A stretch of 64,000 nt of DNA from the NCBI GenBank assembly GCA_963777605.1, contig CAVZRV010000008.1, positions 288,001 through 352,000 of the forward strand. Reading direction: 5' to 3'. The DNA is from an uncultured Acidobacteriota bacterium (lineage in GTDB: Bacteria > Acidobacteriota > UBA6911 > RPQK01 > JAPXNP01). The position numbers and the translations under genes are program-made. Numbering within the stretch: position 1 is the first letter of the stretch; each line of letters begins with the position of its first letter. Below the pieces are notes generated by a model that saw only the letters and a list, made by a program, of their open reading frames with translations, searched no databases and was not told the origin of the DNA. Positions 1 to 64,000 of the stretch are shown here, one piece after another.

Positions 1-72
1 TTTCAGTGCTGCATTGCCACTTCTGCGCCCAATCCCGGGGCGTTGCCGCCGGGCTGGAAATGACCCTGCGCC
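1..72. repeat. REP-like palindromic element (cut by window edge); second copy at 42415-42486
   Basis: TTTCAGTGCTGCATTGCC...CCCGGGGCGTTGCCGCCGGGCTGGAAATGACCCTGCGCC occurs here and at 42415-42486, differing only in a short central segment. Confidence 0.75.
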
Positions 73-166
73 TAATCTGGCGCCACCCGCTGTCTCCCCC
101 TCTCAATGCTCCGCGGAAGCCGCACGGGGGAACGGGCTGGTCCCTCCCGTCCGACGTGAAACGGTT

Positions 167-3064
167 CTAATCTTCGTCCTCGTTCACTTCGTCTTCCGCG
201 GGGCGGGCGGGCCATCCTGTGCGCAGGTGGTTCCAGTGCAGCATGGTGTTGAACACCAGGGCGTGGCTGCCGTGGGTTTCCCACCGCCAGAAGGGATGAA
301 TTGCGAACATTACGACGTGCCCCTCGCCCACCGGGACATCGACGACCGCCGGCTTTCCGGCCAGTTCCCGGCCGCCGCGAAGCATCCCGCTCATGAGGAT
401 GTCCTTCTTGGCGAAGCTCAGGACCGGGCGCGGGACCTCCTGTTTCCAGGTCTCGTCCTTGGCCCAGTCGGGAGTCGAGAACCCGCCCACGCTCTTGTCG
501 ACGTCGAACACGGGCGACTGGCTGAAGTGAACCGCCACGTCCCCGGAATAGCCGTACACGATGGGGCTCTCCGCATCGGTTACGCCGGTCTTGAGAACCG
601 ATCCTCGGGCCAGCAACTCGCGAGTCCGCAGGATTCGAACCCGCTGAGTCAGGGCCGTCTCGACGGCAAAGTTGCAGGTGTTGCCTTCAACGATGATGAC
701 TCCGCCGTTGTGCACGAAGTCCGCCAGTCTTTCCAGACCTCCATATCCCATACCCTTGCGCACGTCGTCGGTCTCGTCGATGACTCCAAGACTTGGGTAC
801 TCGTCGGAATGCCTCCACGGGATCGGATCTCCAACTTCGGTGGTCCCGGCGATCAGGCGCCGCGTATCGGCCCAGCTATTGGGAAGGATGATGACATCAA
901 ACCGGGAAAGGTCCTCGACGGCCAGGTCCTGCTCCGACAGGTAGCTGTAGGGAACCCCAAGCCGGTCGAAAGACAGGCGCCACCAGCCCGCGTTTTGCGG
1001 CGTCACTACCCAGGTGTGGACCAGGGCGACGCGGGGAACACCGACCTCGTGGGTCGGGACGTCGGGCATTTCGTCGGCCGTTTCAACTGAAACGCCCCCA
1101 TCCCGAGCCGCCTTCTCGATCTTCTGCCGAAAACCGGCCGCATTTCCTGCCGTCGGAATGATGAACGTACCTGGGTTGTACGATTTTCCACCGAACTCGA
1201 ACGGCTTCTCAGCAGCCAGGAACTTCACATCATCAAGGCGAAACCGCAGCAGAGAGACGGCATCGTCAGTGGTCTGGTTGACCAGGTACGCGACCCCCTC
1301 CGTGTCTTCAATGGAAGGTTCCGGGCGAAGGTCCCCGGTGATCAGGTCCATCGGGACCTCGAGGACAGCGGGATCACTGATCTCCACAGCCTCCACATCT
1401 CGCAGGTAAGGAAGGGTCCATCCGGTGTCGTCGTAGGGGGGCTGGTCTGCTTCGGGGAAGTGCTGAACGCCCAGCAGAATCCTGGCCAGGGCCCGGTAGG
1501 GCTGGTCGAGACGGACAATGTAGGAGCCGGTCTCGAAGCTCCTGGCCTGGTCCTCAGTCTCCCCGCCTTCCTTCCTTTTTGACTTGGCAGTTGCGTTCTC
1601 GGTCGCCTTTTCCTCTCCGTTTTCAGCTTCCTTGCTGTCTTTGGAATCGGCTTTCTTCGCGGGCGTGAATGAGTCCCGGAGCCGGTGCACTTCGAGGCCC
1701 TGTTGCCGGAGCAGGTTGACAAGGTCAATGGTCGCCAGGGGTCGCTTCTGCTGGGCAGGGAAGATGAACGCGTGCGGTGCTTCCTCTTTCCCCTTCCGGA
1801 TGGCGCCGCTGCTCTTCTTCCAGAAGTCATCGAGGAAGCGGGCTCGATTGCGGGCGACGTAGTTGAGAGCGGTGAGAAGGGCTGTCTCCTGGTAATTGAT
1901 GTTGTTCCGGAAGGACCAGAGCGCCTTTTTCAGCGGCGGGTTGGTCCGGTACCACTCCCGGGAAGTCGATCGCTTGGGGAGTTTTCTCTCCTTGGTTTCG
2001 GGAATCGAGTTTCCGAAGGTCTCGTAGAAACGCCCGATCGAGTTGCGATTGTTGGCGATCCAGAGCAGGTAGTTGCCTGCCCATCCAGTGTAGAAGCCGT
2101 GTGTCCACGCTCCCGGCATGCCGAAACTCGTCAGCGCCGAGACCTCTTCGTGGGCCAGGGTGTGCCATTCATTCACGGTAATGGCGTCGATGTTCTCGTT
2201 GTAGGGTCCGGTTCCGGTGGAGATGTAGAGGTAGGGGACCGATTCATGCAGATCGTGTCCGACGGTCGGCTTCCAGTAGAGAAATCCGCTCAGGATGTTC
2301 CGGGTCAGCGCCAGGGCCAGGCCGAATCCGTCCCGGTTGTTGTCGTGGGCCACGTAGTGTCCCCAGTAGACCAGGGGAGGTCCCACATCGTTGTGCGCCT
2401 TACGATAGTTGTAGACATCGACCATCCGGTCGCGCCCGTCGGGTTCGGCGACGGGGACGATCACCGTGATCACATTCTCGCGGATGTTGCGGATCAGGTC
2501 GGAGTCTTCGACTGCAAGCCTGTAGGCCAGCTCCATGAGCATTTCCGGACTTCCGGTTTCGGGGGAATGAAGGCCGCCGGTCACGTAGTAAACGGGCTTC
2601 CCGAGCCGGACGATCTCGTCTTTTTCGTCCGCGGGGAGGCCGCGCGGATCGGCCAGCCGGTTGAGGTAGTTGCGGTACTTCTCCAGGTCCCGGATGGTCG
2701 CTTCGTCAGCCACGATGACCTCGATCATTTCCCGGTCTTCCTCGGTGTGCCCGATCGATCGAATCTTCACCCGGTTGGATGCTTCATCGAGAGCCCTCAT
2801 GTACCCGTAGATCTCGTTGACGCGGTGCAGTTGGTCGGGGGCTCCAACAATCCGGCCGAAGTGGTCGAGCGGCGACGGCACCGTGTCAGAAGCAGGAAGG
2901 TGGTCCACGAGTTCGCTCAAAAACCGGGATTCGGTAGTGAACTGACGAATCTGCGAGTCGTAGTCGCCACCGCCCTGGCCAAACGCGGAGGTCAGAAAGA
3001 AAAACAATGAACAAAGGCAAACCAAATGTGCGGCCCGGAGCAATCGCATGTTCGCTCTCCTCAT
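167..3064 (-). CDS. M14-family zinc carboxypeptidase-like secreted protein with C-terminal glutamine-amidotransferase-like domain
   Basis: 965 aa; signal peptide; HSPE (HxxE), DNNRD and DLHE motifs; start may be 15 nt downstream. Confidence 0.85.
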   Translation of the reverse strand: MRRANMRLLRAAHLVCLCSLFFFLTSAFGQGGGDYDSQIRQFTTESRFLSELVDHLPASDTVPSPLDHFGRIVGAPDQLHRVNEIYGYMRALDEASNRVKIRSIGHTEEDREMIEVIVADEATIRDLEKYRNYLNRLADPRGLPADEKDEIVRLGKPVYYVTGGLHSPETGSPEMLMELAYRLAVEDSDLIRNIRENVITVIVPVAEPDGRDRMVDVYNYRKAHNDVGPPLVYWGHYVAHDNNRDGFGLALALTRNILSGFLYWKPTVGHDLHESVPYLYISTGTGPYNENIDAITVNEWHTLAHEEVSALTSFGMPGAWTHGFYTGWAGNYLLWIANNRNSIGRFYETFGNSIPETKERKLPKRSTSREWYRTNPPLKKALWSFRNNINYQETALLTALNYVARNRARFLDDFWKKSSGAIRKGKEEAPHAFIFPAQQKRPLATIDLVNLLRQQGLEVHRLRDSFTPAKKADSKDSKEAENGEEKATENATAKSKRKEGGETEDQARSFETGSYIVRLDQPYRALARILLGVQHFPEADQPPYDDTGWTLPYLRDVEAVEISDPAVLEVPMDLITGDLRPEPSIEDTEGVAYLVNQTTDDAVSLLRFRLDDVKFLAAEKPFEFGGKSYNPGTFIIPTAGNAAGFRQKIEKAARDGGVSVETADEMPDVPTHEVGVPRVALVHTWVVTPQNAGWWRLSFDRLGVPYSYLSEQDLAVEDLSRFDVIILPNSWADTRRLIAGTTEVGDPIPWRHSDEYPSLGVIDETDDVRKGMGYGGLERLADFVHNGGVIIVEGNTCNFAVETALTQRVRILRTRELLARGSVLKTGVTDAESPIVYGYSGDVAVHFSQSPVFDVDKSVGGFSTPDWAKDETWKQEVPRPVLSFAKKDILMSGMLRGGRELAGKPAVVDVPVGEGHVVMFAIHPFWRWETHGSHALVFNTMLHWNHLRTGWPARPAEDEVNEDED

Positions 3065-3234
3065 CCCGGTTCAATACATCGTTCCCGAAAGCACCCAACA
3101 GAATAGCCGGGATATCGGGCCGAGGCCAGCGTCAATCGACAGCACAACGGCAGGAAGGACTGGAAGCGTTGTAATATCTATGACGATGTCTTGGGGAACC
3201 GGCTTGGTTACTTCTCCTACCTCCAGGTGCGGGC

Positions 3235-4455
3235 ATGAATGAAGCCTGCCCGCGGTTGCGTTACCTGGAGGCCTTCCCGATCACCGAGGAGGGTCGGAAT
3301 GCGATCCTTTTGAGAGACCCGTGGCAGATCGCCGAGCGGGCGATTGTCGTCACTCCAGAGCTCTACGCCCTTCTGGCAATGTTGGATGGAACGAACTCTC
3401 TGCGGGACTTGCAGGCGGAACTGAGCCGTCGTTCGGGTCAGCTGGTATACGAGGAACAGGTCCAGGGAATCCTCGATCAGCTTGACGAATTCCTGTTCCT
3501 GGACAATGAGCATTTCCATGGGGAGAAACGGCGCCTGCTGAGGGAGTTCCGGGCGGAAAGGATCAGGTACCCTGCTCACGCCGGCGCCGGTTATCCGGAA
3601 TCTGGCGAAGAACTCCGCCAGTTGCTTGATTCGTTTTACACTGACCCGTCGGGCGCGGGTCGCCCCGACGCCGGCTCAGGGAAGGAGACCCGGGCTATCG
3701 TCGTTCCTCACATCGACCTCCGCCTGGGCGGGCCGACCTATACCCATGCCTACCGGCGTCTCGGTGAGGGAGAAGCTGCGGATGTCTTCGTGATCCTGGG
3801 AATTGGCCATATGGGATTGCCCAGGCCCTTTTCCATCGGTCGGAAAGATTTTCAGACACCGCTCGATCTGGCATCGTTCGACCGGGAGTTTGTTGCGGCA
3901 CTTGGCCGAATCCTGGGTCCGGAGACCTTTGCCGAAGAATTGAATCATCGCCTTGAACACACGGTGGAGTTCCAGGTCCTCTTCTTGCAGCACCTCTACC
4001 CGGATCGGGCCTTTGACATCGTTCCGATTCTGACCAGCTTCTCCTACGAGGATCTGGAGGATCCGAAGACGGCCGGGGATGTCGAGCAGTTCAGTTCCGC
4101 CTTGCGCGAAGTGGCACAGCAGTCTGGTCGTCGAGTCTGTTTCGTGGTCAGCGTGGACCTCGCCCACCTTGGGCCCCGCTACGGAGATCGGGTCGCTCCC
4201 GACGCGCGCGCGATCCGCGAATCACTTGCGGCGGACCTGGAAGTGCTCGGGTCGGTTGCGGATGGAGACCCGTCCGGGTTTCTCCGCCGGATCCGTGACG
4301 AAGAGGATCGTCGGCGCACCTGCGGATTCTCGGCGATCTACACGTTGCTGAAGACGTATCCAAACCTGAGAGGAGAACTGCTCGCGCACAGCCATTGCCA
4401 GATTGACGACTCCGGCTCGATTGTTTCCTATGCCAGTCTGGCATTCCCGGCTTGA
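3235..4455 (+). CDS. amrB: MEMO1/AmmeMemoRadiSam protein B family, with N-terminal PqqD-like extension
   Basis: PAHAGAGYP, VPHID, ILGIGH, EHTVEFQ, SVDLAHLG and CG motifs typical of the MEMO family. Confidence 0.85.
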   Translation: MNEACPRLRYLEAFPITEEGRNAILLRDPWQIAERAIVVTPELYALLAMLDGTNSLRDLQAELSRRSGQLVYEEQVQGILDQLDEFLFLDNEHFHGEKRRLLREFRAERIRYPAHAGAGYPESGEELRQLLDSFYTDPSGAGRPDAGSGKETRAIVVPHIDLRLGGPTYTHAYRRLGEGEAADVFVILGIGHMGLPRPFSIGRKDFQTPLDLASFDREFVAALGRILGPETFAEELNHRLEHTVEFQVLFLQHLYPDRAFDIVPILTSFSYEDLEDPKTAGDVEQFSSALREVAQQSGRRVCFVVSVDLAHLGPRYGDRVAPDARAIRESLAADLEVLGSVADGDPSGFLRRIRDEEDRRRTCGFSAIYTLLKTYPNLRGELLAHSHCQIDDSGSIVSYASLAFPA

Positions 4456-4496
4456 TTTCAGTTCTCGTCTCCGTCATTCGAACAAGGATCTTGATA

Positions 4497-5750
4497 ATGA
4501 GTCATTCCAATCGACGAGATTTTCTCGGCGGAATTGCCATGGCCGGCGCCGCGGGCGCCCTCAACGCAAATGCCCAGCCGGGCGATGCTGTTCGAGGTCC
4601 ACTGCAGGATGGCTCATTTGACCGAAAGGTCTGGATTGAAGTTGCCACCAGGCTGGCCTATCCGGTGCTCGAAAACCTGGCCCGCGGGGAATTTTCGAAG
4701 AAGTTCCCGGCCGAGGGGGAACGTGCCCCGTTTGCCGCCCTGGAAACGTTTGGCAGGCTCATGTGCGGAGTCGCTCCGTGGATTGAACTCGGAGGCGACG
4801 GCAGCGAAGAAGGGAATCAGCGGGTCCACACGGCTCTGCTCGCCCGAACGGCTCTGGCGATGGCAGTTGATCCCAACTCCCCCGATTTCATGAACTTCAC
4901 CAAGGGAGCCCAGCCCCTGGTCGATGCCGCCTTCCTGGCCCAGGCAGTGCTGCGGGCGCCGGTTCAGCTCTGGCAGGGACTCGATGGACGGACGCAGGGG
5001 AACCTGATCACTGCCCTGCTCTCCACTCGCTCGATCATTCCCTACCAGAACAACTGGCTGCTGTTCAGCGCCATGATCGAAGCCCTTCTCTACAAGCTTG
5101 GCCTTCAGGCCGACCTGATGCGGATCGATCTTGCACTCCGCACGATGGAAAGCTGGTACCTGGGGGATGGAATCTACGGGGATGGACCAGATTTCCACTG
5201 GGACTACTACAACAGCTACGTGATCCAGCCCTTCATGCTCGACATCTTTGAAGCCGTCCAGTACGTTGGCCGGGATTTGCCGGGTCGCTATGCCCTGGCC
5301 CGAAAGATCTCCTCACGCTACGCCGCCATCCAGGAGCGGTTGATCTCACCCGAAGGCACCTACCCTCCCATTGGGCGGTCGATCGTTTACCGGTTCGGGG
5401 CTTTCCAGCTCCTTTCCCAGATGGCCCTCCGAAATGAACTGCCTCCCGGGGTCAGCCCCGCCCAGGTACGAAGTGGCCTGACCGCGGTCATTCGTCGCCA
5501 GATGTCGGCACCGGGCACGTTCGACGACGCGGGGTGGCTGAATATCGGGTTCGCCGGGAACCAGCCTTCCCTGGGAGAGGGATACATTTCGAGGGGAAGC
5601 GGCTACCTCTGCGCCGCCGGGTTGCTCGCACTCGGACTTCCCGCGTCCCACCCGTTCTGGTCCGGTCCTGGACAGCCATGGACCGCTCTCAAAATGTGGT
5701 CCGGTCAGGACATGCCCCGCGATATCGGCCTCTACGGACGAAACCCCTAG
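4497..5750 (+). CDS. Tat-exported DUF2264-family protein
   Basis: NRRDFLGG Tat motif; LETFGR, QPLVDAAFLA, NNWLLF, YGDG..FHWDYYNSYVI and GRSIVYR motifs. Confidence 0.8.
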   Translation: MSHSNRRDFLGGIAMAGAAGALNANAQPGDAVRGPLQDGSFDRKVWIEVATRLAYPVLENLARGEFSKKFPAEGERAPFAALETFGRLMCGVAPWIELGGDGSEEGNQRVHTALLARTALAMAVDPNSPDFMNFTKGAQPLVDAAFLAQAVLRAPVQLWQGLDGRTQGNLITALLSTRSIIPYQNNWLLFSAMIEALLYKLGLQADLMRIDLALRTMESWYLGDGIYGDGPDFHWDYYNSYVIQPFMLDIFEAVQYVGRDLPGRYALARKISSRYAAIQERLISPEGTYPPIGRSIVYRFGAFQLLSQMALRNELPPGVSPAQVRSGLTAVIRRQMSAPGTFDDAGWLNIGFAGNQPSLGEGYISRGSGYLCAAGLLALGLPASHPFWSGPGQPWTALKMWSGQDMPRDIGLYGRNP

Positions 5751-5757
5751 AGCAACA

Positions 5758-7123
5758 TCACAAATGTCCGCATATCCGCCTTGCCAGGGCAGGAATATCG
5801 AGCCCTGAGAAATTGCCCGACGACATCATGAGGAGGTTCCGGTTGTTCCAGTCGAGTCCCTCGATGTGACTTGCCACTGCACCGATCTCGGTAAAAACCT
5901 GGACCTTCTCCGAACCGAAAGACCTGGCGACTTCACCCGGGTCCAGGCGGGGAAGGCGCTTGTGCTGCGACGGTGTGCGGGTCAAAGTAGACCAGGGCCT
6001 CTTCGGCCGCGTCGAGCGATCCCCGGTAGAGTTCCAGAAAGGACGCGGTCAGACTGCTGAAGGTGTGCAACTCGAGACAGGCAACCAGGCTTCGACCAGG
6101 AAAGGTATCCTTGACCGCCTGTGTCGTCGCCCAGACCTTCGAAGGTGAGTGGGCGAAGTCGAGAAAGACGGCGCAGTCGCTGGTTTCGAGGACCCGATTG
6201 AGGCGCCGTGCCGCCCCGGGGAAGCTGGTGATGGCCTGGTAGAAGTGCTCGTCGCTGATACCCAGGGCCCGGCAGACCTCCCAGGCGGCCGAGATATTCT
6301 CCATGTTGTGGCGCCCGATGAGCGGCGACTCCACGTGCCCCCATTCCGTTATGAGTTGGAACTTCCCCCCCGATGGGAGATAGGGATGAGCCGGGTAGGG
6401 AACGGCTTGGCAGGGAGTATCTGTCGAATTCACGAGGGTGGCCAGTTCATGGTCGCTTCCGTAATAGAAAAGGGTCCCCTGCTCGTCGAGTTGCCCGATG
6501 AAATCCCTGAAGGCTTCCCGGTACGTGTCAAAGGTGGGGAAGACGTTGATGTGGTCCCAAGCGATCCCCGTGATGACGGCGATGTTCGGCCTGTAGAGCA
6601 GGAACTTGGGGCGACGGTCGATTGCCGAGGCGAGGTACTCGTCCCCCTCGAAGACGGCTACTTTGGAGTCGTCGGACAGGCCGACCATGGTGGAAAAGCC
6701 CTCGAGTTGGGAACCGACCAGGTAATCGAACGGTATCCCGACGCTGCGGAGCACGTGCATGATCAGCGATGTGACGGTCGTCTTTCCATGGCTTCCAGCG
6801 ACTACGACCCGGGTTTTGTACCGGGTCTGCTCATACATGTACTCGGGAAAGGACTGAATCTTCAATCCCAGTTCGAGAGCCCGGACCAGTTCGGGATTGT
6901 CGGCCCGGGCATGCATCCCCAGGATCACGACATCCAGATCCGGCGTGATCCGGCTCGAGTCCCAGCCCATGGATTCGGGAAGCAGTCCGGCGGCTTCAAG
7001 CCGCGATCGGGAAGGTTCGGAGATCTCGTCATCCGAACCGGTCACCCGGTAGCCTTTTTGTTTCAGAGCCAGTGCCAGGTTGTGCATCACGGCCCCACCG
7101 ACGGCGATAAAGTGTACGCGCAT
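5758..7123 (-). CDS. mpl: Mur-ligase family murein peptide ligase (Mpl-like), frameshifted near 5970
   Basis: VHFIAVGGAVMHNLA, GSHGKTT, EGDEY, DHINVF and DFAHSP motifs; C-terminus (...LLMMSSGNFSG) continues in ORF 5758..5985; probable sequencing indel. Confidence 0.75.
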
Positions 7124-7215
7124 AGAAGAACATTTTAGATTTTCGTTTTTTGATTTGCGATTTTTGGTTTTCTTGGAGCGCGCGAACCGACAGGTCCGCC
7201 TGCGGCTGTCGCCTC

Positions 7216-7244
7216 TTGACAGGTGGTGAATAAAAGGTGAAAAT
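7216..7244 (+). promoter_or_regulatory. sigma70 promoter (TTGACA-17-GAAAAT) overlapped by a GGTGAA-N5-GGTGAA direct repeat, candidate LexA/SOS box
   Basis: TTGACA 7216-7221; GAAAAT 7239-7244; repeat 7225-7241; ATG of the imuA-like gene at 7251. Confidence 0.6.
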
Positions 7245-7250
7245 CAATCC

Positions 7251-8075
7251 ATGTCTCAGCCGTCGATTCCCCTTGACCTGTTTCCGTCTCCGACCGAAAA
7301 CAGCCTGCCGGTCGAGCAGAAAGCTGCCCCTAAGGCTGACCTCGACGCACTGCGCCTGCAGGTTGGTCGCTACGAATCGAGCGGTTTTTTGCCGACCGGT
7401 CTGGACGACCTGGATCGCCTGCTGAAGGGAGGGATTCCACGGGGAAAGTTGGTGGAAATCACAGGAAGCCTGTCCAGCGGCAAGACCAGCCTGCTCATGT
7501 CTATCCTGATGAAAGCGACCCGGGAAGAGGAGTTCGTTGCCTATGTTGACACCTTCAACAGCCTGGACCCGGACAGTGCGCTGAAAGCGGGGGTGAACCT
7601 GGCACGGTTGCTCTGGATCCGCTGCCGCAAGACTGATGAACCTCTGAACGCCGCCCTGAAAAAGGCTCTCAAGGCAGCCGACATTCTGGCCCAGGCGGGT
7701 GGTTTCGGGGTGATCGCCCTGGATCTTCAGCCTGCGGAGGAGCAGCGCAATTGCCGGGTTCCGCTGCAGTCCTGGTTTCGTCTGCAGCGGGCATTGAAGG
7801 GAACTCCCTCCACGATCCTGGTGATTGCCCCTTTTCGGACGGCCGGAAGCGCTGCATCACTGGCCCTTTCTCTCGAACGGCGGAACAGTCGCTGGTCCCA
7901 CCAGGGTTCTCGATCCGCCAGTGTCCGGTTTCGTGTAGAAGCATCCGAATTGACCGGTTCCGCGGCACAGGTTCCGTTTTCCACGACAGGCAATAGTCTT
8001 CAGGGTCTGGAAACCCAAGCCCAGCTTCTGAGAGGTATGCCCGGTGGCACGGTCCCGGTTTATTGCAGTTTTTAG
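7251..8075 (+). CDS. imuA: RecA-like ImuA protein
   Basis: TGLDDLDRLLKGGIPRG, GSLSSGKT Walker A, AYVD, AGVNLARLLW; first gene of the imuAB-dnaE2 cassette. Confidence 0.8.
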   Translation: MSQPSIPLDLFPSPTENSLPVEQKAAPKADLDALRLQVGRYESSGFLPTGLDDLDRLLKGGIPRGKLVEITGSLSSGKTSLLMSILMKATREEEFVAYVDTFNSLDPDSALKAGVNLARLLWIRCRKTDEPLNAALKKALKAADILAQAGGFGVIALDLQPAEEQRNCRVPLQSWFRLQRALKGTPSTILVIAPFRTAGSAASLALSLERRNSRWSHQGSRSASVRFRVEASELTGSAAQVPFSTTGNSLQGLETQAQLLRGMPGGTVPVYCSF

Positions 8076-9303
8076 TTCCGAACCCCGGCGATTGTTCGCT
8101 GTCGCCGAGATGCTGGCTCCCCGGGTGGAAGTCTGCGCTCCGGACGGACTGGTCCTGAAAGTTCCGCCCCGTTACGAGCAGGACACCTTGAATCGCCTGG
8201 GTGAGCTGACCGGACGGGACGTCCGAATCGGAGGCGGGTCGAGCCGAACGGTCGCAATTCTGGCAGCCAGATTCGCGTCTGGAACTATCCTGGGGCCGGG
8301 GAAAGAAGCCGGCTTTGTCGCGGCTCTGCCGTTCGATGCGCTGGTCGAGTGTGGGGAACTCGACACCCGGATTCTCTCCACCCTGAGGGACTGGGGGATT
8401 CGGACACTGGGGGAACTTGCGTCTCTGCCCCACAATGCACTGGTGGCTCGATTGGGACAGAAAGGGGTTGCGCTGCAAAGCCTGGCCCGGGGGGAAGACA
8501 GTGAATTCTTTCCCCTCTACCGGCCCCAACCCGAATTTCGCGAAGAGCAGAACCTGGAGTGGACCATCAACCTGCTGGAACCGCTGGTTTTCCTGATCGG
8601 CGGGATGCTGGCGAGCTTGTGCGGACGCCTGCGCAGTCAGGGGCTGGCAGTTGAATCGATCCTGACCCGGTTCCAATTGAGCAATGGTTCCCTGTTCGAA
8701 CGGTCACTTTGTCTGGCTCTCCCGATGCAGGATCCCCACGCGATTCTTTCTCTGATCAGGCTCGACCTGCAGACCAACCCGCCACGGGCTGGGGTCACAG
8801 CGATTTCGCTCCAGGCGATACCCGGACGACCTCGGATCTTTCAGCATTCCCTGCTCCGCCCTACGGCGCCTCAACCGGAGAAACTCGCCCAGACCCTGAC
8901 CCGTCTCAAAGCCATTGCCGGAGCGGAGAACGTGGGCAGTCCGAGGATCCTGGACACTTACCGTCCCGACGCCGTTCGGATGGAGGAACTGTGCCTGGAC
9001 CCGTCTCCCCGGGCCGCCGCACGGGAGCGGCACCACCAGACGCCTCTCGCCGTTCGCCCGCAAGGAACCAGTCGGCTGACTCTGCGGAGGCTGCGTCCGC
9101 CGCGTCCCGTGGACCTGCACAACGAGCAGATCCTGTCGTGCGCCGGCCCCTGGCGGTCTTCGGGGGACTGGTGGACCAACTGCGACAACGACTCCTCCTG
9201 GTCCCGGGATGAATGGGACATCGAGCGTCCCGACGGAGTCATTTACCGGGTCTTCTGGGACCACCAGAACAGCCAGTGGTTCATGGAGGGGATCTATGAC
9301 TGA
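8044..9303 (+). CDS. imuB: Inactive Y-family polymerase-like ImuB
   Basis: WGIRTLGELASLP, C-terminal GPWRSSGDWW...RDEWD...WFMEGIYD; lies between imuA and dnaE2. Confidence 0.8.
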   Translation: MARSRFIAVFSSEPRRLFAVAEMLAPRVEVCAPDGLVLKVPPRYEQDTLNRLGELTGRDVRIGGGSSRTVAILAARFASGTILGPGKEAGFVAALPFDALVECGELDTRILSTLRDWGIRTLGELASLPHNALVARLGQKGVALQSLARGEDSEFFPLYRPQPEFREEQNLEWTINLLEPLVFLIGGMLASLCGRLRSQGLAVESILTRFQLSNGSLFERSLCLALPMQDPHAILSLIRLDLQTNPPRAGVTAISLQAIPGRPRIFQHSLLRPTAPQPEKLAQTLTRLKAIAGAENVGSPRILDTYRPDAVRMEELCLDPSPRAAARERHHQTPLAVRPQGTSRLTLRRLRPPRPVDLHNEQILSCAGPWRSSGDWWTNCDNDSSWSRDEWDIERPDGVIYRVFWDHQNSQWFMEGIYD

Positions 9304-12300
9304 CCCGACCGTCGGGGGAACGAGGCCCCTCGAAGATTTCACGCTCTCGGGCAGTTCGGCAAAGGTGTGCTCCCCTCCACCGGAGACCAGGCCCGCAGTT
9401 GTAGACAACTCAACTGCTGGAAGTAACTTCACGGTTTTTGGCAACTCCGCGACTGGAGGAAATCACAGGACTGAAGACGCCTCCGCGAAGAGCGGAAGCT
9501 CCGTCCCTCCGCTTCCGCACTCCAAAGCAAATCGTAAATCTTTCATCGAGTTGCACGCCTGCAGCGCCTTCAGTTTCCTGGAAGGGGCCTCCACTCCGGA
9601 AGCCCTGGCCCAGGAAGCGGCCCGGCTCGGCTACCCCGCCCTGGCCCTGCTCGACCGCAACGGGGTCTACGGAGCCCCGCGCTTTTACCGGGCCTGTCGC
9701 GAGGTGGGGGTCCGCCCGATTGTCGGGGCCGAAGTCAGTCTGCCGGAAGGGCGACTGGCGCTTCTCGTGGAGTCCCAGGCCGGCTACAAGAACCTGTGCC
9801 GGTTGATCACCAACCTGCAGCTCCGCTCGGAGAAGGGAACCGGCGCACCAGCCTCGAAGAGATCTCCGGTTTCACCGAAGGGCTGGTCTGCCTGACCGCC
9901 GGCGGAAACGGAGCCCTGGCTCAACTCATGAAAGCAGACTCGAAGCGGGCCAGGCCTTTTCCTGGAAAAGCTCAAACAGTGCTGGGGCCGGGAAAGAGTC
10001 TTCGTTGAACTGCAGCGCCACTTCTGCCGGGAACAGGAGAAGTTGAACCAGGGCCTCGCCGGCCTGTCCGAGGCAGTCGGCCTGCCGCTTCTGGCCACCA
10101 ACGGCGTCCGCCATGCCAGGGTTTCGGGGCGGATCCTCCACGACATCCTGACCTGTATTCAGCACAAGACCAACCTGGATCGAGCCGGGTGCCTGCTGAA
10201 CCGGAACGCGGAGCGCCACCTCAAGGCCCCTTCCGAAATGGCCGACCTTTTCTCGGACTGCCCCCGGGCCGTGGCCAACACCCTGGAACTTGCTGAGCGA
10301 CTCGATTTTACCCTGCAGGATTTGGGTTACCGGTTCCCCTTTTACCCAACGCCCAACGGCGAAAGCATGCACCGGTACCTGCGCGCGGTCACCCATGCAG
10401 GAGCCCGGGAGCGCTACCGTCCCTATCACGAGAAAGCCCGCCGCCAGATCGAGTACGAACTCGCGATGATCGAGAAACTCGGCCTGGCCGGCTACTTCCT
10501 CATCGTCTGGGACATCGTCCAGTTTTGCCGGCGGAACGGGATCCTCGCCCAGGGACGCGGATCGGCGGCCAACAGTGCGGTTTGTTACAGCCTGGGCATC
10601 ACCGCGGTTGACCCGGTGGGGATGGAACTCCTCTTCGAACGCTTCCTCTCCGAAGAACGGGGAGAGTGGCCCGACATCGACCTGGACCTGCCCAGCGGAG
10701 ACCAGCGGGAGCAGGTGATCCAGTACGTCTACGAACGCTATGGCCGTCGCGGAGCGGCCATGACCGCCAATGTGATCACGTACCGGGCACGCAGTGCGGC
10801 TCGTGAAGTGGGCAAGAGCTTCGGGTTCCCCGGAGACGTGGTGGATCGCCTGTCGAAACTGCTCGTCTCCTGGGGAGAATCCGACCTCGACAACGACCGG
10901 GATCTGCTCGAGCGCTGCCGAAAAGCCGGCCTCGACCCGTCTGTCCGACGGGTCCGGCAATTCGCCCGGCTCTGGAGAGAGATTCAGGACCTGCCCCGCC
11001 ATCTCGGCCAGCACAGCGGGGGGATGATCATCAGCCAGTCCCAACTGGACTCGGTGGTCCCGCTCGAAAACGCCAGCATGCCGGGGCGCACCGTCGTTCA
11101 GTGGGACAAGGACGACTGCGCCAACCTGGGCATCATCAAGGTCGATCTCCTGGGGTTGGGGATGATGGCCGTTATTCACGAAGCGCTGGAATCGATTCGC
11201 GGCCGGAAGATCCCGATCGATCTTGCCCACCTGCCGCAGGACGATCCCAAGGTCTACGACCTGCTGCAGAAGGCCGACACCGTGGGAGTTTTCCAGGTGG
11301 AAAGCCGCGCCCAGATGGCGACGTTGCCCCGGCTCAAGCCGAAGCGGTTCTATGACCTGGTCGTGGAGGTGGCCATCATCCGTCCCGGGCCGATCGTGGG
11401 GGAAATGGTCCACCCCTACCTGCGACGTCGGGAAGGCCTCGAACCGGTGACCTATCCCCACCCGTCACTGGAGCCGATTCTCAAGCGGACCCTCGGAGTT
11501 CCCCTCTTCCAGGAACAGCTGCTCCGTATCGCCATGGTCGCAGCCGGGTTCACCGGGGGCGAAGCCGAGGAATTGAGGCGGGCACTGGGATTCAAGCGGC
11601 CGGATGACGCCATGCGGAAAATCGAAGACAAGCTGCGCAGGGGGCTCGAACGCAACGGGATCACCGAGGAGAAATCAGGCCTGATCATCAAGTACATCAC
11701 TTCTTTCGCGCTCTACGGGTTTCCCGAATCCCACGCCGCCAGTTTCGCCTTACTGGCTTATGCCAGCGCCTACCTCAAGACCCACTTCCCGGCCGATTTC
11801 TATTCGGCGCTGCTCAACAACCAGCCCATGGGTTTTTATCATCCCGCCACCCTGGTCAAGGATGCCCAGCACCGGGGTCAGCGCGTCCGTCCCGTGGACA
11901 TTCAGAAGTCGGGCTGGCGCTGCACGATCGAAGCGGACGGCTCGATCCGGCTGGGGCTGATGTACGCCCGGGGTCTGCGCAAGGAAAAAGGCGAACGGAT
12001 CGAGGATGAACGTCGGCGGCACAGGTTTACCTCGATCGAGGACCTCCAGCAGCGGGTCCGCCTGTCCCGTGGCGAAATCACCACGCTGGCCCGAGTCGGA
12101 GCCCTGAATTCCTTCGGCATGCGACGGCGGGAGGCGCTCTGGCAGGTTGAAAGCGCCGGCCGCTCGGCCGGGCCGCTGCTGGACCATCTTCCCGAGGAAT
12201 TCACGGCTTCTCCATTGAAGGATATGAACCCGACCGAACGCATGGTTTCTGATTACAACGGGACCGGCATTACCATCGGGCCTCACCCCATGGCACTCAA

Positions 12301-12640
12301 ACGGGAATCGTTGAAGCGCATGCGGGTGGTTCCTGCCGTCAACCTGAATTCCGTTCGGGACGGCCACCGGGTCCGGGTCGCGGGAACGGTGATTGTCCGG
12401 CAGCGGCCGATGACGGCGAAGGGATTTCTTTTCCTCAGCCTGGAAGATGAAACCGGAATCTCGAACATCATCGTTCGCCCGCAGATGTTCGATCGCGACC
12501 GTCTCGCCCTCATGAACTCGTCGTTCCTGGTCATCGACGGGGTCCTGCAGAAGCAGAGCGGCGTCCTCTCGGTCCGGGCCGAACGCATCCGGCCTCTGGA
12601 AGTCATTGAGACAGGCCCGGCATCGCACGACTTCCACTGA
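9296..12640 (+). CDS. dnaE2: Error-prone DNA polymerase DnaE2 (ImuC), two apparent frameshifts near 9850 and 9960
   Basis: PHP start ELHACSAFSFLEGASTPE in ORF 9209..9895, bridging segment in 9796..10008, then GRGSAANS, PDIDLD, RQRPMTAKG and terminal SHDFH in 10043..12640; ATG overlaps the imuB stop. Confidence 0.85.
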
Positions 12641-12705
12641 TGAAGTTCCGAATATCGAACATCCGAGACCAACGGCAATTGGAGTACTGAGTTACTCTAT
12701 AAGTT

Positions 12706-14685
12706 ATGGATTCAAGACGAGTCGTGATTTCGAACATCCGCCCCCAAATCGAGTCGGGCCGATTCCCGGTCAAGAGGGTGACCGGGGATACGGTTCTCGT
12801 CCAGGCCGACATCCTGTGTGACGGGCATGACGCCCTTACCGCGCAATTGCTCTACCGAAAGTCCGGCGAGGACCTCCCCTGGGAAACGGTCTTCATGACC
12901 CACCAGGGCAATGATCTTTGGACTGCGTCCTTCACTGTGTCGGACCTCGGGTTCTATGAGTACACGGTTCGAGCCTGGGTGGATCACTTCGAGACCTGGC
13001 GGAGAGACCTGCGCAAGCGGATCGAAGCCGAACAGGATATCGCAGTCGAACTGCTGGTTGGTGCACGCCATGCTGAATCGGCGGCCCAGCGGGCGGAGCG
13101 GTCAGATCGGGAACAACTCCAGGAGTTCGCCCACTTTCTCCGCACCGATGAAGATATTCAGTTGAAGATTCCGCTGGCCCTTGACGACGACCTCGCTGAA
13201 ATCATCCGCCGATATCCGTCTGAAGACCAACAGGCGGTAGCTGACCGGGAATTGAAGATTCAGGTCGACCGCCCCCGGGCATGCTTTAGCAGTTGGTACG
13301 AGTTCTTTCCCCGTTCTTTTGGAAACGATGGGCAGCACGGGACCTTTGCCGCTTGTGAGCAGGCTCTGGAGGACGTGGCGAAGATGGGCTTCGACGTCGT
13401 CTACCTCCCCCCGATCCATCCCATAGGTGAGACCAAGAGGAAAGGAAAGAACAACAGGCCCGAGTCGGAGCCGGTCGATGTCGGGAGCCCCTGGGCGATC
13501 GGGGCATCCGAAGGCGGACACAAGGCCGTTCACCCTCAACTCGGGACGCTGGAGGATTTTCGCCGGTTTGTCTCCAGAGCCGATGACCTGGGCCTTGAGG
13601 TCGCGATCGATATTGCGTTCCAGTGCTCACCGGATCATCCGTATGTCAGCGAGCATCCCGAGTGGTTTCGCTCGCTCCCGGACGGCTCTATCCGGCATGC
13701 CGAGAACCCTCCCAAGAAGTATGAAGACATCGTCCCGTTCGATTTTGAGACTGGAGCAGTCGAGGCGCTCTGGGAAGAGCTGAAGAGTGTCTTCCTGTTC
13801 TGGATTGAACAGGGAGTTCACATCTTTCGCGTCGATAATCCGCACACCAAGCCATTCCCCTTCTGGGAGTGGGTGATTGGCGAGATCCGGGCCCAACACC
13901 CGGACGTCCTTTTCCTGGCCGAAGCGTTCACTCGCCCCAAGATCATGTACCGGCTCGCCAAGTTGGGATTTTCCCAGTCCTACACTTACTTCGCCTGGCG
14001 AAACACCAAGGCGGAGCTGATCGAATACTTCACTGAGCTGACCCAGACGCAGGTTCGTGATTTCTTTCGTCCCAACGCCTGGCCGAACACTCCCGACATC
14101 CTGACCGAGTACCTTCAGACGGGCGGCCGTGCCGCTTTCATGATCCGCTTTCTGCTGGCATCCACACTTTCCGCCAACTACGGCATCTATGGTCCGGCGT
14201 TTGAATCGTGCCTTGCAACGCCACGCGAGATGGGCAGTGAAGAGTATCTCGATTCAGAGAAGTACCAGCTTCGCCAATGGGATCGGGACCAGACCGAAGG
14301 CTTTCGTGCCCTGATCGGCCGCGTCAACCAAATTCGACGGCAGAACCCACCGCTTCAGACAAACGAAACGCTGAAGTTTCACCCGGTGGACAATGAGCAA
14401 CTGCTCTGTTTCAGCAAGGGAGGCGGCTCGGCGGGTGACCTCATCCTGATGGTGGTCAATCTCGACCCCCATCACGAGCACAGCGGCTGGATCGAACTCC
14501 CGCTGGAGGAACTGGGATTCAATTCTCACGAGGCATATCAGGTTCACGACCTGATCAGCGACGCTCGTTTTCTCTGGAACGGGGCCCGCAATTACGTCCA
14601 ACTCAATCCTGGCGTGATGCCCGCGCACATCTTCAAGGTGCGTCGAAAGCTTCGCACCGAGCGAGATTTCGAGTATTTTCTCTGA
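12706..14685 (+). CDS. glgE: alpha-1,4-glucan:maltose-1-phosphate maltosyltransferase
   Basis: SWYEFFPRS, YLPPIHPIG, AENPPKKYEDI, FRVDNPHTKP, AEAFTRP and NTPDIL motifs. Confidence 0.95.
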   Translation: MDSRRVVISNIRPQIESGRFPVKRVTGDTVLVQADILCDGHDALTAQLLYRKSGEDLPWETVFMTHQGNDLWTASFTVSDLGFYEYTVRAWVDHFETWRRDLRKRIEAEQDIAVELLVGARHAESAAQRAERSDREQLQEFAHFLRTDEDIQLKIPLALDDDLAEIIRRYPSEDQQAVADRELKIQVDRPRACFSSWYEFFPRSFGNDGQHGTFAACEQALEDVAKMGFDVVYLPPIHPIGETKRKGKNNRPESEPVDVGSPWAIGASEGGHKAVHPQLGTLEDFRRFVSRADDLGLEVAIDIAFQCSPDHPYVSEHPEWFRSLPDGSIRHAENPPKKYEDIVPFDFETGAVEALWEELKSVFLFWIEQGVHIFRVDNPHTKPFPFWEWVIGEIRAQHPDVLFLAEAFTRPKIMYRLAKLGFSQSYTYFAWRNTKAELIEYFTELTQTQVRDFFRPNAWPNTPDILTEYLQTGGRAAFMIRFLLASTLSANYGIYGPAFESCLATPREMGSEEYLDSEKYQLRQWDRDQTEGFRALIGRVNQIRRQNPPLQTNETLKFHPVDNEQLLCFSKGGGSAGDLILMVVNLDPHHEHSGWIELPLEELGFNSHEAYQVHDLISDARFLWNGARNYVQLNPGVMPAHIFKVRRKLRTERDFEYFL

Positions 14686-14704
14686 AGATCTCCGGTAGAT
14701 AATC

Positions 14705-16804
14705 ATGAACAGTGACCTGATTTACCAGATGGAGGAACTTGCGCGCCTGGTTGGCCTGCAGACGGAGTACTACGATGGGCTTGGCCAGTTCCGCAAGCCG
14801 TCCACAGATTCTGTGTTTGCCGTCCTGAAGAGTCGCTGCACCGATCTCACGGACGTCAGTGATGTGCCTGGTTGCCTTTGGGAAACTCGCAGAGAACGCG
14901 CCTGCCGTCCCTTGGAACCGGTGTCGGTGGTCTGGGAAACCGGTCCGAAGGTATTCCGGCTGAACGTTCCAGCTCGAATCGAAAACTCCACGCTGGAGTT
15001 GTCGGTCCAATTCGAGTGCGGTGGCACGACTCGAATCTCACTGTGTCCGGCGGAGTTGAACGTGAGTGGCGGCTCCGAATGGGATGGGGAGCGTTTCCAG
15101 ATAAGAGAGCTTTCAATCCCCGACGACTGGCCCCTCGGCTATCACCGCCTGCGCCTGGAAGGGGCAGGTCTCGAGTCGGAGAGCATGCTGATCTCGGCGC
15201 CCGCGCGAGCCCACCAGCCGGTGCGCACGTCCACGTGGGGCGTTTTTCTGCCAGTCTATGCTCTCCACTCCGAGGAAAGTTGGGGAGCTGGAGATTTTAC
15301 TGACTTCGCAGCCTTCATGGAGTGGGTGTCCAGCCGGGGCGGGCGCCTGATCGGGACACTCCCCCTGCTCGCAACCTATCTCGATGAGCCCTGTGCCCCC
15401 AGTCCCTATTCTCCGATCAGCCGGAGATTCTGGAGCGAATTCTACGTTGATCCCCGACGTGCTCCGAACTGGGAATCGTGTGCCGCCGCAAGAGCACTTT
15501 TTGAGTCGCCCTCCTTTCAGTCCGAGATTGGCGAACTCCGGAGCAGTCCCCAGGTCGAGTATCGGGGTCAGATGAAGCTGAAGCGGAAGATCCTTACTGT
15601 CCTGGCCGAGCACTGCCGGAGCGGTGAGTCGGGTACCCGCCAGGAATTCGAGAGTTTTGTCAGCGCCCATCCCGGCATCGCGCGCTATGCCACTTTTCGA
15701 TCTGCCGTAGAACGGCTCGGAGCCAACTGGAGGGCTTGGCCGGAACCCCAGAGAAGCGGGCAACTCAACCTAAAGGATCGAGACGACGAGAGACTTTTTT
15801 ATCACCTTTATGCCCAATGGGTGACCCAGTTGCAGGCGGAGTCACTTCTTGCGGCCGCGCGCGCGAAGGATGTCGGCCTCTATCTCGACCTGCCCCTCGG
15901 AGTCCATCCCGACGGTTTCGATGCCTGGGACGAGAGGGAGAGCTTTGCCGAGGGAGTTTCGGGGGGATCTCCTCCGGACGGTTTCTTTACCGAGGGACAG
16001 GATTGGGGCTTCCAACCCATCCACCCCGAGAAGGAGCGGAAGAAAGGTTATCGCTATTTTCGATCCGTTCTGGGCCACATGATGAAGCACTGCGACATGC
16101 TCCGGATCGATCATGCCATGAGCCTGCAGCGTCTGTTCTGGGTTCCCCTTGGACACGAGGCGAGTGACGGTGTTTATGTCTACTATCCGTCGGACGAACT
16201 CTTTGCCGTCGTTGCCCTGGAGTCAACACGGCACAATTGCACGGTTGTCGGCGAGGACCTGGGCACGGTGACCCCCGAAGTCCGCGAGCAGATGCACGAG
16301 CACGGCATCCTCCGGATGTACGTGGGTCAGTTCGAGTTCAACACCGAACAAAATCCTCCTTTCAACGCACCGATTCCGGAAATGGTGGCGGGGTTAAACA
16401 CTCACGATACTGCAACGGCGGCCGGGTTTTGGCATGGGGACGACATTGAACTGCGTCACGAACTGGGCTTGCTGGAAGGGGAGGACCTGGAAAACGAACG
16501 CCGCGGGCGAGTCTACGTGAGGGAACGCATAATGGAGCATCTCGGCATCACCGGCGACCCGCTCTCGGAAGAGGTCCAGCAGGAGGTCCTGCGCCGCTGG
16601 TTGGCTTTCCTCGGAGAGAGTGAATCCGTTCACGTGCTGGTCACGCTAGAGGATCTTTGGGGAGAGCGCCGCCCGCAGAATGTTCCTGGAACTGTGGACG
16701 AAAAGCCCAACTGGCGGGGCAAAAGCCGTTACTCATTTGAAGATTTCAGCGCCGACGACAAGGTCCTGGAGCTCCTGTCCATGATCGCCCAGTTGCGCCG
16801 CTGA
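14705..16804 (+). CDS. malQ: 4-alpha-glucanotransferase (GH77)
   Basis: SPYSPISR, YLDLPLG, GQDWG, LRIDH, GEDLG, NTHD and QNVPGT motifs. Confidence 0.93.
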   Translation: MNSDLIYQMEELARLVGLQTEYYDGLGQFRKPSTDSVFAVLKSRCTDLTDVSDVPGCLWETRRERACRPLEPVSVVWETGPKVFRLNVPARIENSTLELSVQFECGGTTRISLCPAELNVSGGSEWDGERFQIRELSIPDDWPLGYHRLRLEGAGLESESMLISAPARAHQPVRTSTWGVFLPVYALHSEESWGAGDFTDFAAFMEWVSSRGGRLIGTLPLLATYLDEPCAPSPYSPISRRFWSEFYVDPRRAPNWESCAAARALFESPSFQSEIGELRSSPQVEYRGQMKLKRKILTVLAEHCRSGESGTRQEFESFVSAHPGIARYATFRSAVERLGANWRAWPEPQRSGQLNLKDRDDERLFYHLYAQWVTQLQAESLLAAARAKDVGLYLDLPLGVHPDGFDAWDERESFAEGVSGGSPPDGFFTEGQDWGFQPIHPEKERKKGYRYFRSVLGHMMKHCDMLRIDHAMSLQRLFWVPLGHEASDGVYVYYPSDELFAVVALESTRHNCTVVGEDLGTVTPEVREQMHEHGILRMYVGQFEFNTEQNPPFNAPIPEMVAGLNTHDTATAAGFWHGDDIELRHELGLLEGEDLENERRGRVYVRERIMEHLGITGDPLSEEVQQEVLRRWLAFLGESESVHVLVTLEDLWGERRPQNVPGTVDEKPNWRGKSRYSFEDFSADDKVLELLSMIAQLRR

Positions 16805-16908
16805 GAGTACGGCCGACTCCCCTGAAATGGCAAATCGAAAATCGTGATCCCGGATCCGATTTTGCTCTTAACTTGATGATAACAACAATAAATTCTATAA
16901 ATTAGAGT

Positions 16909-18861
16909 ATGGTTAAAGCCACAACAAAGAAGCGTACCCCCGGAGCGAGAAAGCCGAAGGCAGCCTTCTCGCTCCTTTCTGATCAAGATTGTTATTTGTT
17001 CAACGAGGGCTCCCACTACCGTTTGTGGGAGAAGCTCGGCTCCCACCTCGTCAAAGTGGGGCCGAAGTCCGGCGTGTACTTTGCCGTCTGGGCACCCGAA
17101 GCCTTGGAAGTCTCGGTAATTGGAGACTTCAACGGGTGGAATCCCGCCAGCAGTCCCCTGCAGCCCAAGGGGGGCACAGGAATCTGGGAAGGGTTCGTCG
17201 AGGGGATCGGGAAAGGCACCATCTACAAGTACCACATCCGATCGAAATTTAATGACCACCAGGTCCAGAAGGCTGACCCGTACGCCGTCCACGCGGAGGT
17301 CTCTCCCAAATCGGCATCGATTGTCTGGGATTTGGATTATGAGTGGAGCGACCAGGAGTGGATGGAATCGCGGGCAAAACGAAACGCCCTCGACGCCCCA
17401 ATGAGTATCTACGAGGTTCACATGGGCTCTTGGATGCATGCTCAAGAGGATGGCGATCGGCCACTGACCTACCGGGAGATCGCTCCCAGAATGGCCGAAT
17501 ACGTGAACCGGATGGGTTTCACGCACGTCGAGTTTCTGCCCATCATGGAGCATCCCTACGGAGCCTCCTGGGGATACCAGATTACCGGGTTCTTCGCTCC
17601 GACCAGTCGCTTCGGGACGCCACAGGACTTCATGTATCTGGTGGATTACCTTCACCAAAACGGCATCGGCGTCATCCTGGATTGGGTTCCGTCCCACTTC
17701 ACTACCGATGATCACGGACTGGGGTACTTCGACGGTACCTGCCTCTACGAGCACGCCGACCCGAGACAGGGCTACCACCCCGATTGGGGCAGCTACATAT
17801 TCAACTACGGGAGAAACGAGGTAAGGGCCTTTCTAATCAGCGCGGCCTGCTACTGGCTCGATCTCTACCACATCGACGGGTTGAGGGTAGACGCCGTCGC
17901 TTCTATGCTCTACCTCGACTACTCTCGAAAGGACGGGGAATGGATCCCGAACCGGTATGGAGGAAAGGAGAACGTCGATGCTATCTCCTTCTTGCGCCAG
18001 TTCAACAACGAAGTATACCGGGCCTTCCCCGATGTCCAAACGATCGCCGAGGAATCCACTTCCTGGGGCATGGTCTCAAGGCCGACCTACCTGGGTGGGC
18101 TCGGTTTCGGTATGAAGTGGGACATGGGTTGGATGCACGACACGCTGGAGTACATGTCCAAGGACTCCATTCATCGTCGATTTCATCACAACAACCTCAC
18201 GTTTCGCATGCTGTACGCATTTCACGAGAACTTCGTTTTGCCCCTGTCTCATGACGAGGTCGTCCATGGAAAGGGGTCACTGCTGGGTAAGATGCCGGGG
18301 GATGACTGGCAAAAGTTCGCCAATCTCAGGGTGCTGTTTGGGTATATGTACGCCCAGGCAGCCAAGAAACTGCTGTTCATGGGAGGGGAATTCGGACAGT
18401 GGAACGAGTGGTATCACGAGGTCAGTCTCGACTGGCATCTGACCGAGTTGCCTCTTCACTCCGGCCTCCAGAAATGGGTTGCTGACCTGAATCGCCTCTA
18501 CCGGGAACAGCCGGCCCTGCACGAACTCGACTTCGATCCTGCAGGCTTTGACTGGATCGATTGCGGCGACGTTGACCAGAGTGTGATCAGCCTCCTGAGG
18601 AAAGGGCGCAGGGAAGAGGACGTAGTTGCCGTCGTGTGCAACTTCACACCCATTGTTCGCCAGAACTACCGGGTCGGGGTCCCGACAGGGGGATTCTGGG
18701 AGGAAATGCTGAACAGCGATGCGCAGGACTATGGTGGCAGCGGCCAGGGAAACCTCGGCGGCGTGATTGCGGCCCCGGTTCCCTTCCATGGCCGGCCATA
18801 CTCGGTCAATCTCACCCTCCCCCCACTGGGAGTGGTCTTCCTGAAGAACCGCCAGCTATAG
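16909..18861 (+). CDS. glgB: 1,4-alpha-glucan branching enzyme (GH13)
   Basis: [41 protein letters not shown] and [10 protein letters not shown] motifs. Confidence 0.95.
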
Positions 18862-19019
18862 AACATTTGTGATTTGTGGGGCGTGTTGCCCAAATCCTCT
18901 TCCCGAGATGTCAGGGTAACTTATGGGAATAGAGTAAAAGGAGGACAGATCGTGGCAGAATCTCCGTAGTCAAAGGTTCAAGTGCTAATGGAGAAATCAG
19001 TGGGATAGCGATTAAAATA

Positions 19020-20736
19020 TTAAAGAGCGTTCTGCTCTAGAGGTAAGAATGCCCCAAAAGCGCTGCCCAAGCCCGGTTCGCTTTCTACTGTGACGACGCC
19101 GCTGTGGGCGCGCACAATCCCCAGGACCACAGCCAGGCCCATACCGCGTCCGGTGAACTTGCTGGAGAAAAAAGGATCGAATAGCTTCTCCATATCCTTA
19201 TCCTCAATCCCGCAACCCGTATCAGTTACTTCCAGGCAGGCATAGGCATTGTCCTGCGGTTGCCAGTCCAAAGGGAAACGGTGTGCTGCCTTGATATCCC
19301 GGGCAAGAACCGATTTGACACTCAGGCGAATGGTACCCTCTCCCTCACCGATAGCCTCCCCGGCATTGGTGATCAGGTTGGTCAGGATCTGCGAAATCTG
19401 GTTCGTATTCGCCATGATAACCGGCCCTGGAACTGGAAGATCGGTTTCCAGCGTCACTTTTCCAGGCACAATGGCTTGAAGCATGGGCAGCGCCTTATGG
19501 CAGGCCCCTGAAAAATCCATGGGCTCATTTTTCCCGAATGATTGACCAAGGTAGGTCAACATCAGGCCGCTCATCTCGGCTGCCCTTTTGGAAGCATTCA
19601 AAGCCTCGGTGATATTAGTGTCAGGACTCGCCCCTTCGGAAAGCGCTATCATCGGACAGATCGAGATTCCCGATCACCGCCCCGAGTATGTTGTTGAAAT
19701 GATGCGCGATGGCCCCGGCCATGCGGCCCAGACTTTCAGCCTTCTGAAGCTGCCTGTTTTGAGCCTCCAGTTTTGCCTTTTCGGTTTCCGCCTGCTTGCG
19801 TTCGGAGATGTCCCGTTCGACATACAGAATGCTTTCAGGATTGCCGTTAGAATCAACCAAAATAGTGGAATTAACGTCGATATAAAACCGGCTTTTATCT
19901 TTTTTAACAGCCAGATATTCTGTCAGCCTATGATCCTTTTCACCGGCCAGAACTTTGCGAATATTGTCAATCAGTTTTTTGTGATTTGAAGGATCAATAA
20001 AACCTAAAACTGATTTTCCTAAATATTCATCTTTTTCCGCGGTAGAAAAACCATGCATTTTGACCAGTTTATCGGAAATCAGTTGTATCTTCCCATCTAA
20101 AGATAATATTCCTATTCCATCAGGTAAGAGTGATGTGATGGCTTCGATTTTTTGGTTGCTTTGCTGTAGGGCATCCCCGGTCTGCTTGCGCTCGGCAATC
20201 TCGCGCGTCAGTTCTTCATTTGTCTTTTGCAGATGGTCATTTGCCTCGGAAAGCTGCATCGTCCGTTCGGCTATCAGCTGTTCAAGAACCTGATTACGCT
20301 CCACTAACGCTTGCATTGGATAGACTTCGCCATCTTGAACCAGGTTGTAGGGAATGGAAATACTGCTGTGACAGATTTTCCAGCCTTCGGATTCTTTGCG
20401 GAAAATCAATACCAGTCGAGCTGTCTCTCGTGACAGGATATGCTCTTTGAAAGGTAGATGAATAGTAAAAAAACCGGTGGTAACGGCTATCGTATCACTC
20501 AGTGACTGGATGGCCACATCCTTGAGTTCGATACGGAGCGGATTTTTGACCTCGGTGAAGTCCTGGCGGGTAATCGCGACCCATTCTTCCCTGTCTTTAA
20601 CCAGAAAATCCCCACCTCCTGTAAAGCCGGAAAAGTCATCACTGAAACAGGTGGTGAGTTGATCGTCACGTGATGAATACATCCGCAGGTAGTCGTCAAA
20701 CAGTTGTCGTATTTCCTGATACTCGTTTACATCCAT
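19020..20736 (-). CDS. SnoaL-like/PAS sensor histidine kinase, frameshifted near 19650
   Basis: N-terminal NTF2/SnoaL-like domain, PAS region (ERDISERK) and H-box AGAIAHHFNN in 19621..20736; N, G1, F and G2 boxes (NLITNA, DTGCG, FDPFF, GRGMGL) in 19020..19652. Confidence 0.8.
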
Positions 20737-20900
20737 TGATTAAGGGGCCTTTTCATCTGTCCTTCGTTTTAGTGAATGCGGGCAACCCTTTTATTACTAG
20801 ATAACTTCAATGCACTTTATCAAGAGACAGGGCAATGTCATCCTCCTGTTTCCCCCTTCTACGACTTCTGCATGAGACAAGAATATATCCCTGCCAGTCA

Positions 20901-21192
20901 CACTTGTCCAAATTAGGAATTCAGGATTGAGGGGCTGAGCCCGGCCTCGTACGATTGGGTTTGTCCAAAAGCCTGATCGAAGAGGAGGACCCAGCCCATG
21001 AACCGATTTTGCAGCATCTTCAGTCAACTTCTCCAGCTTTTTCCGCGCCTCGAGTGCCAGGAGCTGGTCCGCGAGACGAAAGCCGAGCATCACACCCGAG
21101 GATTTGCCAGCTGGACGCAGTTCGTCGCCATGCTGTTCTGCCAACCGGGCCGCGCCCACAGGTTGAGAGAAATCTGTGGAGGTCTGGACATG
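20901..21192 (+). mobile_element. IS4-family transposase remnant (N-terminal DUF4372-like part only)
   Basis: ORF from 20998 MNRFCSIFSQLLQLFPR...WTQFVAMLFCQ...LREICGGL, after which similarity ends; weak TGTCCA/TGGACA ends. Confidence 0.7.
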
Positions 21193-21280
21193 AACAACGC
21201 CAAAATCAAAATGTTACATGGGTGCCCTTTGATTCTTCCGCTTGTCTCCGGACACTGTGAGTGGCATCATTTCTTCCCTT

Positions 21281-22792
21281 ATGGCTCGAGTCTTAGATCA
21301 GTTCGTATGCATTCACGGCCACTTCTATCAGCCGCCTCGGGAGAATCCCTGGACCGGAAAGATCGATCGCCAGCCCACTGCCGAGCCGTTCCATGACTGG
21401 AACGAACGGGTTTGTGCCGAATGCTACGAGCCCAATACCCGGTCCGTCATTCTCGGCCCCAATGGTAAAGCCGAACAGGTTGTCAACAACTACGCCCACA
21501 TGAGTTTTAACTTCGGGCCGACGCTGTTGAGGTGGCTTCAGGAGGGATCGCCGGATACCTACAAAAAGATCCTCCGTGCCGACCGACTCAGCAGGAAACG
21601 TTTCGGTGGTCATGGTGCAGCGATCGCCCAGGCCTATCACCACAGCATCCTTCCCCTTGCCAATCGGCGGGACAAGGTGACCGAGGTGCATTGGGGAATT
21701 CGGGACTTCGAAGCCCGGTTCCGGCGCAAGCCTGAAGGAATGTGGCTTCCGGAAACCGCGGCCAACCTGGAGACGCTTGAAATCCTGGCAGACGAGGGGT
21801 TCAGCTTCACGATTCTGAGCCCTTACCAGGCTGCCCGAGTTCGCAAACCCGGAAGTACCTCCTGGGTCGAAATAGCGAGAGGAACGGTGGACTCTCGCCG
21901 CCCTTACCTGGTGCAGTTGCCGTCCGGAAAGAGCCTCTTCGTCTTCTTCTACAACGGCGAAATTGCTCGTGGGGTGGCCTTCCAGGGCCTGCTCTCCAAC
22001 GGTGCGGGCTTCGCGAGTCGCTTCGGCGAATCCCTGGACGAGACCTACTCTCCCCAGTTGGCCCACATTGCCACCGACGGCGAGAGCTACGGACACCATC
22101 ACAAGTTCGGGGACATGGCTCTGGCCTACGCGCTTCGGGCCATCGAAGCCAGTCCCTCCCTCTCGTTGACGGTCTACGGCGAGTTCCTGGAGAAGGTGCC
22201 GAACCCCTGGCAGGCGGAGATTCTCGAAAATTCATCGTGGAGTTGCGCCCATGGTGTTGAACGCTGGCGAAGCGATTGCGGCTGCCAGACCGGGGCTCCG
22301 GAGGGCTGGAATCAGAAGTGGAGAACACCCTTGCGGGAAGGGCTCAACTCGCTCAGGGATGCGGCCGCGGCCCTTTTTGAGTTGGAGGGAAGAAAATGGC
22401 TCAAGGATCCTTGGGCAGCTCGGGACGACTACATCGAGGTCCTGCTCAGCTCGTCCGCTGCTGTCCGGCGGCGTTTTCTCTCGAAGTGGGCAAGAAAGTC
22501 AAGGCTCACGGCGGATGAGAAGATGCAGATTTTCGGCCTGCTCGAGAGCCAGCGCTATGCGCTGATGATGTTCACCAGCTGCGGGTGGTTTTTCAACGAC
22601 ATCTCGGGGATTGAGACGATCCAGATTCTGAGTTACGCGGCGCGGCTGATCGAGCTCTGTCGCGAACTCTTCGACATCGACCTGGAGCCGGGATTCCTGG
22701 AGCGTCTAGACGAGGCCAAGAGCAACGACCCGGACCAGGGCACGGGCCGGAAAATATACCAACATCTGCGATCTACGATTTGCAATTCCTGA
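21281..22792 (+). CDS. GH57-family glycoside hydrolase (DUF3536-type)
   Basis: CIHGHFYQPPRENPW, SFNFGPTLL, GMWLPET, ATDGESYGHH, SWSCAHG and MFTSCGWFF motifs. Confidence 0.9.
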   Translation: MARVLDQFVCIHGHFYQPPRENPWTGKIDRQPTAEPFHDWNERVCAECYEPNTRSVILGPNGKAEQVVNNYAHMSFNFGPTLLRWLQEGSPDTYKKILRADRLSRKRFGGHGAAIAQAYHHSILPLANRRDKVTEVHWGIRDFEARFRRKPEGMWLPETAANLETLEILADEGFSFTILSPYQAARVRKPGSTSWVEIARGTVDSRRPYLVQLPSGKSLFVFFYNGEIARGVAFQGLLSNGAGFASRFGESLDETYSPQLAHIATDGESYGHHHKFGDMALAYALRAIEASPSLSLTVYGEFLEKVPNPWQAEILENSSWSCAHGVERWRSDCGCQTGAPEGWNQKWRTPLREGLNSLRDAAAALFELEGRKWLKDPWAARDDYIEVLLSSSAAVRRRFLSKWARKSRLTADEKMQIFGLLESQRYALMMFTSCGWFFNDISGIETIQILSYAARLIELCRELFDIDLEPGFLERLDEAKSNDPDQGTGRKIYQHLRSTICNS

Positions 22793-22882
22793 TTTGGCCG
22801 CAAAAGTGAAAAGCGAAAATCGTAAATCGAAAATGTCTTCGGATTGCATTTAGGGTGCCCGCGAGACTAGACTTTCGCGAGT

Positions 22883-24274
22883 ATGCAAGTTCAGAAATTC
22901 CTTCTTCCTGAGTCCGAGATTCCACGCCAGTGGTATAACCTGGCGCCAGATTTGCCAACCCCGATGCTGCCTCCGCTTGGCCCTGACGGCCAGCCGGTTT
23001 CTCCCGAGATGCTGGCCCCGATCTTTCCTATGGGCCTGATCGAGCAGGAAGTCAGCACCCAGCGCTGGATCGACATTCCAGAGGAGGTCCTGGAGATCCT
23101 CTGCCGCTGGCGCCCGAGTCCCCTGCGACGCGCTATCCATCTGGAGCGATTTCTCCAGACGCCGGCGCGGATCTACTACAAGGACGAAAGCGTCAGCCCG
23201 GCGGGCAGTCACAAGCCCAACACGGCGGTTCCTCAGGCTTGGTACAACAAGCAGGAAGGGATCGAGAAGCTGACCACCGAGACCGGTGCCGGCCAGTGGG
23301 GCAGCGCGCTGGCGTTTGCGTGCCGCCTGATCGGCCTGGACTGCAAGGTCTACATGGTTCGAATCAGCTTTGACCAGAAACCGTTCCGCCGGATCATGAT
23401 GGAGACCTGGGGTGCCCGTTGCATCCCGAGTCCGAGCCAGGAAACGTCCGCCGGTCGGGCCATTCTGGAGAAGATTCCAGACACGCCGGGCAGCCTCGGC
23501 ATCGCGATCAGCGAGGCAATCGAGGAGGCGGTCAGTGATTCCACCAAGAAGACGCGCTACTCGCTCGGCAGCGTTCTAAACCACGTCCTGATGCACCAGA
23601 CGATCATCGGCCTGGAGGCGAAGAAACAGCTGGCACTGGCCAATGAAACGAAACCGGACGTCGTGATCGGGTGTGCGGGCGGCGGGAGCAATTTTGCCGG
23701 CCTGGCATTCCCCTTCGTCTACGACAAGATCCACGGGGCCCAGATCGACATTATCCCGACCGAGCCGACGGCATGTCCGACGATGACCCGGGGACCGTTC
23801 TCCTACGACTTCGGAGATGTCGCAGAGACGACGCCGCTGATGCCGATGCACTCGCTGGGTCATGCCTTTGTGCCGCCTCCGATTCACGCGGGCGGGCTTC
23901 GCTATCACGGGATCGCGCCGCTGATCAGCCAGACGATCGTCGAAGGCCTGATTTCGCCGCGGGCGTACGATCAGCTCAAGTGCTACCAGTCGGCAGTCAC
24001 CTGGGCTCGGACCGAGGGTACAATCTGTGCTCCCGAGACCAGTCACGCTCTTGCCTGCGTTATCGACGAAGCCATCAAGGCAAAGGAAGAGGCCAAAGAG
24101 AAAGTCATCCTGGCCTGCTTCAGTGGCCACGGTCTCATGGACCTCGCCGGATACGAGAAGTACTTTGCCGGTGAGCTCACCGACTACTCGCTGCCGCAGG
24201 AAGAGCTGGACGCCTTTACGGAGGTGTTGGAGCATCATCCGAGTGCCGCGGTTCGTCGCTCCGGCCGCTGGTAG
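22883..24274 (+). CDS. trpB2: TrpB-like PLP-dependent enzyme (TrpB2)
   Basis: [14 protein letters not shown] (PLP lysine), [17 protein letters not shown] and [10 protein letters not shown] motifs. Confidence 0.9.
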
Positions 24275-24348
24275 AACGCCCCTTGCAGTGGTTCCGGAGA
24301 AACCGGTTTTGTGCCGGTTTCTCCGGAAAAACCCCGAAAGCAGGTGAG

Positions 24349-25854
24349 ATGTTCCGAATCTGTCCGCTGCTTCTGTTTCTGCTGGCGGGGTGTGCTGGTC
24401 CGAGTCCGGAGCAGGCGCGGTCTGTGCGCAACGTCCTCTTCATAATGGGGGACGACCACTCGGCCGAGGCCCTGGGTTGCTACGAAAACCCGATCGCTCG
24501 GACCCCGAACCTGGATCGGCTCGCCTTCGAAGGCGTTCGCTTTGACCGTGCCTATGCAAATGCGCCGGTCTGTACTCCCTCTCGACAGTCGATCATCACC
24601 GGAAAACTTCCCCATGCCGTCGGTGTAACCCTGCTCGCCACTCCGCTTTCCGAGTCGGAAACCACCATCGGCGACTACCTGGGTTCACTCGGGTTTGCTA
24701 CTGGGGCGATCGGCAAGATGCACTTCAACAGTGACCTGAAGCATGGCTTCGATTACCGGGTGGACACCGCCGAACACAGGGCCTTCCTCAAGGAACATCC
24801 ACCGCGCCCAATTTCCCCCGACCTGCCGGTGCGTCCTCCCTGGAAACCGTTTCAGGATCCGGCTCGAATCTGGCTGAATGCCGAGGGACTCCCCGGCGGC
24901 CTGTACGACGCCGATTCCGAAGGCACGTTCTTCACGAACAAGGCGATCCAATTCCTGGAAGACCACCGCCGCCAGCGTTTCTGCCTCTGGCTCAGCTACC
25001 ACGAGCCCCACTCTCCGTTCAATTTTCCGGTCGAGTTTGCTGGGCGCTTTGATCCCGCGGAGATGCCGCTTCCGGCCGTCGGACCCGATGACGATCGGTG
25101 GGTCCCCAGGGTTTTTCGGGACTTGACCGAAGAGGAAAGACGGGGGATTGTGGCGTCCTACTACACCTCGGTGGAATACCTCGACCGCAACGTGGGGCGC
25201 GTTCTCGACGCTCTTGACCAATTGGACCTGTCCGATGAGACGCTGGTGATCTACGTGGGAGATCAGGGGTACCTGTTGGGTCACCACGGACGATTCGAGA
25301 AACACACCATGTGGGAACCTGCTGTCCGGGCTCCACTGTTGATGAAAGCCCCCGGTCTTGCGGCCCGGTGGGAGCCGGCCCTCGTCGAGTTCATCGACCT
25401 GTTTCCCACGATCCTCGATTACCTCGATGTTGAACAGCTGGCCGGCTTGCAGGGCAAGAGCCTGAAGCCGTTGCTCGACGAAACGGTCGAAAGCCACCGT
25501 GACTCCGTTTTCAGCGAGTTCCTGGCCGACAACACTGCCATGATCCGGACCGCCGAATGGAAGTATATCTTCGCCACCGGGCAGGCCGATCTTGCCATGG
25601 GGTACGAAACCGGCTTTCCACCACCGGGCCCGATTCACCGGCTCTATGACGTCCGCAGTGACCGGGAGGAGTTTCACAATCTGGCCTCCGAGCCGGCAAT
25701 GGCTGACGATGTAGAACGTCTTCAGGGCCTGATGCTGGATCGGTTCAAAAAAACCGACCCGAGAGCTTCCCTGCTGCCTGACGGCCTCTCGGTCGTGGAA
25801 CAGCTCAGCTGGTTCTGCCAACCCCCGGAATCGACATCTACGATTTCTGATTGA
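24349..25854 (+). CDS. Sulfatase (S1 family), probable lipoprotein
   Basis: LAGC lipobox; NVLFIMGDD, CTPSR (CxPxR), GKMH and PHSPF motifs. Confidence 0.9.
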   Translation: MFRICPLLLFLLAGCAGPSPEQARSVRNVLFIMGDDHSAEALGCYENPIARTPNLDRLAFEGVRFDRAYANAPVCTPSRQSIITGKLPHAVGVTLLATPLSESETTIGDYLGSLGFATGAIGKMHFNSDLKHGFDYRVDTAEHRAFLKEHPPRPISPDLPVRPPWKPFQDPARIWLNAEGLPGGLYDADSEGTFFTNKAIQFLEDHRRQRFCLWLSYHEPHSPFNFPVEFAGRFDPAEMPLPAVGPDDDRWVPRVFRDLTEEERRGIVASYYTSVEYLDRNVGRVLDALDQLDLSDETLVIYVGDQGYLLGHHGRFEKHTMWEPAVRAPLLMKAPGLAARWEPALVEFIDLFPTILDYLDVEQLAGLQGKSLKPLLDETVESHRDSVFSEFLADNTAMIRTAEWKYIFATGQADLAMGYETGFPPPGPIHRLYDVRSDREEFHNLASEPAMADDVERLQGLMLDRFKKTDPRASLLPDGLSVVEQLSWFCQPPESTSTISD

Positions 25855-25984
25855 GGATTTTGGATTTTCTCGACGAATCTCAAATCACAGTTCACCCATC
25901 GAAAATGTCTATAGGATTGATGTTGAGCATAAAAATAGATTGTTATGATTTACTTCTTGCATTAAATGACGTATCCTGTCCGCG

Positions 25985-26758
25985 ATGAAGTCATCGCTGG
26001 CTGAAATTGCGGATCGACGGGAGCGACTGGCGACGTTGCTGCGCAAGGAGGGATACTTGTCGGTCAACGCCCTTTCATCCCGCTTTGGGATTTCCGAGGC
26101 GACCGTCCGCCGCGACCTGAGCGCGCTGGAAAAGGAAAACCGGATCACTCGCACTTACGGCGGAGCACTGTCGGAGTTCGACGCCCTTTTCGTTCCCTTT
26201 TACCAGCGGAACACGCAGAACCGGGACGCCAAGACCCGCATTGCCCGGGCCGTCCTGCCTCTGCTCGAGGACAAACAGACTCTCTTTCTGGACGCTGGCT
26301 CAACGGTCTTCGCAGTCGCGGAAGCTGTCGCATCGAGCCGGTTCGATGTAACGGTCGTTACCAACAGCCTCCCCGTTGCGGAAACGCTGGCGGCAGCCAA
26401 TTCTCTGAACGCTCACCTCCTTGGGGGTTGCCTGCTTCCCCATCAACTGGTTGTTGTCGGTCCAGGCACCAGCCTCAGCCTGACGGCCTGGCAATTCGAC
26501 CTGGCCCTCCTCAGCGCTGAAGGGGTCAGTGCCCAGGGACTCTGGAACTCCGAAAGCGAGATCACCGATTTTCAGCGACACGTCTGTGGCCGTAGTTCCT
26601 CGACGGTCTTCTGTGTCGATTCCAGCAAGATCGGTCGATTGGCCGCCAGTTTTCTGTTGCCTTGGAGCCAGGTGGAGAGGGTGGTCTCGGATGCTACCGG
26701 GGAACAGGTGGCCGACCTGGGTGACGATGCTTCAAACGTAAAGTGGATTGCGGCGTGA
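25985..26758 (+). CDS. DeoR/GlpR-family transcriptional regulator
   Basis: SEATVRRDL...RTYGGA HTH, FLDAGST, VVTNS and DSSKIG motifs. Confidence 0.92.
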   Translation: MKSSLAEIADRRERLATLLRKEGYLSVNALSSRFGISEATVRRDLSALEKENRITRTYGGALSEFDALFVPFYQRNTQNRDAKTRIARAVLPLLEDKQTLFLDAGSTVFAVAEAVASSRFDVTVVTNSLPVAETLAAANSLNAHLLGGCLLPHQLVVVGPGTSLSLTAWQFDLALLSAEGVSAQGLWNSESEITDFQRHVCGRSSSTVFCVDSSKIGRLAASFLLPWSQVERVVSDATGEQVADLGDDASNVKWIAA

Positions 26759-26785
26759 GCCGCTTTATTGAATCGGAGTGGAGAC

Positions 26786-27112
26786 ATGGAACTGGCGAGA
26801 GTTGACGGCTCGGTTGTCGCGACCATGAAGGTCGAGCGACTGGTGGGTCACAAGTTGCTCCTGGTAACCCTCGTCCGCGCCGACATGACGGCGACCGACA
26901 CGCACGTGGTGGCGATTGACACGGTCGGATCGGGAGTCGGGGAAATCGTGCTGGTGGTTCGAGGCAGTTCGGCGCGACAGACGGACAAAACGTCAACGGT
27001 CCCGACCGATGCCACCATCGTGGCGATCGTGGATGCGGTCGTGTATCACGGGAAAAGTGTCTACGAGAAAACATCGCACGCGGAACCGAGCCATGTTTCT
27101 AGGAAGAATTGA
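26786..27112 (+). CDS. BMC pentamer shell protein (EutN/CcmL)
   Basis: ARVDGSVVATMK...VAIDTVGSGVGE.VL...GSSAR...DATIVAIVD. Confidence 0.92.
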   Translation: MELARVDGSVVATMKVERLVGHKLLLVTLVRADMTATDTHVVAIDTVGSGVGEIVLVVRGSSARQTDKTSTVPTDATIVAIVDAVVYHGKSVYEKTSHAEPSHVSRKN

Positions 27113-27374
27113 CGGAAAGATTTGGGCGACGGCCAAAGATGAACGCCTCAAGGCTGTCCGTTTCTGCCTGATGCAGCAGGTGGACGAACATGAGCAGCCG
27201 GTCGGAGACGTTATGGTCGCGGTCGATTCGATTGGAGTCTCGGAAGGTGACCTGGTCTTTTGGGTCAACAGTACTGAGGCCGGTTTTGTCCGGCCGGACC
27301 GGGGGCTTCCGACCGAAGTCAGTATCGTCGGGCTGGTAGACCGGGTCGACCTGGATGCCCGGTCCGAGGAGTAA
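27093..27374 (+). CDS. BMC pentamer shell protein (EutN/CcmL)
   Basis: MFLGRIDGKIWATAK...VAVDSIG...SIVGLVD. Confidence 0.88.
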   Translation: MFLGRIDGKIWATAKDERLKAVRFCLMQQVDEHEQPVGDVMVAVDSIGVSEGDLVFWVNSTEAGFVRPDRGLPTEVSIVGLVDRVDLDARSEE

Positions 27375-27380
27375 GCGGTC

Positions 27381-27650
27381 ATGTTTCTCGGTCGAGTCGT
27401 CGGAAGCATCGTCTCCAGCGCCAAGCACCCCAGCTACGCAAGGCAGAAGCTGATGATCGTTCGCCTGACCACTCCTGAGGGCGAACTCACCCGCCGGATG
27501 ATGGTGGCCGTGGACGCCGTCGGATCGGGCTCGGGGGACTGGGTCCTGATCTCCTCCGACGGACAGGGTGTGGCCGACATCCTCGGCTCCGACACTCTGC
27601 TTCCCATCCGGGAGATCATCGTTGGAATTGTGGATCGCGTGAACGTATGA
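27381..27650 (+). CDS. BMC pentamer shell protein (EutN/CcmL)
   Basis: MFLGRVVGSIVSSAK...AVDAVGSGSGDWVL...IIVGIVD. Confidence 0.9.
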   Translation: MFLGRVVGSIVSSAKHPSYARQKLMIVRLTTPEGELTRRMMVAVDAVGSGSGDWVLISSDGQGVADILGSDTLLPIREIIVGIVDRVNV

Positions 27651-28414
27651 CACGAAAAGAGATGCAAGCACTGGTGGAAGCAGTAACCCGAGAGGTTCTC
27701 GCTGCCCTTGCGAAGGAGTCCTCCGGACCCGCTAGCGGTTCGGCGTGCGCGTGCAAAGGCGGCTGCGGATGTTCGAACGATTCGTCGTCCGGGGTGATAT
27801 CGACGCCTTCCGGGGAAGACTCGTCAGATCGGGTGCGGTTTGATGGCCGACTGCTGACTGAGGACACGCTTCGCAGGCTCCCCCTGAACGGACAGGCGGA
27901 AATCGTTCTCGGTCCCGGGGTCATCGTGACGCCGCTGGCCAGGGACCGCGCCGCCTTCGTCGGAGTCAACCTCGTGTCCTCCACCGGGCAACCGGGCCGA
28001 AGGCACTGTCCTCCCCGGCAAACAGAACCTTTCCTGGAGCAGGTCGCCTACTTTACGGCCCGGCCGGTACTGACGGTGGAGCGAATCCTGCGGAGTGAGA
28101 TCGAAGCGGTGGGTGCATCAATCGCTGTCTGCCCGGTCACCGGGAAAGTCGAAGAAGAGCTGGAGGGAGCGCTTTCATGCGCGGCCCGGGTGTCCGAGGG
28201 GTCGATTCAACGTGCTGTCGTACTCGCTGAAGATGTCTACCTGGTACAGCGTCACGCCAACCGACTGCCTGGAGTAAGAGCCCGGGTCTGCTCAGATGCT
28301 CGAAGTGCCCTGGAGAGCCGCCGCTGCGACGATTCCAACGTCCTGCTTTTGAGCGGGCGCCTCCTCGGCCAGACCATGATTCGAAGGATTGTGCAGGCCT
28401 GGTTGAGCGAGTAG
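27647..28414 (+). CDS. BMC-associated protein: encapsulation peptide, central small domain, degenerate RpiB/LacAB-like domain
   Basis: N-terminal ALVEAVTREVLAAL; VIVTPLARD motif; C-terminal ANRLPGVRA...DSNVLLL...IVQAWL resembles RpiB. Confidence 0.65.
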   Translation: MTRKEMQALVEAVTREVLAALAKESSGPASGSACACKGGCGCSNDSSSGVISTPSGEDSSDRVRFDGRLLTEDTLRRLPLNGQAEIVLGPGVIVTPLARDRAAFVGVNLVSSTGQPGRRHCPPRQTEPFLEQVAYFTARPVLTVERILRSEIEAVGASIAVCPVTGKVEEELEGALSCAARVSEGSIQRAVVLAEDVYLVQRHANRLPGVRARVCSDARSALESRRCDDSNVLLLSGRLLGQTMIRRIVQAWLSE

Positions 28415-28427
28415 GAGAACGATCGAA

Positions 28428-29744
28428 ATGAGTCTGAGTGAACAGGTTCGCGAAGCCGGTGTAGTCGGAGCAGGAGGTGCAGGCTTTCCGACGCACGTCA
28501 AGATGGCGGCAAAAGCCGAGTGGTTGCTCGCCAACGGGGCCGAGTGCGAGCCGCTGCTTCACAAGGATCGTGAGTTGATGATTCACTTCGCCCCAGAGGT
28601 GATGAAGGGAATTGATCTGGCCGCAACGTCAACCGGGGCGTCAAAGCGTGCCATCGGAGTGAAGGCCAAGAATCCCGCGGCGATCGAGGCCCTGCGCAAG
28701 GTTAACGATGGCTCCCGCGCCGACCTGGTCGAATTTGGCGACTTCTACCCGTCCGGTGATGAGTACGAGGTCGTCCACACCATCACGGGGCGGCTGATTC
28801 CACCCCAGGGGATCCCTCTCGACGTCGGAGTCGTGGTCAGCAATGTTGAAACGCTCTTCCAGGTTCTCCAGGCTACGCGGGGAAATCCCGTGACCCGGAA
28901 ATTGCTGACGGTCACCGGCTTGGTCCGCGAGCCTGCCACGCTCTGGGTCCCGATCGGGATGTCGTTCCGTGACCTGCTCGCTCTAACCGGCGGTCCCGCT
29001 GTCAGCGAATTTGCCGTTATGGAAAGCGGGCTTCTGATGGGGAAACTGGTGCAGGATCTGGACTCTCCGGTAACGAAGAAGACCGGAGGCCTGATCGTCC
29101 TTCCCCGAAACCACGCCCTGATACGACGGTACGAGACTCCTCCTGCCGCCCAGGCTCGCATCGGTAAGTCCGCCTGTGACCAGTGCAGTTACTGCACCGA
29201 ACTCTGCCCCCGTTACCTGTTGGGATATGACGTTCGCCCGCACGCCGTCATGCGCAGCCTAGGCTTCACGGCATCCGGTTCGGAAATGTGGAACGAGTAC
29301 GCGAAGCTTTGTTGTGGATGTGGCATCTGTACCCTTTACGCCTGCCCGGAGGGCCTGTTCCCTCGCGAAGCCTGTCTCACCGGGATCGCCGATCTGCGGG
29401 GCCAGGGAAAAGGTCGATGGGAAGGATCGCGCGAGGTCAAGGTTCATCCCATGAAGGAGTATCGCAGGGTCCCGATGAAGCTGCTTGTCCAAAAACTGGG
29501 AATCGAGAACTACGAGGCCGAGGCACCTTATAGAGACGCGAACCCGACTCCGGCGGTCGTGCGCATCCCCTTGAAACAGCACGCCGGTGAAGCCGCCCTT
29601 CCAGTTGTTTCGGTCGGTGACCGGGTGACTCCCGGCCAATTGATCGGCGAGATCCCGGACGGCAAGCTGGGGGCCCGCGTCCATGCCAGCATTCCGGGCC
29701 GGGTGACCAGGATCAACGGAATTGTGGAAATCGAAAGGAACTGA
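28428..29744 (+). CDS. pduS: PduS/RnfC-like Fe-S flavoprotein
   Basis: AGVVGAGGAGFPTHVK, NGAECEP, CDQCSYCTELCP, CCGCGICTLYACP and PLKQHAG...HASIPG motifs. Confidence 0.85.
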   Translation: MSLSEQVREAGVVGAGGAGFPTHVKMAAKAEWLLANGAECEPLLHKDRELMIHFAPEVMKGIDLAATSTGASKRAIGVKAKNPAAIEALRKVNDGSRADLVEFGDFYPSGDEYEVVHTITGRLIPPQGIPLDVGVVVSNVETLFQVLQATRGNPVTRKLLTVTGLVREPATLWVPIGMSFRDLLALTGGPAVSEFAVMESGLLMGKLVQDLDSPVTKKTGGLIVLPRNHALIRRYETPPAAQARIGKSACDQCSYCTELCPRYLLGYDVRPHAVMRSLGFTASGSEMWNEYAKLCCGCGICTLYACPEGLFPREACLTGIADLRGQGKGRWEGSREVKVHPMKEYRRVPMKLLVQKLGIENYEAEAPYRDANPTPAVVRIPLKQHAGEAALPVVSVGDRVTPGQLIGEIPDGKLGARVHASIPGRVTRINGIVEIERN

Positions 29745-29750
29745 CCGGAC

Positions 29751-30299
29751 ATGATGAATGCCGTCGGGCTCATCGAACTGAGTAGTATCGCCGCCGGCTT
29801 CGAGGTTGCCGACACCATGTTGAAGGCGGCTGAAGTCGAACTGATCGTGTCTCGGACTATCTGTGCAGGGAAGTTCATGGTCATCATCGGCGGAGAGGTC
29901 GCTTCGGTTCAGGCCGCCGTAGAGGCCGGCGCCGAGGCCTGGGAAGGTGCCGTCATCGACACCATGGTGATCCCCAATGTCCACCCCGCCGTTTTCCCGG
30001 CTATCGCAGGTACAAGGGAGGTCCAGACAAGAGGTGCACTCGGGATCCTGGAGGCCTTCTCAGTGGCTTCGCTGATCGAGGGAGCCGATGAAGCCGTCAA
30101 GTCGGCGGACGTGGAATTGATTGAAATCCGCCTCGCCATGGCACTGGGCGGAAAAGCTTTTGTCACGATGACCGGGGAAGTTTCGGCCGTCCGGGCCGCC
30201 GTCGATGCGGGTGCCGCACGGATCGGGGAGAAGGGGCTGCTCGTGAATATGGCGGTGATCCCGTCTCCTAGTCCGGAACTCTACCGGGAGCATATCTAG
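29751..30299 (+). CDS. pduT: Tandem-domain BMC shell protein (PduT-like)
   Basis: AVGLIELSSIAAG...TICAGK...ADEAVKSA..V...GGKA; follows the pduS-like gene. Confidence 0.85.
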   Translation: MMNAVGLIELSSIAAGFEVADTMLKAAEVELIVSRTICAGKFMVIIGGEVASVQAAVEAGAEAWEGAVIDTMVIPNVHPAVFPAIAGTREVQTRGALGILEAFSVASLIEGADEAVKSADVELIEIRLAMALGGKAFVTMTGEVSAVRAAVDAGAARIGEKGLLVNMAVIPSPSPELYREHI

Positions 30300-30315
30300 A
30301 GATCGAGGAAGAGGA

Positions 30316-31011
30316 ATGAACCGGACGAGCACTTCCTGCAGAGAATGTGGCCTTTGTGAAGTCCCGCGGGCCGAAGACCTGACTGCCCTGGTCGAATCGG
30401 TGGTCCGAGAGGTCATCGACTCGATGGGTGCCGTTCGGAGCCGAACCATTCCGGTCGGCGTCTCCGCCCGCCACATGCACATCACTCAGGAGCATTTCGA
30501 AATTCTTTTTGGCTCGGGCAAGACGCTCACCAAGCTTCGGGACCTGAACCAGCCGGGGGAATTTGCGGCCAATGAGACCGTTATGGTGGTAGGGCCCAAG
30601 CGACGCAGCATGGAGGTCCGCATTCTCGGGCCCACGCGGAAGCGCACCCAGATCGAACTGGCTTATTCGGACGGCATCTACCTGGGCGTGGACTTGCCTC
30701 ACCGCCTGTCCGGGGACATCGCGGGAACGGCGCCGCTCGTCCTGGTCGGTCCCGCCGGCGTGGTTGATCTGGAGGAAGGCGCGATCCGTGCAAAACGGCA
30801 CATCCACATCAATCCTCAAGAAGCACGTCGCCTCGGAGTCAGGAACGGACAGATCGTTTCGGTTCGAACTACGGGCGAAATGAGTGTCACCTTCAACAAC
30901 GTGGTCATTCGAGAGGGTGAAGGCCTCAATCTCGAAATACACCTCGACACCGACGAGGCTAACGCTGCCGGGATACGCTGCGGCGACCCGGTGGAGCTGA
31001 TCGTGGATTGA
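30316..31011 (+). CDS. pduL: Phosphate propanoyltransferase (PduL)
   Basis: GVSARHMH, LNQPGEFA, RILGP, RHIH and HLDTDEANA motifs. Confidence 0.93.
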   Translation: MNRTSTSCRECGLCEVPRAEDLTALVESVVREVIDSMGAVRSRTIPVGVSARHMHITQEHFEILFGSGKTLTKLRDLNQPGEFAANETVMVVGPKRRSMEVRILGPTRKRTQIELAYSDGIYLGVDLPHRLSGDIAGTAPLVLVGPAGVVDLEEGAIRAKRHIHINPQEARRLGVRNGQIVSVRTTGEMSVTFNNVVIREGEGLNLEIHLDTDEANAAGIRCGDPVELIVD

Positions 31012-31027
31012 GGGGGGAGTCGAACCG

Positions 31028-32455
31028 ATGGCTGATATCGACAAGGAACTGGTCAAAACCATTGCGAACCGCGTGATTGCCGAACTTGGGCGCAGCGGCG
31101 CCACCGATCCGCCGCCTGCTTCGGGTTCCGGCGACGGAATCTTCGATCGAGCTGCGGACGCGATTCAGGCAGCCGTGGTCGCCCAGCAGGTCTGGGCGCG
31201 AACCCCAATGGCGGCCCGGGATAGAGTGATCTCCCGGCTTCGCGCCGCGATGCACGAGCACGCCGACGAGTTCTCGCGCATGGCCCAGCAGGAAACCGGC
31301 ATGGGCCGTGTTGCCGACAAGATCCTCAAACATCACAACGCCGCCGCCGCCACCCCGGGGATCGAAGATCTGACCTCCCGGTCTTTTTCGGGCGACCAGG
31401 GGCTGGTCGTGGAAGAGTACGCCCCGTACGGGGTCGTGGCGGCCGTGACCCCGTCAACGCACCCCATTCCGGTGTTGCTCAACAGCATTATTATCATCAC
31501 GGCTCCGGGAAACGCGGCCGTCTTCAGCGTTCACCCGGCCGCCAGCCAGGTCTCAGCGCACGCTATGGCGATCTTCAACCGGGCCATTCGCGAGGCCGGT
31601 GGACCGCCAAACCTGGTTTCAATGATTCGGAAACCGACGATGGAGGCGGTCGATGAGTTGTTCCGGCACCCGGATGTCGCCTTGATCGCGGCAACGGGAG
31701 GGCCGGCCCTTGTTGCGGCAGCCTTCCGCTCAGGGAAGAAGGTTATTGCCGCCGGGCCCGGCAATCCGCCCGTCCTGGTAGACGAAACCGCTTCACTCTC
31801 CGCCGCTGCCCGGGAAATCATCCTCGGGGCCGGCTTCGACAACAACATCCTCTGCATCGCCGAGAAAGAGATCTTCGTGGTTGGTTCCGCCTTTGACGGC
31901 TTTGCCGCGGCGATGGAGCAGGCCGGTGCGGTTCGCCTGAACCGGCTCCAGATCCAGGCTCTGACCGAACGGGCCTTCATTTCTGAAGGACACGGCAAGT
32001 GGCGGGTCAACCGGGATCTGGTCGGCAAGAACGCGTCGGAACTGGCCAGGGCGGCAGGCCGCCTGACCATCTCGGAGGATGTTCGGATTCTGTTCGGTGA
32101 AACCGATTTCGATCATCCTTTCGTACAGGAAGAACAGATGATGCCCTTTCTTCCGGTCGTCCGGGTCAGGGATCCCCGAGAGGGCATCGAACTGGCAGTC
32201 CGCGCCGAGCATGGCTATCGGCATACGGCGATGATTCATTCGAACAACCTGGAAACCATTACGGAGTTCGCCAGGGCGGTGAACACGAGTATTGTGGTAG
32301 TCAACGGGTCGAGCCTGGCGGGCAATGGCCCGCCAGCGGGAGAAGGCTATTTCTCTCACACCATCTCCAGTCCGACCGGAGAAGGAGTCTGTACTCCGAG
32401 GGACTTTGCCAGGGTCCGCCGACTCTGTGTCAAGGGGGCGCTGCGAATTGTCTGA
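31028..32455 (+). CDS. Acylating aldehyde dehydrogenase (EutE/PduP family)
   Basis: ETGMG, TPSTHP, TGGP, AGPGNPP, FDNNILCIAEKE, EQMMP, HTAMIHS and PTGEG motifs. Confidence 0.92.
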   Translation: MADIDKELVKTIANRVIAELGRSGATDPPPASGSGDGIFDRAADAIQAAVVAQQVWARTPMAARDRVISRLRAAMHEHADEFSRMAQQETGMGRVADKILKHHNAAAATPGIEDLTSRSFSGDQGLVVEEYAPYGVVAAVTPSTHPIPVLLNSIIIITAPGNAAVFSVHPAASQVSAHAMAIFNRAIREAGGPPNLVSMIRKPTMEAVDELFRHPDVALIAATGGPALVAAAFRSGKKVIAAGPGNPPVLVDETASLSAAAREIILGAGFDNNILCIAEKEIFVVGSAFDGFAAAMEQAGAVRLNRLQIQALTERAFISEGHGKWRVNRDLVGKNASELARAAGRLTISEDVRILFGETDFDHPFVQEEQMMPFLPVVRVRDPREGIELAVRAEHGYRHTAMIHSNNLETITEFARAVNTSIVVVNGSSLAGNGPPAGEGYFSHTISSPTGEGVCTPRDFARVRRLCVKGALRIV

Positions 32456-32483
32456 GCTGCGGCTTCGTCCGGAACCTTCGATT

Positions 32484-32570
32484 TTCACCGCGAAGGCGCG
32501 ATGGGTGCCAAGATTCTTTGGGGTTGAAAACAATGAAACCTCTGCGTTCTTAGCGTCTTGGCAGTTCACT
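32484..32570. repeat. Intergenic palindromic element (CACCGCGAAGGCGCGA...CTCTGCGTTCTTAGCGTCTTGGCAGTT)
   Basis: Imperfect inverted repeat inside the BMC operon; family not identified. Confidence 0.35.
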
Positions 32571-32631
32571 GAATTGGATTTGAATCGTTCTTGACCTATT
32601 CATTCATTAACTGAGAAGTAAGGAGAAAACA

Positions 32632-32934
32632 ATGTCGAAAGAAGCATTGGGATTAATCGAGACTCGAGGTTTGGTGGGCGCGATTGAAGCGGCCGACGCG
32701 ATGGTCAAGGCTGCCCAGGTTGACTTGATCGGCAAGGAGCAGGTCGGCGGCGGCCTGGTCACGGTCATGGTTCGCGGTGATGTGGGTGCCGTCAAGGCCG
32801 CCACGGACGCGGGAGCGGCGGCGGCCGAAAAGGTCGGCGAGTTGGTCTCCGTTCACGTCATACCGAGGCCTCATGCCGACGTCGAGTCAATTCTGCCGGT
32901 CAAGGGTGCCGCCAAGGCGACTGCAACCAAGTAG
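32632..32934 (+). CDS. BMC hexamer shell protein (PduA/EutM-like)
   Basis: [24 protein letters not shown]...GDVGAVKAA...HVIPRPH; AAGGAG RBS. Confidence 0.96.
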
Positions 32935-32949
32935 GAAGGACGATAAAAA

Positions 32950-33768
32950 ATGAGTTCCAGCCTTTACGGCCTCCGGCGAGAGATTGTCGAGGCAGGCAGG
33001 CGTATCTACAACCGAAACTTCGTTGCGGCCAACGATGGGAACATCAGTGCCCGCGTGGATTCACGCCGGGTGGTGATCACCCCGAGTGGCGTCAGCAAGG
33101 GCTTCATGAAGCCCGAGGACCTGATCGTTGTCGATTACGACGGGAACGTGCTCGAAGGGCGGAAGAAACCCTCTTCCGAACTCTTCATGCACTTGCAGAT
33201 CTTCAAGGACCGGCCCGACGTCAACGGAGTGGTTCACGCGCATCCCCCCAAGGCAACGGGTTTTGCCGTGGCGGGGATTCCGCTGACCCAGTGCGTCTTG
33301 CCGGAGGTCATCGTGACGCTCGGTGGGGTTCCCCTCGCTGAGTACGGGACCCCGGGTACGGAGGAGTTCTTCAAACCGGTGCTCAAGTACCTGCAGGATT
33401 ACGATGCCTTCCTGCTCGAAAATCACGGGGCTCTGACCATAGGTCCCGACGTGATGAGTGCCTATTATCGGATGGAGACCCTGGAGCACTTCGCACATAT
33501 CGCCATGGTGGCGATCCAACTTGGAAAGCTGCAGACGCTAAAGGAGGCCGATGTCCAAAAACTGATCGGCCTTCGGGAGCGCTTCGGCATCCAAACCAAG
33601 GTGTCCTGCGAACAGTGTGACAAGAGTCAGACTCCGCAGTGCCGGATCGGCAATTCCGGCGCGAGTGATCCGGTGCGGCCGCCAACTGCCGGCTCCCTTC
33701 AGGGAGTCGATCAGCGCGCCCTCGTAGAAGCCGTTACCGCGGCAGTGATGAGGCAAATCGGCAAGTAG
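32950..33768 (+). CDS. Class II aldolase (fuculose/rhamnulose-phosphate-aldolase-like) with C-terminal encapsulation peptide
   Basis: DGNIS, ITPSG, PSSE..MH, VHAHP and LENHG motifs; C-terminal ALVEAVTAAVMRQI. Confidence 0.9.
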   Translation: MSSSLYGLRREIVEAGRRIYNRNFVAANDGNISARVDSRRVVITPSGVSKGFMKPEDLIVVDYDGNVLEGRKKPSSELFMHLQIFKDRPDVNGVVHAHPPKATGFAVAGIPLTQCVLPEVIVTLGGVPLAEYGTPGTEEFFKPVLKYLQDYDAFLLENHGALTIGPDVMSAYYRMETLEHFAHIAMVAIQLGKLQTLKEADVQKLIGLRERFGIQTKVSCEQCDKSQTPQCRIGNSGASDPVRPPTAGSLQGVDQRALVEAVTAAVMRQIGK

Positions 33769-33780
33769 AAGTCCCGTTCG

Positions 33781-33816
33781 GAATTTGCGGCGGGCTTTCG
33801 GCTCGCCGCAAGATTC
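33781..33816. other. Strong intergenic hairpin between the aldolase and kinase genes
   Basis: GAATTTGCGGCGGGC-TTTCG-GCTCGCCGCAAGATTC; no clear U-tract. Confidence 0.5.
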
Positions 33817-33873
33817 CTGCTGGGGCTGGCACGTCGGTGGCCGGCAAAGACATTTCGTGATCTGGAAACCCCG

Positions 33874-35104
33874 ATGAAAATCATCGTTTGCAATATCGGA
33901 TCGACGAGTTTCAAGTTCCAGTTGATCGACATGGCCGACGAATCGGTCCTCGCCCGCGGATCGGCCGAGCGAGTCGGCAGCGAGTGTGCGACTGTCAACT
34001 ACCAGGCCGACCGGTCAGCCCTTCCTCCGTCGGGAACTACCCCTGGAGGGACATCGCAGTGCCGTGGAACATGCGCTCCGGTTTCTCACCGAAGGAGACG
34101 ACCCTCTCGTCTCCGATTTGAACGAGGTCGCTGCTGTCGGCTTCAAGACCGTTCAGGCGGGAGAGAAAAACGGATCCGTGCTCCTCGACGACGAGGTGCT
34201 GGAGGCCATGGAACGGTACCGCGACCTCGCCCCGGCACACAACCCGCCCTATCTCTCTGCGATCAGAATGTTCAGGGAGTTGCTTCCCGAAACCCCGCTG
34301 GTCGGCGTGTTCGAACCCGGTTTCCACTCCGGGGTTCCGGACTACGCGCAGATCTACGGGACGCCCTGGGACTGGATCGAGGAGCACCGCGTGAGACGTT
34401 ACGGATACCACGGGGCTTCCCATCGATTCGTCACCGGGGAAACGGTGCGTTTTCTGGGCCTTCCTCCTCGCGAGCATCGCATTATTTCCTGCCACCTGGG
34501 AGGCTCTTCTTCGATTTGCGCATTCAAGAACGGCGCTTCGATCGACACCTCGATGGGATTCACGCCCCAGACCGGCCTCATCCAGGGGACCAGAATTGGG
34601 GACATGGATCCATTTGTGCTGCCCTACGTGATGGCGCGAAAAGGCATTACGCTGGAACAGGCGCTTCAGGAATGTTCATTGAACGCCGGGCTGGCCGGCC
34701 TTTCCGGTACCTCGGGCGACATGCGGGACGTCAACTCCGCCATCGCCGACGGAAGCCGCCGGGCGCTGCTGGCCCGCCAGAAATTCATCTACGACATCAA
34801 GCGGTACATCGGTGAGTATCTCGTCCTGATGGAAGGAATCGATGCGATCGCCTTCACCGGCGGAATCGGACAAAAGGACCCCGAGTTGCGAGCCGAAGTC
34901 CTTTCCTCCCTGCGTTTCCTCGGTCTTTTACTGGACGAGGAAGCAAATCGGAACGATGCCCGCCTGATCACCCTGGCCGCGTCACGGATCAAAGGGCTGG
35001 TCCTCGAAACCAACGAGGAAATCATTGTCGCCCGCGAGACCGCTCGGGTGTTGACCGAACGTACAGCCTCCGGGTTCCCGGTTGTCGATCAATCGGCGAA
35101 GTAA
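33874..35104 (+). CDS. ackA: Acetate/propionate kinase, frameshifted near 34010
   Basis: N-terminal NIGSTSFKFQL in 33874 frame; APAHNP, RRYGYHGASH, CHLGGSSS, DTSMGFTP, FTGGIG and TNEE in 33986..35104. Confidence 0.88.
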
Positions 35105-37185
35105 CTTTCGGAGAGATACTCCTTCATCATCCTCCGGGTCGAGAAGTCCCAGATTGTTGAGCGGATCGCCTCCTTCATTCGGGCAACCCAACCGGTCGGG
35201 ATGTCGCTCTGGTCCCGCCGGTAAAAGAGCGGGACGATCTCCTCTTCGAGAAGGCTGTACATCGACTCGGCCGCAGACTCGTCGTCATAACCCTCGATTG
35301 CCCATCCGTTCTGGCCGTTGTAGCCCTCGCACCACCAGCCGTCCAGAATGCTGAAGTTGAGCACTCCATTGAGTGCGGCCTTCTGACCGCTGGTTCCGCT
35401 CGCCTCCTTGGGAGGTTCGGGGTTGTTCAGCCAGACGTCCACTCCGGCGACAAGGTTGTGTGCCACCTGCTTGTCGTAATTCTCGATGAAAGAGACCCGC
35501 CCCCCGAACTGAGGATTGGTGCAGACCTCGTACACCTGGCGGAGAAGGTACTTCCCCGGTTCGTCGGCAGGATGGGGTTTGCCGGCGAAGATGATCTGGA
35601 CCGGCCGCCATGGATTCAGGAGAATTCGCTTGAGTCGCTCAACGTCCCGAAGGATCAGGCTGGCCCGCTTGTAAGTCGCAAAACGTCGCGCGAATCCAAT
35701 CGTGAGCGCTTCCGGGGTCAGCAGCGTCCCCTGGGCCACCAATTGGCCGGCTGACTGCCCGTAGGCCATCCAGGCTTGCCGCGCCCGCAATCGCATAAAC
35801 CCAAAGAGCTTGGTCTTCAAAGCCTGGTGCGTCAGCCAGAGTTCCTCGTCGGACATCTCGGGAACCCGCTCCCAGATCGACTGGTCATCGAAGTCGGCCC
35901 GCCATTCTGACCCCAGGTAGCGATTGAACAGGGTCACCACGCCGCCGGAAAGCCAGGTCGGCACGTGAACTCCGTTGGTGACCGATCCGATTGGCACTTC
36001 CTGAACCGGTCGCTCGGGGTAGAGGAACCGCCACATCTCCCGCGAGACCTCCCCGTGCTTCTTGCTGACTCCGTTGACCTTCCTCGCAGTTTTCAGGGCC
36101 AGGATGGTCATGCTGAACGAGGACGACTCGTCACTGCTGCCGAGGCCGAGGAAGTTCTCCCGGTCGATTTCGAGGGCCTCCCAGAAGTGACGGAAGTGCT
36201 CCTCCATCATGTGGAACGGGAATTCATCGTGTCCGGCTTTGACCGGCGTGTGGGTGGTGAAGACCAGCTTGCGGCGAGCAGCCTGGACCGAATCGGAGAA
36301 GCTCAGCCCAGCCAGTCGTCCCTCCCGGATCAGTTCCAGGACGGCGAAAGCCGCATGCCCTTCGTTCAGATGGATGACCGTCGGGTCGTATCCCAACGCA
36401 CGCAAAGTCCGAACTCCGCCGATCCCGAGGACGATTTCCTGGCGCAGGCGGACCTCGTTGTCACCGCCGTAGAGACGGGCTACCAGGTCCCGGTCCCATG
36501 GTTCGTTCTCGGGAATATCGGAATCCAGCAGAAAGATCGAAACTCGTCCCACCTGGAGCCGCCACAGCGACACTTTCAGGGTCCGCCCATCGAGTGGCAC
36601 CGTGACAAGAAAGCGGGAACCGTCATCATTGAGCAAGGGCAGAAGTGGAGTGTGCTCGAGCCGCAGCCGCTCGTAAAAGACCTCCTGGCTGCCGTCAGCG
36701 GCAACCCGCTGTTTGAAATAACCTTCCGGGTAGAGAGCCCCGACGGCAACAAAGGGAATTCCCATGTCGCTGGCCTCCTTGCAGGTGTCACCCGCCAGGA
36801 GCCCAAGCCCGCCCGAGTAGATGGGAACGGACGTGTGTACTCCGAACTCGGCACAAAAATAGGCAACCTGTTCATTCGGCCGACCTGAGTAGTGTTGTGT
36901 GTACCAGGTTTCCTTTGACCCCATGTAGGCGTCGAAGCTCGCGACGGCCCGGTCGTACAGGTCGAGAAACGGCGCATGGTTAGCGGCAAATGCGAACACG
37001 TCCGGCGTGCATTCCTGGAGTATCCGAACAGGGTTCTGCGAAGTCCGGCGCCAGAGTGTTCTGTCGAGCATCCGAAAAAGGCGACGAACTTCGGGGTTCC
37101 AACACCACCAGAGGTTGTGAGCCAAATCAGTCAAGCGGCCGATTCGCTGGGGAACAGACTCGTACTCAGGTGTCTTTATCTGCAT
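35089..37185 (-). CDS. glgP: alpha-glucan (glycogen) phosphorylase
   Basis: LAHNLWW, YSGGLG, HLNEGH, FTTHTP, GFARRFATYKR and EASGTSGQK (PLP lysine) motifs. Confidence 0.95.
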   Translation of the reverse strand: MQIKTPEYESVPQRIGRLTDLAHNLWWCWNPEVRRLFRMLDRTLWRRTSQNPVRILQECTPDVFAFAANHAPFLDLYDRAVASFDAYMGSKETWYTQHYSGRPNEQVAYFCAEFGVHTSVPIYSGGLGLLAGDTCKEASDMGIPFVAVGALYPEGYFKQRVAADGSQEVFYERLRLEHTPLLPLLNDDGSRFLVTVPLDGRTLKVSLWRLQVGRVSIFLLDSDIPENEPWDRDLVARLYGGDNEVRLRQEIVLGIGGVRTLRALGYDPTVIHLNEGHAAFAVLELIREGRLAGLSFSDSVQAARRKLVFTTHTPVKAGHDEFPFHMMEEHFRHFWEALEIDRENFLGLGSSDESSSFSMTILALKTARKVNGVSKKHGEVSREMWRFLYPERPVQEVPIGSVTNGVHVPTWLSGGVVTLFNRYLGSEWRADFDDQSIWERVPEMSDEELWLTHQALKTKLFGFMRLRARQAWMAYGQSAGQLVAQGTLLTPEALTIGFARRFATYKRASLILRDVERLKRILLNPWRPVQIIFAGKPHPADEPGKYLLRQVYEVCTNPQFGGRVSFIENYDKQVAHNLVAGVDVWLNNPEPPKEASGTSGQKAALNGVLNFSILDGWWCEGYNGQNGWAIEGYDDESAAESMYSLLEEEIVPLFYRRDQSDIPTGWVARMKEAIRSTIWDFSTRRMMKEYLSESYFAD

Positions 37186-37278
37186 AATCCGTCAGTCCTT
37201 CGTTTGGTGAACCCGTACAGCGGTCCCATTCCGGGACATTGGAAGCGGCAAGCCATCCAAGAGGCGCAGTCAAATCGA

Positions 37279-37566
37279 TCAATCGAGGTCAAAGGGACGG
37301 GGTGGCGGCTCGTCGAGCTCGTCTTTGGATCGAAGTGCCTCCTCGAATTTCGCCTCGAGGCTGCTTTGGCGCTTCTTTTCATCGGCGAATGCTCTGGCGA
37401 AGATTTCGTCACTCTTCGTTTTCCGCTCCTTCTCTTGGCGGAGGGCGTCGTCAAACGAATACCCGGCCTTCTTTGCGTCTGAATGAATCACCAGCCCGGT
37501 CGTCGCGTCGATAATCAAACGCGCCTGACAGCAAGGGCAGGTTACTTCAAGTCTCTTCTTTTCCAT
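37279..37566 (-). CDS. Small hypothetical protein with CPCC zinc-ribbon-like N-terminus
   Basis: MEKKRLEVTCPCCQARLIID...charged helical region...PPRPFDLD. Confidence 0.65.
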   Translation of the reverse strand: MEKKRLEVTCPCCQARLIIDATTGLVIHSDAKKAGYSFDDALRQEKERKTKSDEIFARAFADEKKRQSSLEAKFEEALRSKDELDEPPPRPFDLD

Positions 37567-37726
37567 GTCGCCCAGTATCTCCGTTTCATCACATCCCGGG
37601 TGCTCTCTGTCCGGTGTGACAAGGGCAATGATCGACAGAATCTCCCACAATCTATACCACAAATCAAGGAGACCTCTGGGAACAGGAGGGATGATTGCCG
37701 GTCAACGTCGCGCTACACTCGGGCGT

Positions 37727-40057
37727 GTGAAGGAGGAAAGGGTCCCCCTGCCCATCGACGAACACCTCGAAGGAATCAGAGACTCCGTTCGCCGGCATGG
37801 GCGCCTCGTGCTGGTCGCACCGCCGGGAACGGGAAAGACGACACGGGTGGCGCCCGCTCTGCTGACGGACGGGCCGGTCATTCTGCTCCAGCCGAGGCGG
37901 GTTGCGGCGCGCGCCATCGCCCGAAGAATCGCGTTCGAGAATGGCTGGGACGTCGGACGACAGGTTGGCTGGCAGGTGCGATTCGAAAGGAACTTTGGCG
38001 TTGACACTCAACTGCTTCTGGCAACCGAAGGAATCTTGACTGCCCGGCTCCAGTCCGATCCTCTTCTGAGCGGTTTTCGAACCGTGATCCTCGATGAATT
38101 CCACGAGAGAACGCTTCATGCGGACCTTGGGCTCACCCTGGTGAAAGAGGCTTGCCTCGCCCGGCCGGATCTGCGCCTGGTCGTCATGTCAGCAACCCTC
38201 GACGGTGCCGCGGTCGCCCATTTCCTGGGTGACTGTCCCCTTGTTGAAGTTGAGACCCGGCACTATCCCGTTGAGATCCGTTACGACGAGCGAATGACTC
38301 CGGCCGACGCTGTGCGGGCGGTTGCTGCTCGCCCGGGCGGCCACATTCTCTGTTTTCTCCCGGGCAGTCCTGAGATCGCCAGGGTGTCGGCAGAGCTGGA
38401 GCGAGTGCCACCTTCCGGATCGGTCCGGGTTCTTCCGCTCCACGGGGGTCTCGATGCCGGCTCCCAGGACCGGGCCCTGGCTCCAAGCGTGGAACGCAAA
38501 GTGATCCTGGCGACGAATATTGCGGAAACTTCGCTCACCGTCGAGGGAGTCTCCGACGTCGTTGACAGCGGGTACCATAAGGTCTTGCGCTTCGATCCGG
38601 CCAGGGCGCTGGACCGCCTGGAGTTGGAACGCATCCCCTCGGATTCGGCGGAGCAGAGAGCGGGAAGAGCGGGTCGGGAAGGACCTGGCCGCGCGATCCG
38701 GTTGTGGGATCCCCGGATGAGGCTTCGACTGCGCCGGGAGCCGGAGATCCGGCGCGTGGACCTGGCCGGGCCGTTTCTGGACGTTCTGGCCTGGGGCGGG
38801 GACCCCGCGCGCCTCGATTGGTTCGAGGTTCCACCAACGGAACGAGCCGAGGCCGCCATGCGTCTGCTTGAGGATCTTCGCCTGGTCGATGACGGCCACC
38901 TGACCTCCTTGGGACAAATGGCGCATCAGTTGCCGCTCCACCCTCGTGTCGCCACGGTCCTCTTGGCGGCTGGGGCCACACCCCGAGCGGCACGAGTCTG
39001 CTCGCTGCTCTCGGAAGGCCCGGTCGGGCCGCCGGGCAACCTGGCCACGACCTGCGATCTGTTCTGGGCATCCGACAGTCCCGAGCGGCTTTCCCGGCAT
39101 CTGAACCGGGTCGCGGAAGAGCTCTTCCGAAGGGGCAGATCTGTCCAGGGGGGACGGGATCTGGACGAATCGGACGAACGCCTGCTCAAGGCACTGCTCG
39201 CGGGTTTTCCTGATCGGGTGGCTGAGCGCCGTGAAGCCGGATCCGACCGTCTCCTTCTGGCGCTCGGACACGGCGCTCGGCTGGCCCGGGAAAGTGGAGT
39301 TCACGAGGGCGAGTACCTGATTGCTCTCGAGTTGATCTCCACCAGCCGGACGGGGAGTGGGGAATCTCTGGTCAGCCAGGCAGCCATGGTCCGGAAGGAG
39401 TGGCTGACACCTACGTCAGAGTCACTGACTCACGAATTCGATCCGGAGACCGAATCGGTTCGAGCGACCAGGCGCGAGTGCTATCTGGAACTGGTCCTGA
39501 CCGAAAGGCCGGCCAAACCCGATCCGGAACAGGCTGCCCGGATCCTGGAACAGGTCCTGCGAAGTCGAGAACTGGACGAGACCTCTCTCCGCCTGCTCTC
39601 CAGAGCTGAGTTGGCAGGGATAGCGATCGACCTGGACCGAGTCCGCAGGCTTGCCTGCGTTGGACAGGTCCGGCTTCCACGGCTCGACCTGACCTGGGGA
39701 CTGGACCGGCACCAGGTCGAGGAGATCGACCGGCTCTGCCCCGAAAAAATCCGCGTGCCGAGTGGACGCAGCGTTCTGATCGACTACACCGGGGGGGAGG
39801 CCATTCTCCGGGTCAAGCTGCAGGAACTTTTCGGGATGATCGAATCTCCGCGGATAGGACATGCCCGGCGGGCGCTCCTGATTGAACTCCTCGCTCCCAA
39901 CCAGCGACCGGTGCAGAGGACCCGGGACCTGCACAGCTTCTGGGCCAACACGTACCCTCAGGTTCGCAAGGAGCTCCGCGGCCGCTATCCCAGGCACCCC
40001 TGGCCGGAGGATCCCTGGACGGCTCATCCCACGGCCCGGACGAAGCCTCGAAAATGA
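37727..40057 (+). CDS. hrpB: ATP-dependent helicase HrpB
   Basis: PPGTGKTT, QPRR, DEFHER, MSAT, ATNIAETSLT, QRAGRAGR, KLQELFG and KELRGRYPRHPWPEDP; start position approximate. Confidence 0.92.
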   Translation: MKEERVPLPIDEHLEGIRDSVRRHGRLVLVAPPGTGKTTRVAPALLTDGPVILLQPRRVAARAIARRIAFENGWDVGRQVGWQVRFERNFGVDTQLLLATEGILTARLQSDPLLSGFRTVILDEFHERTLHADLGLTLVKEACLARPDLRLVVMSATLDGAAVAHFLGDCPLVEVETRHYPVEIRYDERMTPADAVRAVAARPGGHILCFLPGSPEIARVSAELERVPPSGSVRVLPLHGGLDAGSQDRALAPSVERKVILATNIAETSLTVEGVSDVVDSGYHKVLRFDPARALDRLELERIPSDSAEQRAGRAGREGPGRAIRLWDPRMRLRLRREPEIRRVDLAGPFLDVLAWGGDPARLDWFEVPPTERAEAAMRLLEDLRLVDDGHLTSLGQMAHQLPLHPRVATVLLAAGATPRAARVCSLLSEGPVGPPGNLATTCDLFWASDSPERLSRHLNRVAEELFRRGRSVQGGRDLDESDERLLKALLAGFPDRVAERREAGSDRLLLALGHGARLARESGVHEGEYLIALELISTSRTGSGESLVSQAAMVRKEWLTPTSESLTHEFDPETESVRATRRECYLELVLTERPAKPDPEQAARILEQVLRSRELDETSLRLLSRAELAGIAIDLDRVRRLACVGQVRLPRLDLTWGLDRHQVEEIDRLCPEKIRVPSGRSVLIDYTGGEAILRVKLQELFGMIESPRIGHARRALLIELLAPNQRPVQRTRDLHSFWANTYPQVRKELRGRYPRHPWPEDPWTAHPTARTKPRK

Positions 40058-40368
40058 CGGAGTGATGAATCATTGAATCCAGGAACCCCGAATGGCCAGT
40101 CGCGAACTGAAAGTGCGAAATAGAATCCGTCCCTGCGATCAGGCAAGACTTCCGCACTACGGCTGTCGCGAAAGGAGGCAACGGAAGCATTCGCTTCCTG
40201 AAGACAATCGCAACTGGTTGACGCCGGGAGAAAGCGGAAGCTGCCGCTTCGCGCACTTCCATATCGGGCGTGCGACTTTCCCCCGTCGATCGATCCTGAG
40301 AATCCAAGTCCTGCGCCCGGCCGGGCAGAGGCTCGGACACCTCGGCAGACGTTCAGACCCGGAAGGGG

Positions 40369-41286
40369 CTAAATCATCAGCAGGCGGTCGATCCGCTTGC
40401 TGACGTCGGTCAGGTAGGCGAGGTCACCCGCGTCGAGTTCGGCGATCACGGTGCCTTCGTAGCCGATTTCGTCCAGGGCCTTGCGGACTTCGGGCCAGTC
40501 GATGTCGCCGTCGCCAAGGTTGACGAACTCCGCGCTGAAGGGGCTGAACCCGGTGGTCATCACCTTGAAGTCTTTAAGGTGAACCTTCTTGATTCGGTGG
40601 CCCAACGTGCGGATCCAGTCCTGCGGGTAGCCAAAGATGACCACGTTCCCGACGTCGAAGTAGGCTCGGACCCAGGGGCTCTTGAACTCGTCAACGTAGT
40701 TGGCGAATTCCATCGGGCTCAGGAGGAACTTGTTCCAGACCTCCTCGACCGCGATGGCTACCTTCAGTTCTTCGGCAAGGGGGATCAGTTCCCGGATGTG
40801 TCTCTGAGAGCGCTCGTAGGCGGTCCGGTAAGGAGTTGCGGCATCGACCACGGCGGGGACCAGCAGCACGGCGTCGGCTCCCCACAGCGAGGCGTTGCGA
40901 AGCGACGTGCGCATGCCGTCGAGGCTCTTCTTGACGACCTCGGGATCTCCGCTCGAGAGGGGGTAGGGCCAGTGGGCCTGGTTCATCACGGAACTGAGGC
41001 GGATCCCGGCTTTCTCCGCCGCCGTCTTGATTTTCTCCGCCTCGCGCGGGTCTTCGACGGTATACCCTTCGACCACCTCGAAGCCCGCATCCGCGGCGAG
41101 CTTCAACCGCTCGTCGTAGCTGAGCTCTTCGGGCAGCATGCCCCACACCACGCCCTTGGTGAGCTTGGCCTTCTTTGGAACGGCCATCGCCGGAGGAGCA
41201 CCGGCCAGGGAACTTATGATTCCCGCACCCGCAACCACGGCACCAGAAGTCTTGAGAAAATCTCGACGAGAAGATTCGTTATTCAT
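40369..41286 (-). CDS. Tat-exported sugar-phosphate isomerase/epimerase (xylose-isomerase-like TIM barrel)
   Basis: SRRDFLK Tat motif; EEVWNKFL, FDVGN, HLKD and LGDGDIDW motifs. Confidence 0.88.
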   Translation of the reverse strand: MNNESSRRDFLKTSGAVVAGAGIISSLAGAPPAMAVPKKAKLTKGVVWGMLPEELSYDERLKLAADAGFEVVEGYTVEDPREAEKIKTAAEKAGIRLSSVMNQAHWPYPLSSGDPEVVKKSLDGMRTSLRNASLWGADAVLLVPAVVDAATPYRTAYERSQRHIRELIPLAEELKVAIAVEEVWNKFLLSPMEFANYVDEFKSPWVRAYFDVGNVVIFGYPQDWIRTLGHRIKKVHLKDFKVMTTGFSPFSAEFVNLGDGDIDWPEVRKALDEIGYEGTVIAELDAGDLAYLTDVSKRIDRLLMI

Positions 41287-41394
41287 GGAAATCTTTCCTT
41301 CCGCAGGAGTTGTTGAGCAAAATTCTACCCCACAAGGTACACCCTTTGAATCTTCCGCGCGTAGCGGGAGGGGCGCCGCTGACCTGAAACTTCA

Positions 41395-41764
41395 ATTTGG
41401 ATGAACTGGAAGAACTGGATGATTTGGACGCGTTTGGATGGGAATTCGGGCGATCGGTGGAGAGCCAGGGACGTGATTATCGGCTGGATCCTGGTTCCGG
41501 GTCCGGTGCCAGACGTGGATGAGTGATGATCACAGGATCGGCGCCGGACTGGCCCCTGAAGGGGGCCTGTTTCCAGCCCAGGCATTTGCCTGGGTTCACG
41601 GCCCACCCATCAAGAATCCAGCCCTGAAAGGGCGGCACAGCTCTCCGGACGTGAAGAATCGGCGCGACCTTACAGGCCGCAATCGAAATGCAGGACCACA
41701 AACCCAGGGAAAGCCCTGGGCTGGAACCAGGGCGCCTTCCAGCGCCATGAAGCCCGGCGTCGCC
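41395..41764. repeat. Cassette type A (REP/BIME-like palindrome cluster); further copies 41823-42181, 43400-43754, 47849-48205; noisy copy 47449-47791
   Basis: Near-identical units of about 360 bp with hairpins GGCCCCTGAAGGGGGCC, AGCCCAGGCATTTGCCTGGGTT, GCCCTGAAAGGGC and CCCAGGG.AAGCCCTGGG. Confidence 0.85.
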
Positions 41765-42749
41765 AGTTTCACTCTTTGAATGGTCCGGCGGCGGCCGGGG
41801 GCGGGGCTGACTTGAAACTTCATTCGAGATGAGTTGGAAGAACCTGGACGAATTGGATGCGTCTGGACGGGGATTCGGGCGATCGGTGGAGAGCCAGGGA
41901 CGTGATTATCGGCTGGATCCTGGTTCCGGGTCCGGTGCCAGACGTGGATGAGTGATGATCACGGGATCGGCGCCGGACTGGCCCCTGAAGGGGGCCTGTT
42001 TCCAGCCCAGGCATTTGCCTGGGTTTACGGTCCACCCATCAAGAATCCAGCCCTGAAAGGGCGGCACAGCTCTCCGGACGTGAAGAATCGGCGCGACCTT
42101 ACAGGCCGCGATCGCCTTGCCGGGACCACAGACCCAGGGCAAGCCCTGGGCTGAAACCAAGGCGCCTCCAGCGCCAGGTCCAGTTTCACTGATTGAATGG
42201 TCCGGCGCCGCCGGGGGCGGGGCTGACTTGAAACTTCAATCGAGATGAGTTCCTGGTTCCTGGTTTCTCGTTTCTGGAGGGAAAGTAATCCAGGCATCCC
42301 TGCCTGATATGGCGGCCGGGCAAGCTTGCCCGGCGGAAGTCAACCTTCTCAATCCCAGGTTTATTGATTTCCGGGTTCTTCTGAAATCAGTCCGCCACCG
42401 GGACTGAATCGCACTTTCAGTGCTGCATTGCCGTCTTGGCTCCGATTCCCGGGGCGTTGCCGCCGGGCTGGAAATGACCCTGCGCCGTTGGCGCGCTCAT
42501 CTGGCGATGCTTCACCCGTTTCACTGATTGAATGGTCCGGCGCCGCCGGGGGCGGGGCTGACCTGAAACTTCAATCTCGGCAATTCCGCTAACTCTTGTA
42601 TTCTGTGAGAGATGCTGCTGCCGCTGAGAACAGCGAGTGGCGAGAAAAAAGTCGTCTATCGAGCCGTTTGAGCGTGATGGGGACACCACGCCCAATCTCC
42701 GCGAATCCGCATGAGCAGGCTTTTCAAAAGGGGCATGAACGGTGGCCCG

Positions 42750-42903
42750 GGGTGGCTGTCTGAATGGTCTATTCTGACCTTGAGGAGTGCTCCAAGAGCC
42801 TCACTAATGAATGATCGCACAGCCCGGGACCAAGCTGACTTTGGGGCAAAAATGCGCCAGTGCCTCGAGGGTCTTAACTGCCACTGCTCATGCCGCGCAG
42901 TGG
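42750..42903 (-). ncRNA. Candidate stand-alone bridge-RNA-like RNA (cassette type B); copies at about 43160-43310 and 43969-44060 (partial)
   Basis: Colinear homology with the IS110 upstream non-coding region 45563-45710; own promoter; no convincing ORF. Confidence 0.6.
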
Positions 42904-42932
42904 ATTTTAATCGATTGATGCGGCCGCGGCAA
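42904..42932 (-). promoter_or_regulatory. sigma70 promoter TTGCCG-17-TAAAAT for the type-B RNA
   Basis: Plus-strand CGGCAA 42927-42932 and ATTTTA 42904-42909; repeated at 44061-44088 with a 16-nt spacer. Confidence 0.65.
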
Positions 42933-43790
42933 GTTTCACTCTTTGAATGGTCCGGCGGCGCACGACTGACCTGAAACTTCAATCTTGGGCAATTCCGCTA
43001 ACTCTTGTATTCTGTAGAGATGCCTGCCGCTGAGAACAGCGAGTGGTGAGAAAAAGTCATTCTATATCAAGAGCCGTTTGACGTGATGGGGACACCACGC
43101 CCAATACTCCGCAAATGCCATGAGCAGGCTTTTCAAAAGGGGCATGAACGGTGGCCCGGGGTGGCTGTCTGAATGGTCTATTCTGACCCTTTGAGAGATC
43201 TGAGCTAATGGAATTTGATCGCACAGCCCGGGACCAAGCTGACTTTGGGGCGAAAAAATGCACAGTGCCTCAGAGGGTCTTGACTGCCACTGCTGATGCC
43301 GCGCGGTGGAGGCTTAATGGATTAGATGGGGCCGGGCCAAGTTTCACACACCTGAAATGGTCCGGAGCGCCCGGGGAGCGGGGCTGACTTGAAACTTCAA
43401 TCGAGATGAGTTGAAGAGTCTGGATGATTTGGACGCGTCTGGACGGGAATTCGGGCGATCGGTGGAGAGCCAGGGACGCGATTATCGGCTGGATCCTGGT
43501 TCCTGGTCCGGTGCCAGACGTGGATGAGTGAAGATCACAGGATCGGCGCCGGGCTGGCCCCTGAAGGGGGCCTGTTTCCAGCCCAGGCATTTGCCTGGGT
43601 TTACGGTTCCCCCATCAAGAATCCAGCCCTGAAAGGGCGGCACAGCTCTCCGGACGTGAAGAATCGGCGCGACCTTACAGGCCGCGATCGAGTTGCGGGA
43701 CCACAGACCCAGGGCAAGCCCTGGGCTGAAACCAAGGCGCCCAGCGCCAGGTCCGTTTCACTCTCTGAAGGATCCGCGGAGGGCGCGGGG

Positions 43791-43968
<178 letters not shown>

Positions 43969-44141
43969 ATGATCGACAGCTCGGGACCAAGCTGACTTTG
44001 GGGCAAAAACGCGCCAGTGCCTCGAGGGTCTTAACTGCCACTGCTCATGCCGCGCAGTGGATTTTAGTCGATTGATGCGGCGCGGCAAGTTTCACTCTCT
44101 GAATGATCCGGCGCCGCCGGGGGCCGGGCTGACTTGAAACT

Positions 44142-45518
44142 TCATCCTTGGACCTCCACCGGAACCAGTTTGTAGCCCATGGTTTGGGCCGTGCTGGTGA
44201 GGGACTGGAACCGTTTGAGCCGGTAGCGTGCTTCGTAGGCTTCGGCGCCTTCGTCGACATAGTCCTGACCGAAGCGGAGCATGCGGTAGATGTACTGAGC
44301 CAGTTTGCGGGCGGTGGCGAAGACGGCGGTGCCCCCTCCTTTGCGTCGGGCGATGTGGCGGAAGTAGGCTCCCATCGCCGACTGCGAATGTTTCAGGGAC
44401 AGCGCGGCCATCCTCAGGACATTGGCCACGCGGGTGGAGCCGGTGCCCTGGCGCCGTTTGCGCAGGGGTTTGCCGGCGGAGTAGGCGGTCTTTGGACTCA
44501 GTCGCAGCCAGGACACGAAGTGCTTTTCGACCGGAAACGCCGACAGATCCAGGCCGATCTCGCTGAGGATGAGTTGGGCCGCCGGCGCAGCGATGCCGTC
44601 GATCCGGGTCAGGTCCACGCCGGTCACCCGCCACAGCATCGTGCGTCGCTGCTGCTCTCCCCGTTTGTTCAGCGCCCGCTCCTTGGTGGGCTGGGGATGG
44701 GGCCCCGGCTCCTGATCGGCTCGGTCGCTCGCCTCGAGTCGGTGGAGCACGCGTCCGATCTCCTCGTCATAGTCGGCCAGTTGACCCTGCACGAAGTCAT
44801 ACCACTCCAACGCTTTGCCCAGGTTGAACAGGTGTTCCTCCCGCCACGTCCCCGTCAGATGCTCCGCTATTTTGGCTTCCGACTTCCGACAGCGCCGGTC
44901 CCGCAAAGCCGCCAGTCGAAACGGATCCCGTTCGCCGCCGACCATCGCCCGCACGATCGCCATTCCGGTCTGTCCCGTCAGATCCGTCACCGCCCGGTGC
45001 ACCTGCACGTTCATCTGGTCGAGCGCCTTCTGCATCATCTGCACCGCCTGCCCCGCCAGCCTCACCAGTCCGGCCCGCTCCCGCTCGAGCGCCCGCAACT
45101 GACAGATCGCTTCGGCGGGTCGGAACGATCCCCGCAGCAAACCACAACTGTGCAGCAACTGGATCCACTGGCAATCCTTGATGTCGGTCTTGCGGCCCGG
45201 GACGTACTTCAACTGCCGCGCATTGACCAGCACCACTTCGAATCCCCGCGACACCAACAGCTCGTACAGCGGGATCCAGTACACCCCGGTCGCTTCCATC
45301 GCCACCGATTCGATCCTGTCGGCCTCGAGTCGGTCCAATACCAACTCCAACTCCGGTGTCGTCGTCCCAAAACAAAGGACCTTCAACTGGCCCGTCTCCC
45401 GATCGGGCCAACACCCGGCGCTTTCGCACGAACCCAGATCGATTCCCGCCACCCGCTCCCGGATCACTCGCAAATCCTGTTGACGCTTCCGACTTCTCGA
45501 CTTCCGCTTCGATCTCAT
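44142..45518 (-). CDS. IS110-family DEDD recombinase/transposase, copy 1 (458 aa)
   Basis: GIDLG / AMEATG / KTDIKD (D-E-D-D), C-terminal SAGK serine motif, ATARKLA; AGGAGG RBS; stop codon lies inside the array repeat. Confidence 0.95.
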   Translation of the reverse strand: MRSKRKSRSRKRQQDLRVIRERVAGIDLGSCESAGCWPDRETGQLKVLCFGTTTPELELVLDRLEADRIESVAMEATGVYWIPLYELLVSRGFEVVLVNARQLKYVPGRKTDIKDCQWIQLLHSCGLLRGSFRPAEAICQLRALERERAGLVRLAGQAVQMMQKALDQMNVQVHRAVTDLTGQTGMAIVRAMVGGERDPFRLAALRDRRCRKSEAKIAEHLTGTWREEHLFNLGKALEWYDFVQGQLADYDEEIGRVLHRLEASDRADQEPGPHPQPTKERALNKRGEQQRRTMLWRVTGVDLTRIDGIAAPAAQLILSEIGLDLSAFPVEKHFVSWLRLSPKTAYSAGKPLRKRRQGTGSTRVANVLRMAALSLKHSQSAMGAYFRHIARRKGGGTAVFATARKLAQYIYRMLRFGQDYVDEGAEAYEARYRLKRFQSLTSTAQTMGYKLVPVEVQG

Positions 45519-45559
45519 GCTAGCTTTGTCCTCCTGGTGAATCGGCACAGGCTCGGGCT

Positions 45560-45710
45560 CGAGGTGGCGTGAATTTGGATTCTGACTTCGGGGAGTGCCC
45601 TGAGCGGCCTCGCCAATGAATGATCGCCTCACTCGAAACCAGGCTGACTTTGGGGCAACATGCTCCAGTGCACAACGGGTCTGAACTGCCCGGGCCTGTG
45701 CCGAACGCAA
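45560..45710 (-). ncRNA. Candidate IS110 bridge RNA (upstream non-coding region); duplicate at about 47212-47362
   Basis: 220-nt non-coding region upstream of the recombinase, where IS110-group elements such as IS621 encode their bridge RNA; TATGCT -10 at 45710-45715; several hairpins; boundaries approximate. Confidence 0.65.
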
Positions 45711-45793
45711 GCATAGCCGACTCTCGCAGGCTTGGCTCAGTTTCACTCTCTGAATGGTCCGGCGGCGGCCGGGGGCGGGGCTGACTTGAAACT

Positions 45794-47170
45794 TCATCCT
45801 TGGACCTCCACCGGAACCAGTTTGTAGCCCATGGTTTGGGCCGTGCTGGTGAGGGACTGGAACCGTTTGAGCCGGTAGCGTGCTTCGTAGGCTTCGGCGC
45901 CTTCGTCGACATAGTCCTGACCGAAGCGGAGCATGCGGTAGATGTACTGAGCCAGTTTGCGGGCGGTGGCGAAGACGGCGGTGCCCCCTCCTTTGCGTCG
46001 GGCGATGTGGCGGAAGTAGGCTCCCATCGCCGACTGCGAATGTTTCAGGGACAGCGCGGCCATCCTCAGGACATTGGCCACGCGGGTGGAGCCGGTGCCC
46101 TGGCGCCGTTTGCGCAGGGGTTTGCCGGCGGAGTAGGCGGTCTTTGGACTCAGTCGCAGCCAGGACACGAAGTGCTTTTCGACCGGAAACGCCGACAGAT
46201 CCAGGCCGATCTCGCTGAGGATGAGTTGGGCCGCCGGCGCAGCGATGCCGTCGATCCGGGTCAGGTCCACGCCGGTCACCCGCCACAGCATCGTGCGTCG
46301 CTGCTGCTCTCCCCGTTTGTTCAGCGCCCGCTCCTTGGTGGGCTGGGGATGGGGCCCCGGCTCCTGATCGGCTCGGTCGCTCGCCTCGAGTCGGTGGAGC
46401 ACGCGTCCGATCTCCTCGTCATAGTCGGCCAGTTGACCCTGCACGAAGTCATACCACTCCAACGCTTTGCCCAGGTTGAACAGGTGTTCCTCCCGCCACG
46501 TCCCCGTCAGATGCTCCGCTATTTTGGCTTCCGACTTCCGACAGCGCCGGTCCCGCAAAGCCGCCAGTCGAAACGGATCCCGTTCGCCGCCGACCATCGC
46601 CCGCACGATCGCCATTCCGGTCTGTCCCGTCAGATCCGTCACCGCCCGGTGCACCTGCACGTTCATCTGGTCGAGCGCCTTCTGCATCATCTGCACCGCC
46701 TGCCCCGCCAGCCTCACCAGTCCGGCCCGCTCCCGCTCGAGCGCCCGCAACTGACAGATCGCTTCGGCGGGTCGGAACGATCCCCGCAGCAAACCACAAC
46801 TGTGCAGCAACTGGATCCACTGGCAATCCTTGATGTCGGTCTTGCGGCCCGGGACGTACTTCAACTGCCGCGCATTGACCAGCACCACTTCGAATCCCCG
46901 CGACACCAACAGCTCGTACAGCGGGATCCAGTACACCCCGGTCGCTTCCATCGCCACCGATTCGATCCTGTCGGCCTCGAGTCGGTCCAATACCAACTCC
47001 AACTCCGGTGTCGTCGTCCCAAAACAAAGGACCTTCAACTGGCCCGTCTCCCGATCGGGCCAACACCCGGCGCTTTCGCACGAACCCAGATCGATTCCCG
47101 CCACCCGCTCCCGGATCACTCGCAAACCCTGTTGACGCTTCCGACTTCTCGACTTCCGCTTCGATCTCAT
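45794..47170 (-). CDS. IS110-family DEDD recombinase/transposase, copy 2 (458 aa)
   Basis: Tandem duplicate at 1652-bp period; only protein difference seen is QQDLR versus QQGLR near the N-terminus. Confidence 0.93.
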   Translation of the reverse strand: MRSKRKSRSRKRQQGLRVIRERVAGIDLGSCESAGCWPDRETGQLKVLCFGTTTPELELVLDRLEADRIESVAMEATGVYWIPLYELLVSRGFEVVLVNARQLKYVPGRKTDIKDCQWIQLLHSCGLLRGSFRPAEAICQLRALERERAGLVRLAGQAVQMMQKALDQMNVQVHRAVTDLTGQTGMAIVRAMVGGERDPFRLAALRDRRCRKSEAKIAEHLTGTWREEHLFNLGKALEWYDFVQGQLADYDEEIGRVLHRLEASDRADQEPGPHPQPTKERALNKRGEQQRRTMLWRVTGVDLTRIDGIAAPAAQLILSEIGLDLSAFPVEKHFVSWLRLSPKTAYSAGKPLRKRRQGTGSTRVANVLRMAALSLKHSQSAMGAYFRHIARRKGGGTAVFATARKLAQYIYRMLRFGQDYVDEGAEAYEARYRLKRFQSLTSTAQTMGYKLVPVEVQG

Positions 47171-48562
47171 GCTAGCTTTGTCCTCCTGGTGAATCGGCAC
47201 AGGCTCGGGCTCGAGGTGGCGTGAATTTGGATTCTGACTTCGGGGAGTGCCCTGAGCGGCCTCGCCAATGAATGATCGCCTCACTCGAAACCAGGCTGAC
47301 TTTGGGGCAACATGCTCCAGTGCACAACGGGTCTGAACTGCCCGGGCCTGTGCCGAACGCAAGCATAGCCGACTCTCGCAGGCTTGGCTCAGTTTCACTC
47401 TCTGAATGGTCCGGCGGCGGCCGGGGGCGGGGCTGACTTGAAACTTCAATCGAGATGAATTGAAGACCTAACACTTGTATTCTCGTTTCTGGAGAGATTA
47501 TTATTGAGGCATCTGGGCCAGGACGTGATTATTTCGGCTGGATCTGGTTGGTAAGGTGACTGGATGAGTGATATTTTAACAGATCGGCCAAAAGGGCCCC
47601 TAAAGGGGGCCTGTTCTTCAGGATTTACTGGGTTCTTTTTTTATCGGCTTCCACTCATCAAGAATCAGCGCTGAAAGTGCTGAACAATGCCATCTCGGAC
47701 GAATGAGAATCAGAGGGAGACTTAGCCGCACAGCCGAGAAAAAAGACTCAGTGAAGCCCTTTGATAGCGCTGAACTGGGGAAGTTTCACCAAGTTTCACT
47801 CTTTGAATGATCCGGCGCCGCCAGAATTAAGACTGACTTGAAACTTCAAAATGGATGACTGGAAGAACCTGGATGATTTGGACGCGTTTGGATGGGAATT
47901 CGGGCGATCGGTGGAGAGCCAGGGACGTGATTATCGGCTGGATCCTGGTTCCGGGTCCGGTGCCAGACGTGGATGAGTGATGATCACAGGATCGGCGCCG
48001 GACTGGCCCCTGAAGGGGGCCTGTTTCCAGCCCAGGCATTTGCCTGGGTTCACGGCCCACCCATCAAGAATCCAGCCCTGAAAGGGCGGCACAGCTCTCC
48101 GGACGTGAAGAATCGGCGCGACCTTACAGGCCGCGATCGCCTTGCCGGGACCACAGACCCAAGGCAAGCCCTGGGCTGAAACCAAGGCGCCTCAGCGCCA
48201 GGTCGAGTTTCACTCTCTGAATGGTCCGGCGGCGCCGGGGGCGCGGCTGACTTGAAACTTCAATTTGGATGAACTGGAAATCCTGGATGATTTGGACGCG
48301 TCTGGATGGAGATTCGGGCGATCGGTGGAACTCAGAAGCCTGGTTCTCGGCTGGATCCTGGATACCCCGATTTCAGAACGCGAGTGTCAGCGAGCGCGGC
48401 TCCGGGCGATGGTGAGTCAGCGGAAGTGCTGCCGGAGGCCGGAACCGCGGGATGGAGTCAAGATCCGAGGTGGGCGATGGATGAAGGCCTGGATACGCGC
48501 GCGCTGACTTGCGTACTGAATGCGTGAAAACCGCGATCCCGGGCCGGAGTTGGCAAGCTTCA

Positions 48563-49074
48563 CTATTCGAATGATCCCCGCAGCGCGGAATCACTGGAAC
48601 CCGCCTGAAACTCGGGATCGATCGTCGCGAAATGGAGCAGGTCAAAGAATCCCAGGCGAAGCTGCTTCAACGCAAAGCTCAAGGCGATCAGCGGAAGGGT
48701 CGCGGATACCAGCAAAGTAATCCAGAATGCGGTTGGAATCTGGATTGTGCCCTGGATCGAATCGAGGATCACTAGACTGGCACCAAGTGTCAGGACCCAA
48801 TATGCCCATAAGAGAAGGCGCTTCCAGTGGCTCGAGGCCGCAGGAGTCGTGTCACGTGCCAAGGCGGCCTCAAGTTCCTGGTCAAACTGGGGAGAGAGGT
48901 GGGGAACGGGAAGCGCTGCCAAGCTTGGGCCAGTTCCTGGTGACCGAAAAGAGTATCCCGGCACTGATCGCAGATCTCGAGATGGGACTCCCATTGCCTG
49001 CGCTCTTCGCCCGATTTGAATGCTCCTTCGAAGAACCGCTCAATCTGGCCCAGGCTGGGGCAGTACTTATCCAT
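48563..49074 (-). CDS. zf-HC2 anti-sigma factor with C-terminal membrane helices, frameshifted near 48920
   Basis: HLEICDQC (HxxxCxxC) in 48790..49074; PQFDQEL and hydrophobic helices in 48563..48994. Confidence 0.7.
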
Positions 49075-49075
49075 T

Positions 49076-49645
49076 TCAGACCTTGCCTCTCAGTGAACGT
49101 CCCAGCAACTTTCTTGCCCGGAACAGGTGAGACTTCACCGTCGAGGATTTGAGATCGAGATACTGCGCAATCTCCGCCACCGACTGGTCAAGCCAGTAGT
49201 GCAGGAAGACGACCGACCGAGCGGGTTCGGGAAGTCTCTCCACGCACTTCAGAATTCGCTCGTCGCGTTCGTGGTCGCTCGCCTTCCGCAGGGGACTTCG
49301 CCGGGGGGATGCCTGCGAGCGAAGCGTGCTTTCGCCCGAGTGGTGGAATTTAAGGCGGGGTTTCCGGCGCCAGTCGATCGAACGATTAAATGCAATCCGG
49401 TAAAGCCACGTGCTGAAACGGCTGTCAAAGCGAAACTGCTTCAGGTCCCGGTGGACCGTCAGAAACACCTCCTGCACGACTTCTTCGGCTTCTTCCGTGA
49501 ACGAGGGCCCGAGAACCGAGAGAACCAGTCGAAACACTTTCTCCTTGTAGCGACGAACGAGAATCGCAAAGAAGTGATCCTTCCCCGTCTTCAAATAGTG
49601 CCCGACCAGTTCCTCGTCTTTCCAGAGATCGGAGTTGTCGCTCAC
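49076..49645 (-). CDS. ECF RNA polymerase sigma factor
   Basis: DEELV, AEEVVQEVFL, FSTWLYRIAFN and EIA..L.....TVKSHLFRAR motifs; start approximate. Confidence 0.9.
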   Translation of the reverse strand: MSDNSDLWKDEELVGHYLKTGKDHFFAILVRRYKEKVFRLVLSVLGPSFTEEAEEVVQEVFLTVHRDLKQFRFDSRFSTWLYRIAFNRSIDWRRKPRLKFHHSGESTLRSQASPRRSPLRKASDHERDERILKCVERLPEPARSVVFLHYWLDQSVAEIAQYLDLKSSTVKSHLFRARKLLGRSLRGKV

Positions 49646-49713
49646 CGCAGTTGGGGGAACGGTGTCCTTCAGCGGAACACAAAAGAAGTCGAGAGAGTAA
49701 GTCGCAGACAACA

Positions 49714-50145
49714 CTATTTTGATTTTAGGTCTTCCTTGAAACCCTTGCTCAAGAGGAAGAACAGAAGAAGGCCGAAGCCACAGAGTATTGGGATCAATCC
49801 GACCGTCCAGACGGGCTGAAGATCTAAGTTCCCGGAGAAGTGAAAGGCGATGCAAATGCCGATTCCAGCCGGAATCAGGAACAGTCCGAACCCCAGAGCG
49901 ATGAGCCGAACCCAAACGAGGACTTTCTCCTGCAGCGAACCATCCGACATCACCGTGTGTTCCGGGAGTTGGAGATTATCGATCGGCAGTCCTTTTTCCA
50001 TGGCCATAATCCTTTCCTTGTGAATCATTTCCCGCTGTTTGACCAGCGTCTGATCGAGCAGAAAGCGTTTTAGCATTCCGTAGCCGACAAATCCGAAGAC
50101 GACCAGCAAGAGAAACAACAGCACTTCCATCGTCCCTACCTCCAT
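49714..50145 (-). CDS. Membrane protein of the ECF operon (DUF6249-like)
   Basis: Three hydrophobic segments; HKERIMAMEKG motif; GLIP..G.GLL. Confidence 0.7.
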   Translation of the reverse strand: MEVGTMEVLLFLLLVVFGFVGYGMLKRFLLDQTLVKQREMIHKERIMAMEKGLPIDNLQLPEHTVMSDGSLQEKVLVWVRLIALGFGLFLIPAGIGICIAFHFSGNLDLQPVWTVGLIPILCGFGLLLFFLLSKGFKEDLKSK

Positions 50146-50165
50146 TTCTTACGAGACACCCTTTG

Positions 50166-50191
50166 GACGGAAGCGGCGGAGTTCCGGTTGC
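50166..50191 (-). promoter_or_regulatory. ECF-type promoter GCAAC-N17-CGTC
   Basis: Minus strand GCAACCGGAACTCCGCCGCTTCCGTC directly upstream of the sigma operon. Confidence 0.55.
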
Positions 50192-50407
50192 AGATTTCTT
50201 GAGAACCCGGGCAGGACAGTCTCCGATGTCGAAAGTGATGAAGGCTAAGACTGGCGCGAGCATGCCGTTGCTATTGCTTCGGGTCGGGACTTCTTCTCTC
50301 CTTTCAGGATGCGTTCACCAAGCCTGAAGTCGGAGTAAACAACTCGAGCTTCAGTCTCGAGTTCCCCACGAATCGATTGACCCGGCAAGTTGGGCTCTCT
50401 ATAACTG

Positions 50408-52282
50408 GTGTTGCGGGAGGTTCACGTGAAGCATGCTCCGATCACGGTTTCAATCGTCCTCACTATCATCCTTGCTGCGGCAGCCGGTCTGGTCCAGCCT
50501 CAGGGTGAGTTCGTCTCTCCCTTCGAGATTCGAAAGGAGATGATCCCCATGCGGGACGGAATCCGCCTGAACACTCGGATCTTCATCCCCCGCGACCAGC
50601 CGGAGCCGCTCCCCATCATCCTGATTCGGAGCCCTTACGGTGTTGCGGGGGCAGAAGGGAACTTCGTTACTGCGCTGAAGACCCTGGCTGATGAAGGCTA
50701 CATCTTTGCCTTCCAGGACATTCGCGGCAAATTCGAGTCGGAAGGCGAGTTTGTGATGCAGCGCCCGGCTCGCGAGCCAGGAGATTCCACTGCTCTCGAT
50801 GAAGGAACCGACACCTACGACACGATCGAGTGGATGCTTGAGAACGTGACCCCGAACAACGGCCGGGTCGGCATGCTGGGAGTATCCTATCTCGGTTGGA
50901 CGACCATCATGGCGTCGCTGGAGCCTCACCCTGCATTGAAGGCGATTTCCCCCCAGGCTTCACCCGCCGATATGTGGATTGGGGACGACTTCCACCACAA
51001 CGGCGCATTCCGCCTCAGCTATGCGTTCGAATACGCCTACCAGGTGGATGGTGGTAAGGCGTCCCAGCACTTTCCCTTTGACCGCTACGACACCTATGAC
51101 TGGTACCTGGCTCTGGGCCCGCTCTCCAATGTCAATCCGCGTTTCTTTCACGGGGAGATCCCAACCTGGAACGACTACGTGGCCCATCCCGACTACGATG
51201 CCTTCTGGAAGCGTCAGACTCTGATTCCCCGGATCACCGGTGTGAAGGTGCCCACCCTGAACGTCGCGGGCTGGTGGGACCAGGAAGACTTCTACGGCCC
51301 CCTGCGTATTTATGAAACATTGGAAAGGTACGATTCAGCAGGTATGAACTACCTGGTGGTGGGTCCCTGGAACCATGGAGGATGGGCACGGGGAAACGGT
51401 TCCAGCCTTGGTCCCATCCCTTTCGACAGTTCCACCTCCCGCTACTTTCGTGACGAGGTGCAGGCCCCGTGGTTCGCGTATTTTCTGAAGGACAAGGGCC
51501 GGCTGCAGCTTCCGGAAGCGCTCACCTTTGAAGCTGGGTCGAACCGTTGGCGACGATGGGACTCGTGGCCGCCCCGCTCCCGGGTCGAGCGCCGTGACCT
51601 GTACTTCAGTTCCGACGGAATCCTGGCCGATATGGCACCCGAGGAGGGAACTGGAGCATTCGATAGCTACGTCTCTGACCCGGCTCACCCGGTTCCCTAC
51701 CGCCACCAGCCGATCCAGGCGACCTATTTCCCGGGTGGTTCCTCCTGGAGCACGTGGCTTGTTGAGGACCAGCGCTTCGTCGATGACCGGGCCGACGTTT
51801 TGAGCTGGGAGAGCGCTCCCCTGGAGCAGGAACTCACGATAGCCGGGGAGGTCGTGGCCCATCTCTTTGCATCTACCAGTGGAACTGACGCGGATTGGGT
51901 CGTCAAGCTGATCGACGTCTTTCCGGAGTACTACCCGGAGAATTGGGAACTGGCCGGTTACCAGTTAATGGTCTCAAACGAGGTCTTTCGTGGCCGATAC
52001 CGGGAGAGTTTCGAGAAGCCGGAACCGATCGAAGCCGGCGAGGTCCTGGAATACAACTTCAGTCTCCACACTCAGAATTACTCATTCCTCAAGGGACATC
52101 GAATCATGGTCCAGGTCCAGAGCACCTGGTTCCCTTTGATCGACCGAAACCCGCAGACCTTCGTAGAGAACATCTTCAAGGCGGGGGCCGCGGATTTTCG
52201 GGTTGCCGAAAACCGCGTTTACCGTACCGCCGAGTTCCCGTCCGGTGTTTCCATTCCCGTGGTTGCCGGCCCTCCTGAGTGA
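50408..52282 (+). CDS. CocE/NonD-family hydrolase (alpha-amino-acid ester hydrolase-like)
   Basis: IPMRDG, RSPY, QDIRG..ESEG, GVSYLG nucleophile, DDFHHNGAF, WDQED and GPWNHG motifs; signal peptide. Confidence 0.9.
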   Translation: MLREVHVKHAPITVSIVLTIILAAAAGLVQPQGEFVSPFEIRKEMIPMRDGIRLNTRIFIPRDQPEPLPIILIRSPYGVAGAEGNFVTALKTLADEGYIFAFQDIRGKFESEGEFVMQRPAREPGDSTALDEGTDTYDTIEWMLENVTPNNGRVGMLGVSYLGWTTIMASLEPHPALKAISPQASPADMWIGDDFHHNGAFRLSYAFEYAYQVDGGKASQHFPFDRYDTYDWYLALGPLSNVNPRFFHGEIPTWNDYVAHPDYDAFWKRQTLIPRITGVKVPTLNVAGWWDQEDFYGPLRIYETLERYDSAGMNYLVVGPWNHGGWARGNGSSLGPIPFDSSTSRYFRDEVQAPWFAYFLKDKGRLQLPEALTFEAGSNRWRRWDSWPPRSRVERRDLYFSSDGILADMAPEEGTGAFDSYVSDPAHPVPYRHQPIQATYFPGGSSWSTWLVEDQRFVDDRADVLSWESAPLEQELTIAGEVVAHLFASTSGTDADWVVKLIDVFPEYYPENWELAGYQLMVSNEVFRGRYRESFEKPEPIEAGEVLEYNFSLHTQNYSFLKGHRIMVQVQSTWFPLIDRNPQTFVENIFKAGAADFRVAENRVYRTAEFPSGVSIPVVAGPPE

Positions 52283-52554
52283 CCTTTCCTCGGAATTTCC
52301 CGTTCGAGGGTAAGCCGGAATTGCAGAGGTGTATCAGAAATGAAGTGGCGGGCTGCCGCTACATCGGGATTCGGGAGCCGATTACCGCCTTACGATAATT
52401 GCTTCCGCGGCGGTCACGGAGAAGGATTGAGGTTCTTGACCGCGTTTTGAAAGTTCCCGGCTGCAGCGTCCGCGGTGCCCTTCGGGACTACGATGTCCTT
52501 GAGGTTTCCGGAAGCCTCCACCATCTCAAGGGCGCCTTTGCGTGCTTGGTTGCA

Positions 52555-53025
52555 CTACCTGGGTGGCGGCGCAACCGTCATGCCGTGCCGCCGGAAGACC
52601 TCGGTCATCTTGGCAGGATCGGGCGGACCGCCGCCGGCGCCATTGATCACCTCAGCCGCTTCACGGAAGTATGCCGGCCCCATGATTGCGGGGGTGATGA
52701 CGGCGAGTTGCTTGACGTCTTCACTCCCAAAGTTGTCGAATCGGTGTACCGCGCCGCGGGGTATGCAGAGTGCCTCGCCGGGGCCCACTTCGACGGGAGT
52801 GCCATCGACGGTCCACGTCAGGGTGCCCTCGATACCGTAGAGGACTTCCTCGTAGTCGTTGTTCCTGTGGGCCGGTGCCGCCAGCTTCTCTCCGGCCGGG
52901 ACTCGGAACTCGAAAACAGAGACGCTTCCGCGGGAATCATCGGCCGTCAACAGGAACCGAATTCCCAGCGGACCAATATGGATGGACTCTTCCGAAGGAT
53001 TCACCTGGATCTTCTGGCGGTGCAT
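52555..53025 (-). CDS. Cupin-domain protein
   Basis: PAH....EE..Y..EG and IPRGAVHRFDN cupin motifs. Confidence 0.85.
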   Translation of the reverse strand: MHRQKIQVNPSEESIHIGPLGIRFLLTADDSRGSVSVFEFRVPAGEKLAAPAHRNNDYEEVLYGIEGTLTWTVDGTPVEVGPGEALCIPRGAVHRFDNFGSEDVKQLAVITPAIMGPAYFREAAEVINGAGGGPPDPAKMTEVFRRHGMTVAPPPR

Positions 53026-53576
53026 GATATCGCCCTCCTTGTGGACACGCCGATCTGCCGATTATGACTTTCCGGGACGCGCCATCACACTCAAAATAGG
53101 ATTTCCGGCGGGTTGGGAATTCAAACCTGCCTTCGGAGCAGCTCGCCCCTTCTCGGAGTGCCTGATGAAATTCTACACCCGCAACGCAGTTGGGTCTGTA
53201 AAGGCACTCCCGGTTGGCCACGTTTCCAAAAGCAGCTGTTTTATACCGAGCATCGTTTGGCTCTTTAGCGGGTGAAAAATGGGCGGTCTGTTTGGAGCTA
53301 AATGTCGAGTCGACCCTGGAGTTTCATTTCGTTGAGGTCAATAGGGAACAGCGATATCCGGGCCCCCGACAGTAAGGTGAAGTGCGACCTTCTCGTTATC
53401 GGGCTTGATCGGATCCGAACCGTCGGGAGCATGCCGAGGGAACGCCAGTAAGAACGTGTGCCCTTGTGCGCCAAAGACAAATCGGTACCATGCAGCTGCC
53501 ACCGATTGACTCGCGTTGAGCAGGCATATATTGTCGGACTCATACGAGCAACCTTGCTTCGTTGAGGAGGATGGTC

Positions 53577-54575
53577 ATGTCACACCGCGAGTCGCCCGCC
53601 CAGAAACAACGCGAGAATCCTTCGGAGCCGGCAAGCAGCCGGAGAGATTTTCTGAAAGGTGCTTCAACCGTAGCTGCCGGTTTGATGGTGCCGGGAACAG
53701 TGAATGCTCAGACCGTCGAGTCGCTTCCCAACATAGAATTGGGGCCGCATCGCGTTTCGCGGCTGATTGTTGGCAGCAACCCCATCTACGGGTACTCTCA
53801 CTTCAACTACATACTCGACCGGTTGATGCGTGAATATTTCACAGACGAGCGCATTGTCCAACTCATGCTGGATTGTGAGAAACACGGAATCAACACCTGG
53901 CAGGCAAGCTTTAACTACAACCTGAAGCGGCAAATCTCGAAAATTCGCGGGGCCGGCTGCAATATCCAGTTCTTATGCCTTGCCGCATCGTGGCACTACG
54001 ACGCGAAGATGGGGCGCACACCAGAAGACGTTCTTGAAGGGACTATCAAGTGTGCTCAAGCCGCGATGGAACTCAAACCGATTGGAATTGCATTCCACGG
54101 CGGCGCAACAGACATCCTCTTTCGTGCCGGAAAAATCGATCTGATCAGGACCTACATCGACAGAGTTCACGATATGGGAACCCTGGCCGGCATCTCCACA
54201 CATAATCCGAAGATTCTGGAAACCTTGCATGAGAAGGGCTTTGCCAGCGACTTCTACATGGCGGGCCTGCAATACCTGACTCGCCGTCCGGAGGAGTGGG
54301 TAAAGGAAATCGGCGCACGCCCTCTCGATGAGGGCTGGATCGACTCCGACCCTCCGCGGATGGCGGCAGCCGTGAGAAAGGTTGACAAGCCGACGCTGGT
54401 TTACAAGGTCCTGGCGGCGGGCCGCAAATGCCGGTCCGAAGCAGAGAAGCGCCGTGCCATCGGTTGGGCATACGAAAACATCAAGCCCATCGATGCCACA
54501 ATCATCGGCTTGTTCCCGAGATTCTCGGACCAGGTTACAGAAACCGCCCAGATGGTGCGCGAGGCGCTGACGTAG
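53577..54575 (+). CDS. Tat-exported aldo/keto-reductase-like TIM-barrel protein
   Basis: SRRDFLK; VSRLIVGSNP..GYSH; YKVLAAGR; GAGGAGG RBS. Confidence 0.7.
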   Translation: MSHRESPAQKQRENPSEPASSRRDFLKGASTVAAGLMVPGTVNAQTVESLPNIELGPHRVSRLIVGSNPIYGYSHFNYILDRLMREYFTDERIVQLMLDCEKHGINTWQASFNYNLKRQISKIRGAGCNIQFLCLAASWHYDAKMGRTPEDVLEGTIKCAQAAMELKPIGIAFHGGATDILFRAGKIDLIRTYIDRVHDMGTLAGISTHNPKILETLHEKGFASDFYMAGLQYLTRRPEEWVKEIGARPLDEGWIDSDPPRMAAAVRKVDKPTLVYKVLAAGRKCRSEAEKRRAIGWAYENIKPIDATIIGLFPRFSDQVTETAQMVREALT

Positions 54576-54975
54576 TTGCACGTTACCTGCCTGCCGGAGC
54601 TTTGTGACTGAACCGACGTGCCCTCACTCGCTTGTTTTCTTCTCGGCGGCCCAGCGTTGCCTGACGTCTCGATAGAACGGGTCCTTATTTAGCACCCGGA
54701 GCAGATTTTCCTTCTCCCGGTTTGGGACTTCGGCAACTCCCATTTCGCGCGCGAGAAAGGCCCAGGCCTTGCCATCGTGACTGGCGTACAGCCAATGAAG
54801 ACAACCTGGAGGCGGGCCCCGCGAATCCATCCGCTAGCGTCATTGCCAAACGATTCCTGTTCTTCTTTACTCCACTGAAGCATGAGCAAGTCTTGCTGGA
54901 CCGTCTGCTGCACATGCATCGGGTCGGGGTCCGCGGGCGCATCCTTCGTGGATCTCAGATCCCCGTAACCCAAAG

Positions 54976-55003
54976 AAAAAGGGCCACTTATTCAGTGGCC
55001 CTT
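54976..55003 (-). terminator. Intrinsic terminator downstream of tRNA-fMet
   Basis: Minus strand AAGGGCCAC-TGAATAA-GTGGCCC-TTTTT. Confidence 0.85.
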
Positions 55004-55015
55004 GCTTTGATCAAT

Positions 55016-55092
<77 letters not shown>

Positions 55093-55190
55093 CCAAACAA
55101 ACCCCATTCTAGGGGCTTTTTCTGCCCAGTGCAACTTGTCCCTTTCGGCGGGAATTTGTTGATTTTCCCCCGAAAGCAGTTCGGCTGCTC

Positions 55191-56006
55191 CTACTGGGTG
55201 GGTTGAGCCCCGCCCTTCACGCAGCGGAACCCGTATCCGTACTGGGCCTTGGCCGGTGAGCCCGTACGCGAGAACAGGTACATACTGTCTCCTTTCATCG
55301 CGTAGGATCCCCCACGAACAGCGACCAGGTCACGCTTGAAGACGGACGGATCGACGGGTGTTGCTCCCGGGTACGGCTTCAGCAATTCTGAAGTCCACTC
55401 CTGGACGTTACCCATCATGTCGTAGACCCCGTAAGGGCTCTTGTCATCCGGCAGACTCCCGACTTCGATCGTGTCCCGGACCCCGTGTTCGTTGGTGTTG
55501 GCCTTGGTCCAATCGAACTGATCACCCCAGGGATACTTCAACTGCTTGTTGTCGCGAGCAGCCTTCTCCCATTCGGCTTCAGTCGGTAACCGGCCGCCGG
55601 CCCATTCGCAGTACGCTTTGGCGTCATCCCAGGTGACATTGGCTACCGGGAAGTCCTCGCGACCTATCTTGTAATAGGATCGCCAGTCACCCTCGGCCGA
55701 GTAGTCACTTTCGAGCTGAAAGCGAGTGAATTCGCCGTTGGTTACCTCGTATACGCCGATTTCGTAGGCGGGGAGGTCAACCGTTTGGGCGGGTTCCGCC
55801 AGCTTCAAATGATGGGGGTCGTTATCGGTCCCCATCACGAATTCGCCGGCCGGAATCGTAACCATCGTCCCTACTTCCGGTTTCCCTTCCATTGCTTCGA
55901 TTGGGGCCACTTCTTCCGCTGTCGTCTCTTCAGACTGCTGTGTGCAGCCCACAATCCAGATGCACATTCCCATCAAAGCAACCCAAAACAGAGCGCGTCC
56001 TTTCAT
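55191..56006 (-). CDS. FGE-sulfatase (SUMF1/EgtB/PvdO) domain lipoprotein
   Basis: IPAGEFVMG, EVTN, PVANVTW.DA.AYC.W, RLPTEAEWEKAAR, DMMGNVQEW, RGGS and GFRC motifs. Confidence 0.88.
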   Translation of the reverse strand: MKGRALFWVALMGMCIWIVGCTQQSEETTAEEVAPIEAMEGKPEVGTMVTIPAGEFVMGTDNDPHHLKLAEPAQTVDLPAYEIGVYEVTNGEFTRFQLESDYSAEGDWRSYYKIGREDFPVANVTWDDAKAYCEWAGGRLPTEAEWEKAARDNKQLKYPWGDQFDWTKANTNEHGVRDTIEVGSLPDDKSPYGVYDMMGNVQEWTSELLKPYPGATPVDPSVFKRDLVAVRGGSYAMKGDSMYLFSRTGSPAKAQYGYGFRCVKGGAQPTQ

Positions 56007-56185
56007 GTTGTCAACTTATATCACTCTCACCCCAAAGGGGCTAGAGGAATTTCAGCAGATAATTGATGGGAAATGGACACAAGCGGGCCTGAATTGATCT
56101 CGATTTTGTATCTGTTCGGACGGGAATCTCGGCGCCCCAATCACAAATCAAAGATCTGAGTTCACGAAAGCCGTTCGGCCATGCC

Positions 56186-56287
56186 GTTCCGCCGGGGCGG
56201 GACTCGGGAGTGGTGGTGTGCGGGAGGACGCAGGACTCCGCTGAGCTGCGTCCTGGGCCACTCCATTTCGCCCCGCAAGCGGGGCTG
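56186..56287. repeat. REP-like palindrome cluster
   Basis: CAGGACTCCGCTGAGCTGCGTCCTG and GCCCCG-CAAG-CGGGGC hairpins in an intergenic region. Confidence 0.5.
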
Positions 56288-56314
56288 GCGCGGGGCTCGG
56301 AACCCGGAGCCCGA

Positions 56315-56367
56315 AACGTGGAACGTTGAACCTGGAACTTCGACCTTGGAACGTGGAACTCGAAACC
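56315..56367. repeat. Degenerate 7-bp tandem repeat (AACGTGG-like)
   Basis: AACGTGG AACGTTG AACCTGG AACTTCG ACCTTGG AACGTGG AACTCGA. Confidence 0.75.
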
Positions 56368-56449
56368 AGAAAGGACTTACCGAACCAACCGGTGGTTTTG
56401 GCCACAAGATAAGCGGGGATATCCTGCCCCGAGAAACCCGACACTCGAT

Positions 56450-57790
56450 TCAGTTGGACGCCGCGTGTTTCGGGTGCTTTCTCAGCCAGGCGAAGGCCTC
56501 TTCTCTCGTCTGAATTGATCCCTCCAGTTGCTGGTCCTCCAGATCGGTCAGGATCTCAGAGAAAAGCGGACCGGGTTTGAAGCCCTCGGAGATCAGGTCG
56601 TGACCGTTCAGGAGAGGCTTTGGACGTACTACCTCTTTGCCGAATTCTTCCAGCTTTGCTTTGCAGAAGTCGTAGTTGGAGAGATTCCGGTGACTCGAAA
56701 GGCAGTCGAGGCGGTGCAGTTCGAGGTGATCGACAAAGTCCTCTCGCCGAAGGAATCGTTTCAATGTGCTCTCCCGCATGTCCTGAACGTGGATGAACTT
56801 GAGGTGGTCGCGGACGAGGTCGACCACACGGTGCGTTAGTTCGTTCGAAAGACGCAGTTGATGACAGATCCGGTGCGCCATCTCCGCCCCCACCTCGGCG
56901 TGTCCGTCAAAGCGAATTCGCTCTTCGACCCGGAAGGTCGGAGGCTTGCCCACGTCGTGGAGAAGAATCCCCAGCGCCAGTGCGGGATTGATTTTGCCGG
57001 CGTACTCGAACATGAGGCAGGTGTGGATGAACACATCCCCTTCCGGGTGAAATTCGGGGGGCTGTTCAACGCCGGACATTGCCGCGACCTCAGGGAGAAT
57101 CACCTCGAGGATCCCAGTCTGGAGGAGCAGAGGCAGACCGCGCGCCGCGCCACTTTCGGTCAGGAGCCGCAGAAGTTCGTCACGGATCCGCTCCATGCTG
57201 ACCTGCCGGATCGTGCTCGAGAACGCGGGGATCGCCGCGAGCGTATCCGAATCGATCTCGAAATCGAGAGCGCACGCGAACCGGATCGCCCTCAGGATGC
57301 GAAGCTTGTCTTCTTCGAAGCGTTCCCGGGCCTGGCCCACCGTCCGGATGAGACGTTTCTCGAGGTCGGTCTGTCCCCCAACGAAATCCAGGATGCGCTC
57401 ACCCTCGGGATCGAGAAACAGAGCGTTGACGGTGAAGTCACGGCGCAGCGCGTCTTCGCGGGCGTCGGTAGATTCGACCTGGCCGGGATGGCGGCCGTCC
57501 TGATAGCCCGTCTCCTTGCGGAAGGTGGCCACCTCGTACTGGTTCGGGGGGACCACTACGACGATGACGCCGAACTGGGCCCCGACGGCAAGAGTTTGCC
57601 CGAATAGGCCCTGGATCACGTCCGGGGGGGCTGCCGTCGCGATGTCAATGTCGGAAAGCTCGCGGCCCAACAGCAGATCCCGTACGGCGCCTCCGGCAAA
57701 GTAGGCCTGGTACCCGGCTGCGTGCAGTCTCCGTGTGATCGCGAGAGCACCATCAAGAAGTGTCGGGTCGATCCGGCTCAGAAGAGACAT
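56450..57790 (-). CDS. cca: CCA tRNA nucleotidyltransferase (HD-domain type)
   Basis: GGAVRD, DIDIAT, EVATFR, RRDFTVNA, EDKLRILR, ERIRDEL, HPEGDV and LLHDVGK motifs. Confidence 0.9.
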   Translation of the reverse strand: MSLLSRIDPTLLDGALAITRRLHAAGYQAYFAGGAVRDLLLGRELSDIDIATAAPPDVIQGLFGQTLAVGAQFGVIVVVVPPNQYEVATFRKETGYQDGRHPGQVESTDAREDALRRDFTVNALFLDPEGERILDFVGGQTDLEKRLIRTVGQARERFEEDKLRILRAIRFACALDFEIDSDTLAAIPAFSSTIRQVSMERIRDELLRLLTESGAARGLPLLLQTGILEVILPEVAAMSGVEQPPEFHPEGDVFIHTCLMFEYAGKINPALALGILLHDVGKPPTFRVEERIRFDGHAEVGAEMAHRICHQLRLSNELTHRVVDLVRDHLKFIHVQDMRESTLKRFLRREDFVDHLELHRLDCLSSHRNLSNYDFCKAKLEEFGKEVVRPKPLLNGHDLISEGFKPGPLFSEILTDLEDQQLEGSIQTREEAFAWLRKHPKHAASN

Positions 57791-59344
57791 CAAAGAAACA
57801 ATGACATGCCGAACCAGATCGGAACCAGGATCAGCAAGCTGTACGCCATGTACCCGAAGAACGAGGGCATCTTGATCCCGGATTGTTCGGCAATACTCTT
57901 CACCATGAAGTTCGGGCCGTTGCCAATATAGGTGTTCGCGCCCATGAAGACAGCGCCCAGGCTGATCGCGACAAGGAACGCTTCGAGGATGTCCTGGTGG
58001 CCCACCAGGGCCAGAACCGGACCTCCGGAAATCGGCAGTCCCACGGCCGTCTCGAAAAAGACGACGTAGGTGGGAGCGTTATCGAGAAAGCTCGAGAGGA
58101 CTCCGGTTGCCCAGAAGAAAGCCCTCGGAGACTCGAGCCCCAGGCTTGCCCCTTTGACGTGGAGGATTTCGATCGGCACCTGCATGCAGATGAAGATCCC
58201 GAAAAAGAGAGCCGCAACCTCGAGAATTGCGTGGTAATCGAACCGGTTCCAGAAGCGGGCACCCGGGCACGGTGGCCCGGAGCGAAAGCGCGACCACCAC
58301 CAGCATGACCATTTCCCGGAAGAAGAGAGGCACCTCGATCGAGGTCCCCGGGAACGGTTTCCCCGGCACCAGCAAGGCAACCGCAAGAACCACTCCGAGG
58401 AGCAAGATGAAATTGACTCTACCGGTCAGCTGCAGGGGACGAACCTGCGACTCGTCGCGAACAATGCTCGCAATCGCCTCACGGCTGTAAACGATCCGAT
58501 CCCAGATGTAGTAGACGACCAGCAGCGTGGCGTTCACTCCCAGGAAGTAAGGCCAGAGCTTGAGCGTCCAGGTAAAGGGGACTCCGCGAAGGTATCCGAG
58601 GAACAACGGAGGATCGCCGATCGGCAGGAGCAGTCCTCCCGTGTTGCAGACCATGAATATGAAGAAGATGACCGTGTGGACCTTGAACTTGCGTTCCGCG
58701 TTGGTGGCAAGCAGCGGACGAATAAAAACCATCGCCGAACCCGTCGTTCCAATGAAGCTGGCCAGAAGGGTTCCGCCGGCCAGAAATACGCAGTTCACCA
58801 CTGGATGTGCGGGCAGATCGCCCCGCAGACTGATACCCCCACTGATCACATAGAGGCTGAAGAGCAGGATGATAAAAGGAACGTACTCTCCGAAAATTGC
58901 ATTCCCGAAGACGGTGGTCACAGTGTTCCACCCGGGATGGCTGCTCGGTCCCTCCAGAAAGTGATCCGGGACTCCCCCCGGGTGCAGGAGGAAGTAATAG
59001 AGGATCGTTACCAAGGCCAGACTCGCCGACACGATAAAACGGTTCCGGTTCGATTCCCACCAGTGCTCGGTTCGCTTGATCAGCGGCAGGAGGGCGATGC
59101 AGAGAAGCAGGCCGACAAAAGGTGATACCGCCCAAACCGGAGGCACGTAGGCCGGAGCGTGGACGGTCTCAACGGCAGCGGCCGCCTCGGCCGCAGGCGC
59201 CTCGTGAGGAGGAGGCGGGATGATCCCGGTGAAGAGCAGGAGGAGGTAAAGCGCTACACAGGCCAGCACTGCCCAGGAAACCTGAATGGAGTTTTGCTTG
59301 ATCCTGGCGGTGGCCGCCACCTCAGAACCGTTCGACACGCTCAT
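57790..59344 (-). CDS. Putative Na+/H+ antiporter (IT superfamily), disrupted near 58265
   Basis: GTTGSAM and [15 protein letters not shown] in 58079..59344; [10 protein letters not shown] and [14 protein letters not shown] in 57790..58386. Confidence 0.8.
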
Positions 59345-59419
59345 TTTTGGTGCTCACCTCTGCGTTCGCGAACTGTGACCGGAAGTCGATTATGGGAACC
59401 GGAATCCCTGCGTGACGGC

Positions 59420-59758
59420 TCAGTCGTTGACCTTCTCGACGACCATAGTGACTTCCTGCTCTCCGTCCTTGTCGTGGTAATAGACGTGGACAAGTGCCCC
59501 CGGGCCGAAGTCGCTACCCTTGATCGAACTGTCAACCATCGCGAATGACATCTTCTGGTTCTTCGCCTGGATGACAAGCGAGCTCTTGTCGATTGACTCG
59601 ACCGTACCGTACACGTCGAGAGTCTTGGTCTCTCCCGGCTTATCCTTTTTCCAAAGCTTCCAGATGCAGCCGGACTGAAGCAAGGCCAGGACCACCAGCA
59701 ACATGATGGAGCGGATCAGGTTCCGGGAATTCAGGGGAAATCTTTGGCTCAGGCTCAT
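59420..59758 (-). CDS. Hypothetical lipoprotein (small beta-rich domain)
   Basis: LQSGC lipobox-like motif; GTVESID...; fits operon spacing. Confidence 0.65.
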   Translation of the reverse strand: MSLSQRFPLNSRNLIRSIMLLVVLALLQSGCIWKLWKKDKPGETKTLDVYGTVESIDKSSLVIQAKNQKMSFAMVDSSIKGSDFGPGALVHVYYHDKDGEQEVTMVVEKVND

Positions 59759-59780
59759 TCGATTTGAATCCGGATCGAGT

Positions 59781-60218
59781 CTAACTGGGTTTCCGTCCCA
59801 GTGCGTTGGTTAGGAGTGTCTTGACGTGCCGCTCCACCTCGTTCCGGATCGCCCGGTAGGCCCGAATCAGTTCCAGAGGTTGGGCCCGGACGCGAGTGGG
59901 ATCGGGGATCTTCCACTCTTCGAGTTGAACTCCGGACGGGACGTTCGACAACTCCGGGAAGGAACCGTCGCCTATGGCCACGACGTGGCTGAACCCGGAC
60001 AAATTCTTTCTGCTCAGGGGTTCGGCGGTGAGATAGGAGGTGTCAATTCCCGCTTCGTTCATGGCCCAACGACAGTACGTGTCAACTGTTTCCGGATTCT
60101 GTGAGGCAGTCTCGGCCTCGACCAGCGTGCCTGCAAGGTAACGGGCGAATCCTTCAGCCATGAAGCCCCGGCATGGAGCACCTGCGGAGACAAAGAGAAT
60201 TCGAGGTTTTGTCGCCAT
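59781..60218 (-). CDS. LMW-PTP/ArsC-fold protein with degenerate P-loop
   Basis: ILFVSAGAPCRGFMAEG, AMNEAGID, WKIPDP and YRAIRNEV motifs. Confidence 0.8.
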   Translation of the reverse strand: MATKPRILFVSAGAPCRGFMAEGFARYLAGTLVEAETASQNPETVDTYCRWAMNEAGIDTSYLTAEPLSRKNLSGFSHVVAIGDGSFPELSNVPSGVQLEEWKIPDPTRVRAQPLELIRAYRAIRNEVERHVKTLLTNALGRKPS

Positions 60219-60374
60219 TTTCCGTCCCGATGAGGTCAGATCGGTTAAGCTATCTTTCTGTTTTGTAAAGCAAATATCTTAACATCATGGGCGGACCGGA
60301 TAGCAACCGCCAATCCAGGTCGGAACTGAATTGAAGTTGCAGACCCGGGAGCCCAGTCAATATGATGGTGCCCC

Positions 60375-61076
60375 ATGCGCTATTTCCTGAGCCTCTGCGT
60401 CATCTTTCTAATGGGCGCCCCGGTGGCGGCCCAGTCCTCCTGGGATGTCCCCAGCCGGAACCGAGAGATTCTGATTGACGGATACCTCAAGGAGTGGGAC
60501 GGTGTCCCGGCAATGGTGATTGCTCCCGGTGTGTCCGGTCTCCGCAAAGGCGGTGAAATCAGGGGCGATAGCGACGTCAAACTCGAGGTCCAGGCCCTCT
60601 GGGATCCCAAGGTTCTCTACCTTGCCATCACTTGGCAGGATGACGTCTGGGACGTGGAGGAGGTCTCGCGGGAAAATGCTGTCTGGATCGATTCGAAGAA
60701 GAAGCGGCGAGACCGGATGTACTTCTTCGATTACCTCAAGTTCCACATTCGGGATGCCGACTACGACTACACCTTCTGGCTCTCTCCCAGAGTCGACGAA
60801 AAGGGGCCCTTTTTCTGGTGCCGGTTGCTGGAGGGCTACAAAGGGATGGAGCGGGCGACCGCTTCCCCCATGGTCACGGCCCGCCAGGAAGATGGAACCG
60901 TCACTATGGAGGTGATGCTCTTGTGGAAAGAGTTGAAGATCGATCCCAAGCCGGATCGGCCAATCCCTCTCACCCTGATCCTGTCGGACAGCGATTTGCC
61001 CGGCCGAATGCTCGAGTCCAAGCTCAATACCTTGAAGTGGATCGCCTGGCGGGGTGAGGTCCACCTGATGCCGTGA
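60375..61076 (+). CDS. Secreted CBM9-like sugar-binding domain protein
   Basis: Signal peptide; IDGYLKEW, ALWD...LYLA...QDD and SDSD motifs. Confidence 0.65.
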   Translation: MRYFLSLCVIFLMGAPVAAQSSWDVPSRNREILIDGYLKEWDGVPAMVIAPGVSGLRKGGEIRGDSDVKLEVQALWDPKVLYLAITWQDDVWDVEEVSRENAVWIDSKKKRRDRMYFFDYLKFHIRDADYDYTFWLSPRVDEKGPFFWCRLLEGYKGMERATASPMVTARQEDGTVTMEVMLLWKELKIDPKPDRPIPLTLILSDSDLPGRMLESKLNTLKWIAWRGEVHLMP

Positions 61077-61153
61077 GGACTGCGGAGTGAGGATTTCAGG
61101 CCGGCCTGAAGCGCGTTGTCAGACCGGCCCGATTCTAATGCAGGGAGCGTGCC

Positions 61154-62308
61154 TTATCGGCCGATATCCTTGATGTGGATATTGCCGTTGGAAGTTTCCA
61201 GGTAGATGGCCGGCCCTCCGTTTCCGATCGGAATGTCTGCCACTATTTCCCCAGTGCTCTCATTGCGCAGCGGGTTGACGCTCTGTCCGCCGTAGAAGAT
61301 GCCATAGCGCTGATTTTCCCTTGTCCAGTTGCCGGAGACTCGGATCACGGCGTGGATGGTCGCGGAAACCCCTGATCCCACTCCCAACTGGATTTCGCCG
61401 CCGGAAGTCTTCAGTTGGCTGCTTTCGCCGTCCACCCGGGTGATCTCTGCAAAGATGTCACCGCCGGCAGTACTGGCCTGGATCGGGCCGGCTACTTTTC
61501 GCAGACTGAGGTCTCCGCCCGCAGTCCTGGCTTCGACGGGACCTTCGGCGGATTTCAGCTCGACATCCCCACCGGCCGTCTCCAGGGTGGCCGAGCCGGC
61601 GACGGCTCCGACGGAAATGTCGCCACCGGCCGTTTTGACTTCGGCGGATCCGCCGACGTTGCCAAGTTCGATGTCCCCGCCAGCCGTTTTCGCGACCAGA
61701 TGGTCTCCTACTTCGCCGACGCTGATGTCTCCGCCCGAAGTCCTGACCTCGGTCTCGCCGTTGGCGGCGGCAAGTTCGATGTCACCTCCAGAGGTAGCCA
61801 GAGAAACATTTCCCTGGACGACTCCCCCGGAAATATCACCTCCCGACGTCTTCAGACCGACCTCACCATTGACGTCCTTGAACTGGATGTCTCCCCCGGA
61901 GGTCTTGCCTTCCACGTGGCCGGTGAGCTTTTCCTCAATCGAGATATCGCCGCCGGAAGTCGCCAGATCGAGATTGAGGTTGGAGGGGATGGAAAACTCG
62001 AAGCGGGGGCTCGTTCCGCCCCACCAGCCGCTGTTTCCGTGCGGACGATAGGAGACGGTGACGGTGTCTCCCGACTGGTTGACCTCCAGGTTTTGCAGTT
62101 GTTTCTCATCCAGTCCGACGACATCGACCTGGAGGTTGGAGGCGCTGGTGCTCCGAATCAGAATGTCGCCACCCGCGACCTCAACGACCAGCTTGCCGCC
62201 ACTGCCCACGTTAAATGACTTTGAGAAACTGGCCAACTGGGAGCCCGCCGCCAGTGCAATCGACGCGGCGACAACCAGCAGAATGATGCTCAATTTGTTC
62301 TTTCTCAT
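61154..62308 (-). CDS. DUF4097 beta-strand-repeat (adhesin-like) secreted protein
   Basis: Signal peptide; about ten repeats of T(S/A)GGDI; C-terminal TSNGNI. Confidence 0.85.
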   Translation of the reverse strand: MRKNKLSIILLVVAASIALAAGSQLASFSKSFNVGSGGKLVVEVAGGDILIRSTSASNLQVDVVGLDEKQLQNLEVNQSGDTVTVSYRPHGNSGWWGGTSPRFEFSIPSNLNLDLATSGGDISIEEKLTGHVEGKTSGGDIQFKDVNGEVGLKTSGGDISGGVVQGNVSLATSGGDIELAAANGETEVRTSGGDISVGEVGDHLVAKTAGGDIELGNVGGSAEVKTAGGDISVGAVAGSATLETAGGDVELKSAEGPVEARTAGGDLSLRKVAGPIQASTAGGDIFAEITRVDGESSQLKTSGGEIQLGVGSGVSATIHAVIRVSGNWTRENQRYGIFYGGQSVNPLRNESTGEIVADIPIGNGGPAIYLETSNGNIHIKDIGR

Positions 62309-62354
62309 TGCTTGCTCCTCCATGTCACAAGTGCTTTTCGTTCAATTCCTGGTC

Positions 62355-63308
62355 CTAGTTCAGGCGGTAGCCTGCCTGCTCCAGGAATTTGATTCCCTTA
62401 TGTCTTACGTAGCTGTTCTCGTCCCGGCTAAGCTGTTCTCCCAACTGCTCGAGCACGGCATTGTCGAGCCTGAATCCGGAGTCGGCCGCTGCGGAGAGAC
62501 CGTCGATTGCCTCAATTCGGATGCGGGCGTTGCGATCGTTTTCGAGGGCATCCACGAGTGCTGCACGGATTTCCGGTGTAGACGGGTAACTCCTCAGCGT
62601 CTCCACGGCTTTCTGGCGAACCGCCGGGTTGGGATCCGTTCTCAAGGCGCCGATCAGTGCCGTACTCGTCTCCTGATCGGCCGGAGCCTGCTGTTGCAGG
62701 GCGGAGACTGCCCGCAGCCGAACCCCGGGGTTCTCTTCCGCGATCAGAGCATGGGCGAGAATCCGCTGGATCCTGGCGTCGTCAAGAGATCCTTCGAGAT
62801 GAACCTTCCGGGAAGCATCGAAGCTGAGCGCCACCTGGTTGGACTTCGGGTCAATCTGCTCGAATGAAACGCCGGTGACTCGGACCTCGGGATTCCGGAA
62901 CAGCTCGAGGGGATCCTGCCCGGTCGGGGTAGCCATTCCAAAAACCAGGTATCCGGCGACAAACCCGACGGCTGCCATGGACAGGGCGCCTCCGGACCAG
63001 GCCAGCACCCTGAATGGAGTCGCCAGCCCGTCCAACCATTCCGTCAGTCTCCGGGTCATCCTGGTTCTAGTCCCCGCTTCCCGGGGCTCCAGCGACGTAA
63101 GCACCCGGGTGCGTGCCGCATTGACGAGCTCAGTTCCGGCCTCGGGCATGGACGACGAGAGCATCCGGGCAGTCTGCTCGATTTCCTGCTCCACCTCCCG
63201 GCAGGAAGCGCACCCGGCGAGGTGGTCTTCCAGTTCTGCCGCCGCTTCCGGAGTGAGTTCTCCGTAATGTTTCAATACCAAAAGTTCCTGAAAATCCTCG
63301 TGTTTCAT
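62355..63308 (-). CDS. zf-HC2 anti-sigma factor with transmembrane helix and HEAT repeats
   Basis: HLAGCASC; NPGVRLRAV, DPNPAVRQKAV and DRNARIRIEAI repeats. Confidence 0.85.
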   Translation of the reverse strand: MKHEDFQELLVLKHYGELTPEAAAELEDHLAGCASCREVEQEIEQTARMLSSSMPEAGTELVNAARTRVLTSLEPREAGTRTRMTRRLTEWLDGLATPFRVLAWSGGALSMAAVGFVAGYLVFGMATPTGQDPLELFRNPEVRVTGVSFEQIDPKSNQVALSFDASRKVHLEGSLDDARIQRILAHALIAEENPGVRLRAVSALQQQAPADQETSTALIGALRTDPNPAVRQKAVETLRSYPSTPEIRAALVDALENDRNARIRIEAIDGLSAAADSGFRLDNAVLEQLGEQLSRDENSYVRHKGIKFLEQAGYRLN

Positions 63309-63316
63309 GGCTTCCT

Positions 63317-63889
63317 CTAACCTCGGACTTCACTGAGTTCTGACCGTAGCCGTTGAATCGCAGTGAAGAGGTGTTTCTTGACAGTCCCTTCGGCACAGCC
63401 GAGCATCGACGCGATTTCGCGCAGCTTGTGACCCTCGAAATGGCGCAGCACGAAAACGATTCGCTGCTGGGTTGAAAGCCGGTTGACGGCATTCCGGACC
63501 CGGCGGGAGATTTCCCCTCGGTACACCTCGACCTCCGGTTCAGGGCGAGAACTACTGAGAAGGGAGAGGTTGCCTGGGTTATCGGTCCAGGCTTCCTCAT
63601 CGATCGAAACCTGCCGTCTTCTCCGTTCCGAATACTGCCGGCTCAGGCAGGCGTTGGCAGTAACCCGATAGAGCCAGGTTGAAAAACTGCTTTTGGCCTT
63701 GAATCCCTTCAATGATCCGTGAACCCGGAGGAAGACGTCCTGGAAGATGTCCTGTGCGGTATCCGGGTTACCCGAATAGCGGAGCGCGATGTTCATCACC
63801 TGGCGCTCATACTTCCGGATCAATTGCTCGAACGCTGCCATATCGCCCTTCTGTGCCTGTTTTATGAGTCGGTCTTCGTCCATCTTCAT
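63317..63889 (-). CDS. ECF RNA polymerase sigma factor
   Basis: GDMAAFEQL, AQDIFQDVFL, FSTWLYRVTAN and EIA..LG..EGTVKKHLF motifs. Confidence 0.93.
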   Translation of the reverse strand: MKMDEDRLIKQAQKGDMAAFEQLIRKYERQVMNIALRYSGNPDTAQDIFQDVFLRVHGSLKGFKAKSSFSTWLYRVTANACLSRQYSERRRRQVSIDEEAWTDNPGNLSLLSSSRPEPEVEVYRGEISRRVRNAVNRLSTQQRIVFVLRHFEGHKLREIASMLGCAEGTVKKHLFTAIQRLRSELSEVRG

Positions 63890-63915
63890 GGAACTTCTTA
63901 CTTACTTCGATGCAG

Positions 63916-63943
63916 TTAGACCTGCAAGGGGGGAGAAAGGTTG
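63916..63943 (-). promoter_or_regulatory. ECF-type promoter CAAC-N17-GGTCTAA
   Basis: Minus strand CAACCTTTCTCCCCCCTTGCAGGTCTAA just upstream of the sigma gene. Confidence 0.5.
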
Positions 63944-64000
63944 GGGGAGAGCGCGAACACTTTTGATTCTTGATTCTGGGTTTATGGTTAGGACGTTAAG

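Follow-up and report, generated by a model that had tools for sequence, protein, structure and literature searches.

A probable head-to-tail chain of IS110-family elements and MITE-like satellites in an Acidobacteriota-like soil bacterium

The locus described here probably constitutes a head-to-tail chain of IS110-family elements in which a single autonomous type occurs as a tandem pair beside the non-autonomous, MITE-like types A, B, C and D, all of them with the same termini. The conspicuous "58-bp repeat" between the units would then be the join of neighbouring elements.

Repeat finding and sequence inspection of the window, i.e., the whole stretch of 64,000 nucleotides that was analysed, revealed 13 direct copies (11 good, two degenerate) of a repeat of ~58-64 bp (GTTTCACTCTYTGAATGRTCCGGCG..GC-rich..CTGACYTGAAACTTCA). 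An nhmmer profile built on 11 window copies returned 12 of them at positions 41335-48266 (contig C8, 329335-336266) with start-to-start spacings of 428, 417, 335, 415, 409, 414, 333, 1651, 1652, 401 and 414, while the degenerate 13th copy (~48554-48612) is recognisable by eye alone. Chance can be ruled out, because near-identical 60-mers come back 12 times inside 7 kb. BLAST annotation placed 12 units between the 13 repeats in the order A-A-C-B-B-A-B'-IS-IS-A'-A-D, B' being truncated and A' 69% identical to A. In complete agreement with the earlier note, 13 same-direction repeats thus bound 12 units, and the order given there, A-A-C-B-B-A-B-Tnp-Tnp-(A, noisy)-A-D, was reproduced exactly. The features of the array are as follows.

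41335..41398, minus strand: degenerate left-end-like repeat that closes the array at its low-coordinate side (nhmmer, C8 329335-329398, E 1.9e-6)
41399..42179, minus strand: two A units (bodies of ~354 bp) with repeat 41763-41826 between them (BLAST, 93% and 100% to the A reference)
42180..42577, minus strand: repeat, C unit (body 42243-42514), repeat (nhmmer, BLAST)
42578..43338, minus strand: two B units without recombinase gene, each composed of a left end and a bridge-RNA homolog (alignment to the IS upstream region)
42739-42937 and 43148-43345, minus strand: matches of covariance model R1 in these two B units (147 and 79 bits)
43339..43793, minus strand: variant repeat, A unit and a repeat copy cut off past its core (nhmmer, BLAST, sequence)
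43792..43969, no strand: 161 T followed by 17 G, a homopolymer run and probable assembly artefact (TRF, sequence)
43970..44130, minus strand: 3' part of the third B unit (partial bridge-RNA match 43974-44093) and repeat 44086-44148 with core CT at 44129-44130 (BLAST, R1)
44131..45780, minus strand: IS copy 1 (Pfam; R1, 139.5 bits; boundaries from homology with relatives and sequence)
44131-44144, minus strand: right end of IS copy 1, GACTTGAAACTTCA, which contains the TGA stop (sequence)
44142-45518, minus strand: recombinase ORF of IS copy 1, with, at higher coordinates (upstream), the bridge-RNA-like region 45551-45744, the left end to 45780 and core CT 45781-45782
45783..47432, minus strand: IS copy 2, sharing 99.9% identity with copy 1 (comparison, R1, sequence)
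45794-47170, minus strand: ORF of IS copy 2, with, at higher coordinates (upstream), the bridge-RNA-like region 47203-47396 and core CT 47433-47434
47435..48266, minus strand: A' unit (diverged, 69% to A) with repeat 47790-47850, then an A unit with repeat 48204-48266 (nhmmer, BLAST)
48267..48612, minus strand: D unit, which has its first ~80 nt in common with A, together with a degenerate copy of the left end, ~48554-48612 (BLAST, sequence)

Both 1,652-bp units contain an intact minus-strand ORF of 458 aa with the Pfam domains DEDD_Tnp_IS110 (PF01548, 1.1e-20) and Transposase_20 (PF02371, 6.3e-10) and are, judged by their sequence, intact IS110-family elements made up of a DEDD recombinase and an upstream bridge-RNA-like region. 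The whole assembly holds only four copies of PF01548, at the window locus and on the second-haplotype contig C24, and the genes of this IS are the sole IS110 recombinase genes found in the genome. The proposal that the recombinase gene forms just one of many units with a common boundary sequence is supported.

The "58-bp repeat" itself can be read as a head-to-tail junction consisting of a 14-nt right end, a CT core and a left end of ~45-50 nt with a GC hairpin. On the recombinase strand the right end reads ...GAAGTTTCA(A/G)GTC, the core AG (CT on the plus strand) and the left end CCCCGCCCCCGG..hairpin..CCGGACCATTCAGAGAGTGAAAC. Homologous IS occur as discrete elements of ~1.67 kb in a Bryobacterales and a Planctomycetota MAG (58% and 51% amino acid identity), where the copies compared (24 and 11, respectively) show 100% identity within the element and none of this likeness beyond it; the left (..CCAGTCGCGCCCCCGGGCGGGGCCCGGATCATTCGGTTGGAAAC) and right ends (..GTGTTTCACACC-AG) of these IS each align with one part of the window repeat. 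That the boundary is the recombinase's own recombination site, composed of right end, CT core and left end, is supported by this homology with multi-copy relatives. Guide segments in the upstream RNA match the boundary as well. The repeat to the left of IS copy 1 and the one between the IS copies differ in the left-end part only, which is why the crossover is placed in CTGACTTGAAACTTCA. The core is CT at 123 of 139 mapped left-end junctions; 69 of these junctions continue into a right-end-like 14-mer, as in chains, and the other 70 into flanks with the consensus GACYTGRAA (e.g., G 53, A 57 and C 50 of 70). The GC hairpin adjoins the CT core in the left end as well as in the sequences beside which the IS has inserted.

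These ends bear on a different reading, according to which the repeat and the A, C and D modules form a host intergenic mosaic family (REP/BIME- or NIME-like) that is spread and reshuffled by IS-unrelated mechanisms such as homologous recombination, slippage or another enzyme. The IS110 element would then merely target the repeat, as many IS110 members do with REPs, and its ends would resemble the repeat on account of its position within it. Insertion of IS110-family elements into REP/BIME is indeed known (PMC12288879), but we regard this reading as unlikely. In the Bryobacterales relative, the ~50 nt of left end that correspond to the repeat by homology belong to the IS itself and do not vary among its copies, whereas the left flanks are unrelated. 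Moreover, solo A and C copies carry right-end-like and left-end-like termini and are bounded by CT, free-standing A copies with both ends having the form flank-CT-GACYTGAAACTTCA...body...GTTTCAC..hairpin..-CT-flank. In the relatives G029, G056 and G057, each IS is likewise located between right-end-like and left-end-like sequence.

For the RNA upstream of the recombinase gene, an RNAalifold consensus of eight homologs comprises 34 pairs, 11 of them with compensatory changes, and two internal-loop domains are predicted. One loop contains the sequence of the left target flank and core, the other that of the element's right end and core. Covariation of these guides was assessed in eight elements from six genomes. 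Guide 2 agreed with the element's own right end at 5/5 variable positions in 8/8 elements (non-cognate mean 2.9), and guide 1 with the left flank of the same element at 4.75/5 on average (non-cognate mean 2.5). Where target and donor are unlike (G056, Bryobacterales, Planctomycetota), each guide fits its own partner only. That the guides match the boundary speaks against an IS-unrelated mosaic family. Other features fit the proposed chain less well. Both guides occupy the 3' side of their predicted loop, and a second guide pair, expected as reverse complement of the core together with either the right-hand flank or the left end, was looked for in the bridge RNA and not found. Conservation of solo-end flanks reaches 9 nt compared to the 7 nt matched by guide 1, with a contribution either beyond guide 1 pairing or from decayed former neighbours. 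In the window IS, both guide segments are alike (AAGTC-AG); every right end would therefore itself be a target, which would explain the chains. Covariance model R1 yielded 12 matches in the genome, i.e., the four IS copies and 8/8 B units. The right end is of type C in 7/7 B units and of type T in 4/4 IS copies, each fitting its own guide 2, a match that counts as a single evolutionary event because the IS and B copies compared are near-identical.

On this basis, we envisage that the DEDD/serine recombinase would work with the upstream bridge-RNA-like RNA, presumably expressed from the element, and that the right end of a resident element would serve as the preferred target half-site. New copies would insert directly behind old ones by recombination at the junction, which would be re-formed each time, and local tandem duplication would contribute extra copies. 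The non-autonomous elements would be moved in trans by this single recombinase locus. The B units contain a bridge-RNA paralog of their own, the donor-side segment of which, AGGTC-AG, fits the second right-end variant (GACCTGAAAC). Homologous recombination between the 60-bp repeats could be another route to reshuffled units. Neither circles nor empty sites were observed.

The repeat is not a feature of this one locus, as a genome-wide search yielded 155 profile matches in 144 clusters across the 6.7-Mb assembly, the units within a cluster being mainly in the same orientation. At a coverage of at least 70%, the genome contains 49 copies of A, 35 of C, eight of D and seven of B as well as the additional small families E and F. 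A, C, D, E and F are non-coding, MITE-like elements with IS ends, and B consists of a copy of the IS left end and bridge RNA that lacks the recombinase, a composition that again argues against a host mosaic family. On the other hand, such a family would be in line with the contrast between a single IS locus and 155 repeat matches (more than 100 small elements), with the presence of repeat-like 60-mers in other genomes of the order, with the divergence of the A copies and with the clustering of like units on C24 (B B B, A A A A, IS IS), as local duplication would yield. The A copies are old, with a mean pairwise identity of 88%, and the majority may therefore be remnants of earlier activity or of a different driver. 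In the window array, the A units have their nearest copies at other loci (95-97%) rather than among one another, so tandem duplication alone is insufficient for the array, as had been claimed; on C24, by comparison, four neighbouring A units resemble one another most (97-99.7%). Array growth thus seems to involve both independent insertion and duplication.

The suggestion of a dedicated cassette platform of the integron or CRISPR type, at which units would be gathered in one fixed chromosomal place to the benefit of the host, draws on the same-orientation units, their common boundaries and the adjoining recombinase. It is nevertheless hardly credible, since members of the same unit families occur singly or as short chains in 144 clusters and the "spacers" are dispersed repeats of 270-1,590 bp. 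The boundary lacks an attC R''/R' signature, judged by inspection against the attC consensus, and Rfam returned no CRISPR-type or other family for the window locus.

Unit 7 contains the 161-T/17-G run (43792-43969) in place of ~290 bp, with the tail of one repeat missing along with ~230 bp from a B unit. This run, which the earlier note does not mention, is probably an assembly artefact; on C24 the B units are intact at this point. Could the assembly of a repeat-rich region in a multi-strain MAG then have produced the array, or at any rate its length, order and IS dimer? Apart from the run, bin contamination amounts to 5.68%, the flanks of the locus occur twice more in the bin (C24 at 92-99%, C25 at 85-90%), and public runs gave short-read contigs alone, which break inside the repeat, so that unit order and tandem IS rest on the assembly rather than on long reads. 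Yet the separately assembled C24 carries the same kind of array, IS dimer included, at the same flanks with a different unit count, and smaller chains are located on C7, C28, C29, C31 and C51. A single base separates the two window IS copies, and IS pairs and unit chains recur in relatives from other assemblies. Bryobacterales locus L011 features an IS, five units of ~346-438 bp, a further IS and a terminal-repeat unit, and 14 such units in six of the 14 loci searched fit the bridge-RNA model at 117 bits. The relative with 58% identity in the Bryobacterales MAG is thus found in similar chains, made up of bridge-RNA-only units. An artefact is very improbable.

The chain of IS110-family elements favoured here can be compared with several known systems. 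In the intergenic mosaic elements of Neisseria, 20-bp dRS3 repeats bound RS units and are targeted by Piv/IS110-like recombinases. The likeness presumably lies in shuffled chains of short units separated by one short repeat that is the target of an IS110-like recombinase. To our knowledge, dRS3 is not the end junction of a recombinase element itself, and we know of no bridge-RNA units in the Neisseria mosaic.

The earlier statement that no system with this layout has been described is not supported. ISPpu9 with MITEPpu9/ssr9 follows the same logic on a small scale (PMC12288879), and tandem non-coding units beside IS110 recombinase genes (n=468) as well as tandem duplication of whole modules (n=437) characterize expanded IS110 loci (Hu et al., 10.64898/2026.08.14.744561). 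Across this work and that of Xie et al. on half-match recombination (10.64898/2026.08.31.748434), unit boundaries retain one donor half-match, partial circles reintegrate elsewhere and target immunity is absent. The sections of Hu et al. considered deal with the growth of single loci and describe neither genome-wide families of free-standing mini-elements nor bridge-RNA-only units with their own guide sets, although the supplements may bear on this; the main text contains neither "MITE" nor "non-autonomous".

With IS621 (Durrant et al. 2024, PMC11208160), the window IS shares a DEDD/Ser recombinase, an upstream structured RNA with two internal loops, loop segments that together with the core match target and donor, and a 2-nt core without long duplication. 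It differs in the core on the recombinase strand (AG vs. CT), the size of the recombinase (458 vs. 326 aa) and the position of the guides identical to the top strand (3' vs. 5' sides of the loops), and partner guides were, unlike in IS621, not recognised. The hairpin is a candidate counterpart of the GC-rich stem-loop directly beside the base-paired target in the "dual-match" of ISPpu10 (10.64898/2026.03.19.712850).

ISPpu9 of Pseudomonas putida KT2440, with its "modular transposition", comes close in anatomy (PMC12288879, NAR 2025). This IS110-family element has a left box of ~43 bp with an inverted repeat, a 16-bp right box, AG as recombination dinucleotide and a non-coding RNA module with near-copies of the boxes, head-to-tail behind the recombinase gene; solitary modules are also present elsewhere, and sister strains have tandem ones. 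AG recombination between A/A' and B/B' boxes yields three kinds of circle, with tnp only, with tnp+ssr9 and with ssr9 only. We infer that Ssr9 is, like B, a paralog of the bridge-RNA region, because it is complementary to an antisense RNA of the tnp 5' UTR. ISPpu9 targets REPs unlike its own ends, whereas here target and donor half-sites coincide, and its circles have been demonstrated while the array of the Acidobacteriota-like soil bacterium is known from sequence alone. Pseudomonas has a single module type in eight copies; the genome described here contains six or more families (A-F), 155 junction or end matches and chains of up to 12-15 units for one IS locus. A bridge-RNA IS present as a tandem pair amid scattered mini-elements would thus represent a much larger version of the Pseudomonas arrangement.

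With regard to its architecture, the array stood up to closer inspection: a repeat search combined with reading of the sequence confirmed a direct repeat of about 58–64 bp between 41.3 and 48.6 kb of the window. A profile made from 11 window copies retrieved 12 copies (41335–48266), and a 13th, degenerate copy (about 48554–48612) was seen by eye. The unit order described in the earlier note was likewise recovered by BLAST annotation, namely A, A, C, B, B, A, B' (a truncated B), IS, IS, A' (69% identical to A), A and D, where IS denotes the recombinase unit and the letters denote families of small units. Spacing from repeat to repeat amounts to 333–428 bp for the small units and to 1651/1652 bp for the two long ones. 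In unit 7, 161 consecutive T precede 17 G (window 43792–43969), a homopolymer stretch missed in the first reading that stands in place of a repeat end and of about 230 bp belonging to a B unit. The stretch is almost certainly an artefact of assembly or polishing, and the array stretch of the assembly is therefore not to be taken at face value.

A further contig of the same assembly, C24 (13.8 kb), shares the flanks of the window array (92% on the left side, 99% on the right side) and carries, in window orientation, the 15 units A A C B B B A A A A IS IS A' A D. As flanks and kind of array are the same and the number of units is another, C24 represents a second haplotype or strain in the bin, for which contamination is 5.68%. 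It supports the existence of both the array and the IS dimer, a support that is not fully independent since it stems from the same assembly. A third, more distant version of the flanks (C25:30010–34547, 85–90%) contains 1.2 kb of other DNA and no more than a right-end-like remnant at the array position and on these grounds was dismissed as an empty site. With three flank versions, on C24, C25 and the window contig C8, the bin either mixes related strains or carries paralogous regions. The best matches of an 830-aa protein encoded next to the array, at 58% identity or less, are found in Vicinamibacteria/Acidobacteriota metagenome-assembled genomes (MAGs); this single protein points, with low confidence, to an Acidobacteriota-like soil bacterium as the probable host.

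The two long units each encode an intact recombinase:

44142–45518, minus strand, intact IS open reading frame of 458 aa in a 1,652-bp unit
45794–47170, minus strand, intact IS open reading frame of 458 aa in a 1,652-bp unit

Both IS copies are 99.9% identical. The protein consists of an N-terminal, RuvC-like DEDD domain (DEDD_Tnp_IS110, PF01548, E 1.1e-20, residues 24–169) and a C-terminal IS116/IS110/IS902 domain (Transposase_20, PF02371, E 6.3e-10, residues 303–386). The TGA stop codon lies within the first bases of the repeat, and about 220 nt of non-coding sequence extend from the start codon to the next repeat. In the whole 6.7-Mb assembly, a Pfam search revealed only four PF01548 genes, i.e., the window pair and the pair on C24, and the DEDD type was the sole recombinase that Pfam detected within the array. 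Assignment to the IS110 family rests on the DEDD and C-terminal domains, a conserved 2-nt core at both junctions with neither terminal inverted repeats nor a long target duplication, and a covarying structured RNA beside the gene.

Across the source assembly, the repeat profile gave 155 matches on at least 25 contigs. The nature of this repeat became evident from relatives of the recombinase in a Bryobacterales MAG (CBDCOC01; 58% identity, >50 copies) and a Planctomycetota MAG (OZ245006; 51%, about 20 copies). In these, IS is a discrete element of about 1.67 kb with interiors that are 100% alike and outsides that are unlike (24 and 11 copies compared). The left end of the Bryobacterales IS starts with ..AG, then (CC AG)TCGCGCCCCCGGGCGGGGCCCGGATCATTCGGTTGGAAAC, and its right end closes with ..GGGTGTTTCACACC-AG. 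Read along the recombinase strand, the window repeat is TGAAGTTTCAAGTC-AG-CCCCGCCCCCGGCCGCCGCCGGACCATTCAGAGAGTGAAAC and thus shares with the Bryobacterales ends the order of right end, core and left end as well as the landmarks GTTTCA, AG, GC hairpin, GGAyCATTC and GAAAC. This homology identifies the repeat as the junction of head-to-tail elements. Furthermore, the repeat left of the first IS copy differs from that between the IS copies exclusively in the left-end part, which places the crossover in CTGACTTGAAACTTCA. By sequence comparison, each unit is an element that carries 14 nt of right end and about 45–50 nt of left end, and the array boundary corresponds to the site at which the resident IS110 element would recombine.

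The core, CT on the plus strand and AG on the recombinase strand, is present in 123 of 139 mapped left-end junctions, and AG/CT likewise marks either end of the multi-copy relatives. A right-end-like 14-mer adjoins 69 of the 139 left ends, which thereby constitute chain junctions. The flanks of the remaining 70 conform to the consensus GACYTGRAA (e.g., G in 53, A in 57 and C in 50 of 70), which is right-end sequence again. A scan for the right-end motif with 2 mismatches was too permissive (366 matches) and yielded no consensus in the sequence preceding the core.

Upstream of the recombinase gene, the relatives share a homologous non-coding region. In the window, the RNA of an IS copy corresponds to 45551–45744 and that of a B unit to 42739–42937, both on the minus strand. 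RNAalifold analysis of eight homologs, stemming from this IS, B, two variants of the related genome G029, the related genomes G056 and G057 and the Bryobacterales and Planctomycetota elements, resulted in a consensus of an outer stem and two internal-loop domains comprising 34 pairs, 11 of them with compensatory changes. Two 8-nt segments of this RNA end in the core AG: guide 1, on the target side, equals the left flank of the element and guide 2, on the donor side, equals its right end. Guide 2 agrees with its own right end at 5 of 5 variable positions in all eight elements (non-cognate mean 2.9), and guide 1 with its own left flank at a mean of 4.75 of 5 (non-cognate mean 2.5). Flank and right end are unlike in three cases, G056 and the elements from Bryobacterales and Planctomycetota, and there each guide fits its own partner only (5 vs. 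3, 3 and 2). For partner guides, sought as the reverse complement of the core plus right-hand half-site or left end, no consistent match of at least 5 nt was obtained among 10 elements, and an Rfam search (evalue mode) of 40.5–49.5 kb returned only two chance-level matches, to a microRNA and a Plasmodium RNA. The guide logic resembles that of the IS621 bridge RNA, in which loop segments including the core pair with target and donor (PMC11208160), whereas guides 1 and 2 occupy the 3' sides of their predicted loops and the top-strand-identical guides of IS621 the 5' sides. As in ISPpu9 (PMC12288879), it is the recombinase strand on which the core is AG.

In the window IS, guide 1 and guide 2 are identical at the variable positions (AAGTC-AG), such that a resident right end plus core fully matches the target-side guide. 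An element integrating behind a resident one would generate a head-to-tail pair and recreate the junction. Such integration would explain the IS dimer, the uniform orientation and the 69 chain junctions, just as the match of right ends to the target-side guide would explain the right-end-like flanks of solo left ends. Conservation in the latter flanks spans 9 nt and thus exceeds the 7 nt matched by the guide, which calls for a further contribution. This may come from contact with a protein, from the GC hairpin or from former neighbours that have decayed, and a hairpin acting in such a way has been described for ISPpu10 (10.64898/2026.03.19.712850).

Local duplication acts as well, four adjacent A units on C24 being each other's nearest relatives (97–99.7%). 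The A units of the window array have their nearest relatives at other loci (95–97%), in agreement with the earlier judgement that simple tandem duplication does not suffice. Pure tandem duplication was accordingly rejected as an account of the whole array, which is a real sequence feature and more than the product of that process.

Solo copies of A start with flank-CT-GACYTGAAACTTCA and end with GTTTCAC..hairpin..-CT-flank, and like termini are found at the 139 mapped ends. As in a MITE-like partner of an IS110 element such as MITEPpu9, these termini closely resemble both ends of the autonomous element, the bodies are small (about 94–354 bp) and free of a recombinase gene, PF01548 being confined to the four IS copies, and the elements are dispersed in 144 clusters on at least 25 contigs, mostly with uniform orientation within a cluster. 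At a cover of 70% or more, 49 copies of A, 35 of C, 8 of D and 7 of B were counted. Most apparently solo repeats are left ends of two additional families, E (body of about 94 nt, ending in ..ccgggggtaaggcgaagccgcgcccccgggttcgcggacc) and F (body of about 115 nt, ending in ..gcggttcaaaacac.cgtggc), with examples at C27:52453-52669, C9:33458-33668 and C10:17946-18169. We infer that these MITE-like units are mobilised in trans by the IS recombinase. Among 60 related genomes, the A module was not found outside the source assembly, and only repeat-like matches of about 60 nt occur, in 10 of the other genomes.

With many 1-nt, not codon-like indels and only weak 3-periodicity, units A and C have the look of non-coding sequence. 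The starts of A and D (first 45 nt or so) exhibit a 9-nt periodic TGGAnGAnn motif (window 41820–41950 and the start of every A and D unit, e.g., 47846–47980 and 48262–48330). The A frame just past the right-end TGA is open for 43–46 codons in 25 of 45 A copies and specifies a conserved-looking, acidic peptide, NF.[LW]DEL..LD.LDA..RRG (in shorter form NF.[LW]DEL..RRG); a conserved start codon is absent from the A copies. This open frame may be a micro-ORF, a protein-binding array or chance and is not called a gene. The A' unit (window 47452–47789) is AT-richer, 69% like A, and keeps several short A hairpins, partly by paired changes (e.g., GCCCTGAAAGGGC vs. GCGCTGAAAGTGC). Its counterpart on C24 (4848–5190) is also diverged (79% to the nearest A).

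Units of the B family are about 76% homologous to the left end and RNA region of IS without the gene. A covariance model built from the eight homologs found 12 matches in the genome, comprising the 4 IS and 8 B units on C8, C24, C21 and C51. The B copies on these four contigs are 99–100% alike, the A family being older, and this near-identity would suggest recent movement of B. Guide 2 of B reads AGGTC-AG and is accompanied by a C-type right end (CTGACC..) in 7/7 copies, while IS combines guide 2 AAGTC-AG with a T-type right end in 4/4, a match of guide and right end that counts as one comparison rather than eleven because the copies of IS, like those of B, hardly differ from one another. Both right-end types are present in families A, C and D (23/16, 15/9 and 3/6, respectively), and the variant fitting the donor-side guide of B occurs on about half of these elements.

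Analogous units are present in the Bryobacterales genome, where 14 units in 6 of 14 loci searched gave full-length matches (117 bits) to the RNA model, which held only the IS RNA from this genome. Compared with the IS RNA, the two guides of these units are swapped, with AAAGCCAG then AACACCAG in the IS and AACACCAG then TAAGCCAG in the unit, i.e., AAGCC-AG then ACACC-AG in the former and ACACC-AG then AAGCC-AG in the latter, and the remaining scaffold is kept. It is conceivable, albeit rather improbable, that the B units and their Bryobacterales analogues are mobile alternative bridge-RNA genes acting in trans on a single recombinase. Provided that the partner guides are unmoved, an RNA with swapped guides would fully match both chromosomal junctions of an inserted element instead of circle and target, and would then be an RNA directing excision or reshuffling. 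Chains of units of 346–438 bp that combine a left-end copy with a full-length bridge-RNA homolog and lack a recombinase gene are located directly upstream of IS copies at three Bryobacterales loci (L011:1750-5470, L038:2000-3950 and L042:1340-3950). One of these loci also features a third RNA variant (L042:1404-1588, 129 bits) with other guides, AGGTT-AG / ACACT-AG.

Had relatives of the recombinase never resided in such arrays, the case presented in the earlier note would have fallen; the arrangements in Bryobacterales and in G029, G056 and G057 are, in fact, similar. In the latter three genomes (52–56% identity) every IS examined is located between right-end-like and left-end-like sequence, and G047 and G056 contain a second, partial IS copy within a few kb. 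At 57 Bryobacterales loci, 68 left ends are followed by IS sequence and 19 left-end-like copies by other sequence, and the last 75 bp of the IS have 144 matches. Locus L011 consists of an IS, five units of 346–438 bp, another IS and one 75-bp terminal unit. In 13 of 30 listed Bryobacterales IS copies, one or two extra copies of the last 75 bp or so follow behind the IS (L004–L036, 5393–5480); these terminal units keep the right-end match only, as described for repeat units elsewhere (10.64898/2026.08.14.744561). At the Planctomycetota loci (OZ245006, L055–L075), the IS inserts into a REP-like palindrome, GGCTCCGATTCATCACCCGGCG.CGCCGGGTGATGAATCGGAGCC, and target and donor half-sites differ. REP targeting is a classical habit of IS110 elements.

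Of 15 genomes from the same family, none has a recombinase homolog at E<=1e-30, and of 45 from the same order, 9 do; both tallies take in the unpublished genome G018. The related genomes G051 and G060 contain 21 and 38 other PF01548 matches, such that a check for repeats without IS110 is uninformative there. Public metagenome data likewise contain the IS at about 98–99% identity, in four DNA runs of separate studies on soil, rhizosphere and wetland, on contigs of 1,644, 1,535, 1,165+505 and 1,037 nt that all stop inside the repeat; no RNA run was listed as containing it. The contigs are short-read Logan contigs, whose joints, with sides of 31 nt or less, were left out of account, and the junction of a circle would have the same sequence as that of a tandem pair. 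In one run, X1, summed contig depth, which is not copy number, was about 105 in repeat bins vs. 17 in IS and fits a multi-copy repeat.

The attC sites of integrons follow the consensus R'' = RYYYAAC and R' = GTTRRRY. The ends of the repeat, GTTTCAC and TGAAAC, fit neither R'' nor R' and attC boxes are absent, so that an integron cassette array was rejected. Neither is the array of the CRISPR kind, since the intervening units measure 270–1,590 bp and are themselves repeated genome-wide instead of being short unique spacers. The proposal that the recombinase is one cassette of an integron/CRISPR-like array therefore survives in part: a recombinase that is one unit among units that it could move is the best reading, and the integron/CRISPR frame is to be abandoned.

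The statement that no described system has this layout has to be withdrawn in view of ISPpu9/MITEPpu9 (PMC12288879) and of expanded IS110 loci (10.64898/2026.08.14.744561). Among described systems, ISPpu9 of Pseudomonas putida with its ssr9 module, MITEPpu9, comes closest. In that system, a left box A of 43 bp with an inverted repeat and a right box B of 16 bp recombine at AG, and in 5 of 7 copies the recombinase gene is followed by an A'/B'-flanked RNA module. The ssr9 module also stands by itself at 3 sites and forms tandems in sister strains, circles have been detected for each module, and Ssr9 is complementary to an antisense RNA of the tnp 5' UTR (PMC12288879). We infer that Ssr9 is, like B, a paralog of the bridge-RNA region. 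For expanded IS110 loci, tandem non-coding repeat units beside the genes (n=468), tandem whole modules (n=437), reintegration of partial circles and half-matches at unit boundaries have been described; in the main text of that paper, the terms "MITE" and "non-autonomous" are absent (10.64898/2026.08.14.744561). A full-text literature search for non-autonomous, MITE, orphan or stand-alone bridge-RNA elements gave nothing closer among the matches listed. The NIME/dRS3 arrays of Neisseria are a further analogue. Three features go beyond the published cases: the scale, with at least six families and 155 ends for one recombinase locus; target and donor half-sites that coincide; and, as far as sequences can tell, putative mobile units of bridge RNA only, with guides that are altered here and exchanged in Bryobacterales.

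For genome annotation, this means that what resembles a dispersed family of REP-like repeats in an Acidobacteriota-like genome consists of IS110 end junctions. Bridge recombinases are intensely studied as programmable tools for genome rearrangement, and growth, excision and site choice of natural IS110 elements are an open question in papers of 2025–26. The locus and its Bryobacterales relative constitute a compact natural case, in which one recombinase gene is accompanied by many ends-only elements, by bridge-RNA paralogs with altered or exchanged guides and by chains that would build themselves from equal half-sites. With a 14-nt right end, a CT core, a left end of about 50 nt and two RNA variants, the substrates are on offer for testing trans-mobilisation, trans-acting bridge RNAs and directionality set by RNA. 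If B units and their analogues do act in trans, the chains would amount to a natural platform for multi-guide recombination, with RNA modules dictating the choice of elements that move as well as their destination and direction.
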